DNA of 64,000 nucleotides from Cystobasidiomycetes sp. EMM_F5 (taxonomy: Eukaryota): NCBI GenBank assembly GCA_051047955.1, contig JBPGPT010000006.1, positions 62,001 through 126,000 on the forward strand, read 5' to 3'. How positions within the stretch are numbered: position 1 is the first letter of the stretch; each line of letters starts with the position of its first letter. The position numbers and the translations under genes are program-made. Under the pieces are notes generated by a model that was not told where the DNA came from, ran no database searches, and was given only the letters and a program-made list of their open reading frames with translations. This document shows, piece after piece, positions 1 to 64,000 of this stretch.

Positions 1-856
1 ATGTTGCTGATGTGTGATGGGTTGATCGAGGTAGACGTGGTAGCGTATGAAGCTGTGGTATCTAGGGGATACGATTGTTCCATCTGCCGGGTCATCGACC
101 CGCCCAGTGTTAAATCGCCCAACGTCTCAGATCCGGCTTTGTTCATGTAGAGCATAATCTTGGATGGCACGACAGGCAAGACAAGCAGGTCAGTACAGCT
201 GCTTTGAAATTGCGGAAAACAGCCTACCGTGCTCGTTAGCTTGTACGTGCCCTGCCTGCTCTTCTCGGAAGCCTCAAAGACGTGTATCGAGTCCCAAGCA
301 CCGCTCGTCTGCCCATCACCGCCCTTGCTCGTCTTCTTGAGCAGAACTACGCCGGCAAACGAAGTACCACTGCTGTCCTCGAGATCCCACAGATACACGG
401 ACGAGATGCCTGTTCCTTCGTAGTACATTTCGCGGTACACGGCAAAGGCATCATTCGCGGCCTGCTCGAGGTTTCGCAGCTTTGTAGACGGAACAGTACC
501 GCTGGGAATAGGTGGGATGTATTCGTTTGTCCAGGGTGATCTGGGCGGAATTGCAACCCACAACCCTACGTCAGTTCGGTGACATCGCAAACAGAGGTCA
601 ATCCCACGCACCGGTGAGCATCGCCCGAGCCTTGACCATCATCCTCCACCTCTGCAGAGTCGCGGTTGAAGTCGCAGGCGAGAAACTCGCGGCCAGACCC
701 GTCGACGAGGACCTTTAGCGGCTGGTCGACGGACGACAGCAGCTGGTCGGCCGTCTCATTGTACGGCCCGCCGAGGCAGTCGACTATGCGAGCCATGTGC
801 TCCTCGAGCTGCCATGGCGGGAGTCTCCGTGCCAGGTCGAGCAGCTCGTCGACCAT
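1..856 (-). CDS. CAP2: F-actin capping protein beta subunit (multi-exon; 3' end runs off the window)
   Basis: Joined exons give LDLARRLPP..LLSSVDQPLKV..FLACDFNRD..SPWTNEY..YREMYYEG..ISSVYLWDL..FAGVVLLKK..WDSIHVFE..YKLTST, matching CapZ-beta motifs. Confidence 0.93.
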
Positions 857-936
857 ATTTTGCGACTGGGTTGTGTCGCGTTGAAAAGGTGTCCACTTGA
901 ACTTGATTCAGCTTTCAGTCAAATGCAAACATAAAC

Positions 937-1806
937 ATGGCCAGGCCAACGCTGCGGCATGCACCGCTGAGCGAGCGTATACTCCAACTCGTGCGGGCGA
1001 GGCTGTCGGTGCCAGTCATCACATCGCTGCTTTTGCTGCCCATTCTGCCAGCATCGCAGCGCAACCTGGTCTTTGAGGTTTTGCCCTTCTGGCGGTCACT
1101 GAGCGTGCTTCTGGCAAGGGAATCCGCTACGAGCAGTGCGCGGCGTAGAAGGCAACTCGCTGATCTCCAGCAATGGCTCGCGTACTGGCTCATTTACGCC
1201 GTCTTGCGATTCTGCGAACAGACCAGACTGGCCGTGTCGAGGCACAATCGTCCGGCGTTTATCAGTATGCACACCGTCAAGCACCTGGTGCGCCAGTCGC
1301 TCGCACGCATACAACGACAAAGTATACCTCCTTCGATATCTACAGCCGACGTCACACCATCCCCTGCAGCTGCCGCTGTTGCCCTACCTTATCAACCCGT
1401 ACCTACTCTGGCAACGCAGATAGCGGGCACGGCAACGCGATGGACAGTTGTCAAGTGCATACTTCTCTTTTACGCAATGGATAATGAACTGCAAGGCGCT
1501 AGATGGATACTCGAAAAGCTCTTGAAGCCCTTTGCTTCCTTCTTCAAAAGTGTCGACGACCCTGCAGATTTGACGTGGGACGGGACGGATACCAGCAGGG
1601 ACCGCTCACAACGGCGGCATAGACCAAGATCCAGCGTTACAGATGGTGTGGAGAAGACTGACCAATCAGACAAGGACGAGGCGGTACGTACGTCGAGCCA
1701 TCTGGCTGCATATCACGCGCCATCTGAAACTTCACTCTCAGCTATGCACCCCAGCTCTCAGTATCGACATGAGCAGCACGAGCAGCTATGGGACCAGCCG
1801 CGATGA
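937..1806 (+). CDS. TB2/DP1/HVA22 (REEP/Yop1-like) family membrane protein
   Basis: 289-aa ORF containing LQQWLAYWLIYAVLRFCE and VKCILLFYAM..QGARWILEKLLKPF, typical of the HVA22 domain. Confidence 0.65.
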   Translation: MARPTLRHAPLSERILQLVRARLSVPVITSLLLLPILPASQRNLVFEVLPFWRSLSVLLARESATSSARRRRQLADLQQWLAYWLIYAVLRFCEQTRLAVSRHNRPAFISMHTVKHLVRQSLARIQRQSIPPSISTADVTPSPAAAAVALPYQPVPTLATQIAGTATRWTVVKCILLFYAMDNELQGARWILEKLLKPFASFFKSVDDPADLTWDGTDTSRDRSQRRHRPRSSVTDGVEKTDQSDKDEAVRTSSHLAAYHAPSETSLSAMHPSSQYRHEQHEQLWDQPR

Positions 1807-2089
1807 GATACAGATTACGCGAAACGCGTCTTCACACCCATCAGGACATGCGGAGAAAACGGCCAGCTGGACTATCGATGGGCTTGCAGAACATACGGAA
1901 GGCAGTATTTGGGTAGACTGAGTGAAGGTAGACAGATAGCGTGGTCTGTCTGTTGGTGCTTGTTGTTGTTTCAGTCACCATGTATCTTGATCAGTGCTGG
2001 CCGGTATTTGCCGTTTAGGTGTGGGTACTGGCTTGAAATTGGACAACTTGTAAAAGGCCACGCTCAACACAAACAGCCGGGCTGCTACA

Positions 2090-3314
2090 ATGTACGGCGC
2101 CTCTCGCACGCTGGTCGCGCAGACAGCGTCCAAAGCAGCAGCAAAGCGGACGTTTACCGCTTCAGCTGCTCGGAACCATTCGACGGCCTCGTTTGGCTCG
2201 GGCTACGACAGTACCATTCCCAACATCAACATCAACAAGAACACTCGCGTCATATCGTCCGGCTTCACTGGAAAGACGGTGAGCTTTTCGAGCCCGGACT
2301 GCCTGAAAAAGGGCGGCCGACTATGGCTCCGAAGGGTCATTGGAAACGTGTTTCGCTAAAACAGCATGCGGTGCTATTGCGCATCTGCTTGTATGACAGG
2401 CGACGTTTCACTGCAAGGAAGCGATAGACTATGGCACGCTGATGGTCGGCGGAGTCTCGCCAAAGAAAGCTGGACAAACCCATCTCGGAGTCCCCGTCTA
2501 TTCGACCGTAGCCGAAGCGGTCAAGCATGAGAAACCGCACGCCAATGTCGTCTACGTCCCGCCGCCGTTTGCCGCTCAAGCCATTCTCGAGTCCATAGAA
2601 GCAGAAATCCCCTTGATTGTTGCCATTACCGAAGGTATTCCCCAGCAGGACGAAGTCCGTGTCGCGCAGGCACTCAAGAGCCAAACCAAATCACGTATGA
2701 TTGGTCCAAACTGTCCCGGTATCATGCGACCGGAAACTGGCGGAGGATGCAAGATTGGCATTATGCCCGCCCGGATCTTCTCACCCGGAAAGATTGGCGT
2801 AGTGTCCCGGTCAGGTACCCTCACCTACGAAGCGGTGGACCAGACTACCCGCGTTGGTCTCGGTCAGACTCTATGCGTCGGTATTGGCGGCGACCCGTTC
2901 CCAGGTACTCAACATATCGATGTCATCAAGCTCATGCTTGACGACCCTGAAACGCAAGGTATGCAAGCACGTTAACACATTCATATGGTATTCATACTGA
3001 TCTCGCTGCTGTCGTATACAGGTATTGTGATTATTGGCGAAATTGGCGGAACTATGGAGGAAGATGCTGCGGCATACCTAGAGCAACACAACAAAACACG
3101 CAGCAACCCCAAACCTGTAGTTGGATTTATTGCAGGACGTACAGCGCCTCCAGGAAGACGCATGGGACACGCCGGTGCCATCATTTCCGGCGGAAAGGGC
3201 AAGGCGGAGGATAAAGTAGCTGCACTAGAGCGGGCGGGTGCCATCGTGTGTGATTCTCCAGCAAAGATTGGACAGACAATGCTCAAGGCTATGCGGGAAG
3301 CAGGACTGGCATAG
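2090..3314 (+). CDS. LSC1: Succinyl-CoA ligase alpha subunit, mitochondrial
   Basis: Presequence-like N-terminus, [41 protein letters not shown]; introns near 2279-2399 and 2959-3021. Confidence 0.97.
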
Positions 3315-3436
3315 GTTGTACAGAGTCTGCTGTTTTGATGCTGAGGTAAAAATGTTACAACAGTGCGAGATGGTATTTTTTGCGTGAACTCGACGCAACT
3401 CCGTTATTTGCACTGCCCAGGCACTGACCGCTGATT

Positions 3437-4790
3437 CTAGTGATTATCCAACCAATCCAACATATCCTTTAATACTACTTGTCTATCCTCATCGTCCGCT
3501 GCGTCCTTGCCTTTGCGCAGCAGAATATGCTCTTTACCCGGATACAGTCTGATCTGCTTATCTTTGCTTGAGCACTGCTCGTACAACCGCTGACTCCCAC
3601 TACGTAATGTCATATTAGCCAAGCTTCACAAATCTTGTAAGTCGGGACTACCTACCGATATTCTGTGACGCGATCGCCCGTTCCGTGCATTACGATGAAC
3701 GGAAGATTCACCTCATGTAAGCGGGCATTCATGTTGAGTATGCCTTGTAAGAAGCTCAGTCCCGTAGCTATGCGCAGCTTGCCAGAGTAGGTTTGCGGAT
3801 CGAGCTCAACTGGAACGACAGATCATCAATGAGACTACAGCGCATATCTCCAACGAGTTACTTACACTCCTCGTCAATTTGCGTGTCCCAAGTACCCTTG
3901 CCGCGATTTGCTTCAGCGAGGGGCCAACGTCCGGCAAACTTGCTAATAGCTCGTGCAAACAGCTCAACGAGGCTGCTTGGCCGCGACTCGGCTGCAATCT
4001 CCAGCATCGGACACAGTAGGACTGCTCCGTTGAGTTTAGGCCTTGTCCTGCCTAGTATAGGCTCGTGTGCTTGACCAGTAGCGGTATGATGCACGTCATC
4101 GAGAGCATCACTGATGGGTTTAGGCGGGTACTGTATAGTATAGAAGAGAGCGGTGAAGCCGCCCATTGACATGCCAACGACGTATCGTTTACGAGAGTCT
4201 AAATCCCTGTCGCTGACTCCTCCTTTCTTGTCGCGGTAGGCTACATCGCATATGACTGCATCCACAGCAGCAGCAAGGGAATCTACACTAGTGACGTAAG
4301 CGTGCAATCCAGTACTTCGACCGTGGGACCACAGGTCAGGAGCGATGAGGCGATATCCTCGATCCAGAAAGGCTTTGGCATGTTCTGCAAACTTGCCGCC
4401 ATAGTCGTTTACGCCATGACAGAGGTACAAGTCCTTGGCGACTCGCTTGGAAGGGTCCTTTGGCTGCCAGACCTGCACAAGTCTTCAATGAGCGAGACAA
4501 TGTGTCTGTTAGTTGCACGCGCAGCTCACCTGATAGAAGAGCCATTCTGACTTGTTATTGGGATCTTCACTGGTGTACAATCGTGCATCGTGGACGAGTA
4601 CCTCAGGATCATCACGCAAGGTTGTCTCTCGTGGGGAGAATGGGAGTTCGTATCGACCGTACGACGGATCTGCTGGAACTTTGCGAAGGATAGGATCTAT
4701 AAATGTGGTGACGAGGGATGACTGCTGAAGCGCGGGCGTGGGAATGCGATAGTACCACCTCTCGGACTCGGGCGGCATAAACGATGTCAT
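3437..4790 (-). CDS. Alpha/beta hydrolase, monoacylglycerol lipase/lysophospholipase family
   Basis: HGVNDY oxyanion region, DLWSHGRS, GMSMGG nucleophile elbow, HGTGDRVT and YPGKEHILL across several exons. Confidence 0.85.
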
Positions 4791-5036
4791 TGTGGAATAA
4801 GATATGAACGAGGAGACAATTTGTTAGTTGTTAGTAGACTGAGGATGGACTCGGATTAATCCAGTCGACGCAGAATCAAGCCTATTCGCTGGCTTTCCGT
4901 ACTACTTCCTACGGTCATCGTTGTCGTTTGGCAGCAAGACCGGCACCGATCATTGCCATTCGACGTATTGCTTCATTGTAATGACTGCTGACTCTCAGCA
5001 ACCCATGACCGATTACTGCCGTGCACCGCTGTTCGT

Positions 5037-7634
5037 ATGCGAGTCGCCCTCGCTCGCCGTGTCGTCGGCCGCCGTCTGCAGAGCAAAGCCCGGTTTATGA
5101 CGACAATGTCTCGAGATGTGAACACCCAGCCGGCGAGCAGCTCTGACAATATAATGGACTTGATTACTCCCTCCTCTCTCGACGGTCGCCGCTCGCCGTC
5201 CCAAGAGAGCTCCAGGTCTTCCTTCTCGTCTTCCCCGAATTCTAGAATACCTCATTCAAACCCAACAATGCCAGAGCAAGCGCACCTAAGCAGTCCTGAA
5301 GCCAGTGGAGGCAATGACAGAAAAGGAAAGCAAAGAGCAAGGGACGATAGTCTGGATCTGTCCGCAATACAGAATCTGAGCATCGAAGAGCAGCTAGAGA
5401 ACGCCATGCGTTCATCGCTCGTTGTCTCTGCGGGCAAAGAAATTACAGGGACAGCACGAGTGACGCTGCCTCGGTCTGCTTCATCAACAACATCACACAG
5501 TGTCTTCCCTGCACTAGACCGGAAACCATCAGGAGCACATATAACACGTCCAATCAGCCTGGCCCACGCTCCCAAGCGAAGGAGAAGCGACCGTCCACAC
5601 CCATCTCTGGAGCGGAAACGGTCTGCTTCAGTCACATCTGTGCGAGAGGCTTTAGCTGGCGACCCGCTAGCTTGGTTGCGCCAGTCTGTCCAAGAGCAGC
5701 GTGCTGGGCAGATGTCGCAATACTCGCCGTCGCTTGACGAAGATCTACCCAATCCGGAACAGCCTTCGACACCCACTTCCACCTCTTTCACTTTTCCACG
5801 CCAGGCTGCTCACAGGCGTACACCTAGCTCGGCTTCAGCCAAATCTGTTACCTCCACGACTACGACATCTCCAAGCCCTACCAAGAAATTTGATTATTCA
5901 GGTGCTATCTTACTGTCCTTCATATCAGGACAGGGACCTGTTCAAAAGCGAGTGCAAGAGCACGCCAGGCGATCGTCGGTTGACGCTCCGGCATCGCCCA
6001 CGAAAAGCACTCACCCATCCCCTCTAGCTCCACAACTGTCATCCTTCGAAAGCACCGACCCAAGTCATCCAGCTATTGCAGCGTTGGAAGCAGCAGCGGC
6101 TGGCGAGACTCCTAGCTCAACAGCCTCCGAAGCCAATCAGACAGGTCTAAGGAAATTTAGTCTGCCGTCCCTGTCATCCATACAAGCACCGTCATTTCCC
6201 AAATTACCAAATCTTCCAGACCTGTCCAGGATGTCCGCACCCTCTCTGCCCAGTATGCCTAGCATGCCCAAATTCGAGGCTCCGACCGTCAGCATGCCTC
6301 GTTTCAGCACGCCTGAATTGCCAAACGCTCGAGAATGGCTGCCCGACGCGTGGACAAAGGGTTTTGGTATGCGACAAGGAGAAGATCCCAGCAAAAAATT
6401 CATGGACGAGGAAGATCAAGCGGAGGAGGGCGAGCCAGATTGGGCTCGGATCAAGGTGAGTCGAACAAGGCACGTTTTGGGTCTGGAGCTTTCGACTGAA
6501 TTCCGGCTTCCGTATACAATAGGATAAATACGAGAAGCCGAAACTGCCGTTGGTTTTCCTTCATGGATTATTTGGCTTTTCCGTGTTGGGTCCAGCAAAT
6601 GTGCCTGCGCTGCAAATTCAGTACTGGCGTGGCGTTCGTGAAGCGCTAGAGGAGCTAGGGGTCGAGGTGCTCATGACGTCGTCACCTGCCAGCGGTAGTG
6701 AGTGACGACGGCACCTGTATATTCGATGAAAATCTGGCTTATATAATGCGACGTAGACATTGAGACTCGTGCGAAAGCCATCGCTCAACAAATCCACGAA
6801 AGATTCGAGGGCAGAGAGATTAATATTATTGGTCATTCGATGGTGAGTATCGGATACGAGTACGATATTTTAGCTGTTGCAGAGACACATTTATCTATCA
6901 GGGTGGTCTGGATGCCCGATACCTCATCACGCATCTTGCGCCGTTGACTTTCACTATTCGATCTATGACGACGATAGCAACACCGCACCGCGGCTCGCCT
7001 TTTGCAGACTATCTGCTTGATGATGTGATTGGCCGACGCAATCTGCCGTCTTTACTGAACGTCATGAACGCCATTCAATTGCCTGGCGGGGGGCGGGCGT
7101 TCGAAGCGCTTACGCTGTCCAAGATGGAGCGATTCAACGAGGAAACTCCGAATGATCCTGAGACAAAGTACTATAGCTACGGTGCACAATTCAGACCGAG
7201 TTTCCTCGAGTAAGGGTTTTTTGCCATTATTGTACTATGTCCGCAACATACTGAGGACTGCATTGTACACTCAGCGTCTTTCGCCTACCATGGTCTGTAA
7301 TTTTCGAGAAGGAAGGGGAGAATGACGGCCTAGTCTCGGTCAGCTCCGCTCAGTGGGGCGAGTATCTTGGAACTCTGGAGAACGTAAACCATCTTGACCT
7401 GGTAGGATGGGTCGGCCGTGTAAGGTACGCCTTTGCCGAAATGACAGGCAAAGCCATCAAGTTTAAACCGTACGTGATATTCCGCTAAGCACGCGAGTAT
7501 GATGGCTGAATCGAGGGACGAGCAGGGTGTCCTTTTATTTGAGCATAGCTGAGTGAGCCGAAACACCATTCCGCCTTCGGCATTGACTGACTTGGCTGTA
7601 TTTGATGAGACGCCTGGCTCAAGCTGGATTTTGA
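5037..7634 (+). CDS. Triacylglycerol lipase (TGL2-like) with long low-complexity N-terminus
   Basis: VVFLHGLFGF, IIGHSM|GGLD (split by an intron), TIATPHRGSPFAD, ENDGLVSV, NHLDLVGW. Confidence 0.85.
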
Positions 7635-7740
7635 AAGCAAGTCCAGATCACATGCGCATTCGGGGTGGAGCGAGCCCAATTATGATCGCATACGTGTTGT
7701 TGTAGCCGATAGCCGTTATTAGCAAGAGGTCGGAAGCCGC

Positions 7741-9080
7741 TTAATCAATGAGCGAGTCCAGAACTGCCTTCTCCCATGGTTTTAGCTCTGCTCCATTCGC
7801 GTCTTCATCGACAGTCTCCCCGTTGCTATCCCTGAGAGCAAAGATGTGCTCTTCGAATAGGCTCCATGGCAGGGCTTTGTACAATTTATCCGTAGCGTCC
7901 TCCCCATTGACACGATGTACTACATCTGGGTCGAGGGCAAACTGTCCTTGACGGGTTCGAACAAGCTCCACGATGTGCGCTGCACTCCCAAGGGCTATGC
8001 CAATGTCATGCACAAGGGTCCGGACGTATGTGCCAGATGATACTGTCATGATGATCTCGAAAGCAGGTGCGTCAGACAACGTGTTATCTTTCAGGCCGTT
8101 CTCTGTTTGTGACTTGTCTCCGTCGGATGGATTTCCGTCTTGCGACCTTACGGTTGTCGTCCCGTTGGCGGCTTCAATAATAGTCTCTAGCTTGCTGAAC
8201 ATTTGCAACTCTTCTTCGGAAACTTTGGCGTCAGGAGCGCGCCAGCTGTGCTGACTACCGTCACTCCAATTGGTCAGTTCTAGGTTATGAACCGTGACAC
8301 TCCGCTCGTCTATTGGTCGCGGCAGCGGAGTGCCTGTGCGGGCGTACTCGTACAACGCTTTACCATCCATTTTGAGAGCCGAATATCTAAGAGTGCAAGC
8401 ATAGAGCTTCTTCAGTATTATTTTTCAGACCAATCTTCGTTTACTCCCCTGCTCACATCGGAGGTAACTGCTTGATTTCGCCTCGAAACTGCTGCAGAAT
8501 AGCTTCCACCTTCTCGCGGGTTACATGTCGAAAGGGTGCCTCACGGACTCGCTTGCCTTGTGAATCGTAGGAGTCCGTGGCGCATCCAAGGAGACCGGTT
8601 GCGCGATACTCCTACAAGAGAACATGAGCTCTATATGCATGAGGATCCTCACGTAGCGAACCTGCCTTTGTTCCATGCAGAAAGCTGCCCAACTTCTTTG
8701 TAGCATCATTGATGCCGAGGACTGTGTACACATTCAGCGACTCAATACCTTAAATGTCATGGCATTCGACTCACCTAGTACACCACTTGCCAGTGGATCC
8801 AGCGTCCCGCCTTGACCGAGCTTGACTTTGTTGCCCCTCATCGGTCCTCGACGTCGCCTCTTGTTTCGACTGTTGGATGGCTTTTCTGCTGGCACAAAGA
8901 GCTCCGAAGTCGACAGCAGGTCATTGACGCTATTGAGCAGCTTCATCGTAACATGGCCCGAAGGCTTGTCGAGCGCAAATATGCCCGACAGCGGCAGTGA
9001 CTGGCCTGGGACTGCGTGCAAAATTGGGTCAAAATGGGCATCATTCGACGCCTGAGCACATGTAGCAGACCCTTTGGCAT
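7741..9080 (-). CDS. PUS4: tRNA pseudouridine-55 synthase (TruB family)
   Basis: GIFALDKPSG, KLGQGGTLDPLASGVL, ALKMDGKALYEYAR, VSSGTYVRTLVHDIG. Start ATG 9080 inferred via a short first intron. Confidence 0.92.
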
Positions 9081-9256
9081 TGTGGGAGCATATAACCAGG
9101 CTATTGTACAGGTTGGTGAGCAGAAAACCATTCCCGCTGCTGCCACACTGATGGCACGTGTAGTGTCTCCTCGTACGGGCAACACCTGTCGCCAATTTCC
9201 ATACCGCATCTTGCTCACCTCTCTGTCGTCGTCGTCTCTACTGACTACCCCTCGCC

Positions 9257-10683
9257 TTACACGATCTCCATGTCATCCCAATGTGCCTCGGTCCATAGGT
9301 GCTCCTCATACTCAAACGGCGTGTCGCGACCAACAATGTGAACGTCGACTGTCGGGCAGTGCTTCTGACCATGACCATGGTGAACCTCTCTCCGCACAGA
9401 GGGAAGCTGCTTGATCGGACGCCCCCGGTATTTGATTTGGTTGTTCTGCTCCTTCAGGATGTGAATCCGACTGTCCAGGGCGGCAGAGCGAAGCTTCACC
9501 CTGATGAGCAGATTAAAAGTCAAAAGGCCTCCTTGTAAGTGTCCCGAGTGCAAAGTGACTCACTCTTGTGTGATTTTGTTACTTAGCTGTTTCACGCGGA
9601 TCTCTTCCGACTGCAATGTATTGCTTTTTAGCGTTTCCTCCAGGCGTGCCAGCTTAGCGTGCAAGGGAGCGCAGTAAGCAGCTTCGTGCTCAGTAACTTC
9701 TGTCTTGAGGCCCTTGACTCGGCATCCGGCACCATGGAAGCTGCAACAATGCATGAGGCACTGGGTAGCATGGAGTTCGGTCTCGTTGACCTTGTGCTGG
9801 ATTGAGCAGGTGCTGAAGCCCAGCTGGTGAAGAAGTCAGACGATATATGCACAGGGTCAGTCTTGCCTGACTTACCCAAGGAAGTGCGCGAGTACATTTC
9901 ATCAAGCGGTAGCCGCAGTCTTTCTCGTGAGCTGCGACCGTGGGCGGCAGGCCCGTGAATTTACACCCTTCCAGACTGCAATTGATGATACGGTGCTCGC
10001 ACTGTCACAGAGCTTTAGCGCGACTCTTCCATCCTCGTTAGTGATACTGACATCTTTTTTCTCATGATTGCGGATGTCCCCGCAGAGACCTTTCCATTTG
10101 CAGCCATCATCCGATTCTAACATTCGTAGATTAGTAATTCACCTTGTGGATGGGTTGCGTATAGAGCCCACTGCTGCATTTGACTTGCAAACCCTGGATA
10201 AATCTGGCCGCAAAATGACGCTCTATTCTGAAATCGAGACCGAATTGTAAAAGAAGAAAGTCACCCTACCTTTCGATACCAGGATGATATCTGCCTCTCC
10301 AGTTGTGCTCGACTTTGACTTGACAGAGATAGCATTTGCTAGGAGGTCGAAGAGGGTCGATACATCCGATGCACACAATATGTCCGGATGTGCTGTATTT
10401 GTGGACATTATCAGCGCGGGCGGGAAGGATCCGTGACAGACAAAGTTACCTACCACATTGTCACCAGACCGTTCTTGCCCTCTGGGATGTCTTTGCACAC
10501 GATGCACTGTACATGAGAACGAGTAACGATCTATAAGATCACGATTTTGCCCATTGGGCTTGGCTGCGCCTACCTGCCAGTGTATGGCAATGTCATGCTG
10601 GAGGAAGAGCTGTAGCAACATCAGATCACTCCCTGTATGTATCTGCGAACGTTCTGTTAGCTTACCTCGAGCTCGTAGCCCAT
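9257..10683 (-). CDS. TRAF-like RING-HC (C3HC4) zinc-finger protein, probable E3 ubiquitin ligase
   Basis: Spliced reading MGYELE|LFLQHDIAIHWQ|CIVCKDIPEG..TMC|TSGHIVCIGC..KCYLC, then LQVKC, GCKWKGLCGDIRNHE, CSFHGAGC..EHEAAYC and a coiled-coil-like segment. Not visible as a single ORF. Confidence 0.7.
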
Positions 10684-11160
10684 TTTGTTTATAGAGTCTA
10701 GACGACGCGTTTGTCGCAATAGTAGTCGCGTTACTGAGCGAAATAGGAGCACGCAACCAGCACAATGTAGCAATCCGTCAGCTTAGCTGAAGGCTGAGGC
10801 GAGTGTGGATGGTGTGTCAGTAATTTGCAGCGAGTTGTTTGGAGGAAAGCAGAGACGCAGCTGCTGAAGCAGAAGGAGTGGAAAAGGGACCCGTTGAACT
10901 CGGTGGCAAAAACGTCTAGCTACAAAAAAAGATTTATTCCTCACTATCCTGCTGTCTATGCCACAGTTTACTGGAAGAAAGGCTACAAAAGTGATGTGTG
11001 GAGCTGGATTGACGGATGACGATTACGGGGATACAAGTTGGATTTGTGCCGGACGCGGATGGATTGCTACAAGCGTGGGATTGGTTCTGTGGTTTGAATA
11101 TTGAGTTGCTGTTGATATTGATAGCACTGTTTGAAACTTGAAGATCTGTAAACCGCCTTA

Positions 11161-13787
11161 CTACGATATGATACAGCTTGTAGATCGCGAGGTTTCGCCA
11201 CCTGGGCGCAAAGCGAATGAAGCACGTCTGGCGTGTTGTAAGAGAGTGTTCGGAGAAGCTATTGTTGATTTCGAAGGCTTTACACCACCTTCCAGAGCAA
11301 GACGGGCGGTCCTTGCCGAGCGTGCTGCAGCTTCAGCCTCATCGAGCTGTTGCCAAGTCCAAAAGGAATGAACGAGGCTGTCAAAATTGTGGACATCAAC
11401 CGAGTGTACAGTCACGCAGCGGAGTATCTTACACTTTCTGTTCGTCGCATTCGTTGAAACACCTCCCAGGTTGAGGCGAGTCGAGGTATTCGAAATGACG
11501 GTTCTCATAGGTACGAATACCGCGTCGTGTCCGTACAAGCTGAGCGTTCTCTGTAATGATACGAAGAAGATGGAAGCATAAGCAGTTGTTTATGGAAAAT
11601 CCAGCAGGAATTTTTACCTTTGAAGGTCTGTCTGCCGATAGCGCGACAATCCACAATTGACAGTTCGGCGTTCTTCATCTTCTGTTGTCGAACATGATGC
11701 AAGAATGCTTTCAAGAACTGATCAGATATGCGGTATGAGTTGGAACATTCCAGCTTTTGTAGCCTAGGTGATCGCCGAATCAGGCGAAGGAGAGCTGGCT
11801 CGGTGAGTTCTGGCATGTTGGTCAGCACAACGCACTCGAGAGGTGCTTCCGAGGTTCGTCGCCGATGTCCTCCTACTGAAGTGTTGATTGCTGCCAGAGC
11901 CCGATCGGTCAAGCTAATAGCGTCTTCCAGGTCAAGTTTCCTCAAGTGCTTGAGAGTCTCAAGTAGCTTGACAACACCTCCGTCCCGTAGCGACGAGCCT
12001 ATACTGGCCATTTCTAGGACTTCCAGACCAGACAAGCTGCCAGCCAAATGCTGGCAAGTCTGGTCAGTCAGACGAGAACAGCCAGACAATCGGAGCTGCT
12101 TGAGATCGCACAAAGACCCTGCAGACCAATCTTTGAATGCGGCATCGGATATACCGCGGGAGTAGCCAAAATCTAGCACCTCCAGTGCAGGGAACCGCGA
12201 AGGTATGGCAGCAACCGTCGCGTCATCCATACTGGGTATCTTGGCTGAATAGAGCTTGATTAAGCCTGGCTGGCAGATATCAAGCAGTGCCGCTGCGAGC
12301 AGGTTGCGGCAGAGCGTAACATCTAGCACCTGCAACTTATCTGTAGCACTAGGAATAATCACGTCACATGTAGAACTCGTAACAGCTTGAACGGCGCGGA
12401 GTCTGAGCTCGCGTATCTCTGGTGAGCGGACAAGAAGGAAATGCAGCGACCTTGTTGATATGGATCGACAGCCCGTCAGATCAATTGAGGTCAGCCTAGT
12501 GAGGTAAGAGGATCCGGTGCATCCTTCCACGATAGTCAAAAGGTCATTTCCCTGCATGTCTGCATAATAACGGAGATCCAAGGTCCGCAGGAAGGATCCA
12601 GCAACGCGAGCTAAAGTAGCCAAGCCATTCAAGTTGAAAGTGTCAGGTCCGAGAGTCGACGAGATACGGATGTGCTTCCATAGCTGACCGTCGAAAGCCA
12701 TATCTCTCCACGCTTTCGATACGCCGCTTAACCGGACCAAATCGCGGAGACCCCCTTTTTGGCCCACCCAAGGGTTCTCACAAGCACGTGCGAATGTATA
12801 GTCATCGCTTTGTACTCGAGCCTCGTACTCGTCGATGCTACTCTGGACGACTAAGGCAAGGATTCGTACACGAATCTCGCGCGGGAGCATGGAGTCGTAG
12901 GACGTTACAATTGTCTGCACTTTGGTAGCCGAATCAGCTATAGTACTGATATCAGCGTCTACAAAGTCATTGAGACCGTCCGTAGCAGGGAAGTACGACG
13001 ACCCTGCAGATGAAGCAGTGGTATCCGGACAGGCAAAACTCGATGCAGGGAAAAAGGTGGAAGGCGAAGGCGACAGCTGAGAAGATCTATGTGATACGAC
13101 TATACTGCTGGGCCTGGTTCGGAAGAAGCCAAGTCTGTCTGTAGAAGGCGTAGGAGTCAGAGCAGGAGTTGTGGGAGCCGATCTAGCGGAAGAAAAGCGT
13201 TGCTTGAACTTGCTCAGTCGCTTGTGCTTCAGTGGGAATATTGACAAAGACGGAGAGGACTGTTGTGCAGCTCGAACCGTAGCTTCTCGCCGCTCAAGCA
13301 CAGGCCGGGCAGGTGTCAGGCGGGTAAATGACTTGGCCCGTTGTTGCGACTTGAGTAGAAATCGACGTGTTCTCGATCCTGCAGATGGATTAGAGTCCGC
13401 AGACACCTCAACAGTATTCGAGACCTCTAGCAACGGCTGAGGATCTCGCGAGATTCCCGCTCCTGACCCCGCACTCCCACTCAATGTGGGGTCATGTATT
13501 GTAGGCACTTCAGCCTGGGCGTGCTGATCAAGCAGCGGAACGCCCTCGACCAAGCCACGCGACAGAATTTCAGACATTGAACCCAGCGTACTTGCTCGAC
13601 GGCGATGGGCGGCGTTCGCGCTTCGATTCAGTGGCGGCGAGCATGATAGATTGGAGAAGGCAGAAATGGACGTCGCGGTGGGCGATGTGGATGAGCGAGT
13701 ACTGCCAATATCGCTCCATATCCCGTCATCTGCCGTCGTTTGGCTGAATCCGCTAGAGGATCCAATGGACATTGCTCGCGCCATCAT
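11161..13787 (-). CDS. F-box/leucine-rich repeat protein (FBXL2/20-like) ending in a CaaX motif
   Basis: LPREIRVRIL..VSKAWRDMAFDGQLW F-box, multiple LxxLxLxxC LRRs; last exon ends SCIIS*. Confidence 0.88.
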
Positions 13788-14232
13788 GCGGCAACCCAAA
13801 CAACCAAGCTGCCGCGCAGTGTCACTTCAGGCTGCTACAAAAACCTCAGCTGAATCAAATATGTGACTGGCTTCACACCAACGACGTTACCGTTTGCTTG
13901 GGGGGTTGTGCGATAGTGTCGCCCATTTACTCGTTATCGCGCGTAAATAGCCGGCCGAGACGATGTGCAGCGGAGCTGATGGCAGCCGCGAAGTGACGCT
14001 GTTGAAGCGCAGGTATGGCTACAGCATTGTACGGGCCAGGCAGAGCAATCCTGTCGGTTTCCTCCAATTGCGGCAGTCGCACAAATATGACCGTGCCGGC
14101 GATCCGCAGACGTGCTTTTTGCAATATTATTATGGTACACGTCAAATAACTAGGCATACACGTCGAAGCCTCGTAAGTCGTGATACTGCTACGCTATCCC
14201 CCATGCGTACTACCAAACTGCGATTACTTCAT

Positions 14233-17200
14233 CTAAACCTCCAGAAGCGACAGAAGAGACCAAAAGAATATCGGAATGATGAGATTGTCATTTTGCAATG
14301 ACATAGCCTCGAGGAGTCCCGCGAGGGTGGTTGCGAGTAGATAATGTGATGCCTAGCGGAGATCATGGCGGAGATCAATTGTCAGGAAACAGCATACGCG
14401 CGTCGAACCAATCGGACTCACAGAGAAGTGCTCTACAATACCCAAAGCACGCAGGGATAGGGCGGATGCGGCTATTGTGACAATGAAAGATGCGGTACCG
14501 AAAAGAGTCTTGCTTGAATTAGGCCACTTCAGTCGCCCGATGCGTTTACCCAACACAGACGCCTGCAAGAAAATGCCTATAAGCATGACATTTGAGGATT
14601 TTCGAAGCTACTGACGAATGCATCACCGATGCCCACTGCTAAAACACCAGTGTACTGCTTGATGCCGCTGCCTTCCAGCCAAAGTCCGCCAGCGCACCCG
14701 GTAAGTAAATAAAAGTGGCTTAAGATTACAGGTCCAGCGTCCTTGGAATCGACAAACTCGTTGAAGAATACGTGGATTGGAGCGCCAATGGGGTATACTG
14801 CGAAATATCGTGCGTATTCTGCAAACGTAAAGATAGCAAACGCTGCAGCGAAGGCGAGAGAAGTGAATGCGGGCTGGATAACCGCCATCAACCATTTGTC
14901 GCAAATTGCGAAGAGAGTTTCTGCTCACGTCGATAGCAATTGCTGGTACAAACATGAGGACTGCTAGGGCGTGAAAGAACTTTCTTCGCAAGTCCAAGGC
15001 GACATGCATTCTTCTATTCTCGCGAATGTTGGATACGCCGACAACTTCCAGCGTAGCCTTTGAAATACTTGCTCCATTCTCCGCTGCTGACGCCGACTGG
15101 TGGTTGGAAGTACTGGCCGATAATTTACTCTTGGCGAGCCGAATCCTTCTAGCTCGCACAATGCGAGTCTGCCAACCGCCCACGGCCGCGGAGACGATGC
15201 CCAGCCAGTATAAAGCTAGACCAACTCTACGCAATCTCCAAAATCCGCGAACATCGCTGGACATGCCTTCGACTCCGTCCCCGCCGAACATTAGGAATCG
15301 CAGACCCCATAGCCATGCTGTCGAGAACCTTCCGCCCAAGGCCCAGCCCGCCCATCCTCCGAATGGCAGGCAAATGATCAGAGCGAGAGCTGCGAAAATA
15401 CCTAGAGCAACCAATTTACGGTTCCGGCCACGACTTCCGGGTGACTGAACAGTATCATGAGTGAATTGTATTCTTTACCGGAACAGCCACATCCATACCT
15501 TTAATCGATGGGAAGGCATCTGCGCAAAATGCCGCGACAAGAACAAGAGGGGAGCGATACAGAAACCCGTTAGAAAGGCTCCGGGGATCATGACATGATG
15601 GTAGGAAAGAAGCGGAGTGGGCATGCGGTACGTTGGCGGTATGCCTCCATACTTTGCATAAAAAAACTGTACGATAGAAAGGCGCAGAATTAGCGGCAGC
15701 CGTAGTGCATGGGCCCATGTACATACTCTAGATGCAGTAAGACGCCAGAACTCCAACGCCAAAGAGATTCCGGCACCAGTCGCCAAACTTAGCTCGCCCA
15801 GCGTGAAGCCTCTTCTTACTAGTCTTGTTACCAAGTATAACGACATTTGGTAGATGAATGACCCGACAGCAGCTTCCAAAGGCGATACATAAGGCGTAGC
15901 TGCGGTTCGGAAAATTCAGATTCGCATATCGACAGGCTTAGGATTAGAAATACTAACCCCATGCAAACGCGTCATTTAGCGCTAGGAGCGTCCACAAAGC
16001 AAAGCTCACAGACAAAGAGAGGAGAGAAACGCCAAATAGACGTTTCGTGTTGTTTGTCGGTAGGCGCTCGATGCGGAGTATTGTTCTCGAAAGGATGAGG
16101 TGCAACACGAGTATAAAGCTATTCATGCTTGTTGTCAACAGCAAGGATATCCTCGCCTTGACTACAGCATTGAATAATTGGGTATGAGTCGTCACAGAAT
16201 CATGAGCCGGAATGATGCCAGCTGCTTGCCAGACGTCCATCAGAGGGCGAACGTGGTCAAGAGTATGATATCTCTCTGGTCCGCTAATCACGGCATCCCA
16301 AAGAAATCCGGCTGCCAACAGGATGGGAATGACAGCTCCTGCGGCAAAGCCGTCATCTACTGTCGCAGGAGTCCGATAACCGCGCTCGTCGGTGAATGGA
16401 AACATGTAGTTTGCCTCGGGACCTCGCTTGCGGAACAGTGCCGCAGTTGGAACGATCGCAATCAACATGACGAGTGGACTAATGGGAATAGGCTCGTGTT
16501 GCGCGCCGAGCACATCTGGTAGTCTCACCATCCGCACAGCAGCCAGAACGAGGGATGCGGTCAAGATCGAGACTTCAGGCAACAGGTCAAAGCGGAATGA
16601 GATCCATCGAGTAGGCTGTTTCGAGGCCGCCGTGGGTGTAGGCGAACGGTGCCCATTCAGACCTTGATGGCCTAGATTAGGATTCGCGTGAGAAGCTTCG
16701 GGTTGTGAGGGGGATGCTCGGCGACGCGCAGCTATGCTTCCAGCAAGACTAGCGTACTGGCTGCCAGAGTCAGAGTGAACTGCCTGAGAGGCTGATGCAC
16801 TTGGCGTCAGTGAGCGACCCCGCGGAGCCGATGGGTTTGGTCGTTTGGGGCGAAGCAGAGCCGTCTCCCAGCTTGCACCAAAATGTGTTGCTTCCGGAAC
16901 TGGACGTTGGATCAAAAGCTCTCTTCGAGCTGGGGACAGACTTGAAGACGAGCTAGGTTGTTGGACTGGTATGGACACGTCGTCGTTAGCTGGCGGGGAA
17001 ACGACGACCGGAGGGGAAGATGAATCGACGTTAGATAACCCAAGAGCTCTATCCAGAAGCTCCGTAGCGCTATCTTCTGAGCTCGAAGCGTCGCCGTCGC
17101 TGCCGTCCTGCCAGCTGTCACGTTCCGACTCGTTTGACCCAAAGTAAGCCAGACGGTCTGCCGTGTTGGGTGTTTCGACTTCGGACGGGCCTGTATACGT

Positions 17201-17500
17201 TACATTGGTCGTATTGATGGCCGTCGCTGGATGCGGACTGGCTCCACGTTTCCTGCGAACACCTTGTTGACCGCTCGCCGAGTGGGCGCTACTGCCGCTC
17301 GTCAATGGCCTGAGCCGCTTCACTGCAGACTCTGGTGACCGCTCTGGCGATGACCTGTTGCTGCTCGCGACTCTTTCTGTCCGCGGTCTCGCAGCTCGAC
17401 GGTGTCGGCCAGGCCGCCCATCAGCACTGGGTCCAGCTGCTCCAGCTCCTCCGCCAGCATTGTTGGGCGAGCTTCGCCCGCCGAGCAGGTAGCCTTTCAT
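14233..17500 (-). CDS. SEC59: Dolichol kinase with long disordered N-terminus
   Basis: LDLRRKFFHALAV, DAGPVILSHFYLLTGC, GIGDAFASVLGKRIGRLKWPNSSKTLFGT, LEAMSLQNDNLIIP; many hydrophobic segments. Confidence 0.9.
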
Positions 17501-17738
17501 GCTTCATTGTGCATGCATGGCATTCATTATTTCGCATTCATTCAAGGCATAGCTCGGGGTCTCAATTCGGTGAGCAGCTGTCAGAAATGCCTCTCGGTCA
17601 AGCAAGACGCGTCATGTAGAAGTGCGACTACCAACTACATTCCATTGCAAGAGGGACAACAATTCAAATGAGAAGTTCGTAAGGTTAGATTGTCCGTGAA
17701 GGCTCGACTGATGATATGGCGTTATGATGGCCTTACGT

Positions 17739-20339
17739 CTACTGATGCGACTGCAGAGACCAGCTCGACAGCGCAACGCTAGACGGGGTCTTGTAGGATG
17801 AACTGCTCAGACCTGGCCATTGTGGGGAGAACAAGACTTGAAGATTGGTAGTGCCAGCGGGGATGTTGATGGCAAGGACGGATACGCCGGGATTTGGCAG
17901 ATCCTCCTGGCCGGATGGCAGGGCAGGATCAGTCGACAGACGAACCGCTTGCAGAGTCTGGAAGGTGAGGCTGGAAGCAGAGTCCAGGATGGAAACTTGC
18001 ACATTCTGACCGCCGAGAGCCAGATTTGCCACACGGTTACCGTTACTGTATGAAATCGTAGCATTCGTGTGCATTCGCCATTGAGCCGTATTGCTCGAAC
18101 CGTTGATCTCATCCTGCAACAGCATTTGGCGACGAGAGTTGAGGAGACGCATGCCACGCTTGACGGATGTGCCGCCATAGGCAGCAGACATGTCGGTAAC
18201 AAAGTATGAAGCAGATGTCGAGTTGGCAGCATACGTCAACGACGTCTGGATATCGTTAGTCGTGCCAAATGTGACAGGTGGCTGTTGGTCGACAATCTGG
18301 TTTTGGCCATTGAGAAGTATGGTATTCTGACCCTCTGTGCGGCAGCGATAATACAACCATCTTTGCGAGTCTTGCGCCTCAGAGGAGAAGTAGCCGGTAG
18401 AGAGGTAGTTAGCTTGGCATAGCTCGCCAGCCCATCTTTGGCCAAGAGCCTCAAAGACAAAGTCACCAGTGTCAAGATTGCCTGTCATGAAGGCAAGTCA
18501 GTATGACAAATGGCGTGAATACTGCGGGATCATGGCCGAACCGTGGGTTTGATGGTTCGTCGTGTTACCGGACTTGATGGCAGCGTAGATGCCAGTCGGA
18601 TCTGTCCAGGAGGATCGCATAGCGGACCAAGCGTCATTGAGATTATTGAAGTAGTGATCGAGCGGTAGATTGTACCAGAATGAGCCGGTGGTGTCCGGGT
18701 TGTAGAACAGCATGGAGAGTGGTTCTGCGGCATCAATACGGTCTCGCTGGTAGAGCGAGTACAGTGGCTGATTGAGCTTGTCGCCATACAAGAGGAGGCC
18801 GTTGGCGGTAGCGGTATATTTGTTTGGACCACAATCTCCATAGTTGAACTTTTCGACAAAGCCCATGCCGTACATGTGGAAGAGACCAGTCTTGTACAAG
18901 TTGGCATTGGCGCTCAACAAGCCTTGGTCGCTGCCGGTAGCAGAAATCAAGCCAGCTACCATCTGCGATTGCCCGGTCGTGCCGAAATACCAGTAGTCTG
19001 ATGTTTCAGACCATGTTCCGTCAGATTGAGTCGCCTGCATACAATTTCCCCTCGCATTGGCAATGGTGTTTCCAAGTAGCTGCTGAGCAATACCGGTCGG
19101 ATCTTCGCTGGCAATGGCTAGAGCACCGAGAGTGAGGCCACCATTGCAGACACAGTTCCAGTTGCCGTTGGTACTTTGCCACCATGAGTAGCTGGTATCC
19201 GAAATTAGCATGGATTAGCACTGTACAAAAGAACATGCTCACCCTGATCCCTGGTTGTTGTACGAGTTTAAGCCGTATCTCAGACCGAGGTTGATGATGG
19301 ACCACATGATGGCGTTGCGCTGAGTAGGCGTCCAGGCATCGTACATCCAGTCGTAAGCGTATGCGAAGGCGACTATCGTAGAGATACAGTGTGAGTGGGT
19401 TATGAGTACAAAACGCAAGATTGACTCACGAGTGAATTCTCCGACGTCTAGGAAATGATCAGTATTCCAGTTATTGCCCGCACGGCCAAAGTCTTGCGAA
19501 GTATTGCCTGCAGCGACTTGCAGTTCTTGCCAGGCGCGAGTAGACCACTTGGTATCGTTTGACATACGCCATGCGTACGCCCAGTGCTTCATCCTGAGTT
19601 GCACCTCTCGCGCGACGTCGAGTACGCCAGAGCCGGAGTATCCGCCGTCGATGGCGTACGCTGTCGGGGACATTGCAGCGTAACGCGAAGCATTTGCAAA
19701 GATGGTCGCGTTCCACGACGCTAGATATGCGCTCTGTGCAATCTGCTGAGGCAGGCAGGCCCACTTGCTCGACGACCCAAACAGTCTTGGATGGTCTGTT
19801 CGTACGTGAACGCTGTCGCTCGATCTGTTATTCCACGTCGGCGTATCCGCTCTGCAGAGTCCCTTGATGGATGTGGAAGTGACGGTAGGCATCGCGGGCG
19901 CAGCTGTCGTCGCCGTCGCGTACAATGGATTGCTGAAGGCATCCGTAGAGTACGCGGCGAGACTTGGCTGGGCGGCGTTGTTGACGATGCCAGAAACGGA
20001 GGCAGCACCTGCATCAGCGGACCCGATACCCGACGATGACCCAGAGGTACTGCTACTGCTACTCTTGTGCTTGCTGGCGAGGACTCCACCAGCGACTCCG
20101 CCGGCGATGGCAGCCACGAGCAGAATTGGCGCGCCAATGTAGAACCACTTCTGCTTGTAAAAGGGAGTGTGGGCGTTGGCGTACTTGTTGTTGCGGGCGT
20201 AGTTGCTGCCGTTTGGCGGGTACGCGCCCTGCTTGTAGTTGAGATCCGTCGTCGACTGGTCGTAGCCCACGCTCTGGTACCCTGCACCGCTCATGTTTGC
20301 AAACCCAGAGCTGCTCGAGTCTTGGTATCGATGGCTCAT
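17739..20339 (-). CDS. Membrane-anchored polysaccharide lyase-like protein (alginate/chondroitin lyase-like plus heparinase II/III-like domains)
   Basis: Single N-terminal TM helix, Ser/Thr linker, HPRLF, HFLDVGEF, AYDWMY, NWNCVCNGG, WSETSDYWYFG, H|GNLDTGDFVFEALGQRWA, GQNTILLNG. Confidence 0.8.
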
Positions 20340-20645
20340 ACACGCTCAGCGTACAGTATGGTCGATGTTTTAATCAGACGCTGCAGCTCAGACCTCTGCG
20401 AGGTTCAAGTTTGCGCAACCTTTGCCACTTTCGCGGCGGTGCATTCCTCCGGCAAAAAGCAACCAAGTGCAAGTCTGAGCTTTTTATTGTGTTTGAGCAA
20501 TGTGAAGAGAGATGCGCTAGAAGAGGAGTCATATGCGCTCTGTCCTATTAATACAGAGGCTATTCGCGATCTGAAACCACGAAAAGCAAATCGCGGGGCT
20601 ATTTACATTCTTTTTCCCCCATGTCGACGCGGTGACGGCTCCCAG

Positions 20646-22136
20646 CTACGTCTTGCTGACTTTCTGCATCTCTAGATCATCCGAAAAAACCATGCTCAAG
20701 CTTGCGCGCCTACTGTCTCCACTTTTTGACAAGACTGCTAGCTATCGATTCTCGTCGGCTTCTCGTTCTCCGCTCCTTGTCAGGCTTGCTCGAGCTTCGA
20801 CTGCTAGAAGACTGTGTCTGAAGATGTCTGTTGGCTTTGCGAGCGTCACGGGCCGCGATAGCCTCCTGAAGCATATCCGACTAACGTCAGCGACCCCGTC
20901 TGATTTAATGCACAACGCACAGACCCACCAGCTGCTCCTTCTCCTGCAACGTGTATCTGCCATTCGGATTGGGATTGCCGATGGTCGGACCTTCAAGGAA
21001 GTACGGATGTCCGAGCATCGATTCGCACGAAGGTCTTTCGCTCGGCAGAAACGTGAGTAGCCGTTCCATCAAGTCGAGCGGAATCGACGGCCAGAGCGGA
21101 AAGAAGTCGTCATGGTTGCGTCGGATTATGCTGTCGAAATCAAAGTCTCGCATCTGCGCCTGCAAACGCAGAGCACGAGCAGTTGCATGTAAGCAGACAC
21201 GCGCATGATAACTCCAACCGCCAGAACGCACATATTGCTTTTGAGCATATCTTTGCGTTTCTGGATTGGGAACACCAATCAACCGGAAGATCGCACGCAG
21301 CATGTCTTGTTCTGTTCCTTCGCGGAAAACAGGGGAGCCATGCATCATCTCCGCTAGTATGACGCCGACGCTCCAGACATCTACTCCTCGGTCGTATGTA
21401 GTAGCGCCCATCAGCAGCAACGGGATTTTTTTCGGCAGTCAGTACACCCGAAGCTATAACATTCAGCAGAAGCACTCGCCTCTGGACAGCGCCACCACAT
21501 TGTCACCACGTTTCGATCCAGCTTTTCATCCGGAAGGCCAGTCACACGAGCAAGACCAAAGTCTGCGATTTTCAGCTCGCCCCGCTGCAGATTGATCAAC
21601 AGATTGGCGGGCTTGAGGTCTCGATGGAGTATATTCTCATTGTGCAGATACGAAACTCCTCGAAGCAGCTGATGCATAAAAGACCGGCAGACGGGCGGTG
21701 ATACGACACCGTTGTCTGTCATGTCTGGTCGCTGCATGTATGCGCTCAAATCGAGATCCATAAATTCCAGGACCAATTGCATCTTTAGGCCAAGGTGGAC
21801 GACATCATAAAGTCGTATGACTCTATCATTCTGCAATAATGGCATCGGTAAACGCATACAATGTCGACCTAATATGCCCCCTTACCTGCAAGGTCTTGAG
21901 AATGCTGATCTCTTTGACAATGTTGGGAGTCACTCCGATATTCTCATCGATTTCAATCTCCTTGACGGCAACCAGATCTCCAGTGGTCTCTTCCTGCCCC
22001 TAAGCCAATTCAAGTGTGTCCGCTCAGTCATCCAATTCTTCAACGTCAGACCCATGTTGGCAAGGCTTACTAGATAGACCTTTCCATACGTCCCTTCACC
22101 TATAGGCCTGATGATGCGGTAATTCACCAGCGTCAT
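20646..22136 (-). CDS. Divergent PHO85-like cyclin-dependent kinase, paralog A (possibly splice-defective)
   Basis: IGEGTYGKV, VAVKK, TPNIVKEISIL in place of PSTAIRE, HRDLKPANLL, DFGLAR; tail GPTIGNPNPNGRYTL nearly identical to the PHO85 gene at 26.3-27.8 kb. Confidence 0.8.
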
Positions 22137-22508
22137 GAGGATGCTGACTATTGAATGGGTGCAGGCAGTCAGGCTGAGAGGAGAGACTCTTTCTATAGTT
22201 GAAGGTCAGATTGGCGCATCGCTACGCGCTGTATGCCCGAGGTGAAAGTGGCATCCTACGCCCGACGTATCAGAAGTACTGCGTAAACCCTGACGGTACG
22301 ACGAGATTAGCCGTTGTTAGTGACGCTTCGGTTTAGCCGTTAAACATTAGCCTCTGGAGTCATAATGGTCAGTATGTGGAGCATTGTCTGCTTACTTGAC
22401 AGATGTAAGTCTGGTCAACTTGACAGCTGTGGCAATGCAATGAAGCGGCTATTGCTATTCTATTCTGCACATTGAACATTGTAGGGATATATGATGAAGC
22501 TTCCAGAG

Positions 22509-23827
22509 TCATATGAGGACTGGCCGCGTATTGGAAACGCTTCTCCGCCTCGGATTGGAACCCGAAGGACCGCTCACGCTGTGTCGCCGGCTTCGACGGT
22601 GCTCGATCGCTCTCTATGTCCAGACAGACCGTATGGTTAGCTTACTCCTAACGCAAGCAATTCCAGCAAAAGATGACGCAGCTCACAATATGCTCCGCTT
22701 CTTGTGCAGTGTACAGCCCTTTGTGATCCGTGATGTATGTATGTTGTAGAGCCTGTGTACAAGTGATTCGTTTATGGGGCCGGAATCGCAAAAACTCCTT
22801 GAGTAATTCGAGAGCAAGCGGACTCCATAGCTTGAAAACTGTCTTTAATTCTTTAGGTGGTATTTTCGGAAAATTGTAGTCCTTCATCTTTTTCTGAACG
22901 GCGGAAATGAACCATGATTGCACAATAGTACAAAAGCCACTCAGCATCGCAACGCATCGCCGATAGGCCCTGACAAACTCACGTATGTTTTCCGTATCTC
23001 CTGACGGCGGCGCGAGCTAGGCGTACCGAACAAGCCAAAGACCTGGAGTAGCACCGCATCCCTGTCCCTGCCGTGGAATATCGGACGACCAAGCATCATT
23101 TCTCCAAAGATGCAGCCGATGCTCCATACGTCAATTTCGACTCCATACCAGCTGCTACCCATTATAATTTCAGGTGCCCGATAGTAAAGAGTCACTACTC
23201 TGTTGCTCTTGACTATGATTTCGTCTTCCAGTTCGGTTCCTTCGATGTTCAGGTCCACCCGTGCTAATCCAAAATCAGCAATCTTGAGAATGCCTCTCGA
23301 CGAGATCAGCAGGTTTGAAGGCTTAAGATCGCGATGCATCACGCCGTTCAAGTGAAGATGCTCCATTCCCAGCAGGAGTTGATGCATGAAGGATCTGCAG
23401 ATCTTTGGGTGCAAGACGCCCGCGTCCGCAAGGTCTGGGCGGCGAAGGTATGCTTCGAGATCCATATCGACAAACTCCAGTATTAAGCTGACTCTGGTAT
23501 CCTCGTGGATCACGTCGTAAAGCTTCACTATATTATTGTGCTGTATGCAGAAAAGTGGGTCTTAGGCATTGTTCATTCTTCAAAGTAGCAGATGCACGCT
23601 CACCTTCATCTCCTTCAGTATGCTAATTTCCTTGACCAACTCCTCGGTGAGACCGTCCGAGATTTTGATCTGTTTGATAGCGACCATATCGCTAGTGGGT
23701 ATATGTTGAGCCTGTTATTGCAGGTCAGTGCTTGTCTCTATCGACTCAAGTGTGGCTCACATACCAAGAAGACCTGTCCATAGGTTCCTTGACCGAGGCG
23801 TCTTATCACCTTGTAATCATCTGCCAT
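22509..23827 (-). CDS. Divergent CDK, paralog B
   Basis: MADDYKVIRRLGQGTYGQVFL|AQHIPTSDMVAIKQIKISDGLTEELVKEISILKEMK|..HRDLKPSNLL..DFGLAR..VVTLYYRAPE; intron positions shared with PHO85. Confidence 0.85.
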
Positions 23828-24195
23828 CAGTTTACGCTGCGTACGCGTTCGGAGCTTTCAGTAAGATGGGCGGAAAGAACGAAAGCGCCAATCCGGCGAA
23901 TTCGGACCCGAAGAGACGCCCTCGCACGAAAGCTCCGGATGGCTCTTACGGGCGCATTGCTGCGCTCAAGAGGGTACTGTACATCGGTTTGACCGAATCA
24001 AACACCCGTGCTGTGTTGTCAGTATGCGACTGTGCGTAGAGTGGCGAAAAGGGCCTGCTCTGAGCGTGTACAACGATGTTAGTCGAGCTGAACCTACGTT
24101 GTACGCAGGTTGCAGTGCTGCAGGTGATCGATGCGGCACATAGAATGTAGGTATTTGTCCCGAACAGCGTGGCTTCCAGGTCAATTGCCCAGACT

Positions 24196-24818
24196 TTAGC
24201 AGCTTGGGTGGTTCTGCGTCAGTCCCAGTGCGGTCATGAGGATATGGTCAGTCTGTGGTTCTTCGTTAGGAACATGATGGTGCATGAGAAGCAGGAAGCC
24301 CTTCAACATGTTCAGCAATCGTGATTGCCTTGAAGCGTTGCAAGAATGGCGGATGGGACGTTGCATGATGGCCAACCACTGCCAGCCTGAGTCTGACACC
24401 TTGGAAGCCACAGTTTGAATCCACTGACGCTGCTGACGCCGACTTCACCCAATCTGTAATTGTGACCGCGGTCGCTGACAGGTTTTCGTGCTGACGTTGC
24501 CATAAGGCGATGGCAGACCGCCTTTTCACCGTTCCGTGTCTCAGAGAAGTTCCGTGAAAGAGCGACTGTCTGAGTTGTTCCAAATGTACTATTTTTATGG
24601 AGAAGAGTAACGCAATGAGCTTTGAAGGGCTTTCCGGCAAAGTCACAGTACTTGCCTGGTCGTCGAGTGGAGACAATGGCTTCAGGTGGCGTCATCATGA
24701 TGACACCGCAGCTGTTCAAGCGGACCTCCGTGTTCGACACACGCAGCTCCAGCCGCGCATGATCGTTAGAAAGCTCCGTCAAGCTACGCTCCGTGGACGC
24801 TGCGGTGGTTTCACTCAT
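24196..24818 (-). CDS. Possible small hypothetical protein (multi-exon)
   Basis: ATG at 24818 opens a coiled-coil-like stretch (TERSLTELSNDHARLELRVSNTEVRL); plausible splice sites follow, but no recognisable domain. Confidence 0.25.
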
Positions 24819-24873
24819 ACGGCTCCTTGACCTCGCTACTTCGAACATACAGCAATCGCACAAAAGTCACAAG

Positions 24874-26084
24874 ATGGAGATGCCCGAGATCCTACGATCT
24901 CTAGTGAGCCCAGAGGTTGCAAGTCAGTCGAACCCTCGAGTCCCACCGTGTATCAACATCGCGCGTTTGGTGTCTGGCGATATGACCATAGGCGCAGCTG
25001 AACGTTCGCCTCGAGCTGCTTCAGCATACTCACATTGTGCTGATGATCTAGTGTTCGTAGTCGCAGCGGATGCAAGACAAGATGCAGCACGGGCCCGTGC
25101 GCTTGTCGCATTGACTCCGGCTCCGCCGAAAATCGCCTCGTATCCACTGGAAGCCCACGACACGGAAGCTCTCCCTCTGAAAGATGCAATTCCTCAAGTC
25201 TTCACCGCACTCGCAAGCCTTTCCGACGACTTGACGCCGCTCATCGCGCTTCAGGCCCAGGTCAAGGACTTCTTCTCGTGCGGCACGTATGCTGCGACCA
25301 ATGCGTTTGCTCGAATGATTACGGCTGTAAGGGATTGCACCTGCGAGGTTGCACGGTTCAGCTTTCCTATCCCCTCAGCCGCTATGCCCTGGAACTCGTG
25401 CAAGCTTGCAGCCTCGCAAGTGCTGGTCCTGGCTGCTCCAGCAGATGCGGTGCTACCTGCGCTCGCACTCCAATCTAGGTCACTCAGCGGCGGGCTCAAG
25501 CTCGAATCGATCCGAGGTACTCCAACCGCATCTCTGAGAGCTGCTTTCAATGAAGCGAAAGCGCTGGCGACTGGACCTCTGCAAAGCACTACTATTATGG
25601 ATGTCACACTCATCGACGTTCGCATATTCGAACTTGCAGCACAAGGAAAGTCGCAGCCTTTCTCCACGTTCACTCATTCCTTCGTGATAGGTGTTGGGCC
25701 GGAAGGAGTAATCATATGGCAGTCTTGGGGTGAATACGGTTATCGTCTGGACGAGTATCTCAACCGTGATGGAGCCAGAGTCAGGAATTGGACGGAGGCG
25801 CAGGAGTTTGTAGATGATTTCCAACGGCTTCTCAAGTTGAAGGTGCACTTCCTAAATGTCCAGTAAATGTACATTGTCGCTAACCGCCACCACGGCAGGG
25901 ACCATGGAACCACAAAATGAACAAACTGTACAAGAAGGCTTTCGAGGTAGACATCATGGAGGTTTGCGGACCAAACGGCAAGCAGAAGCCGATGGTACCG
26001 ACTTTTAAGCCTTGGGTAAGGATTTATCCCATCAAGGATGTGAAGGTGGAGAATATCAAGAAGTTCCGCCTTGCGGATTCGTGA
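24874..26084 (+). CDS. Hypothetical protein with papain-like Cys..His..Gln motif arrangement
   Basis: Long exon plus one intron (~25843-25898) giving a C-terminus GPWNHKMNKLYKKAF..KFRLADS*; motifs SCGTYA, THSFVI, IIWQSWG. Confidence 0.7.
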
Positions 26085-26347
26085 GGCTGCCAATACATCC
26101 GCATCCTACGCGACTCTGCCGGGATACCAAGCGTGCAAGCGGGTGATCGACCTTCAAATTCTAGTCAAGCGGAAACAGCGTGTCTGTTTTGCGATGAAGA
26201 CGTCATAAATTGTACACATACATTCTGCGAACGAGTGGCGCTTGAACCCTAAAGCATTAGTGATACAGTTCATGTGAGAAACGAAAAGGGGTATCTCTCA
26301 TTGATAATCGTGCCCATAAAAGCTCGTGCAGGAACAGCGTGCCAATC

Positions 26348-27751
26348 TCAATACGTTCCAGCTTGAGCCTGTTGACGCTGCTGTTGCTGCCTGTATCCAG
26401 CCTGCGCTTGAGCTTGAGCCTGTGCTTGGACTTGCACCTGTGCCTGTGCTTGTGCTTGCAATGCTTGTATCTGAGCACGTTCTTCGAGTGTGTATTGACC
26501 GTTAGGGTTTGGGTTGCCAACCGTCGGGCCGGACGTAAAGTAGGGGTGCATCAGAGCTTCTTCGCACGTCAAGCGGCGGGAGGGGTCGAATTGAAGTAGT
26601 TTCTCCAGCAGGTCCAGTGCTGTGTAAAAATGCAGGGGTCAGCAGGGTTCGTCTGTGCCTGCAGGCATCACATACCTAGTGGAGCGACCTTGGGAAACAT
26701 TGTTGCAAACGGAATCTTGGGCGTGCGAGGGAACGGCCTTAATTGAACTTCGGGCTGTGTAACGATGGCAAAAATAGACAGATTCGCTGCATCAGTCCTA
26801 CAGAGACTACATAACCCGGTACCAGCAACTCACACTCTCTTGTACAATCCTCCTCAGTGTCGCGTCATCTGGAGTACCGAGTATCCGGAGAATCTGGTTT
26901 AGTTGATCGTTGTTGTCTCTGCCTCTAAACAACGGCACGCCAGAGAGTACTTCCGCCATGATACAACCACACGACCAGACATCAATAGATGTAGAGTAGG
27001 TTCTTGAACCCATCAGGACATCCGGAGCACGATACCACAGAGTGACGACCTCGTTGCTAAACGTATTGACGGGTATTCCAAACGCTCTTGCAAGCCCGAA
27101 ATCTGCCAGTTTCAACTCTCCCCGTTTGTTGATGAGCAGGTTTTGAGGCTTCAAATCGCGATGCAGCACTCGGTTTTCGTGGCAGAATCCGGTGCCTTTC
27201 AGAAGTTGCCACATGAAAGACCGCACTACAGCTGGTTCCAGTACACCGCGGTCACCATGCGTGTCCATGTACTTCTTGAGATCGAGATCCATGTACTCAA
27301 AGACGAGGACTAGTTTGTTTTCGGTGTGGATCACGTCATAGAGTCGGACGATGTTGGGATGCTGTCGGGCGCGCGATAAACCAACCGTTACGGAGTATAG
27401 CAGTTGTATGATAGTGTGAGACGGAAGGCCGTCAGGTCTGTACTGTCCTAGCTTGGCTCGACATCCAGGTACACGCTACCCACCTTGAGCTCCTTCATCA
27501 GACTAATTTCGCGTATAGCTGTACTGGGCGTTCCTTCCTCCGAGTCGAGATGAATCTCCTTGAGTGCTACTATTTCGTTTGTCGTTCTCGACCGTCCCTG
27601 TGAATTCGTGTTTGAATATCGCGACGTTGTTTTGAGTCTCAGTCGTCGCCCAGCCGCCCCCTCTCCCTCGACCCACCTTGTGCACGGTAGCATACGTGCC
27701 CTCGCCCAGCTTCTCGAGAACAATGTACGGTGTCGCTGCCGAGGACGACAT
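26348..27751 (-). CDS. PHO85: Cyclin-dependent kinase Pho85
   Basis: [77 protein letters not shown]. Confidence 0.96.
26365..26462 (-). repeat. Coding Gln-Ala dipeptide and poly-Gln repeat in the Pho85 C-terminus
   Basis: [35 protein letters not shown], encoded by degenerate 6-nt units. Confidence 0.85.
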
Positions 27752-28142
27752 ATTGGCCTACAGAGCCCTGCGGATGTCGTGGAGTCGCCCAACAAAGACG
27801 AGCGCGACGAGCTTGGACGGGGCTATCAGAGGAGCAGCAGCAGTGCAGCCCGATATTTGCAGAACAGATGTGAGCTCAGAAATGGGCAGTCGGGCACCAG
27901 CAAAAATGGGTGTTGGACGTATGGGGGGCTGCTCAGGAGGACAGCAGGGCAGGAGAGTCGATCATCAGCGAGCGGGTCAGCGGGATATCAACCATGGCAA
28001 ATGATGTGTTGGCAGAAGGATATCCGCAGCAATACATTATGTCGCCCGTAATGGCGTCCAACGTGGGCCGTTTAGTCCCAGCAACGGCACCGGAATCCGC
28101 GAAAAAGCTCGACTTGTCCGAGACAGATCTGAATTGACCACG

Positions 28143-30879
28143 ATGGACATTGGTTTGGTGTGACTGACTGCACTGACGCTGACCGCTGACCGCTAAGCTG
28201 ACGAGCTGATACTCCCAAGTTGCAAGTCGTGTCTGGCAATCCAGGACTCCCGGCTGGGTCGGACTATTCGGGGTTCGACCACGGTAATATGACAGTCTCA
28301 AACGCACACACGCTGCCAATCAATCCCGAGTCTGGCTGTACGAGCATGGACAGCGGCATTGGCATTGGCAACGTCGGCGATGCCAGTGTTCGCGACGACC
28401 AAGTGCACCCTAGTACAAGTCAACCTCTACCGTCGCGCAAACCCGCCTCGCTCCAATCTCGCCGGAGCAATACGTCACATCCATCTTCATCCCGTACGAG
28501 CATGTCTCGCGATAATCTGCCTGAGCGTCGCGGTAATCTCGATGATGGGAACGATGATCCATTTCCCTGGATAGCCCAAGATGCTGCTATACAGGCGGGT
28601 AAACTCCAATTGCCGCCAGAACCAATCTCCATATCCTACATGACGACCTCGAAAACGAGCCATTCCGCATTCTCGCAAGCGGCGTCCTGGCAAGGTGTAA
28701 ATAGTATCGTCAAAAGCCGTACGCCAGCAAGCATTCAGCCGACCGGACAGGCAATGTCGAGGATTCCTCTCCCAGACCATACCATGAGACGAACAGGAGA
28801 TAAAACATCGTCGCATCATGCAACGACCGGAACTTTCCTCATCAATCCAGCATCGTCTACCGGTTTCAGCGACCGAAAGCAGCCTGCCGAAACGATTGGA
28901 GACGTTGTTCCCAGCACTGTCTCTCGTCTGCTCGCTCCTCGTTTCAGAACATCACAGCCTCATCCGTCTGCTGGCAACGATACTCTTATCGAAGGCAAAG
29001 GTATCATGAAGCAGGCGGGCACATCGCCACGCGTAATCATCAGCACAGACAATTCTGACAACTTCCGAGATGGTTGCGAAAGACATCCTTCCTTGCGCTA
29101 TACCGGAAACAGCGTAGGTAGCGATTATGCAGCCCATCCGTCGGAAGAAGCACGGCCGGACGTACCATACTGCTGTACCTACAGTCCCGAGAACAGATTG
29201 CTGTACGTCTTTCCGATACGTAAAGCGCTCTGGAGGTGATCCAAATTTTATTCAGGGATATCATCAATGTTATGTATGCAAGAGAGGCTGTCGGCATCCT
29301 TCCTTGGGTTGGCCCGGCAGAGTCGTTAAACTGGGTGCCGAAACGCGTTCTTGATATTGGATGTGGTGTTGATGCATTCTGGATAAGCAAGTACAGCCAA
29401 AAGTTATGGCAGCATGCACCGAAATTCACTGACTGGCGCCTAAATAATCAGGAGAAGCCGCAGAAGTATGGCCAGAGACACGATTTGTGGGTGAGTCTGT
29501 GCTAATCTGTAACTTCGGCGCGTTGTGCTGTCGAGTGATGCATTATCGACAACAGGAATGGATATCGCGCCCATCGATGCGAACCAAACTCCTCCATTCG
29601 CCTCATTCGTCCAAGGAGACTTTCTACAATTTCCATGGCCATTTGAAAGCCATTCTTTCGACTTTGTCCGAATCGCGTTTGTGGGACACGGTGTGTATGA
29701 GAAATCATGGAACGACATCTTTTCGGAAGCCGCTCGAGTACTCGTCCGCGGAGACGGCGGCAGAATTCAATGCATCGACGTCAACGCTTACGACTTGCTA
29801 GAGCCTCAACGACGTAACGATGACACCGCGCTCAACAGTACCGAGCTTCAGGAAGTCTTGCACAAGAAGGCGGAAAGTAAACAGCTACGCAGAACACTCA
29901 AGCGCGTACTGGAGCACAATGGAGTCTGTGTTGAACCAGCAACGATCTTTCCCCTGTCTTTCATGCTCAATTTCGACAAGATGTCGAACAGTAGTAGACC
30001 AGTCGGGCCTCTGACAGAATCGCAACCACCGCCATCAGATTTGACTTCTGACGTCATGCACCGAGGTGAGGATAATGAGCGAGGGACGGACACAAACGTC
30101 CCATACAAGATCCCAGCGCCCACCGTCATCTCAGCTCATGAAATCAACGAACGCGTCCTGCGGCAAGCCAGAGTTGATGCTTTACCCAGGTGTAAGTACC
30201 GCTACCAAAGCTTGCCTTGAACACGCACGTCGTTGACCCGACTACTTCCTTGTAGTCTCGCTTGATACTATTATGGCGGCGAACGCCGCCGGCACATCGT
30301 CGAATAGTCAAAAGGACCAGACAAATCAGAAGCAGGCATATACGACCAGGAAATTTGACACTTTTGAGAAATCGTGAGTTGGCTGTTATGTTATGACGTG
30401 TCTGAATGCAGCTGAGACCAATTGCGCGATCACCTCATATACGCATTCGTGACCCCTTTCTACCAGAATACAACGGGTCAAGCTGGATGCCACACTACAA
30501 ATCGGTCTCGCTCAAGTCATCGCGCAGGAGCTCGACTGGATCTGCGAATTTGACGTTACCGTAGAAAAGCATTTGACAAAGCAGATTGGCGCATTGACGA
30601 ATGCTCGCGCTGCGCTGCCGTCTGCCTCGCTTGAAAGCGTGTATACTGATGGTAAGTGTGCTTCTCAGTCTTACTCTACAATGAGTGACTCATTTCTGCT
30701 TAGACGACGAGAGAGCAAGCAGGGCGTTGGAAATTGATCGAGCTCTCCGTGATAGCAAGAAAGAGCTGGCTCAAGTCAGATCAAGGCTCGGCATCACATC
30801 AACTACCTCGGATACAACATTAGAGCCCGATGCATCCATATCTGCCAACTTCATTGTGAAGACTGGCTGGCGCTCCTGA
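28143..30879 (+). CDS. Class I SAM-dependent methyltransferase-domain protein with disordered N-terminus
   Basis: PKRVLDIGCG (motif I), FVQGDFLQFPWPFESHSFDFVRI, SEAARVL. Start uncertain (ATG 28143 plus a 62-nt intron inferred). Confidence 0.75.
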
Positions 30880-31371
30880 AGTTCGGTGCGCGTATCGGTA
30901 AGTCTCATTAGTCGCTCGTCAGCCAGCTACTATGCTGTGCGTGGGCATGAATGAAGCATAAGCACTCGCGGTAGAGTCATCCGAAATTGTATATTCGATA
31001 TGAACAGTGTTTGAACAATGGAATAATGAAATAGTGCAGACTGCGGAACTGAAACAACAATATAATGAAGGTACTTTTGTGCGTTTGATTATTCGTTTCT
31101 CTACATCAATCTAGATTGAAAGGATTTTCGTAAGAGGGGCGAGAAAGAGTGTGGATCAGAGACATGTCCTGCTGTTTTTGTTTTGTATTTTTGCGTATTT
31201 TGCCGAATGTCTTAGTTTACGAATTGAGCGGGGTCAAGACCAAGAGAGTGTGTGTGCATGCTATATTGACAGCATAGCAAGGGGCGGCAGTAGTACAGTA
31301 AACTCAGGAGCGATGTCGAGAAGCAATCTGTTGTGCATGATCTGCAATGCGGCCTGCAGAGCAAGCAAGAC

Positions 31372-33628
31372 TCAGTATGTGTGGTGCGGAGCTGAATAAG
31401 CAAAGCACTCACTTTGCATAAGCTCATAAGAGCATTCATTAGGATCAATAGTAATAGCATGACCGTCAATGTACATGACGTCAACGTGCGATTGTCCAGA
31501 GCATAGAATGTTTGTCGTTACTCGTGGACCGATACCGTGACTGGGAGGAAGACCTCGTAGGGCATACGAAGAGGTTGCACGGCCGATCTTGCGTCCAGTC
31601 GAACCAGCGCCAGCGACTCGATTGCCAGCGTGACTTGGTATCTGGTAAGCGAGAGGCAGCTGTGCATGCTGTGCTTCATACACTCGCGATAGATAGCCGG
31701 GGCTCGGTGGGACCGAATGAGACGGAGAAGGAGTACCAGATAGAACCGGAGCTGACAGGCGGCGAATGCTGATGCATAACTTCTTGCACTGTGGGGCGCA
31801 CTCAGCAGTGTGGTCGTAAGAAATCGCAATCTCAGCAATGTAGCGAAGATGTTCAGGAGTCAGAGGCGTAACAGGCAGAGAAGAATAATCGAAGGGTACT
31901 TTGAGCGTTCCAGCAGGACTTGTCGAGTCCTTGTCAGACATTGATTGGTTGGCGATGTCGACAGACATCGAGTCGCTTTGATCATCTCCGAAAACGGATG
32001 TAGAGGAAGTCAGCGGCGTGACTGGCATCGACGCTGAATGATCATAATTGTTACGTGTGGTATTCTTGCCAAATAGATTTGCCAAAGACAGGATGCTTTT
32101 GGAAGATCGTAACTGAGGCGTAGCTGGAGCCGGCGTTGAAGCGGTGACGCTGCTGAGTACAGTAGGATTGATGGAATAATGCTGAACATTGCGCGTGGCA
32201 GTCGACGGATGAGCACGCGCAGCCGGTGTAATCAGACCAGCTACCGTAGAAGAACGCGTACGCTTTACAGGCGAGAAGGATCCCGAGGTAGGAGTCCCTA
32301 TCTCTCTTCCGTCATCTACCTCCGTCTGCATATGGGGCTGAAGTGCAGGTGGAGGGACGACTTTGGCCGATGGAAAGCCAGTAGACGGGACAGCAGAAGA
32401 ATGCCTTCCAGCCAATGTGAGAGGGGAAAGCATAGCAGCAGCAATAGACTTTGCGCGAGATGTCACACTTCTAGATGGCGTCTCCTCTGATTTGGTCTGG
32501 AGTGACATGGCGGCCTTGAGAGAGTCTTTAGAGCCAAAGGGTGATGCGGTAGTACCGGTGCTTCTCGAGGCAGCAGCGATACTAGCCATCCCGTTGCTAA
32601 GGTCGCTCAACAGGGTCGTACTAGAAGAAGAACGAGATCTTCCAGACAAAGATGAGGTCTCGGAACTCGCGTTGTCTAATGCCAAAGTAGGCGACCTGTT
32701 TGTTAGAGACCATCGATCAGAATATTTCATGCATCAGGTAAACATGGTGAACGGACGCTGCTGCAGTCTTTGCGCTCATATATCTTGCAATAGGGCAGGT
32801 CGTTGAGGTGATGTGTGTCAAGCAGCTGGTGCTTACTCCGCTTGCAAATTCTGTCAGTGCAGATGTCGAGCGACAGCGGGCTAGTATTTGCGGAGATTGT
32901 ACCGGAGTGAGTGAATGAGGCTCCTGGTTCGAGCTTGCTTGTGTCTCCTGTCCGAGGTCGACATTGTATTCCATGTTAGGAAGATGCGATTCCTTGTCTG
33001 CCATGAATCGTTCGAGACGATACTGAGATGAGCTTGAAGGCCGGCTGTGGCCGTCTTGAGAGAAGGATCTCAGTTCATACGGCGCTCGTAGGCACGGTCT
33101 GCGTCGAACGGGAGAAGTCGGGGGGCTCAGGTTTTTCTCGTCACCGCGAACGTGAAGAGTCGGGGAGAAGGTGACAGAACCACGTCGTTCAGAGAGGAGT
33201 GCCTTACTCTGTATTACAGATCGTTCCTGTAGATGATTGACGTGTGCATGTGCAGGAGGACACGTCGACACGGAAGACTCCAAGCTAGAGCCAGTCTCAA
33301 CGGGCTCAGCATAGAGGACGAACGACGGCCTGCTCCTCGACGAGCGTAGAATGTGAGGAACGACTTGATGCTCTTCTATCTCGCTGACTGCTGAGGCAGG
33401 GTTATTCTCCTCGAATGTTTGGTCTCCGCCACTGTGAGGGTCAGCGCTGTACGCGTCGAGGATCTCATCGACGACGCTTGCAGACGTTACGAGTTGAGTC
33501 GCTAGATGTTGTTGTGGATAGAAAAGATGCAGCTCGTCTCCAGAGCTATTTTTCAAATTTTCAAGAGGCATGACCGCCCTGCCAGTGTCTGACGGCATCG
33601 CGCTCGACCGGCTAAAAAAAAGTGACAT
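31372..33628 (-). CDS. Hypothetical Ser/Pro-rich low-complexity protein
   Basis: Two adjacent long ORFs (303 and 452 aa) on the same strand, probably joined by an intron near 32.7-32.8 kb; 3' end uncertain. Confidence 0.6.
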
Positions 33629-33904
33629 GGATACAGTCCCAATTGTAAGGCCACTTATTAGCGATCATGTATACAGTGCAACATAAGAGGCTCACAGTAA
33701 TGACGTGCTGCTTTATGGTGACCTGAGTTCACAAATGATGCACTTCTTCCTGTTGACGGTGGCGAATTACGGGAACAGGAGCCAGCGAATGTGCAAGGAA
33801 GCGATGAGATATTAGCCTCAGGAATATCAAACGCAAATAGAGTCGTGCATCACAATGCTGCTCACCCTGCGAGTCGTCACCACCAGCCAAAAAATGTCTG
33901 CCAA

Positions 33905-34650
33905 AGACTCCGGCTTGATCCCAGGTGTCTACGTCCGAGAGCGAAGCACTGGGAAATGCCGGATATCGTCAAGCCGAGACCATCGTTTGGCGGGTGAGGA
34001 CTGGTGATGTTGGTCCAAGATGGGTGACACGTTGTAGACGATGGGCGAGAGGGACGAGTGCAGGTCCGCTAGGCAGGTTGCGGATGGACAGTCGCTGTGA
34101 AAAGCCCGGAGACTCCACGCAAATGCACGCCGATGCAAGTCGCCCGAGAATGGGCGACCGCGCCTGCCTGGGTTGTCCGAGCTACCCTTCCGCGCAAAGG
34201 ACTGTAAAGTCAGCAGTTTAGCCTGTCGCACACGGCCAACGCCTCTTTCTCATGTCAGACTGTGGGTTGCTGCACTCTTTCCTACTCGCAGCGGCTGCCG
34301 ACCCGCACTCAAAAACTTGGCACCCCGAAAAGCCGCAGTCAGTTTGTCAGGGCTCGCCCGCTGTTTGACGTATGGCCTCGGAGCGGTCAGCGAAGGCACA
34401 GGAGGTATCAAGCGGAAGCCGTCAGCATCTTCATCTTGGGTGTGGAATTATGCGGGGACACAACGGGAAACGCAGTCGTATGTAGTGCTGAAGGAAGTTG
34501 CATCCCTGGTCTTGAGCGGGGTGTGGTCCTTATCTGCTTTTGCTATGTTGCGTTCGTACATCCTGACAAAAGACCCGCATCGGAATCCGGCGTGCAAGGT
34601 TTTTGCGCTAGAAGACTGCCTCATGTCAGGTTGCGATGCGGGGTTGTGAA
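33905..34650 (+). ncRNA. Candidate large structured non-coding RNA (identity unresolved)
   Basis: No convincing ORF; multiple local and long-range complementary segments (see findings). Confidence 0.35.
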
Positions 34651-35354
34651 TCGTAAATCCATGATGCCGAGTGTACGGTTGCGGAAGACGACATCGACAG
34701 TGAGCCTGCATCCGCGCGAAGCCGTGTGGTCACTACAGATAACAATATCGGCCATCCACTTGATCTACAGCCCTCTCGAAGGGTTGTCTATTCACCAACG
34801 CGCTCCTACCTCGGGCGTGGCCGTTGCAGGAATCGTGGCTCTGGCCGCTGCCCCACTTTACACGTTCACCGTCGCTAAACGACGCTTCAGACCATTGCAT
34901 GTTCGGTTGCAGTTGCAAAGGCAGTTGTCATGCTTCTCAAAGCTGAATGTTGGGCAAATTCGCGAAAGTAACAAGGCCAAGACGTCGAGGCCTTTAACTT
35001 GAGAGTCGCGTGCCAATTGCAACTAGACGATGTTGTGCAACAAATGTAGGAAACGTTTATATTCACGGTCTTGCGAACATTACACACTCAGCCTGGAATC
35101 AAGCCTGCTTCCTTCAATGACGAGGGACAAGATTATTGCAAATCACTTCGGGCGTGCAAATCTATCTGAGACGCTGATGACTTTACGGCCAACGAATCGG
35201 GTCGCTCGTTTGATACGACAATAACAATCCATTCTCGTGTATCGAATTTAGAACGGGTATGACAATTGTCATTGCGTCCGGGCTCTATCGGCTTGCCGTC
35301 TCCCTCTTGCCGTTCATGATTTCGCGGCGTAGAGTGGTTGGCATCCAAACATTC

Positions 35355-36488
35355 ATGAATGTCATCTTGCCGCCCACTCAGTCTGCACTGCGTTGCCTAG
35401 TCCTTGCGCGATGTGCCAGCACAGCACGGCCAATTATTCCAGACTCCGCTGGAGCAAAAGCTCAAGCTCGAGCGGCTCTAATAGCTCGACGAGCAGAACG
35501 AGCCGTTCCAGGAGCGAAAGGTAAGCTGACAAGCCCAGACCCAAGCTGTTAGAACCACGCGCTTATGACGTTATCAACGTCTCCTCATGGCTGTCATGCA
35601 TGTCGTGCCAGTCGGTTCAGAGACAACTGCAGCAAAAAGCCATGGTCCATCAAAAACGGCCGACCCTGCTGTTCAAGCTGAAGATGGCACACACAATACT
35701 TCTGAGCGGACCATCTACACCTTTCATTCCAGCCATATTCCAGACGTCAGGCTTTTGCTCGCTGCGGCGGCCTCCATATTCGCAGTCGTACGTCGACAGC
35801 CCTTCTTCCAGCGAAATGACGGCTCACATACCCATCTTTGCAGATGATCAATTTCGCAGACATTATTCGCAAACCTCCTCCGCTTCCGGTAAATTCAGAG
35901 TGAGTTTGGCGACTCGTAAAATGGCCAACTTCGACGCGCAACTGACATCGCATGACGTGCATTTCTAGTGACGAGCCCATACCCGTTCCATCCGTCTACG
36001 TTAGGTACGGCAAGGCCTCGCTGATGGTCGCGGCAGGAGTGACTGCGCTTGGATATGCCATCATCTGGCCAACACGGGTAATCACTCGCATGACACTGCT
36101 AGCTCCGCCAAACGTGAGATTGCCGCCGAGGTCTCAGTATACAGTCAACGGAAGATCTACGACACCCTACACGCAGTGCAAAGTGCGCCTCGACACGGTC
36201 GCTTCAGATTTCGCAAGGCGTATCTTTAAAGCGCGCATCATCGACTTTACGAGACTAAGACTACTGGGACCGCTTAGTGGTTCGCACAAGCTGTATCACC
36301 CTCAGGATTCGAGTGCCTTTAACATCCCCGGCAAGAGCAGAGGGAGATACCCTACAATAGTACCGATGCAGATCCAAGGGGAGAGGTGGAGCTATAACCT
36401 GAGAAGGATCACGTCCACAATCAACGATCTCGAAGGATTCGAGGAAGCTGTGATACGTAATGCTGAGCTAGACACGCGGAGAAGATAG
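35355..36488 (+). CDS. Hypothetical membrane protein, possibly mitochondrial
   Basis: Arg/Ala-rich presequence-like start, GT-AG introns, two hydrophobic segments (LLLAAAASIFAV; SLMVAAGVTALGYAIIW). Confidence 0.55.
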
Positions 36489-36633
36489 GGTTCTATGCAT
36501 CACCGGGCATCCACAGTTTGTCCTGTGAGGGCGCGAGGATTCAGCATGATCGAGGCTTCTTTACAGTGATCTAGTAGTGCAACAACAGTGACAGTATTAT
36601 CCAACAATCAATCTCACGGCAAAGCAGCACGCA

Positions 36634-37943
36634 TCATCCTCCAATTAATTGGAGCGCAAGTCGCAATTCCTTCTTTGCGGTTTCTATATCTTCGTAGTTC
36701 AAGGCAGAGATGGCCCACTTTGCATGCTTCTGTGCGTTGCCTACAGCTGTCGGGTCCACAGCAGATGGCTTGGGTGCCCACTCCTCCTCTTCCTCCGCTG
36801 GTGCCGGCGCAAAGGGTGGAGGCGGGGCTGAGGAGACATTGGCGGGTCGTCTTGAGGGCTGCTGGACAACCGGAGGAGGGATGAACTTGATTGGCGAATC
36901 GTGTGCTGGAGGTGCAGAAGGAACGCTACCTGATGTGTTGTGATAGTCATCGAAGTCTTCGGGAGCCGAAGGGAGATCATAGGCTGTAGCAGGCGGATCA
37001 GGTAGTGTGTATGTCGCTGCAGTGTCTGTTGGTACTGAGGGCAAGACGTCATCTCCGCCGTGACCATTTGCATTCCAGGCTGCATTATCCAGTTGAGCCG
37101 GCAGAACATCGTTATCAACCACAGCATTGTTCGCATCCGGAAACGTCGACGAGACAGCCGAGTCTGATTCAGTATTCTTGATCGGCCCTTGCGCTGGTCC
37201 GGGTGTAGGCTCGCGACCTTCTCGAAAGGCTTTTGCAATTGATGTAGCCTTCCATTTCGCGTATGTGATCTTTTCGGTGACCTGGAGAGACGGAGGCGAG
37301 TCTCAGACATAGTGCCAGCATAGTTGAGCAGACAACCTACCTCTGTTTCGAGCGGCCCAAAGATGGAGAGCAAGTCAAAAAAGACTGAAGCCGCGAGATA
37401 TTCTTTTGCAGTCATTCTGCGGACGAGGCGTGAATGAAGCATCCTGCATTGTTTGGACAGAACAAACATACCTCGTCGCTTGTCCTGAGCGATCTACCTT
37501 GTCCGCCGCGTCAAACACGCGAGCTGCGAAATTGTATATGTATGCCGAGCCAGCTGCGTCATCTGTTATGAGTTCATTCGTCGACAACGCAGATTTGCTC
37601 TACAGGAATATCAAGAAGGTCAGTGAATGCGTCTCTCGTCTGGTTCTGGTACCATTGCAGCCTCACAGACTCCAAATCGTCCATCAAGGCTTCCAGGTAA
37701 TCACGGCCGTCGGTGTCGCTGGGGATGTTATCGAGCGATAACTGGGCAGCCTTGAATTTGCCTGGCAGTCAGTTGCAGCACATGTAGTATCACGGAGAAG
37801 TGTCACTATTCCCCGCTATCGTCTTGCGTGCCTGCAAGCTCACACCAATATGCAATGACCGGATCCCGAGACTGGAGCTCTTTAGCTCGCGCTACGAACG
37901 GGGCCACCGCTTTAGGCATAGTGGGCGGTAGCGGCCTGTCCAT
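36634..37943 (-). CDS. VTA1: Vps4 activator Vta1 (ESCRT pathway)
   Basis: PFVARAKELQSRDPVIAYW, YIYNFAARVFDAADKVDR, C-terminal VSL motif AQKHAKWAISALNYEDIETAKKELRLAL. Confidence 0.93.
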
Positions 37944-38165
37944 GATGGCAGATTACGTTGACCACTTGAGCCTGAACAGTTGCTGTCTGCAGGAATAGGG
38001 AATTGTAACCCTGCAAGGTGGTCGAGGTAGACAAATGAATGGTACATATTGGAGCCTGTGCAATCGGATTACGCCATGAAGTATGGAATACAACGTCTAG
38101 CACGCAAGCATTATAAGACTGATTCTGACTTTCTTCGTTGGATGCGTCCATATTCCTTCCCTGCT

Positions 38166-40459
38166 TTATATTTCAGCCCTGTAACGAAAATCATTTCCAT
38201 CAGTGTGACTGCACGCCACTCTTCGAGAATTGTAACTGACCAAACGTGCGCCCTAGGCTTGCTCGAGTACTCAGCAGTGTCGCCAAATGGATCGTCTGGA
38301 TCGCCAAGCAGATTGCGGCTGCCTCCGCCGCGGCGGTCATCATCACGAACAAAGTCCTTCCAAGCACGGTTGCCTGACGAAGATGTCGGCGATCTGTAGT
38401 CCTCGTCGTCCGAAGAGGAACTGGAGCACCGTTACGCATCAATATCCAAGTCTTTCCTGTTGAATGAAGCCAACTTACTAGTAATCGGAATAGTCCGATA
38501 GATTACCTTGGCCGTAGCGATCATGGCTTTCTACAGCATGCTTGGGCGCCATTGGAGCTTGCAGACCAGAACTGCCTCCGTCGCGGTTGCCGCTCGAACC
38601 AAAGTTGATGCCGGCGAGATCTCCATAGATACCAGGTGTCTCGAGGTCGCGTGTGTTACCTCGTCTACGGTTCTCGCGGTAAATCTCTGTTCGTTGTCTG
38701 TCGCGAAGCTTGTCAAGTTCACCCAGAGACCGCTTTGACGAGTTATTCAGGTGCATCTTTTGCAAGTTCGAATGGATGGAATCGGCTTTTGGTGGAGAAA
38801 CGCTTCGCTCTGGTGATGCTACGGCTGGTGCGGCGGCAGCGGGAGCTTGTGCGGGAGCTTCCGTCTTGGAAGCCGCCAATGCTTGCTGCAGTGCCGCACT
38901 GTTGTCATTGTCATCGTCTGAATCTTCATCAGCGGGCTTTGTTAGCATCCGGTCATACAAGCGGAGTGCTGCGATGATCTGGTCGCTGCGGGCATCGTGT
39001 CAGCGCATGCGATGAAGTGATAAAGTCCTGCAGACGTACTTGCTCGAGATGAGCATGCCAATGTACTCGCCCTCCTTATCCACCTCGCACAACTGAACAT
39101 ACCGGATGACCTGCTTACGTGACTCTTTGAGCTTGTTGAGCTGATTCTGCACGGCCACGTTGCTGGAAACGGATTCCTTCTCTCGATTGACATGCTGGAG
39201 AGCGTTGACTAGGCCATTTGAATACATAGATGCAGTTGCGACAGCTTGTTGGATTCTTGGCTTCTCCTGTTCAAAGTTGAATGGCACGCGCTTGCCCTTG
39301 CTTGCAGTCGTGCCGGAGCTAGCACCTCCACTCGTCACGCTCGACAGGAACCCTCCGGCAGACTTCTTCTCGGCTTTGGCCTTTTCTTTTTCTGCTCTGC
39401 GGGCTTCCTCCTCCTCACGAGCCTTGTTGAGCTGCTCGGTAGCGGCTTCTCTGCGTGCCTTCTCGGCTTTGCGAGCTGCAATTTCCTCGCGCCTCTTTTT
39501 TGCAGATTCGTCCTCTTCAGCCTGCAAGCGGGCTGCCATCTTCTCATCCAGACGTAATTGTGACTCCTGGTCGAGCCGCTCTTGCTCTTTCTTGTACGCT
39601 TCTTTGGCACGAGCGTCTTGCTCCTACGATGCGGAAGGTATGCATTGGATCAGCTGTGTTTGATATGCATGGTGGATTCAATTGCGCACTCCTCGGGCAC
39701 CACCGACCGCGTCCCACCATTCGGCATAAACGCGCATCGATCTGTCGCTTTGATACGAGGCGTGGAAGCCCTTGAGTGTAGCCATGAGCGTCTTCTTGAC
39801 TGAGGGATCCGTCTGCGGATCTGCGGCGATAATCTGTTGTATACGTGTTAGACCGCTGGCTATCTGATGACTGGAGCGGACAAACCTTGAGACGCTCGAC
39901 TAATGTCGGGTCTGGAAAGTTTTCTGTGCAGAAGGATAATTGTTGTCAGCAAGCTCATCTGTAGCAGCAACCCGGCACGGTGAACTAACTAGCAAAGTTG
40001 GTTCGCTCTCCACAGTTTTCAACGAGACATTTCAAGACCTGATGCGGACCCTGCTCAGTACTGGTGTCTATGAGGTGTGAACATATAACGTACAAATATA
40101 GCTCGGAGCTGCATGTGCGTGTTGCCATACTTGAGCTTCTTTCGGAGCATACGAGCAGCCTCGCCGGGACTGTAGAGAAAGCTCAGCATGACAAGCCAAA
40201 GCAAGTCTCACTGACGACGAGGATGCTCACCCGCTGTACTGGAGGTTGATGGACTCTACGAGCTCGGGAATACCCTCGTAGTCCGTTATCTTGTACGATG
40301 ACGAGCACAGTCGCTCGATCCAGTCGGTGACGGCTGGCAGCAAACGCGTTAGTATCCCAGCTCAGCGAAGACGCAGCTACTCCTATGCTGACCAGTGTTG
40401 GGCTTGTACGACGCTGCAAAGTTCTGGCCATGCTGGAGAGCCTGCGACAGGAAGGCCAT
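38166..40459 (-). CDS. LSB5: VHS/GAT-domain endocytic adaptor, Lsb5-like
   Basis: SSVTDWIERL..YEGIPELVESINLQ, EAARMLRKKLKYGNTH, GAT-like FNFEQEKPRIQQAVA..LVNAL, C-terminal DPF motif. Confidence 0.8.
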
Positions 40460-40707
40460 AGTGACGCCGGCTGACCGAACGGGGACTGGGCTGTGGTTTG
40501 GCTGCGATGTTTGGCTGGAGTCGACTGGAGTGTGCAGCTGCGACTGCGCTTGACCGGCGTTGAGATGGCAGACAGGACCGTAGGTTGCCTGGTCTCCCGT
40601 TGACGCAAGTGGCCGATCACGGGCAGACCGGGAAGCACACAACTATTTCCAGACGATGACAACGAAGACGATGCTGCACTGCTGCACAATGACAATGGAA
40701 CGCTGGT

Positions 40708-43700
40708 CTACAGATATAACGATGCACAGCTGTTGCAAGTGTCAAAATCGTAGTCAGCGGGGACGGGGGGAAATTGCGGAGATGCGACCCACAATACTAT
40801 ATCGCGCTTGATACACGCTTGGCACGCTTCCATCTTTTGATACAGAGCGGCATCTCCAATCACACGAGCAGTGTCTCGCACTTCTCGGCAGGTTTCGTCC
40901 AATCGCGTTATCGTCCGCACGATAGTTCCCTCTTGAACGTCTGTCAAGTGCGTGATTTCATCAAAGGGCTGCATAAAGAAGTGTGTCCATCAGCAGTCAG
41001 TACGATAGGTATTTTCTCTTGCTCGCTTCAACGTACCATTCCGCGAGCCCACTCGTATACCACTTCAGACAGGCCGAAATTTAACTGGTTGCTCTCAGGC
41101 CCGCTCTCAGCAACATCTGCTCGGCGCGCAACCTGAACGGCTGTCACGCGCTCAGCAATATCGCCGATTCTATCTCGTCCCTAGTAATGAAACAATTAGA
41201 GCTTGATGCTACGTACGAAGCTCTGGACGGACTTCTTTAAGCCGATCCGTAAAGACAGGCTCCGTCTCCGATCGGCGCTCCTGGAAGACAAAGCAGGACA
41301 GTAGGGCAACCACTTCTTCCGGCTCATAGCCAGCCAAGAAGTTTTCCAAGACGAGTTCAGTCAAGATGAGCTCGTGTCCCGTGTTGATTTCGCAGGCCAC
41401 TCGGCCTTTGAGAAGAACCGTGGATTTTTCATCGATGAACTGCAAGTCTTGTAACACGGCAATTCGCTGCTCGTAGTCTGGTAATAGGTCAAGATTCTGC
41501 TCCGATATAGCCATACGGAGCCTGGAAGTGCAATGACAATCAGCATTTGGTGAATCAATTAGGGTGTCGTAACATACGATGCGACCTTGTCTTCAAGCAA
41601 GCGGTACGCGTGCACTGCTTGATACTGCAAGAATGGCGTCAAGGAATCACGAGTATCCATGGTAGTTTGCGCACGGACCTGCTCATCGAAGTCGGCAATA
41701 TCGGTCAAGTCGAGCTTCTCTCGCTCCTTGACTAGCCGTTTACGCTCCTGCAGTAATTGCACCACCTCCATCGAGCGCACTTTTGACCAGTCCGCTTCGT
41801 GTTCGAGCGGGTTGTCCGATAATTGCGAGATTATGTCTGAAGCTCCAGCGACTGCCTCCTGCATCGCAGTATTGTTTGCATGATCCGATATGCGGTCAAA
41901 CTCGAACTGCAGAACAAGTCATGAGTGCTATGTTTGGACCGCAGCGACCCCGCTTACCTTCTGTGTCAGCCGAGTTACTATTGCTATACTAGTCATAGGG
42001 ACGATCGTCACCGCAGCGGAGAGCGAGCCGGTGTATGCAGACAGCGATGGTGGCCAAAGCGGCGGTCGACTGAGCCCTTGCTCGTGCGAAGCCGTACTAG
42101 CTGTAATGTACACAGCTACATGCCAAGCCTTTGTCTGGTCTATTCGGCCATCTGTTGTGACAAGGTTTGGAGCACCTCGAAGCAAGACGGCGACGGCTCC
42201 AGCGTATCGCTGATGGCAAGGCAATGAGTACGAAGACTGGGCTATTGAAGCCGACGCTATACATACTGCATCCGACAGGATGACTACGCGTCCTGGCGAA
42301 AAGACCTTGTTCGCGCCAGCAGAGCCGTACAGTAAGCTGAGGAGAGTCTCGTTAATCTGAACCAGTCTGCTGGTATAATCGTGGTATCTCCGGATCTCGA
42401 CAGAGACTTTGCCATCAGCTAGCTTTGGCAGAGCTTGAAGTTCCTTCTCGCTCTGCTCTACATTTAGCTTTGTGTCCCGTAGTTGGAGACGTGTTGACCT
42501 ACCTCCAAGACCCGTTTCTGTTGATCGGGCATGAGTCTTTGGGAAGCATTCTCTGAAAAGCTACGCTTGATCATCTCTTCCACTCGCAACGCCTCGACTC
42601 GCAAAAGGTTCAAGATCATCGTGTATGTCAGGCGGAACTGTGAAGAGAGCTTCGTCGGTTGTCCGAGGATCATTGTTTGAAGACTTGCAGTCTGATACGG
42701 ACGCGCGCCATCAGCTTGGACGTCTTCTTCCAGGTATACAAACTTACATCGGGTGGCTCGTTCTCGCCGCATACGATGATGACGACACCCGTGCTGTCAA
42801 GCCCTCTTCTACCTGCTCTCCCGGACATTTGCGTATACTCGCCGGCTAGTAGATCCCTGAATTGTCGGCCATCGTGCTTGCGTGTGCTCCCGAAGACAAC
42901 AGTACGCGCCGGCATGTTGACGCCCATGGCGAATGTCTCAGTAGCAAAGAGCACTTTGACGAGACCTTTGGAGAAGAGCAATTCCACCATCTATACTTTA
43001 GCATCAGTATCCACGGTTTTCTGGTTGTTTTTTCTGCGACAGACGAAGTGCACACCTCCTTGACAATTGGGAGAAGCCCACCATGATGCACGCCTATCCC
43101 GCGAGCTAACAGTTGGCGCATTTTGGCGATTTGAGGCAGCTTTTTGTCCGAACCTCCACGATTGTGTCTTAGCAAGTCAAGACTTTGACTTCGCGAGTCC
43201 ACTACTTACCTTTTAAGCGCGTTATACTGCGTTCAATCACGATATGAATTTCGCTCTTCTCATCCTTTCCGCAAAGGTCTTGATTTGGCATACTATCGGC
43301 ATTCTCCTCGCACCGCTTTTTCGAGAACGAAAATACGACTACAGGCAGCAGTTCCTTCTTCCGCAACAGACCAATCTGCGTAAGCGAGTATCAAATCCTT
43401 AGACAGACGAAATGTGGTATGTTGATCGTAAGAATGACTGACCAAGTGTACCCAAAGCTGTTTGTCCTGCGCTGCCGCTCCGCGCATTCCACTACGTACA
43501 GGTCCGAACGTACCGGCTCCTCGAACAGCAGCGTTCGCAACAGCAGGAGTACCTCGACCACGACCTGCAGTACCACCCCGCCCGCTTGGTCCGCCGCGTC
43601 CATTCTGCGCTACTTTGGCTGCGTTTGCTCCTTGGCGTACTAAAGGACCTAGGCCCGCCGCTTCACGTTCCTTCTCTTGTTTGCGTTTCAATGCCTCTGC

Positions 43701-45659
43701 AGCGTCTTTCCATCTGATTGAATGATTCAGCTACGAGTGTGATCAGTAGTAAGTGCCGTACCCCTGTCCATCGAACACGCCTCGGGAGTTGACAATCTTG
43801 AAGAGGTCTTTTCCAGCATACAGAAAGTGTTCCAGGGGGACTGGCCGTTTCGGAGTTGATATGACATAAATATCTTTCTTCTTCGTCCGGCTACAGAAAA
43901 GTAAGCTAGAGACTACCCTGCGCTTGAAAAGACTTACCCGACCCAGTCTGCGAATTCTTTCGTGTTCGGAACAGTAGCTGATAGGAGTATGATTCCCACA
44001 TGATCAGGAAGCATGATGATGACCTCTTCCCATACGACACCTCGCTGCATCACGTATCAGATAATATCATCGATACGCGTCATCGGCCTTCTCACCTCAA
44101 GATCGTTTACATAATGTACTTCATCAAATATCACCCACTCAACGTCCCTGATGAGATCGGCGCCCTTGTACAGCATGCTCCGCAAAATTTCAGTCTGACG
44201 GCATGCGTCAGAATTGATCTAGCGGAGGTGAGAACATGCCTTACAGTCATTATTAGACATCCAGCTTCTGGATTGATTTGTACGTCTCCAGTCAATATAC
44301 CAACATTCTCAGCGCCAAAGGTCTGTTTGAAGTCGCGATATTTCTGATTTGATAATGCTTTTATCGGAGAGGTGTAGATGGCCCTGAATATTAATCTGTG
44401 TGTCAGAGGCGACCTCAAAACGGCCGATGACTCCGTTTACCTTGTCATATGCCGTGACGCCAGAGCGATGGCGTATTCTGCAACGACAGTCTTTCCTGCA
44501 CTAGTATGGGCTGCGACAAAGACGCTGTCGCCGAGTTCTAGATGATAAACAGCTTCTTTTTGGAATGTATCTAGCTCGAAGGGGTACTACAGTATATCGG
44601 GGAATCAGCTAGCAGATCTCCAGCGATAAATTACAGCTTACCTACCTCTCTCGCCATGTCCGGTACTAGCTCTCGGAAGTTGACGAGTTCCTGATTGACG
44701 TCCACAACGTGCGCCCAGTCTCGTTTTGCCATTGCAGGCCGACGCCGAGCGGCCGGGGCTGCTGAGAGTTGTAATCGCTGCATATTTTGTAAGTCTACAG
44801 CGGCTGCAAGTATATTACTTCCTACGCACCTCTCTGGGCAAGAGATCTTCCACTTCCTTATCGAGCCCTTGTATAGCTTGCTTGCGGGTAGGACCTGCGA
44901 CAGACGAGGTAGACGCTAGCGGTCTGTAGATAGGTTCGACTCTAGCATGCTCTTCTGACTCCATTAGCGCCTGCTCCTCCGCCGTTAGATCAAAATCTAA
45001 GCCTCTCTCGAAGCCTGGAGGTATCGTTCGAATACCCCCTCGACCCAAACTGTAGCCAGACTCGACTCCGGATACGATCGTAGCGAAAGCATCTTCAGCA
45101 GTTGTCGATGATAGGCCAAGAGCCTGGTCGTCCAGCCCGCCGGGCGCAAATGGAAATTGACCGGTAATACCTCGGACAAAGCCTTTGGCATCGTACGCCT
45201 GCGGCTCTCTTGCTATGGATGTCGAAGTTGATGCAGTCAGATATTCGGTTGCCGTCTTTGTCGTCTGAAAGCATCGTCACCCCATGTGAGGTTGAATCCT
45301 CTCATCTCACGTATTACAACCTACCTCGCGATACCCAGTTATACGGCCTTCCAAGCCTACAGTTGTGAATTCCAAGCCAGCCGTAGGCCTCGCGGGTTCA
45401 GAATGATACAAGTCTTGCGGGTCCACGGTGTATGGCCATTGTCTAGAATCAATAATAAGCCAAGAAGATCACGGCAATGCACCACGATTGACGTTCCATA
45501 CATTTGCCATTCATTCAGCCATGACGGGGGAAGACGATATTTTGGAAGTACAAATCGGTCGGCCAGGGCAGCTCTGATGTCTTCTTCGGATCTTTCTGAG
45601 ACTCTGAGTGTGCTATCTTGGTCTTCCTGCAGAGTCATAACGACATTTTGAACATTCAT
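40708..45659 (-). CDS. SKI2: Ski2 DExH RNA helicase
   Basis: [78 protein letters not shown]-like [21 protein letters not shown]. Confidence 0.96.
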
Positions 45660-45921
45660 GTTTGTGCGTAATTTGCCGATGCAATGCGAGATGAACGTAT
45701 AGGATTCAGCGATTCGTCGCGCACAGGACGTCAACGGAGTCAGAGTAGTCAGTTATCATGGCAGGTTGGTGCAGTGCAAACAGTCAAATATTGGGCTTTC
45801 ATATTTTGATTCTTCACGAACATGACGCTGAGGTCGAGCACTGCTGTCTGAACGTCGCGAGAGCACATCGTGAATGACAAGGACATGCTGAGCATGCAAG
45901 AGGTGTACAGGCATCTTGCAG

Positions 45922-48900
45922 ATGGATGACCTCAAGGCTGGCCATGACGCCGAACACAAGACTGCCGCGATATCGACAGCCGCTGTCAAACGCACGGCCT
46001 TTCGCAAGCAGGACGCCGTAGTATTCACAATCATTCTCTTTGCAGTAGCCTTCGCGCACACAGTCTACACGTCCTCTGTCCGCTATGATCCAGCCAACGC
46101 CATGCGCTGTGCAATGGCCTACATGAGCCCGAGCTACGTCCGCCAAGATGGATTCAATCGCAATCACAGTCGACTTGCTGGCAAGTATTCACTATGGCTA
46201 TACCGAGAGCAGGGGTATGATCTGTCAGACAAGGTTCGTTGTATGTTTAGACGGTGAAAATGAATAGCGAATGACGCTGGACAACTCCATAATAATGCAT
46301 ACTCCCTTCCCACATAGCCTCATGGCATACCAGTCCTATTTGCTCCAGGTAATGCGGGCTCATACCGTCAAGTCCGTAGTCTGGCGGCAGCGGCTGCAAG
46401 GCAATACTATGACAATCCCGGCCGACCACATTCTGCACTTTTCGAATCTGGCATACGTGAAATGGACTGGTTTGCAGGTACGTTCTTTATCATACCTGCA
46501 CAAAGCGACTCCGTTCTTGGACTCACTCGAGTCATCCTCTTTCACAGCGGATTTCAACGAAGATTTCTCCGCCTTCCATGCTGCGACCCTCAGAGAACAA
46601 GCGAAATATCTCGCCGATGCTATTACGTACATTCTAAGTCTTTACCCCGATGACAGCTCCAATTATGCCACGAAGCCAACTTCAGTCATCATTGTGGCTC
46701 ACAGCATGGGCGGCATCGCTGCAAGATTGCTGTTGTTACGGAAGGATATTCCTGCCGCAAGCGTCAAGACCATTATTACTCTGAGTACTCCTCACATGCT
46801 GCCTCCAGCCGCAGTTGATAGTGGCATCGACGAAATATATAGCGAAATCAACGGCTTCTGGCAGAACGAGTACACAAAAGCCGGATCAGGCAAGCTGGAC
46901 GATGTTCTGCTCATTTCGATAGCGGGGGGAACCGCCGACACAACCGTTTCATCAGACTATGCTAGTATCGCATCCTTCACCCCTGCAAGCAATGGTTTCA
47001 CAGTAATGACGACAACGATACCTACGGTGCGTAGCCCAGTAGATCATCTCGCGATGGTTTGGTGTGATCAGCTTCGACAAACAATCATCAGCGCACTGTT
47101 GCGGACCATCGATGTGAATCGACCAGACAGAGTACGGCCCGTCGCAACCCGGCTAGACATTATGAAATCGTATTTGGTATCCGGCATAGAAACGCATACT
47201 CAGATGATTGACGCGGCAGATGAGCAAGTGATCTTCACTCTAGACGACTTTGTCTGGTCCGATGAGGCAACATCTGACATTCGAGACCTTGCCCAGAACG
47301 GCATGGCGGTGCGAACACACGGACACGCACGCATGCTGCAGGCTTTGACTATCACAAGCGTGGGTGCGCCTCCGCTGGCATACGGTTGTGAAGATACACG
47401 CACAGGATTGCGTTGCAAGTCACAGCTACAGATGGAACACGTTCGTCAAGCTGTGATGGGCAACGATGGTCTTCCCTTACGAGAAGGCATGCAAGGGCTC
47501 TTCTCAACCGCGCCGCTTGGAGCTACTAGCGAAGTCATACTCTTTCCAAGGCAGGATGCCAGACTTGTCTATTTCATCAGCAACGATGGCCTCCTTGTCC
47601 AAAAGGATACTGTAACACTGCTCAAGCTGGTGCTTCTTGGTCACATCTTGCAGTTTCCTCCAGGAACTGTGGCATCGACTGTTGTTTTACCAAACATAGG
47701 CAGCTCACTCCTCGTCTTCCGCCTTTCACCTCAGCATGTCCCTTGTATGTCTCAATCTCTGCGTATGCACTATATGTGATGCTGAATAATTTCGCAGGCC
47801 GGGATGCTTCATTTTCCTCTCTGTGCGCGTATAATACTGGCATGCATGAACGCAAATATCTGCCAATGGACAGACCCATCTCAATTCATTTACATTCTCC
47901 CGCTCCCTTCCTATCGCGCGAGGAGCCAGCCGACAGCCTCCACATTCAGATCTTCCGGCCACCAACGTGCGTTGTGCATCTTCGTATTTCAATTAGCTGG
48001 AAGGAGTCTTTCGGAACACTGTTGCTACGATATCGTACCGTCGTAGCTGCGTGGCCGGCCCTCTGCGCGATAGCCTTCCTCCAAGCGGTACTCGTTGCTC
48101 CACCAAGTCCTGGCGACCGCGAATTCCGCGCGCAAACCTTTTTATGGCGATTTCATGATACGATGATACGAGCACTTGTGAAGTGCAGCCTGCTAGCCCT
48201 ACTTGTGGCGAGTGGGCAAGCGCTTGCGCCAGTGTACGCCTTCAAGCGGTACACACGCCATTTTCTGCTGGGAACGGACCTCTTCGTCCTGTCGATACTG
48301 GCGCCGGCGCTACTGGCTGTGTGCGGCGCAGTCGTGGCAGTTCTTAATGTGCTTGTTCTATGTCTCCTGTACACCTTGACCAAATTCTGGCACCATCCGA
48401 AAATTACTAAGAGCAGGTCAGTCCCTATTTCTGGCCAGTGAGGGTTCAAATTTTGACGGTACACCGACTGTAGCGAGACAATCTTACAATCGGGCAGGCT
48501 TTCGCGCAGCAGAATCATATCTTTCATTCTTCTCGGGCTCTTCATACTTTTCTTCGCTCCGCATCAGTTTGCGTTTCTTGTCGTTACATTGCTCCAAATT
48601 TACTCGACCGCGAAGGCATTAGTCACTCTGAAGCGGACGTCTGTGAGTACCGAATGCCATTCATACTTTGAGTTAGGCTAATTAGTTTCCAGACCACTGA
48701 AAACCTGAATCGGTTTCAGATCAACTATGCAGTATTGTTGTTACTGCTGATACTGCTGCCACTGAATGCTACAATACTCCTAGTATGGCTGCGAAATCTG
48801 CAGGCCGGCTGGTATGCCCCGTTTGCATCCGATCACAACATTCTTCGCATAGCGGGACCTTTCCTCGTTGTAGAGCACTTGCAGCGAGGTGGGACCGTGT

Positions 48901-49119
48901 ATCTGCCTCGTAACGGGTGCGTTGGACTATCATCTTGATGCGATAGCATGAGCTGAAACCTATACGGGTAGTTATCTACGCCATTCCGTTTCTCTCCTGG
49001 CAATGACGGCATGCAGTCTTATCCTGGTGCTTGGAGTTCGCTTTACGTTCATTGTCGCAGATCTCGCCAATTACGTGCTGTTGATGGTATACGTAGCTGC
49101 ATATTGTAGTCGGCAGTAA
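45922..49119 (+). CDS. BST1: GPI inositol-deacylase (PGAP1 family)
   Basis: CAMAYMSPSY, KYSLWLYRE, DFNEDFSAFH, VAHSMGG, VDHLAMVWCDQ, C-terminal TM segments; start uncertain. Confidence 0.92.
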
Positions 49120-49137
49120 AAGTGCAATTTCCGCGAT

Positions 49138-49840
49138 TTATACCTTGGCGTCTTCAGCGAAACCTAGGTGATCAAGGAGCCCATCTGTGTACGCTGCCAC
49201 TTGCTGGTACGTTTTCTCGAAACCGCTCTTGCCGCCATAGTAGGGGTCGTCAATGATGCGTCCGTCGCCAAACTCCCCAAAAAGCTGGACTGCTCTCCAG
49301 ACGAGTCAGTTCGGGTTCGGCATAGCACGCGTGTGCCCTCACCCTTAGCTTTACTGTTCTTAGGCTGCATGGACTTTAGATTTCGGACGTTGTTGTCATC
49401 CATACCAAGGATGTAGTCGAATTCATCGAAATGGCGTCTCTCGATAACTTGGGCTAGTGAGGTGATTGGTATGCCCTAGACGACGTTGTCAGAACGGAGA
49501 TCATGTCGGACTGGTACAAGCCATGCCTTTTGTCGACATTTTGCGACAGTCCTGTCATCCGGCTCATCGCCAACATGGTAACCGCCTGTCCCAGCCGACT
49601 GCATCGTAACAAGGTCAAAGGCCCGTATTTCAGAGCGATCATGCTCATACCTCAATGCGGTCAAAATGCTCCTCAAGATGGCGTTGCTTGACGACATGCT
49701 CAAACACAGCCTGAGCCATCGGTCTGCGCACAATACTTATATAAGCCGTAGTATGGCGTCTAAGCTGACATAGACACTCACGAACGGCAAATATTGCCTA
49801 GGCAAACAAACATGATTGACGTTTTCCCGTTTTCATTCAT
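49138..49840 (-). CDS. LTP1: Low-molecular-weight protein tyrosine phosphatase
   Basis: Spliced MNENGKTSIMFVCLGNICRS|PMAQAVF..SAGTGGYHVGDEPDDRT..FDYILGMD..IDDPYYGG..AKV*. Fragmented in the ORF track. Confidence 0.93.
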
Positions 49841-50053
49841 TTCGTCCTAAGCGAAATGCTAGACAGGAACGGTGAGGTTCAGATGATAACGCTCGGGAAG
49901 GGAACCACGAGCTCCAATTGCGACAAGTCTTGCGACGGTAGACATTCCGCGACTACTCTACAGATCGATACCAACGTATCGTGGAACACGCCCAACGATC
50001 AACCACTTCCTCCCACGCCTCTATGCTACATTCCCGACAAAATCGCCGAATCC

Positions 50054-51079
50054 TCACTTGCAGGGCACTTCGTGACGTAGCGCAGACGTTCGCTCCGATA
50101 CGAATGCTCTTGAATGTCGACAACGTCTGTCGCGTAATGGTGAATGGATTTTATGGCATTGCATCATGGCATTCTCTAGCGAGAGCATGAGGTAATAGTG
50201 CGACTCTGTAATCATACGATCTCTATGTCGTGGTGGAGACCGCTGACGTCGCATTGATGATGGACGACTGACTTCCTCAAGGAATTGTGTATCTTGTTCA
50301 TCGTGTTGCTCGACGACCGGAAGCAAAATTTCATGGAAATGAGGGGTAGCTGGCGGAAGGGTCGCGAGTTGGACCATGCAGGCAGCGACCTCTTCCTGAA
50401 GCTCTGTATCAGGGCGTAGTGAAGTCGGAGGATCTTGCACGTCCGAGCTACTTCGGACTGACGGTCCGCCAGCCGACATCGACGAAGTGGACAGCAAGCG
50501 CAGCCATGATGAGCCAGACTCTTGGACGGGATGCTTGCAACGAATTGATTTCCGCACAGAAGTTCCCTTTGACCGCCTTTTCGGGACACTTGAGGATGGT
50601 GGCGTAATAACATGTACCTCTTGCGATTGAAGGGGGTCTTTCGCGGACTTGCTTCTGGGCAGCCGCTGGAAGCGATTGGTGCGGTCGCACTGCATGTCCG
50701 AAGCTGGTATATAGGAAAAATCATCTTCGCCATCGTCAAATAGCGCACGGCGGTGCAGGCCATTAAACGCCTGGTCGGAGCACGAGCCAGGTGACGAGGG
50801 CGGAGTCAGCAGTTCCTCATCACTTGATGTGCTTGATGAGGAACTGCAACTACTGGAAGGAGAAGTGTAGCCAGGATCCCAAGAATCGTCACCTTCCATG
50901 ATGGCGAATTGAACGCTTTCAGCGTCAAGTTTGCTGTTTGTACCGAACTGCACGCCGAGCAGTGATACAACGGGCGGCAGAGGGCGTGGTGAAGCGACCA
51001 TCCAGCGCTGCATGCGTGCAGGTATTTGGCATGGGAAGGGGAAAGAGCTGCCAGCTGCAGGTTTTGCTTCTTGCTGCAT
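50054..51079 (-). CDS. Hypothetical protein (intronless, Ser-rich)
   Basis: 341-aa ORF, mostly low complexity, with a more ordered C-terminal segment (YLMLSLENAMMQCHKIHSPLR). Confidence 0.6.
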   Translation of the reverse strand: MQQEAKPAAGSSFPFPCQIPARMQRWMVASPRPLPPVVSLLGVQFGTNSKLDAESVQFAIMEGDDSWDPGYTSPSSSCSSSSSTSSDEELLTPPSSPGSCSDQAFNGLHRRALFDDGEDDFSYIPASDMQCDRTNRFQRLPRSKSAKDPLQSQEVHVITPPSSSVPKRRSKGTSVRKSIRCKHPVQESGSSWLRLLSTSSMSAGGPSVRSSSDVQDPPTSLRPDTELQEEVAACMVQLATLPPATPHFHEILLPVVEQHDEQDTQFLEEVSRPSSMRRQRSPPRHRDRMITESHYYLMLSLENAMMQCHKIHSPLRDRRCRHSRAFVSERTSALRHEVPCK

Positions 51080-51643
51080 CTGCGGCTATCTCGCATGCAC
51101 TACGGTAACAATAAATGCAACGCCTCGGATGAAGAATACGCGAATCCGAGATCGTCGGATTTTATGGGTCCCGTTGCGAGCCGAGGGATTGAATTCTGAC
51201 AGCTAATGCAACGGTCCTTTGCATGAATTCAGAAATCATAAGGTGCAAATGAGAGTGAGAAGCAAAATGGAGATGAAGTGAACATGAACCGACGCTTGAC
51301 GCGCTTGTTCCATCGTTCATATTTCCGCGAAGCGAGATTAAGCGATGATGGGTCGGAAATGGCCGAACCGCGTGCTTTCAGCATGAGACGCGCGGATCCG
51401 GAGACAACTCAAGGCGATAAATAAACATCGTACGCGTTCACGTCCATATATCAAAGCACACAGACCTTAAAGAGCAGTGTTGTTCATCTGACTAGCCAAT
51501 ATGGGTCGCGAGTGCTTTACAGACCCTAGGCCTCTGAAAGCGACCGGACAAGACACCGGAAACAGACCGAAACGCCGGCTGCATCTTCAGAATTTACATG
51601 AGCAGTCATGAACGGCTTGGTCGTCCGGTCTGGGATCGGTTTC

Positions 51644-51768
51644 AGCGCGATAGCTCAGGTGTGTTGAGCTTTACTACTCAGCACAGCAGCGGACTAACAA
51701 TGCTCTGCAGTTGGAAGAGCGCGGGGCTCATAACCCCGAGGTCGTAGGATCGAGACTTACTCGCGCTA
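51644..51768 (+). tRNA. Initiator tRNA-Met (CAT) interrupted in the D-loop by a 52-nt spliceosomal-type insert (51659-51710)
   Basis: Exons 51644-51658 + 51711-51768 give 73 nt: AGCGCGA TA GCTC AGTTGGAA GAGC G CGGGG CTCATAA CCCCG AGGTC GTAGG ATCGAGA CTTAC TCGCGCT A. Has A1-U72, G-C run in the anticodon stem, and A54/A60 T-loop, all eukaryotic initiator hallmarks. Confidence 0.92.
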
Positions 51769-51780
51769 CTGGTCGCACCC

Positions 51781-51785
51781 TTTTT
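51781..51785 (+). terminator. Probable RNA polymerase III terminator (T5)
   Basis: TTTTT beginning 13 nt after the tRNA discriminator base. Confidence 0.65.
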
Positions 51786-52413
51786 GTCGCGTCTAGGAGA
51801 CAACCTTTCCTCTCTCGCAAGCGCCCGTAATTGTATCTTTTTACATGCACATGCGTGTGGGCACATAAGGGACCAGGTCAATGCATGTAGATTGATCTAC
51901 GGAGTACGTCCGGCGCATCCTTCCTCCTGGCCGTAATCGTTGTCTCTTCCCCGCGCCCGGAAGCTATTAGCTGTACGGACAACGCAATGTGTTGTATCGT
52001 GGCGTCTCCGCCATGATGTAGGGATGGACGGTAGTTTGTGGCCGAGTATTTATTCGATAGCTTCTCCACCTACTCATGAGCGTGTACAGTCTCCCCACGC
52101 TGCAGCAGGCTGTCAGCACCAATTGAAACACCCTTTAGTACTTATAAGATGTCATTAGACAAGATTAGGGTATCTTCCGTTGTTAGAAAGTCGGAATGAA
52201 ACTGTTAAGCAGTTCGAGCCAGTCATGTTGCGCGCGTTAGCCACAGTTAGGAGCAGTTCTCGGTTCGCAGAATCTGAGGGTATCGCAGCGATAGCACGGC
52301 TATGCATAAAGATGTACTGACTTCAACCGACAAGTGAGCTACAGGAGGGATCAATCGGAAGAGAAACGAAAAGCAAAAGGCCTATAACATATTACTGCGT
52401 CTATTAAAGTTGA

Positions 52414-55400
52414 TCAATCCACAATCTCCTCCTTAACGCGTGTCACTGCAGGATTTTGTGCTTTACGAGCCAATTGTGCTCTGTAGAGTTCGTTTGCTCT
52501 CGATACGAGGACCCTGATGACAGCCAGACGCTGTAGGCGCAACGCTTCCTGTTTTTTGTCTTCTTCAGAGGTAGCACGGACAGTCATGGCTTCCTCGTCC
52601 TGCTCTCCAATATCGCTGCCGGGAGGGGAGGTAACGACAGAAGGAGAGCGAGTGCGAAGTCGGGATCGCTTGTAGACTGCCTCTTCAGACATGTCATCCT
52701 CGCTTTCGCTTCGACTCTCGCAGTCTTCATAGTCATCTAGGCTGCTCATACGGAACGAACCGACACCCCGGGTAATGTGTGCCAACCGCTCGCCAGTCGA
52801 AGGCCTGCGGAGGACATCGTGCGAAGCAGTTGCTGAAGGGTACAGCTGCCTTGAACTCGTGTGCCTCTTGTGGGAAGAATGCGAAGCAGGCGAAGAAGAC
52901 CCATTTGACAGTGATGGAGAGGAGAAAGTATGATGCGAAGTCGGCAGGGGCTCTGATAGATCGGCGAGCATTGAGCGAAGCGAGGGTAAGCGCACAGAAG
53001 GCGGTGAATGGTGGTCGATAGGGGGTAATTTAACACTTTGCTGCCTCGCTGCAAGGGCACGACGTTGCTCGTCGTCATGCTCATCTTCTGCCGCTGAGGA
53101 CTCCACCTCGTGCTCATCCTCGCTCATCGCGCCAGGGCTTTCGCATCTCATTCGCTCCTCCTCGATTCCATCGTCCTCTACATCACGCTCCGGCTCGTCC
53201 TCGTGTACGGTAGACCGAATACTCGAGACGCCCTGCTTGGGACGGACAGGCTCAACCTCATCATGCAGGAGATGACGAAGAGAAGCAGGAGGAGGGGGAG
53301 CTCTCGAGAGCAGCTGAACATTCTGCATGTGCGGTTCTCGGTGGTAGTCTGGAGCAATGTGTGGTGTCGGGATAGCTCGCGTGTGTTGAAGATAATCAAA
53401 CGATACGGGAGCGACACCAGACCTGTTCGGGTATGACGACCGACCTGCTTGTGCGTGGTGCTGCTGCTGGTGCGGTTGCTGTTGAGCAGGTCGAGGAGCA
53501 TGCGAAGGTAGAGGCTTGATGGGTTTGCTACCCTGCAGATGCGACAATGAAGGGTACATTCCCGCCAATGATGCGGCCAAGTCCGACTTCGCATCATGAT
53601 GTATTGAATCATACGAGAAACTATTTGCTGTAGGTGTGTCGAGTGACGAGGGTGGCAGTTGTGTCCAGTCCTGCAAGGAGGGTGTATGATTTTGATGCTT
53701 GTCATGCGGCATATGCGGCGAGTCATACGGTTGCCCAAACGAAAACAGCAGAGAATTGATATCGTCTATATCAGACTTGGAAATATCCAACGTCCCTTCA
53801 AATGGACTCGTTACACTGCCCGAGTTTGACCGCGGACTGGCATGCGAGTTTGAGGAAGACGAAGAAGATTCATCGGATGGAGAAAGGGTTGCAGAAATGC
53901 CAAGTGGCGGTACTGAGCCGTACGATCCACTGACATTCGATAGAGTATCTGCTGTATTGTCGCCGAAAAGATACGTTGACAGCGAATCGAGCCGATGATC
54001 GACTAAATCGTACGCCGAGGAAACCCGATTAGTACCGCCTCACAAACCCCAATTGCGGACCACTAAAACTCACAAGGCGCCGGATCACTGCTATCAAATC
54101 TCTTCTTCTTGAGCTCGTTCAACAATGCATCCGCTTCTTCTGTAAAGCTCCTCTTTGTCTTGCCCAGTACCGAACCTGTCCTTTCAGCAGGCGAGGCCGA
54201 AGACTGTTGTTGATAGTTTGACGAGGAAGACATGACCGAGGCCGACTGTGAATGAGGCGACAGACGATGCGTCTGCTGTTGCTGCTGCGATTGCTGGTAC
54301 TCATTTCCTAAGTACTGAGGTTGGCCGTTGCCATTCATGTACCGCGCATGCTGCGGCATGGGCGAAGTCGAGTGTTGGTGATAATAACTCGACGACGAAG
54401 CTGGAGATGCGCCTGCAGAAGACGGTGCCGCAGAGTCGTAGCGATGCGCATTAGGGTGCTGAAGGTGATTGACGACTGGCTTGTTCTCTACTCCTCCTAA
54501 ATCATGCAGACTTGGATACAAACCGCCGTTTGTTGATGGTTGGTGTTGTTGGGTAGCCATGACGGAGGGAGACTTTGAGTAATCTGGATGGTTGGACATT
54601 GGCGATGGACCAAGATGTGATGGTTGAGCAGCTTGATAGGGATTCTTCATCTGCTGACCGTAGCTCCCGTGGGGAAAGATGCTAGGGACGAGGACGTTTT
54701 GGTGTTGTGGCTGCAGCTGCTGATGCATTGCAGCTAAAACAGAAGGATGCTGTTGTCCAGCCTGATAGGATAGTTGAGGGGCACCGGGCATAGCAGCTGG
54801 CATTCCCATCAGCTGAGCTGCCACTGCATTCAGACGCTGTTGCTGAATCAGTAATTCTGCCAGTCCAGCTTGCTGCTCTGGCATGATGGGATACCCGTAT
54901 GGATACGGTAACATGTATGGGTTGAGGTATCCCTGCATCCCAGCTTGCGCTGCTGCTGCAACGGCAAGAGCGGCTGTAGGGTCTACGCCTAGTTGATTTG
55001 GCAAGACATGGGGTTGATGCTGCTGCTGATGCTGTTGCGCTTGTTGGTGGTGTGACTGCATCTGCGTAGCGGCTATAGCGTGCTGTAGTGAGTGATGCTG
55101 CCCGATAGCTGCATGATCGGCAGTAGGATGTGTCGAGGCATTGGTCGCAGTAGACTGCTTGGACGTCGGTACACCACTCGATGGGGCTACCGTAATTGCC
55201 TTGGACTGCTTGTGCCTCACGTGATGCTCTTCAGTGTGAATCTTTTCGTGCTTTCGCAAATCTTGCGGTCGCTTGAAGGCCTTGGCGCACGTCTTGAGAG
55301 GTCAAAAGTCGTCAGCTAGTGCGTCGCTGAATGATGGACAAACGCGCTCACCTCGCATGCATGTGGTTTGAGCGGTGTGTGGACTGCAGATACGTACACA

Positions 55401-55912
55401 ATGTCAGCTTTCTGTCGAAACTGTCATCCTCGGATGCGGATGTCTCGGGACTGGGCGGGATGGCGTGGGAGGAGAAACGAGGGTAGTGCGAGTGATGGAT
55501 GCCTATTGTACACTGTATGCGCTGTATCCGCTGTACATGTGTGCTTGAATGAGCTCCAAAGCTGCCCAATCTTCAGACCCGGAATGGGCTTGGCGGATCC
55601 AAACCAAGTGCAAGATGCAGGATTTCGAAGGGTATTACGACATGCCATGTCCGAGTGCATCCACACCGTCCAATCAATTCTTGCCCACTCACCCCTCATA
55701 TGGCTCGTTATGTGGTCCCTCTTTGCGCAGGTCACCGCACACCCCCTCCATTGGCAGGTCAGGTTGAGGTTGTTTGTGCTCTTCCTGCCCACATGGGCGT
55801 CGCATAAATGTCGGAAAAGGTCCTCTGGGACGTCGTAGCTGTCGCTGCATCCCTCCCATTGGCACACGAGCCCGGCGGGCGCTGGCTTCCTTTCGTCAGC
55901 GTCGTCGGGCAT
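52414..55912 (-). CDS. RIM101: pH-response C2H2 transcription factor PacC/Rim101
   Basis: [70 protein letters not shown]; two YPSL motifs; acidic C-terminal region. Confidence 0.94.
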
Positions 55913-56165
55913 CCTGAGTGAGACTTGGTTGAATATTGTGTCTTGTAATGGATATATTGTTGTATATTGTGTTGTGTCTTTGTACTGCCCTTGTCTTCTC
56001 GCCCTGTCGCCCTCTTCCCAACTTGTGCCTCTCCCTTCTCTCTGTCAGAGCTGCTGACCCTCTCTGCCTTGGCATTTCTGCGAGCCAAGCGATCCAGCGA
56101 TTCCGGCTGGGCGATGTGGCAACTGATTATGTAAGCCTTGATTATGTAATACACCACGACTACGA

Positions 56166-58178
56166 CTACATCCTCGCAGCAGCGTACGCAGAGTAGGCAG
56201 TGCGCGACTTTACGCGGTCAACGTCGTGCACGCTCACATCCCGGCATTCACATCCAAAGTTGTACCCGAGTCGAGCACGACCGTCAGGCTGAGAGTGCGT
56301 GTCGTCGTAGAAGGGGGGACGCTTAAACAGCCCCACGACGCACGAGCCACCCAGTCCGAGATTGTGCAGCATCGCATACGCTTCCCTCTTCTCCCCCTCG
56401 CTCATCGTCACTTGCATCGCCCCAGACCATCCTCGCAGTTGCGTGACGAGGTAAAAGACATTGCCGAGTCCGGTAGCGCCCAAAGGATGCCCTTTCGACT
56501 CTAGTCCCCCGCTGGGATTGATGACGTGTCGCCCGCCATAGGTGTTGTCACCTCGGCGGACGAGCTCGTGCGCTTTGCCAGGTGGGGTCAGTCCGAGCGA
56601 GTCGTACAGTAGGAGCTGCGTCTACGTCAGTACTCTCCACAATAACCTTCCACACGAGAAGGACTGACCTCGTTCGCCGCAAAGCAGTCGTGACACTCAA
56701 TCACTCTGATCCGAGCGTCTCCAGGACTAATCCCCGCTTGTTTGTAAGCACTCGCAGCAGCCCGACGCGTCATGTCTGCACCAGTAAGTTCAATCGCACT
56801 CTTCTCAAACAGCTTCGTAGAGTCCGTCGTCATGGCTAATGCGGCACTGCGATTCCGAAAATCAGTATGATGCACACTCTAGGCAGTCTCCAACGTACAT
56901 TTCAATAGCCTGGTTTTGGAGGTTGTGAGACATCACAAACTCCTCACTGGCAACAATTGCGCATGCCCCACCGTCGCTGTATTTGCGGCATGAGCTGCAA
57001 TTTATTTCCATTTTGGACTTGACTTACGAAGTAGGGCAGCACATTGCTCTCGTGAGCTAGTAAGCAGCACGTCAGTTGTACCTCTGAATATATCTGAAAG
57101 TCACTAAACCTCACATGTTGTGTTACCTTGCCATCCTGCAGGACCTGCTCCACAGTCATAGGGTTCCTAAACTGTGAATACGGATTATTGACTGAATGCA
57201 TGTGATTCTACCGACATCATCGTCAGTTCATCCTTATTCGCCGTCCTTTCTGTGAACGTTAAACAAACACACCTTGGAAGCAATAGCGGCGATATCCCTC
57301 CACGTCGCTCCATACTTTTCCACATACTCCTGTCCGCCATTCCCAAAAATCTGAGCAGCAAAAGGTCCTTTCTGCAGACCCTCAGTCTCATTCATCATAC
57401 TCAACGTCCGGTCGAGTGGGTTGGTACGGTCCTTGTATGTGCTGCCGAGCGATCCAGCAGACATCTTTTCAAACCCTAGTGCCATGCAGCACTCGATTGA
57501 CCCGCTAGATACCATTTGATGTGCTAGATAGAGAGCGCTGAGTGAAACACGCAACTTGAGCTTACGTGCTGCAACTTGTTGCGCTCAGTTGGCTTGTCGC
57601 ACCTGGAGCCGGTAGAGCAATTGCTGAGTTGGGTAAACGAAAGTCAGCCAGCGGTAGCAATCGGCCGTAGGAACAGTAGGATCACTTTTTGACGTTGATC
57701 TGAGAATTGTATCCATCAACACCGTCTTCGCGTTGTCAACAATCAGTGCACCACATACAATCGGGATCTGAGTCATGCCGAGTGCATACAGTGCTCGCTG
57801 TCCGCATGTGGAGTCTGTACATATGTCTTTATCAGTGCTTCCTCCATAAAAATGACATGCGCTAAGGTAGCCATACCGCCATAGCAATCTGTTCTCGTCT
57901 CCGCAAGTCAGCCACCTGGTCATCTTACCCTTTCAGTATATATCCTTACAACCAACGTAGGCTTGTTCGATATCATCATACCTAACCTCTGACCTAATCA
58001 GCAATGTTGCAGAACATGCGAATGTAAGAGATGAGACGCACGTAATGCCAGCATCCAATAATGCTTTTGTAGCAGCTTGGAGACCTAATTCCTCGTACCC
58101 TATCCGATTCCGAGGCTTCTCATACGCCGTCTTGCCGACCCCGATAATGTACGTCTTGCGTTTATTGCTATTGCCCAT
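56166..58178 (-). CDS. SCPx-type thiolase (no fused SCP2 domain seen)
   Basis: Spliced [81 protein letters not shown]; ends ARM*. Confidence 0.92.
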
Positions 58179-58765
58179 GTCTATGATCTCATTTATTCTT
58201 TGTGATGTTGTCCCGGCCAAATGATTGCCGGACTCGCAGCTGCCCAGGGTGCTCAATTGCCGTACGCTGTTGTGATGAGGAGTAGACTGTTTGAGGTAAG
58301 TGGACTTGTGTATCAGAATCAAGAAGCAAGAATTGATTTAGCGTTGGCCGTAGTCGGAACTTAGGCGACATGATCCCAAACCGACTTGTGCAAGTCCTGT
58401 GTGAGGAACCATTGAAACGAAACATACGAGTCGGCAAGCCAGACGTAGCCATGGTGAATGTATGGATCGTGCATTATAGACATGTTTAGTATAATGCGCT
58501 ATTGGACAGAGCAGCGTCTATCTACATGACATTAAACGTGCATTGTACGCATACACGGATTGATATCTGCGCGCTGCGATTGACGCAAGCGAGCGATGAC
58601 GAGGTTGAATAGAATGAGAGTGGTATACACATTACTGAACTTGCTTTTGCGAGACAAGGTGTTCGTCGGTGTAGAACACTGTTTGCGAATTTGCAGGCCT
58701 TACAGAAGAAGGCGGAAGGGGAATAGAGGGGCTACAGAAAGAGAAGTCCTGAAGTTTTAGCACCT

Positions 58766-61700
58766 TCAATGCTTTGGCTTCTTCTTGTTGTTTGCAAGCG
58801 ATTCTTCCGAATGTACTTTATTGTGGAAGTGCCAGTCCGGATCAGACTCCTTCTTTGGCCTTGCTCCGAAACCGACGCAAGGGACGATGGTTGACAACCA
58901 CGGATCGATCTCGTCTTCGTCTTCTTGGCCTTTTTCGCCGCCGCGCAGAAGGTCCGCAAAACTGCAACGCAGCTTAGCATCCAGGGTTAACATTCTCGTA
59001 AGGCAATTACGAGTCTCGCGAGGAAGTAGTCGAAAGATGGAGTCTGCCGCTCCAGTCTGGAACGTCCGCTGCGAATTCATAGAGTCGACAGTGTGCCTCG
59101 ATAGCGAGGTCTTGACGGACATGGTCGAATTGGCTCGCTTGCGGCCGTGCTCGGCAAGCGCAGCAGACACATTCAGTGGAAGAGCACCAGCTCCGTTCTT
59201 GCCTGGCAGAGGGACATTGCCGTACAAAGGCGAAGATGGGCTTAGGATAGTCTCTGCAGAGGCGACCGACCGCTCGCTGAGAATACTCTTGACTTTCTGC
59301 GCTGCTACTTCCGGCGGAAGATCGGCTACAGTCTGGAATACTGAGCTACCCTCGAGCTGCTTATCGAGAGCGTGGTTATTCTGCCCGTCGCCACGAGCGT
59401 TGCGAATGCTGCCGGGGCTGCTCGGGAAGACTGAAGACATGGGCGATTCCGATGTAGGGGTAGACGCATCAGATGGACGACGATGCATAGGATCGCGCTC
59501 TGGTGCATCTCGCGATGGTGGACGAGAGGGAAGGACAGCGTCCGCCAGACCACCGATAGGGAATGAATCCAAAGTGGAAGCCGACTGCGGGACTCTGCGT
59601 CCACTGCGTCCGCCTGGGGACGTCATAGGCTGTCGTTCTTGCGACGATGAGCCATCGCTTGTGCTGCTGTTAGTAGCGATAGTACTGCTTCGACTTCGGC
59701 CGCTTGTATCGGACTTTGCCGACATTGCTCCTGGGGATTCCACTTGGGATAGCGGTGTGATGTGGAGACCGTCCACCTTGCGGCGGACTGCATCTGCACT
59801 GTCGGTCTGGAAAATGTTTTGTTTGCCGTCAGCTTCTTTCGATGCTGGACGGGACGAAGCCGCAGTGGAGTAACTACTAACAGATGCAGATGACGAAGAC
59901 ATGGTAGACTGCGAACGATCAGACCCTGCTCCGATCGAATCTTTGTGCTTCTGATGTTGCGAAGAGGGCGACTGGGGCATAGCGCCCTTGCTCTTGCTAC
60001 TGACGCTCGTGTGTATCGACGAGCCATCTATCTCGCATAACTCTGGATGTGAGGTAACATATAATCTGTAGGATGGATCGAGCTTGATGTCCGGAATCTT
60101 CCAGGGGAATCTTCGCAGTATCATGCACATAAATATGATAGCCACACTCCATACGTCCGCCAGGCGTGGATCGTAGTCAGGCTTGTGCAGTACTTCCGGA
60201 GCGAGGTAGGGGTCAGAGCCTACCACACCAGTTGCTCTGGTAGGCAGCTGGTCGGGATAGCGGAACACAGTGGCTGTACCGAAATCGATGATCTTGACAG
60301 TTGCGTCGGTATTCATAACGCAATTATCCAGCTTGAGATCGCGGTGAGCGAGTCCCATCTCGTGTAGATAATCAACTCCGGCAACAATCTGCTTGAAGAC
60401 ACAGAAGATTTCTGGTCGTGTCATTTTGCCAGACATGACTACGCTAAATAGATCGTATTCAGCATACTCCATGACCTCGTAGTAATGGCCGTGATCGCAG
60501 ATGATGTCGACAGTCTCAATGATGTTGGGATGATGCAGGGTCGATCTGTCAAGGGGAAATGGAACTGTTTCAGCTTGCCTCTGCCACTCTAGCTACCGTA
60601 CTCACCCAATGCAAAACTCGGCCGTTACCTTCTTTTGGTACTCCTTCTCGTTCTCTCCGGCTCGGCGCTGCCTAAACTCCTTAACCGCATACACTGTCTG
60701 ATCTTTGGGTCGTCGGACAAGTCTGACTGTACCTCCTGCACCTGATCCAAGAATCTTATCCCACTTGCCGTACTTCTTTTGCAGATGCGCGTGATCTTCT
60801 CCTAGAGGCGGAGAGGACTTGCGAGATGGGGCATTTGATCCTCGTCCGAACGAGGAGGAAGATCTCTGGCGATGGGGCCGCTCTGAAACCACTGGAACAG
60901 GGGCAACGGGATGATCGTCCACAGCGCTCATTGCTAGGCCTTTGGCACTGACCCTGCTCGCTTTTGGGGTGAGATGACCGGGCGTAGGTGGAACGGAATG
61001 TTCCGGAGAGCCTGCTTGAGAAGCCGCTTGCGATCTGCCCCATTTGCTGGTAGAGTGTCCAGATCCATGGCCATTATCGTGCGTGATGTGAGTCTTGAGG
61101 AAACGGCGCAGATCTTGGAGTGGCCCTGAGCCCCGAGTATTGACGCGTGTAACGGAAGGTGAAGCTACGGGTGTAGCAATATCTTTCAGATTGTCGTGTA
61201 CAGCCTGGGAGAGCGCATCTTGACGTCCAGCAGTGCGAGGTCGACCAGGGGCAGAACCTCCAGCAGATGAAGGAGGTATAGCGCTATCGGGGCCAGCCGA
61301 AGGATGTGCGCTGGACAAAGCGCCAGTCGATCGTACAGAGGATGTGGATAGTGGAGCTAGACGCTGCACGTCTTGAGACGACTGTCTTCGTGCACCTATC
61401 CTAGGAAACATAAATTGTGGCGGAGTCGCTGTTCCACCAGGAGTAGTCATTCCAGATCCAGCGCGGGGCGGTAAGAAAGAATGATAATCTTCAAGAGCGC
61501 TGAGTGCTTCTGCGTTTCCTGTTCCTCCAGCAAGATAGGAGTTGCTTCTGCTGCCCGGTCTCGACGTGTTGTGTGTTGCGGGAGAAGCGGGCACCGAATT
61601 CTCTGGAGATTCCACATCTGCACCATAAGAGAACGTCGAGAGATTGGACGACATTCGTGGTCGTGAGGATGAGACTGGGTGTGCCGATGTCGGGCCAACG

Positions 61701-62017
61701 GATGCCGCGGCACCTGGACCGGCATGCGAACCGGCGTTGACTGGTGCTGCTGATGGAATGATAGGCGCAAGGTGAGGTTTGTGAGATGGGGAAGTGGGCG
61801 CTGTAGGACTAGTTGCTCCATTTGTGCCAGCGGAGGGAAGTGTTCCGGTAAACGAAGCGTGCTGGGTGACGTTGTGCGTGGGTCCCCCGACGATGCCCAT
61901 ATGATGGGACTCTGCATGACCCAGGTCTTCTCCGCCTTCCAAAGGACTCTTAACTCTTGTCGCAGCTGCAGCCGGGACTCCCAGCTGCTGAACCCGTTGT
62001 TGCTGATTATCACTCAT
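58766..62017 (-). CDS. Ser/Thr protein kinase of the HAL/NPR (Hrk1/Ptk2/Sat4-like) family
   Basis: [70 protein letters not shown]; large insert in the C-lobe. Confidence 0.92.
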
Positions 62018-63182
62018 GCCGGGCCGCTGGCTGGAAACGGTGACAAAGGCGTGCGGTCGATACGGTGAAAGCTTTTCGGTGCTTTGGTGCTGTCACTGGC
62101 TGCAGTCGTACGTTCTTGCTGAATCTGCCTAGTCCTTCTTTCCCTCCAGCCTGTTTCGCTGCTGCTCTCAGCTATCTCCAAGCCCTTGCCCAAGGCCTAA
62201 GCGGAGGCGGGAAACCTATCCCAGAAAGACACGAGCAGCATTAGCACCACCTACCAGCTGAATCTCCACTGCACACTCACCAAAGCTCGCACAATGTTGA
62301 CAGATTTCCAGCTCGTTTGCCCGCTGGCCAATCGCTCGGGGAAGAAAAGAGCTGCTGCTGCGGGGAACGTAGCTGATATTTGTGTACAGCCGTCAACGAG
62401 CTGCGATTCCAGCTGATGCGTCGACTGTGATGCTGCGTATGCTCGGCAGTTTCGTACTTGGAATCTTTTCATACAAAACAAACAAGCCTGTCCTCGTTAT
62501 GGCATCCTCGCTGCATCGCCCGTCATCGGCAAAGCTTCGAGACCGACCCTTATAAATCACCGCAACACGGCATGTCAAATAACGCACAACTGCAAACTTG
62601 TACAGGTACATATGCCAGCACAGCCTGCCACTGATTTCTATGCAGGACTCGCGCCGAGAGTCGCGGTCTTTCGAAAATCCAGCAAGGTATCGGTCATTTC
62701 CGTGGCGGCAGTGAAGTCACTTTAAATGAGATAGAATGCTGCAAAGGTGCAGTCGTTTGGTAAGCAGCTAACGACAACAACGTTTATATTGTTCGTCTTT
62801 GCAGCTGATGTGGTAGAAGTAAAAGTAGCAAAGTTGCTACGAGATGTCTGAAATGGAAAGGGAATCAAGAAACGGCAACGTGCCATGGCTAGCCTTGATA
62901 TCATTGTGATGTATGCCAAGGTCTCCAGTGAAACCGGTACAGTTCGATAAGATGCTTTGCGACGCTGCTTATGAAGATTGCCTCGGTCTCGAGATACGAA
63001 GACGTGAGAGCGTGCGTCCTCCTGGTCATGGCGAGTCAGGATGACTGGTTAGTACGTCCTCCCTGGCGACCTCCAGTTCATCGGAGTCCGCCTCGCGAGG
63101 AGGAAGAGAGCGCATGCGCTCGAATGTCGCCTGTAATCATATGAAATGTAGCGCTTCAGATGATGATAACGCAAACAGCGAC

Positions 63183-63428
63183 TCATGCAAATACCCGGTC
63201 GATAGCTCTCAACGAAGCGCCTGCTGCCTTAAGGCATTGAATGCCATCGGCTATCCTGCCGGCCGCTGCCGTGCATAGTCTGGCGGACGCTGCATCGTTC
63301 GCACTCATCGAGGTCATGTAGAGGGTGTTGGCCGCCTCCAGCGCTCGAATAGATAACTTGGTTGCGATATTCAATGAGGCGCTGGTCTCTAGTACTGGAC
63401 AAGGCTCGGTAGATTTCTTGTTGCTCAT
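63183..63428 (-). CDS. Possible small hypothetical protein
   Basis: Short Ala-rich, helical-looking ORF from ATG 63428; no recognisable motif. Confidence 0.2.
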   Translation of the reverse strand: MSNKKSTEPCPVLETSASLNIATKLSIRALEAANTLYMTSMSANDAASARLCTAAAGRIADGIQCLKAAGASLRAIDRVFA

Positions 63429-64000
63429 CGTCGACCTGTCCGTGATGTAAAGCGTGTACTGTGTTGACTGGCACTGGCTTGTGTGCTGCAAGTTCGAACT
63501 CGTCGTCAGCGTCATAGATGCTCCAATGGATGCAGTGTGACCTACAGAATGTCTGCTGTATCTCCCCGTGTCGCACTACTGGTCAGTGAAAACTGAGGTC
63601 CGACGATTCTGCTCCGAACCAGATGATTGAGTAATGCGTTACATGATTTCCTGTAACACCAGAACAGGATAATGGACGCCTTCGAAGATTTCTTTGCCAA
63701 GAGCGCGTGTTGACACCATGTGGGCAGCGCCATCGCCGCTGAGATTCACACCTCGATGTTTTGGCTACTTTACCAGTAGCAGCTTCGCTTGATGGTAGCC
63801 AGCTTTTGAGGCACTGGTGGTTACTGGGGACTAGCTTGACACAGACAATGCTTTGTCGATTAACAATTATATGGGCTTACTGGCGGACTGCTAGACAGCA
63901 TGGAACCTTCGCGTAGGGCCTTAAGTTGCCCGGAGTCGCAAACAGCGACATCTGCGGTATCGGAGTGCTGCGCTGCATGTAATATGAAAAAGATTCGTAT

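Follow-up and report, generated by a model that had tools for sequence, protein, structure and literature searches.

The introns of tRNA genes and those of mRNA genes are treated as two separate worlds: the former, canonically placed at position 37/38, are removed by the SEN endonuclease and a ligase, and the latter are removed by the spliceosome. In some eukaryotes, D-arm introns are cut by protein enzymes, as described in passages of PMC4090602 and PMC3728597. The nuclear tRNA introns of Cyanidioschyzon merolae and those of nucleomorphs, as far as these excerpts describe them, split eukaryotic tRNAs outside 37/38, the D-arm included, and are either dependent on a bulge-helix-bulge (BHB) motif or very short. 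Spliceosomal introns in small non-coding RNAs are treated in PMC5855946, excerpts of which report that the U6 genes of fungi hold as many as four introns, with canonical signals, and cite Erythrobasidium (Rhodotorula) hasegawianum for mRNA-type introns in its U1, U2, U5 and U6 genes. The non-coding intron hosts named in those excerpts are U6, U2, U5, U1 and rRNA, and tRNA is not among them. Our search of the full-text literature, with subscription journals outside its reach, found no description of a tRNA gene with a spliceosomal intron.

We analyzed a plus-strand locus in a 64-kb stretch of DNA, the whole of which is referred to here as the window. Exon 1 (51644–51658; 15 nt, tRNA positions 1–15) contains the 5′ acceptor strand, U8 and A9, the 5′ D-stem strand GCTC, and A14 and G15, and ends in CAG. 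It is followed by a 52-nt insert with the anatomy of a spliceosomal intron (51659–51710), which lies in the D-loop between tRNA positions 15 and 16. Exon 2 (51711–51768; 58 nt, positions 16–73) is supported by ARAGORN and by a partial Rfam tRNA match, and comprises the rest of the D-loop (U17, A20), the 3′ D-stem strand, the anticodon arm with its GGG:CCC pairs and the anticodon CAT at 51729–51731, the T-arm (A54, G59, A60), the 3′ acceptor strand and the discriminator A73. The gene encodes no CCA. Downstream (51769–51785), a 12-nt trailer leads to a T5 tract at 51781–51785 that resembles a Pol III terminator.

The segment 51659–51710 was excised by script, and the product was submitted to ARAGORN. 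The results showed a 73-nt cloverleaf called as a single tRNA-Met(CAT), with complete pairing in the acceptor (7/7), D (4/4), anticodon (5/5) and T (5/5) stems, one pair being G-U. None of the 21 stem pairs was broken, and the A and B boxes, T5 tract and three intron signals were likewise intact. Because CAG precedes both boundaries, four cut placements (shifts of 0 to −3 nt) yield the identical product, and just one of them gives GT-AG. These results bear out the sequence-only reading, an earlier interpretation of this DNA, which had located the exon 1 CAG, the GTGTGT start, ACTAAC at 51693–51698 and the TGCAG end of the insert, all correctly, and had claimed that excision leaves a 73-nt initiator tRNA with four paired stems in front of a T5 tract. 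The locus lies between genes, and about 560 nt and about 630 nt separate it from the reading frames on either side. The neighbors are an open frame at 50057–51085 and a C2H2 zinc-finger gene at 52417–56044 (Pfam Zap1_zf1), both on the minus strand, the stop of the latter facing the locus.

Eukaryotic initiators are defined by A1:U72 and by three G:C pairs in the anticodon stem. The spliced form carried a CAU anticodon in a standard cloverleaf, A1:U72, and three consecutive G:C pairs (G29–31:C39–41) at the bottom of the anticodon stem, together with A20, A54, A58, A60 and A73, all of which it shares with eukaryotic cytoplasmic initiator tRNA-Met. It differs from the latter at the D-stem pair 12:23, which is U:A, a difference that we presume from comparison with the yeast and Neurospora initiators. 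According to the passages of PMC10275265 on the eukaryotic initiator pattern, these tRNAs have A20, A54 and A60, lack N17, and form a substructure of A20, G57, A59 and A60. The present tRNA departs from that pattern at two sites: position 17 is occupied by U17, the D-loop being 8 nt long after removal of the insert, and G59 replaces A59, giving a T-loop of A54 T C G A G59 A60. Neither U17 nor G59 had been mentioned in the sequence-only reading. They may be a habit of the lineage, or they could mark the first signs of decay. With these two deviations, the claim that the exons form an initiator-type tRNA-Met holds.

We then compared the locus with the internal promoter elements of type-2 Pol III genes, using the consensus sequences given in the relevant part of PMC7954030. 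The A-box-like element TAGCTCAGGTG (51651–51661, plus strand) spans the boundary between exon 1 and the insert and fits TRGYNNARNNG in the unspliced DNA, since the insert starts with GTG; the sequence-only reading had not pointed this out. The B-box-like element GGATCGAGACT (51747–51757, plus strand) agrees with RGTTCRANTCC at 7 of the 10 specified positions, and two of its three mismatches are the initiator hallmarks A54 and A60. The locus therefore has the layout of a type-2 gene, its A and B boxes lying inside it and a T run after it. The gap between the boxes is 85 nt, which we take to be within the tolerated range. No T4 run occurs in the insert; this carries little weight, because 14 of 16 ordinary introns from the same window (described below) also lack one. 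B-box-like words occurred 7 times in the window, against 8.9 expected.

To place the insert among the introns of its host, we assembled a reference set of 16 homology-supported introns, 15 from a helicase gene and one from a succinyl-CoA ligase alpha gene. Exon blocks were defined by tblastn of a full-length Ski2-like helicase (P0210) and of the Mixia succinyl-CoA ligase alpha (P0003) against the window, and introns were accepted as GT-AG pairs that restored the frame without stop codons. A protein search with the arch-domain exon of the helicase found nothing, and the helicase representative was then obtained with the Helicase_C exon. We set aside three ambiguous junctions (the first of the ligase gene, that of the helicase gene near 41160–41232, and the stretch 44720–44998), and one retained intron (42456–42502) has an alternative acceptor 3 nt away. 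An enumeration of introns bridging open reading frames was too noisy; it gave candidates only and was superseded by the tblastn-anchored set.

The 5′ splice-site consensus is CAG/GTRAGT. The insert begins with GTGTGT (51659–51664) after the exonic CAG and fits this consensus at 8 of 9 positions. Its branch motif ACTAAC (51693–51698) has the candidate branch A at 51697, leaving 13 nt to the end of the insert, and the CAG at 51708–51710, preceded by the pyrimidine-rich TGCTCTG, supplies the first AG past the branch A. The reference introns measured 47–68 nt (median 56 nt), compared with 52 nt for the insert. Their 5′ ends were GTRNGY-like, with GTGTGC seen once. A CTRAY branch motif was present in 10/16, in every case as CTGAY, a looser YTNAY in 5, and none was found in the remaining one; the distance from branch A to 3′ end was 5–29 nt in the 15 introns with a motif, and 12/16 ended in YAG. 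The insert thus shows the extended GT 5′ splice site, the CTRAY motif followed by the first AG, and the host-typical length of a U2-type intron, with splice signals at least as strong as those of any of the 16. CTAAC occurred in 0/16 reference introns, the local habit being CTGAY. The claim that the insert matches the pre-mRNA introns of the window in size and signals is therefore confirmed, against introns that rest on protein homology.

We also counted how often such a combination of signals occurs in 52-mers, requiring GT at the start, G/T at +5/+6, YAG at the end, and CTRAY 8–40 nt from the end. The full set was present in 7 of 127,896 52-mers (both strands of the window, real introns included), of which 2 had CTAAC. 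After a fourfold correction for the equivalent placements, the chance estimate was about 2 in 10,000. Judged by its sequence, the insert is very probably a spliceosomal-type intron and not random filler.

The predicted fold of the insert added a feature that the sequence-only reading did not contain. Both the MFE and centroid folds contained a hairpin at 51660–51685 (plus strand), with a 9-bp stem (51660–51668 paired with 51677–51685) and an 8-nt loop, covering positions +2 to +10 of the 5′ splice site. The MFE of the insert was −17.3 kcal/mol, compared with −3.2 to −12.4 kcal/mol in the 16 reference introns, so that the insert is predicted to be more stable than all of them; 1.4% of 500 shuffled sequences folded as stably. 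The predicted hairpin may hinder U1 binding, or it may compact the precursor. Degenerate echoes of the exon motif GCTCAG were present within the insert, namely ACTCAG at 51677–51682 and GCTCTGCAG at 51702–51710, and hint that the insert arose through local duplication or repair. With the second of these echoes, the insert repeats at 51702–51710 the GCTC..CAG motif of exon 1, a possible trace of where the insert came from. Apart from chance matches of 8–19 nt, no other copy of the insert and its flanks was found in the 64-kb window. As regards a repeated, introner-like intron family, the window contained no further copy of the insert above 12 nt in length.

We next examined how tRNA-detection programs treat the locus. 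ARAGORN without the intron option called no tRNA in the untouched 64-kb window, Rfam at gathering thresholds gave no match there, and no other tRNAs were found in the window. A permissive Rfam scan of the unspliced DNA returned a partial tRNA match at 51702–51760 with 25.3 bits, compared with the gathering score of 29. Because the insert repeats GCTC..CAG, the Rfam model builds its D-arm from the insert and exon 2, with the GCTC near the 3′ end of the insert standing in for a D-stem strand. With the intron option, ARAGORN called the unspliced DNA a tRNA-Arg(tcg) with a 49-nt intron in the anticodon loop. We rejected this call as an artefact, since its D-stem would have only 3 bp, with mismatches, and the perfect Met cloverleaf is disregarded. 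The earlier claim that standard scans overlook such a gene is thus correct, because ARAGORN and Rfam both fail on the untouched DNA.

Several explanations that dispense with a spliceosome-dependent Pol III tRNA were weighed against these data. The insert might be a non-canonical tRNA intron, cut out by the tRNA splicing endonuclease or by some other protein enzyme, with the GT, branch and AG signals incidental, and the protein-cut D-arm introns of some eukaryotes lend this idea a precedent. We searched for a BHB at the four equivalent cuts, requiring each 3-nt bulge to be cut after its second base and the central helix to have 4 bp. No BHB was present at any of these placements, the central helix having 0, 1, 1 and 2 of its 4 pairs, and other BHB-like pairings in the precursor would not yield the tRNA. 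Endonuclease splicing is therefore very unlikely, and the position of the insert (15/16, compared with the canonical 37/38) and a full signal set improbable by chance weigh against it as well. A self-splicing group I or II intron was rejected: the insert has only 52 nt, and a permissive Rfam scan of 51500–51900 gave no intron family. It is similarly improbable that the tRNA-like unit belongs to a longer Pol II transcript, from which it would be spliced and then freed by RNase P and RNase Z, in the way that some long RNAs shed a tRNA-like end. In Pol II transcripts the cap normally aids splicing of the first intron, and the intergenic room of about 560 and 630 nt leaves space for an unannotated plus-strand transcript. 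However, the A box, B box and T5 tract form a self-contained Pol III unit, and no plus-strand gene is evident nearby. That the locus is neither a tRNA gene nor an intron, with both resemblances due to chance, we regard as scarcely credible: a single copy is seen, without comparative support, but a full cloverleaf with initiator marks and a signal set found in so few 52-mers coincide at a single site that is followed by a T5 tract.

The more serious question is whether the gene works or has been disabled. We tentatively favor, at a level of confidence only just short of even, the view that this is a nuclear gene of the Pol III type that encodes an initiator-like tRNA-Met and is split by a working 52-nt U2-type (GT-AG) spliceosomal intron. 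Transcription by Pol III with TFIIIC would run across the insert as far as the T5 tract, as suggested by an A box that is intact before splicing, by the B box, and by an insert free of T4 runs. The spliceosome would recognize CAG/GUGUGU, ACUAAC with A51697 as the branch, and the AG that comes first after it, and would release the insert as a lariat, on the model of the U6 snRNA that fission yeast and Erythrobasidium make with Pol III and splice. End-trimming and CCA addition would then give the 73-nt tRNA. It is also quite possible, though we rate it somewhat below an even chance, that a spliceosomal-type intron struck one of several initiator genes, whether by reverse splicing together with reverse transcription, by transposition of an intron, or as filler at a DNA break, and that the Pol III transcript is spliced poorly or not at all; the locus would then be a young pseudogene with exons that have not yet decayed. 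U17 and G59, which lie outside the initiator pattern as given in the part of PMC10275265 cited above, could mark such a decaying copy, and the predicted 9-bp hairpin buries the 5′ splice site and could hinder U1 binding. The ACTAAC branch departs from the local CTGAY habit, and other, intronless initiator genes may supply the cell. The CAG at both ends and the GCTCAG echoes inside fit an insertion or duplication, and the inner GCTC can be taken by the Rfam tRNA model as a D-stem strand. Against a disabled copy, every stem pair, both promoter boxes, the T5 tract and the three intron signals are preserved, the splice signals at least equal those of any of the 16 working introns, and Pol III-made U6 tolerates spliceosomal introns in the same subphylum, according to the excerpts on Erythrobasidium. 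The proposal of the sequence-only reading, that a spliceosomal intron interrupts an initiator tRNA, was thus upheld as to the tRNA and intron anatomy, to which the 15/16 position, the lack of a BHB and the failure of the scans add support; its functional part, maturation through the spliceosome, is retained here in the tentative form given above.

Sequencing reads and metagenomes were also searched. No RNA run was among those listed for this sequence. The four best sequencing runs held 5–10% of the sampled words, and their contigs fell only on 50161–51289 and 52357–52712, with no joints. A scan of metagenomes with a 26-nt stretch of exon 2 returned five loci (L001–L005), all of them tRNA arrays of 41–44% G+C. 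They were rejected as relatives of the present locus: their D-arms are uninterrupted, their T-arms are different, and they are unrelated to the fungus.

Compared with the intron-bearing U6 of fission yeast and Rhodotorula hasegawae (the former name of Erythrobasidium hasegawianum, which belongs to the same subphylum, Pucciniomycotina) and with the fungal U1, U2, U5 and U3 genes, as far as the cited excerpts describe them, the locus is alike in having a short GT-AG intron with canonical signals in a small structured RNA gene. The likeness to U6 goes further, U6 being a Pol III transcript that ends at a T run and is found with an intron in the same subphylum. In contrast to the snRNAs, a tRNA lies outside the spliceosome, and for this one splicing is predicted from sequence. 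The explanation of snRNA introns by reverse splicing at the active site, given in the same excerpts of PMC5855946, is not directly applicable, because a tRNA is not part of the spliceosome. With canonical 37/38 introns the insert shares its nature as an intervening sequence that has to be removed from a Pol III tRNA transcript, but it sits at 15/16, allows no geometry of anticodon–intron pairing, and carries mRNA-type signals. Unlike the Cyanidioschyzon merolae and nucleomorph introns as described in the excerpts, it has no BHB, is of ordinary intron length, and has the full set of GT, ACTAAC and CAG.

It is thus conceivable, though we put it at less than an even prospect, that a Pol III initiator-tRNA precursor must pass through the spliceosome, which would be the first mRNA-type-spliced tRNA of any organism. 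A tRNA that needs the spliceosome would break the division between the two worlds of introns. If it is real, spliceosomal introns can colonize and persist in tRNA genes, and their hosts extend beyond the RNAs in or near the spliceosome, which bears on whether new introns arise because the target RNA is abundant or because it lies close to the active site. How much start-codon tRNA the cell has would depend on its capacity for splicing. tRNAscan-type annotation would not see such genes, of which the lineage may contain more, and the present one would reveal a gap in tRNA annotation, since ARAGORN and Rfam both miss it. If the copy is dead, it would still be a clean, datable intron-like insertion in a Pol III gene.

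The genes elsewhere in the window provided information on the host. The succinyl-CoA ligase alpha gene lies at 2090–3311 on the plus strand. The best named matches of its exon were Mixia osmundae (78%) and Microbotryomycetes (72–73%), and the best public match reached 94%; the host is therefore a Pucciniomycotina basidiomycete without close annotated relatives in the protein collection. The Ski2-like DExH helicase gene (40770–45460, minus strand) has at least 15 introns of 47–68 nt, which shows how dense introns are in this genome. Four of these introns are in frame and are read through by tblastn, with stop codons crossed in three. Three adjacent genes on the minus strand (20908–21881, 22944–23561 and 26810–27475) encode similar protein-kinase domains and seem to be a family arranged in tandem. 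On inspection they resemble CDK/Pho85 kinases, and Pfam Pkinase was tested for one of the three.

The metagenomic arrays L001–L005, on contigs of 9–64 kb, showed an arrangement of their own. They include initiator-like tRNAs with a GGATCGAAACC T-loop beside a Met-like tRNA that shares the 26 nt with exon 2. Their low G+C content and closely spaced tRNA genes resemble viral or phage tRNA arrays.
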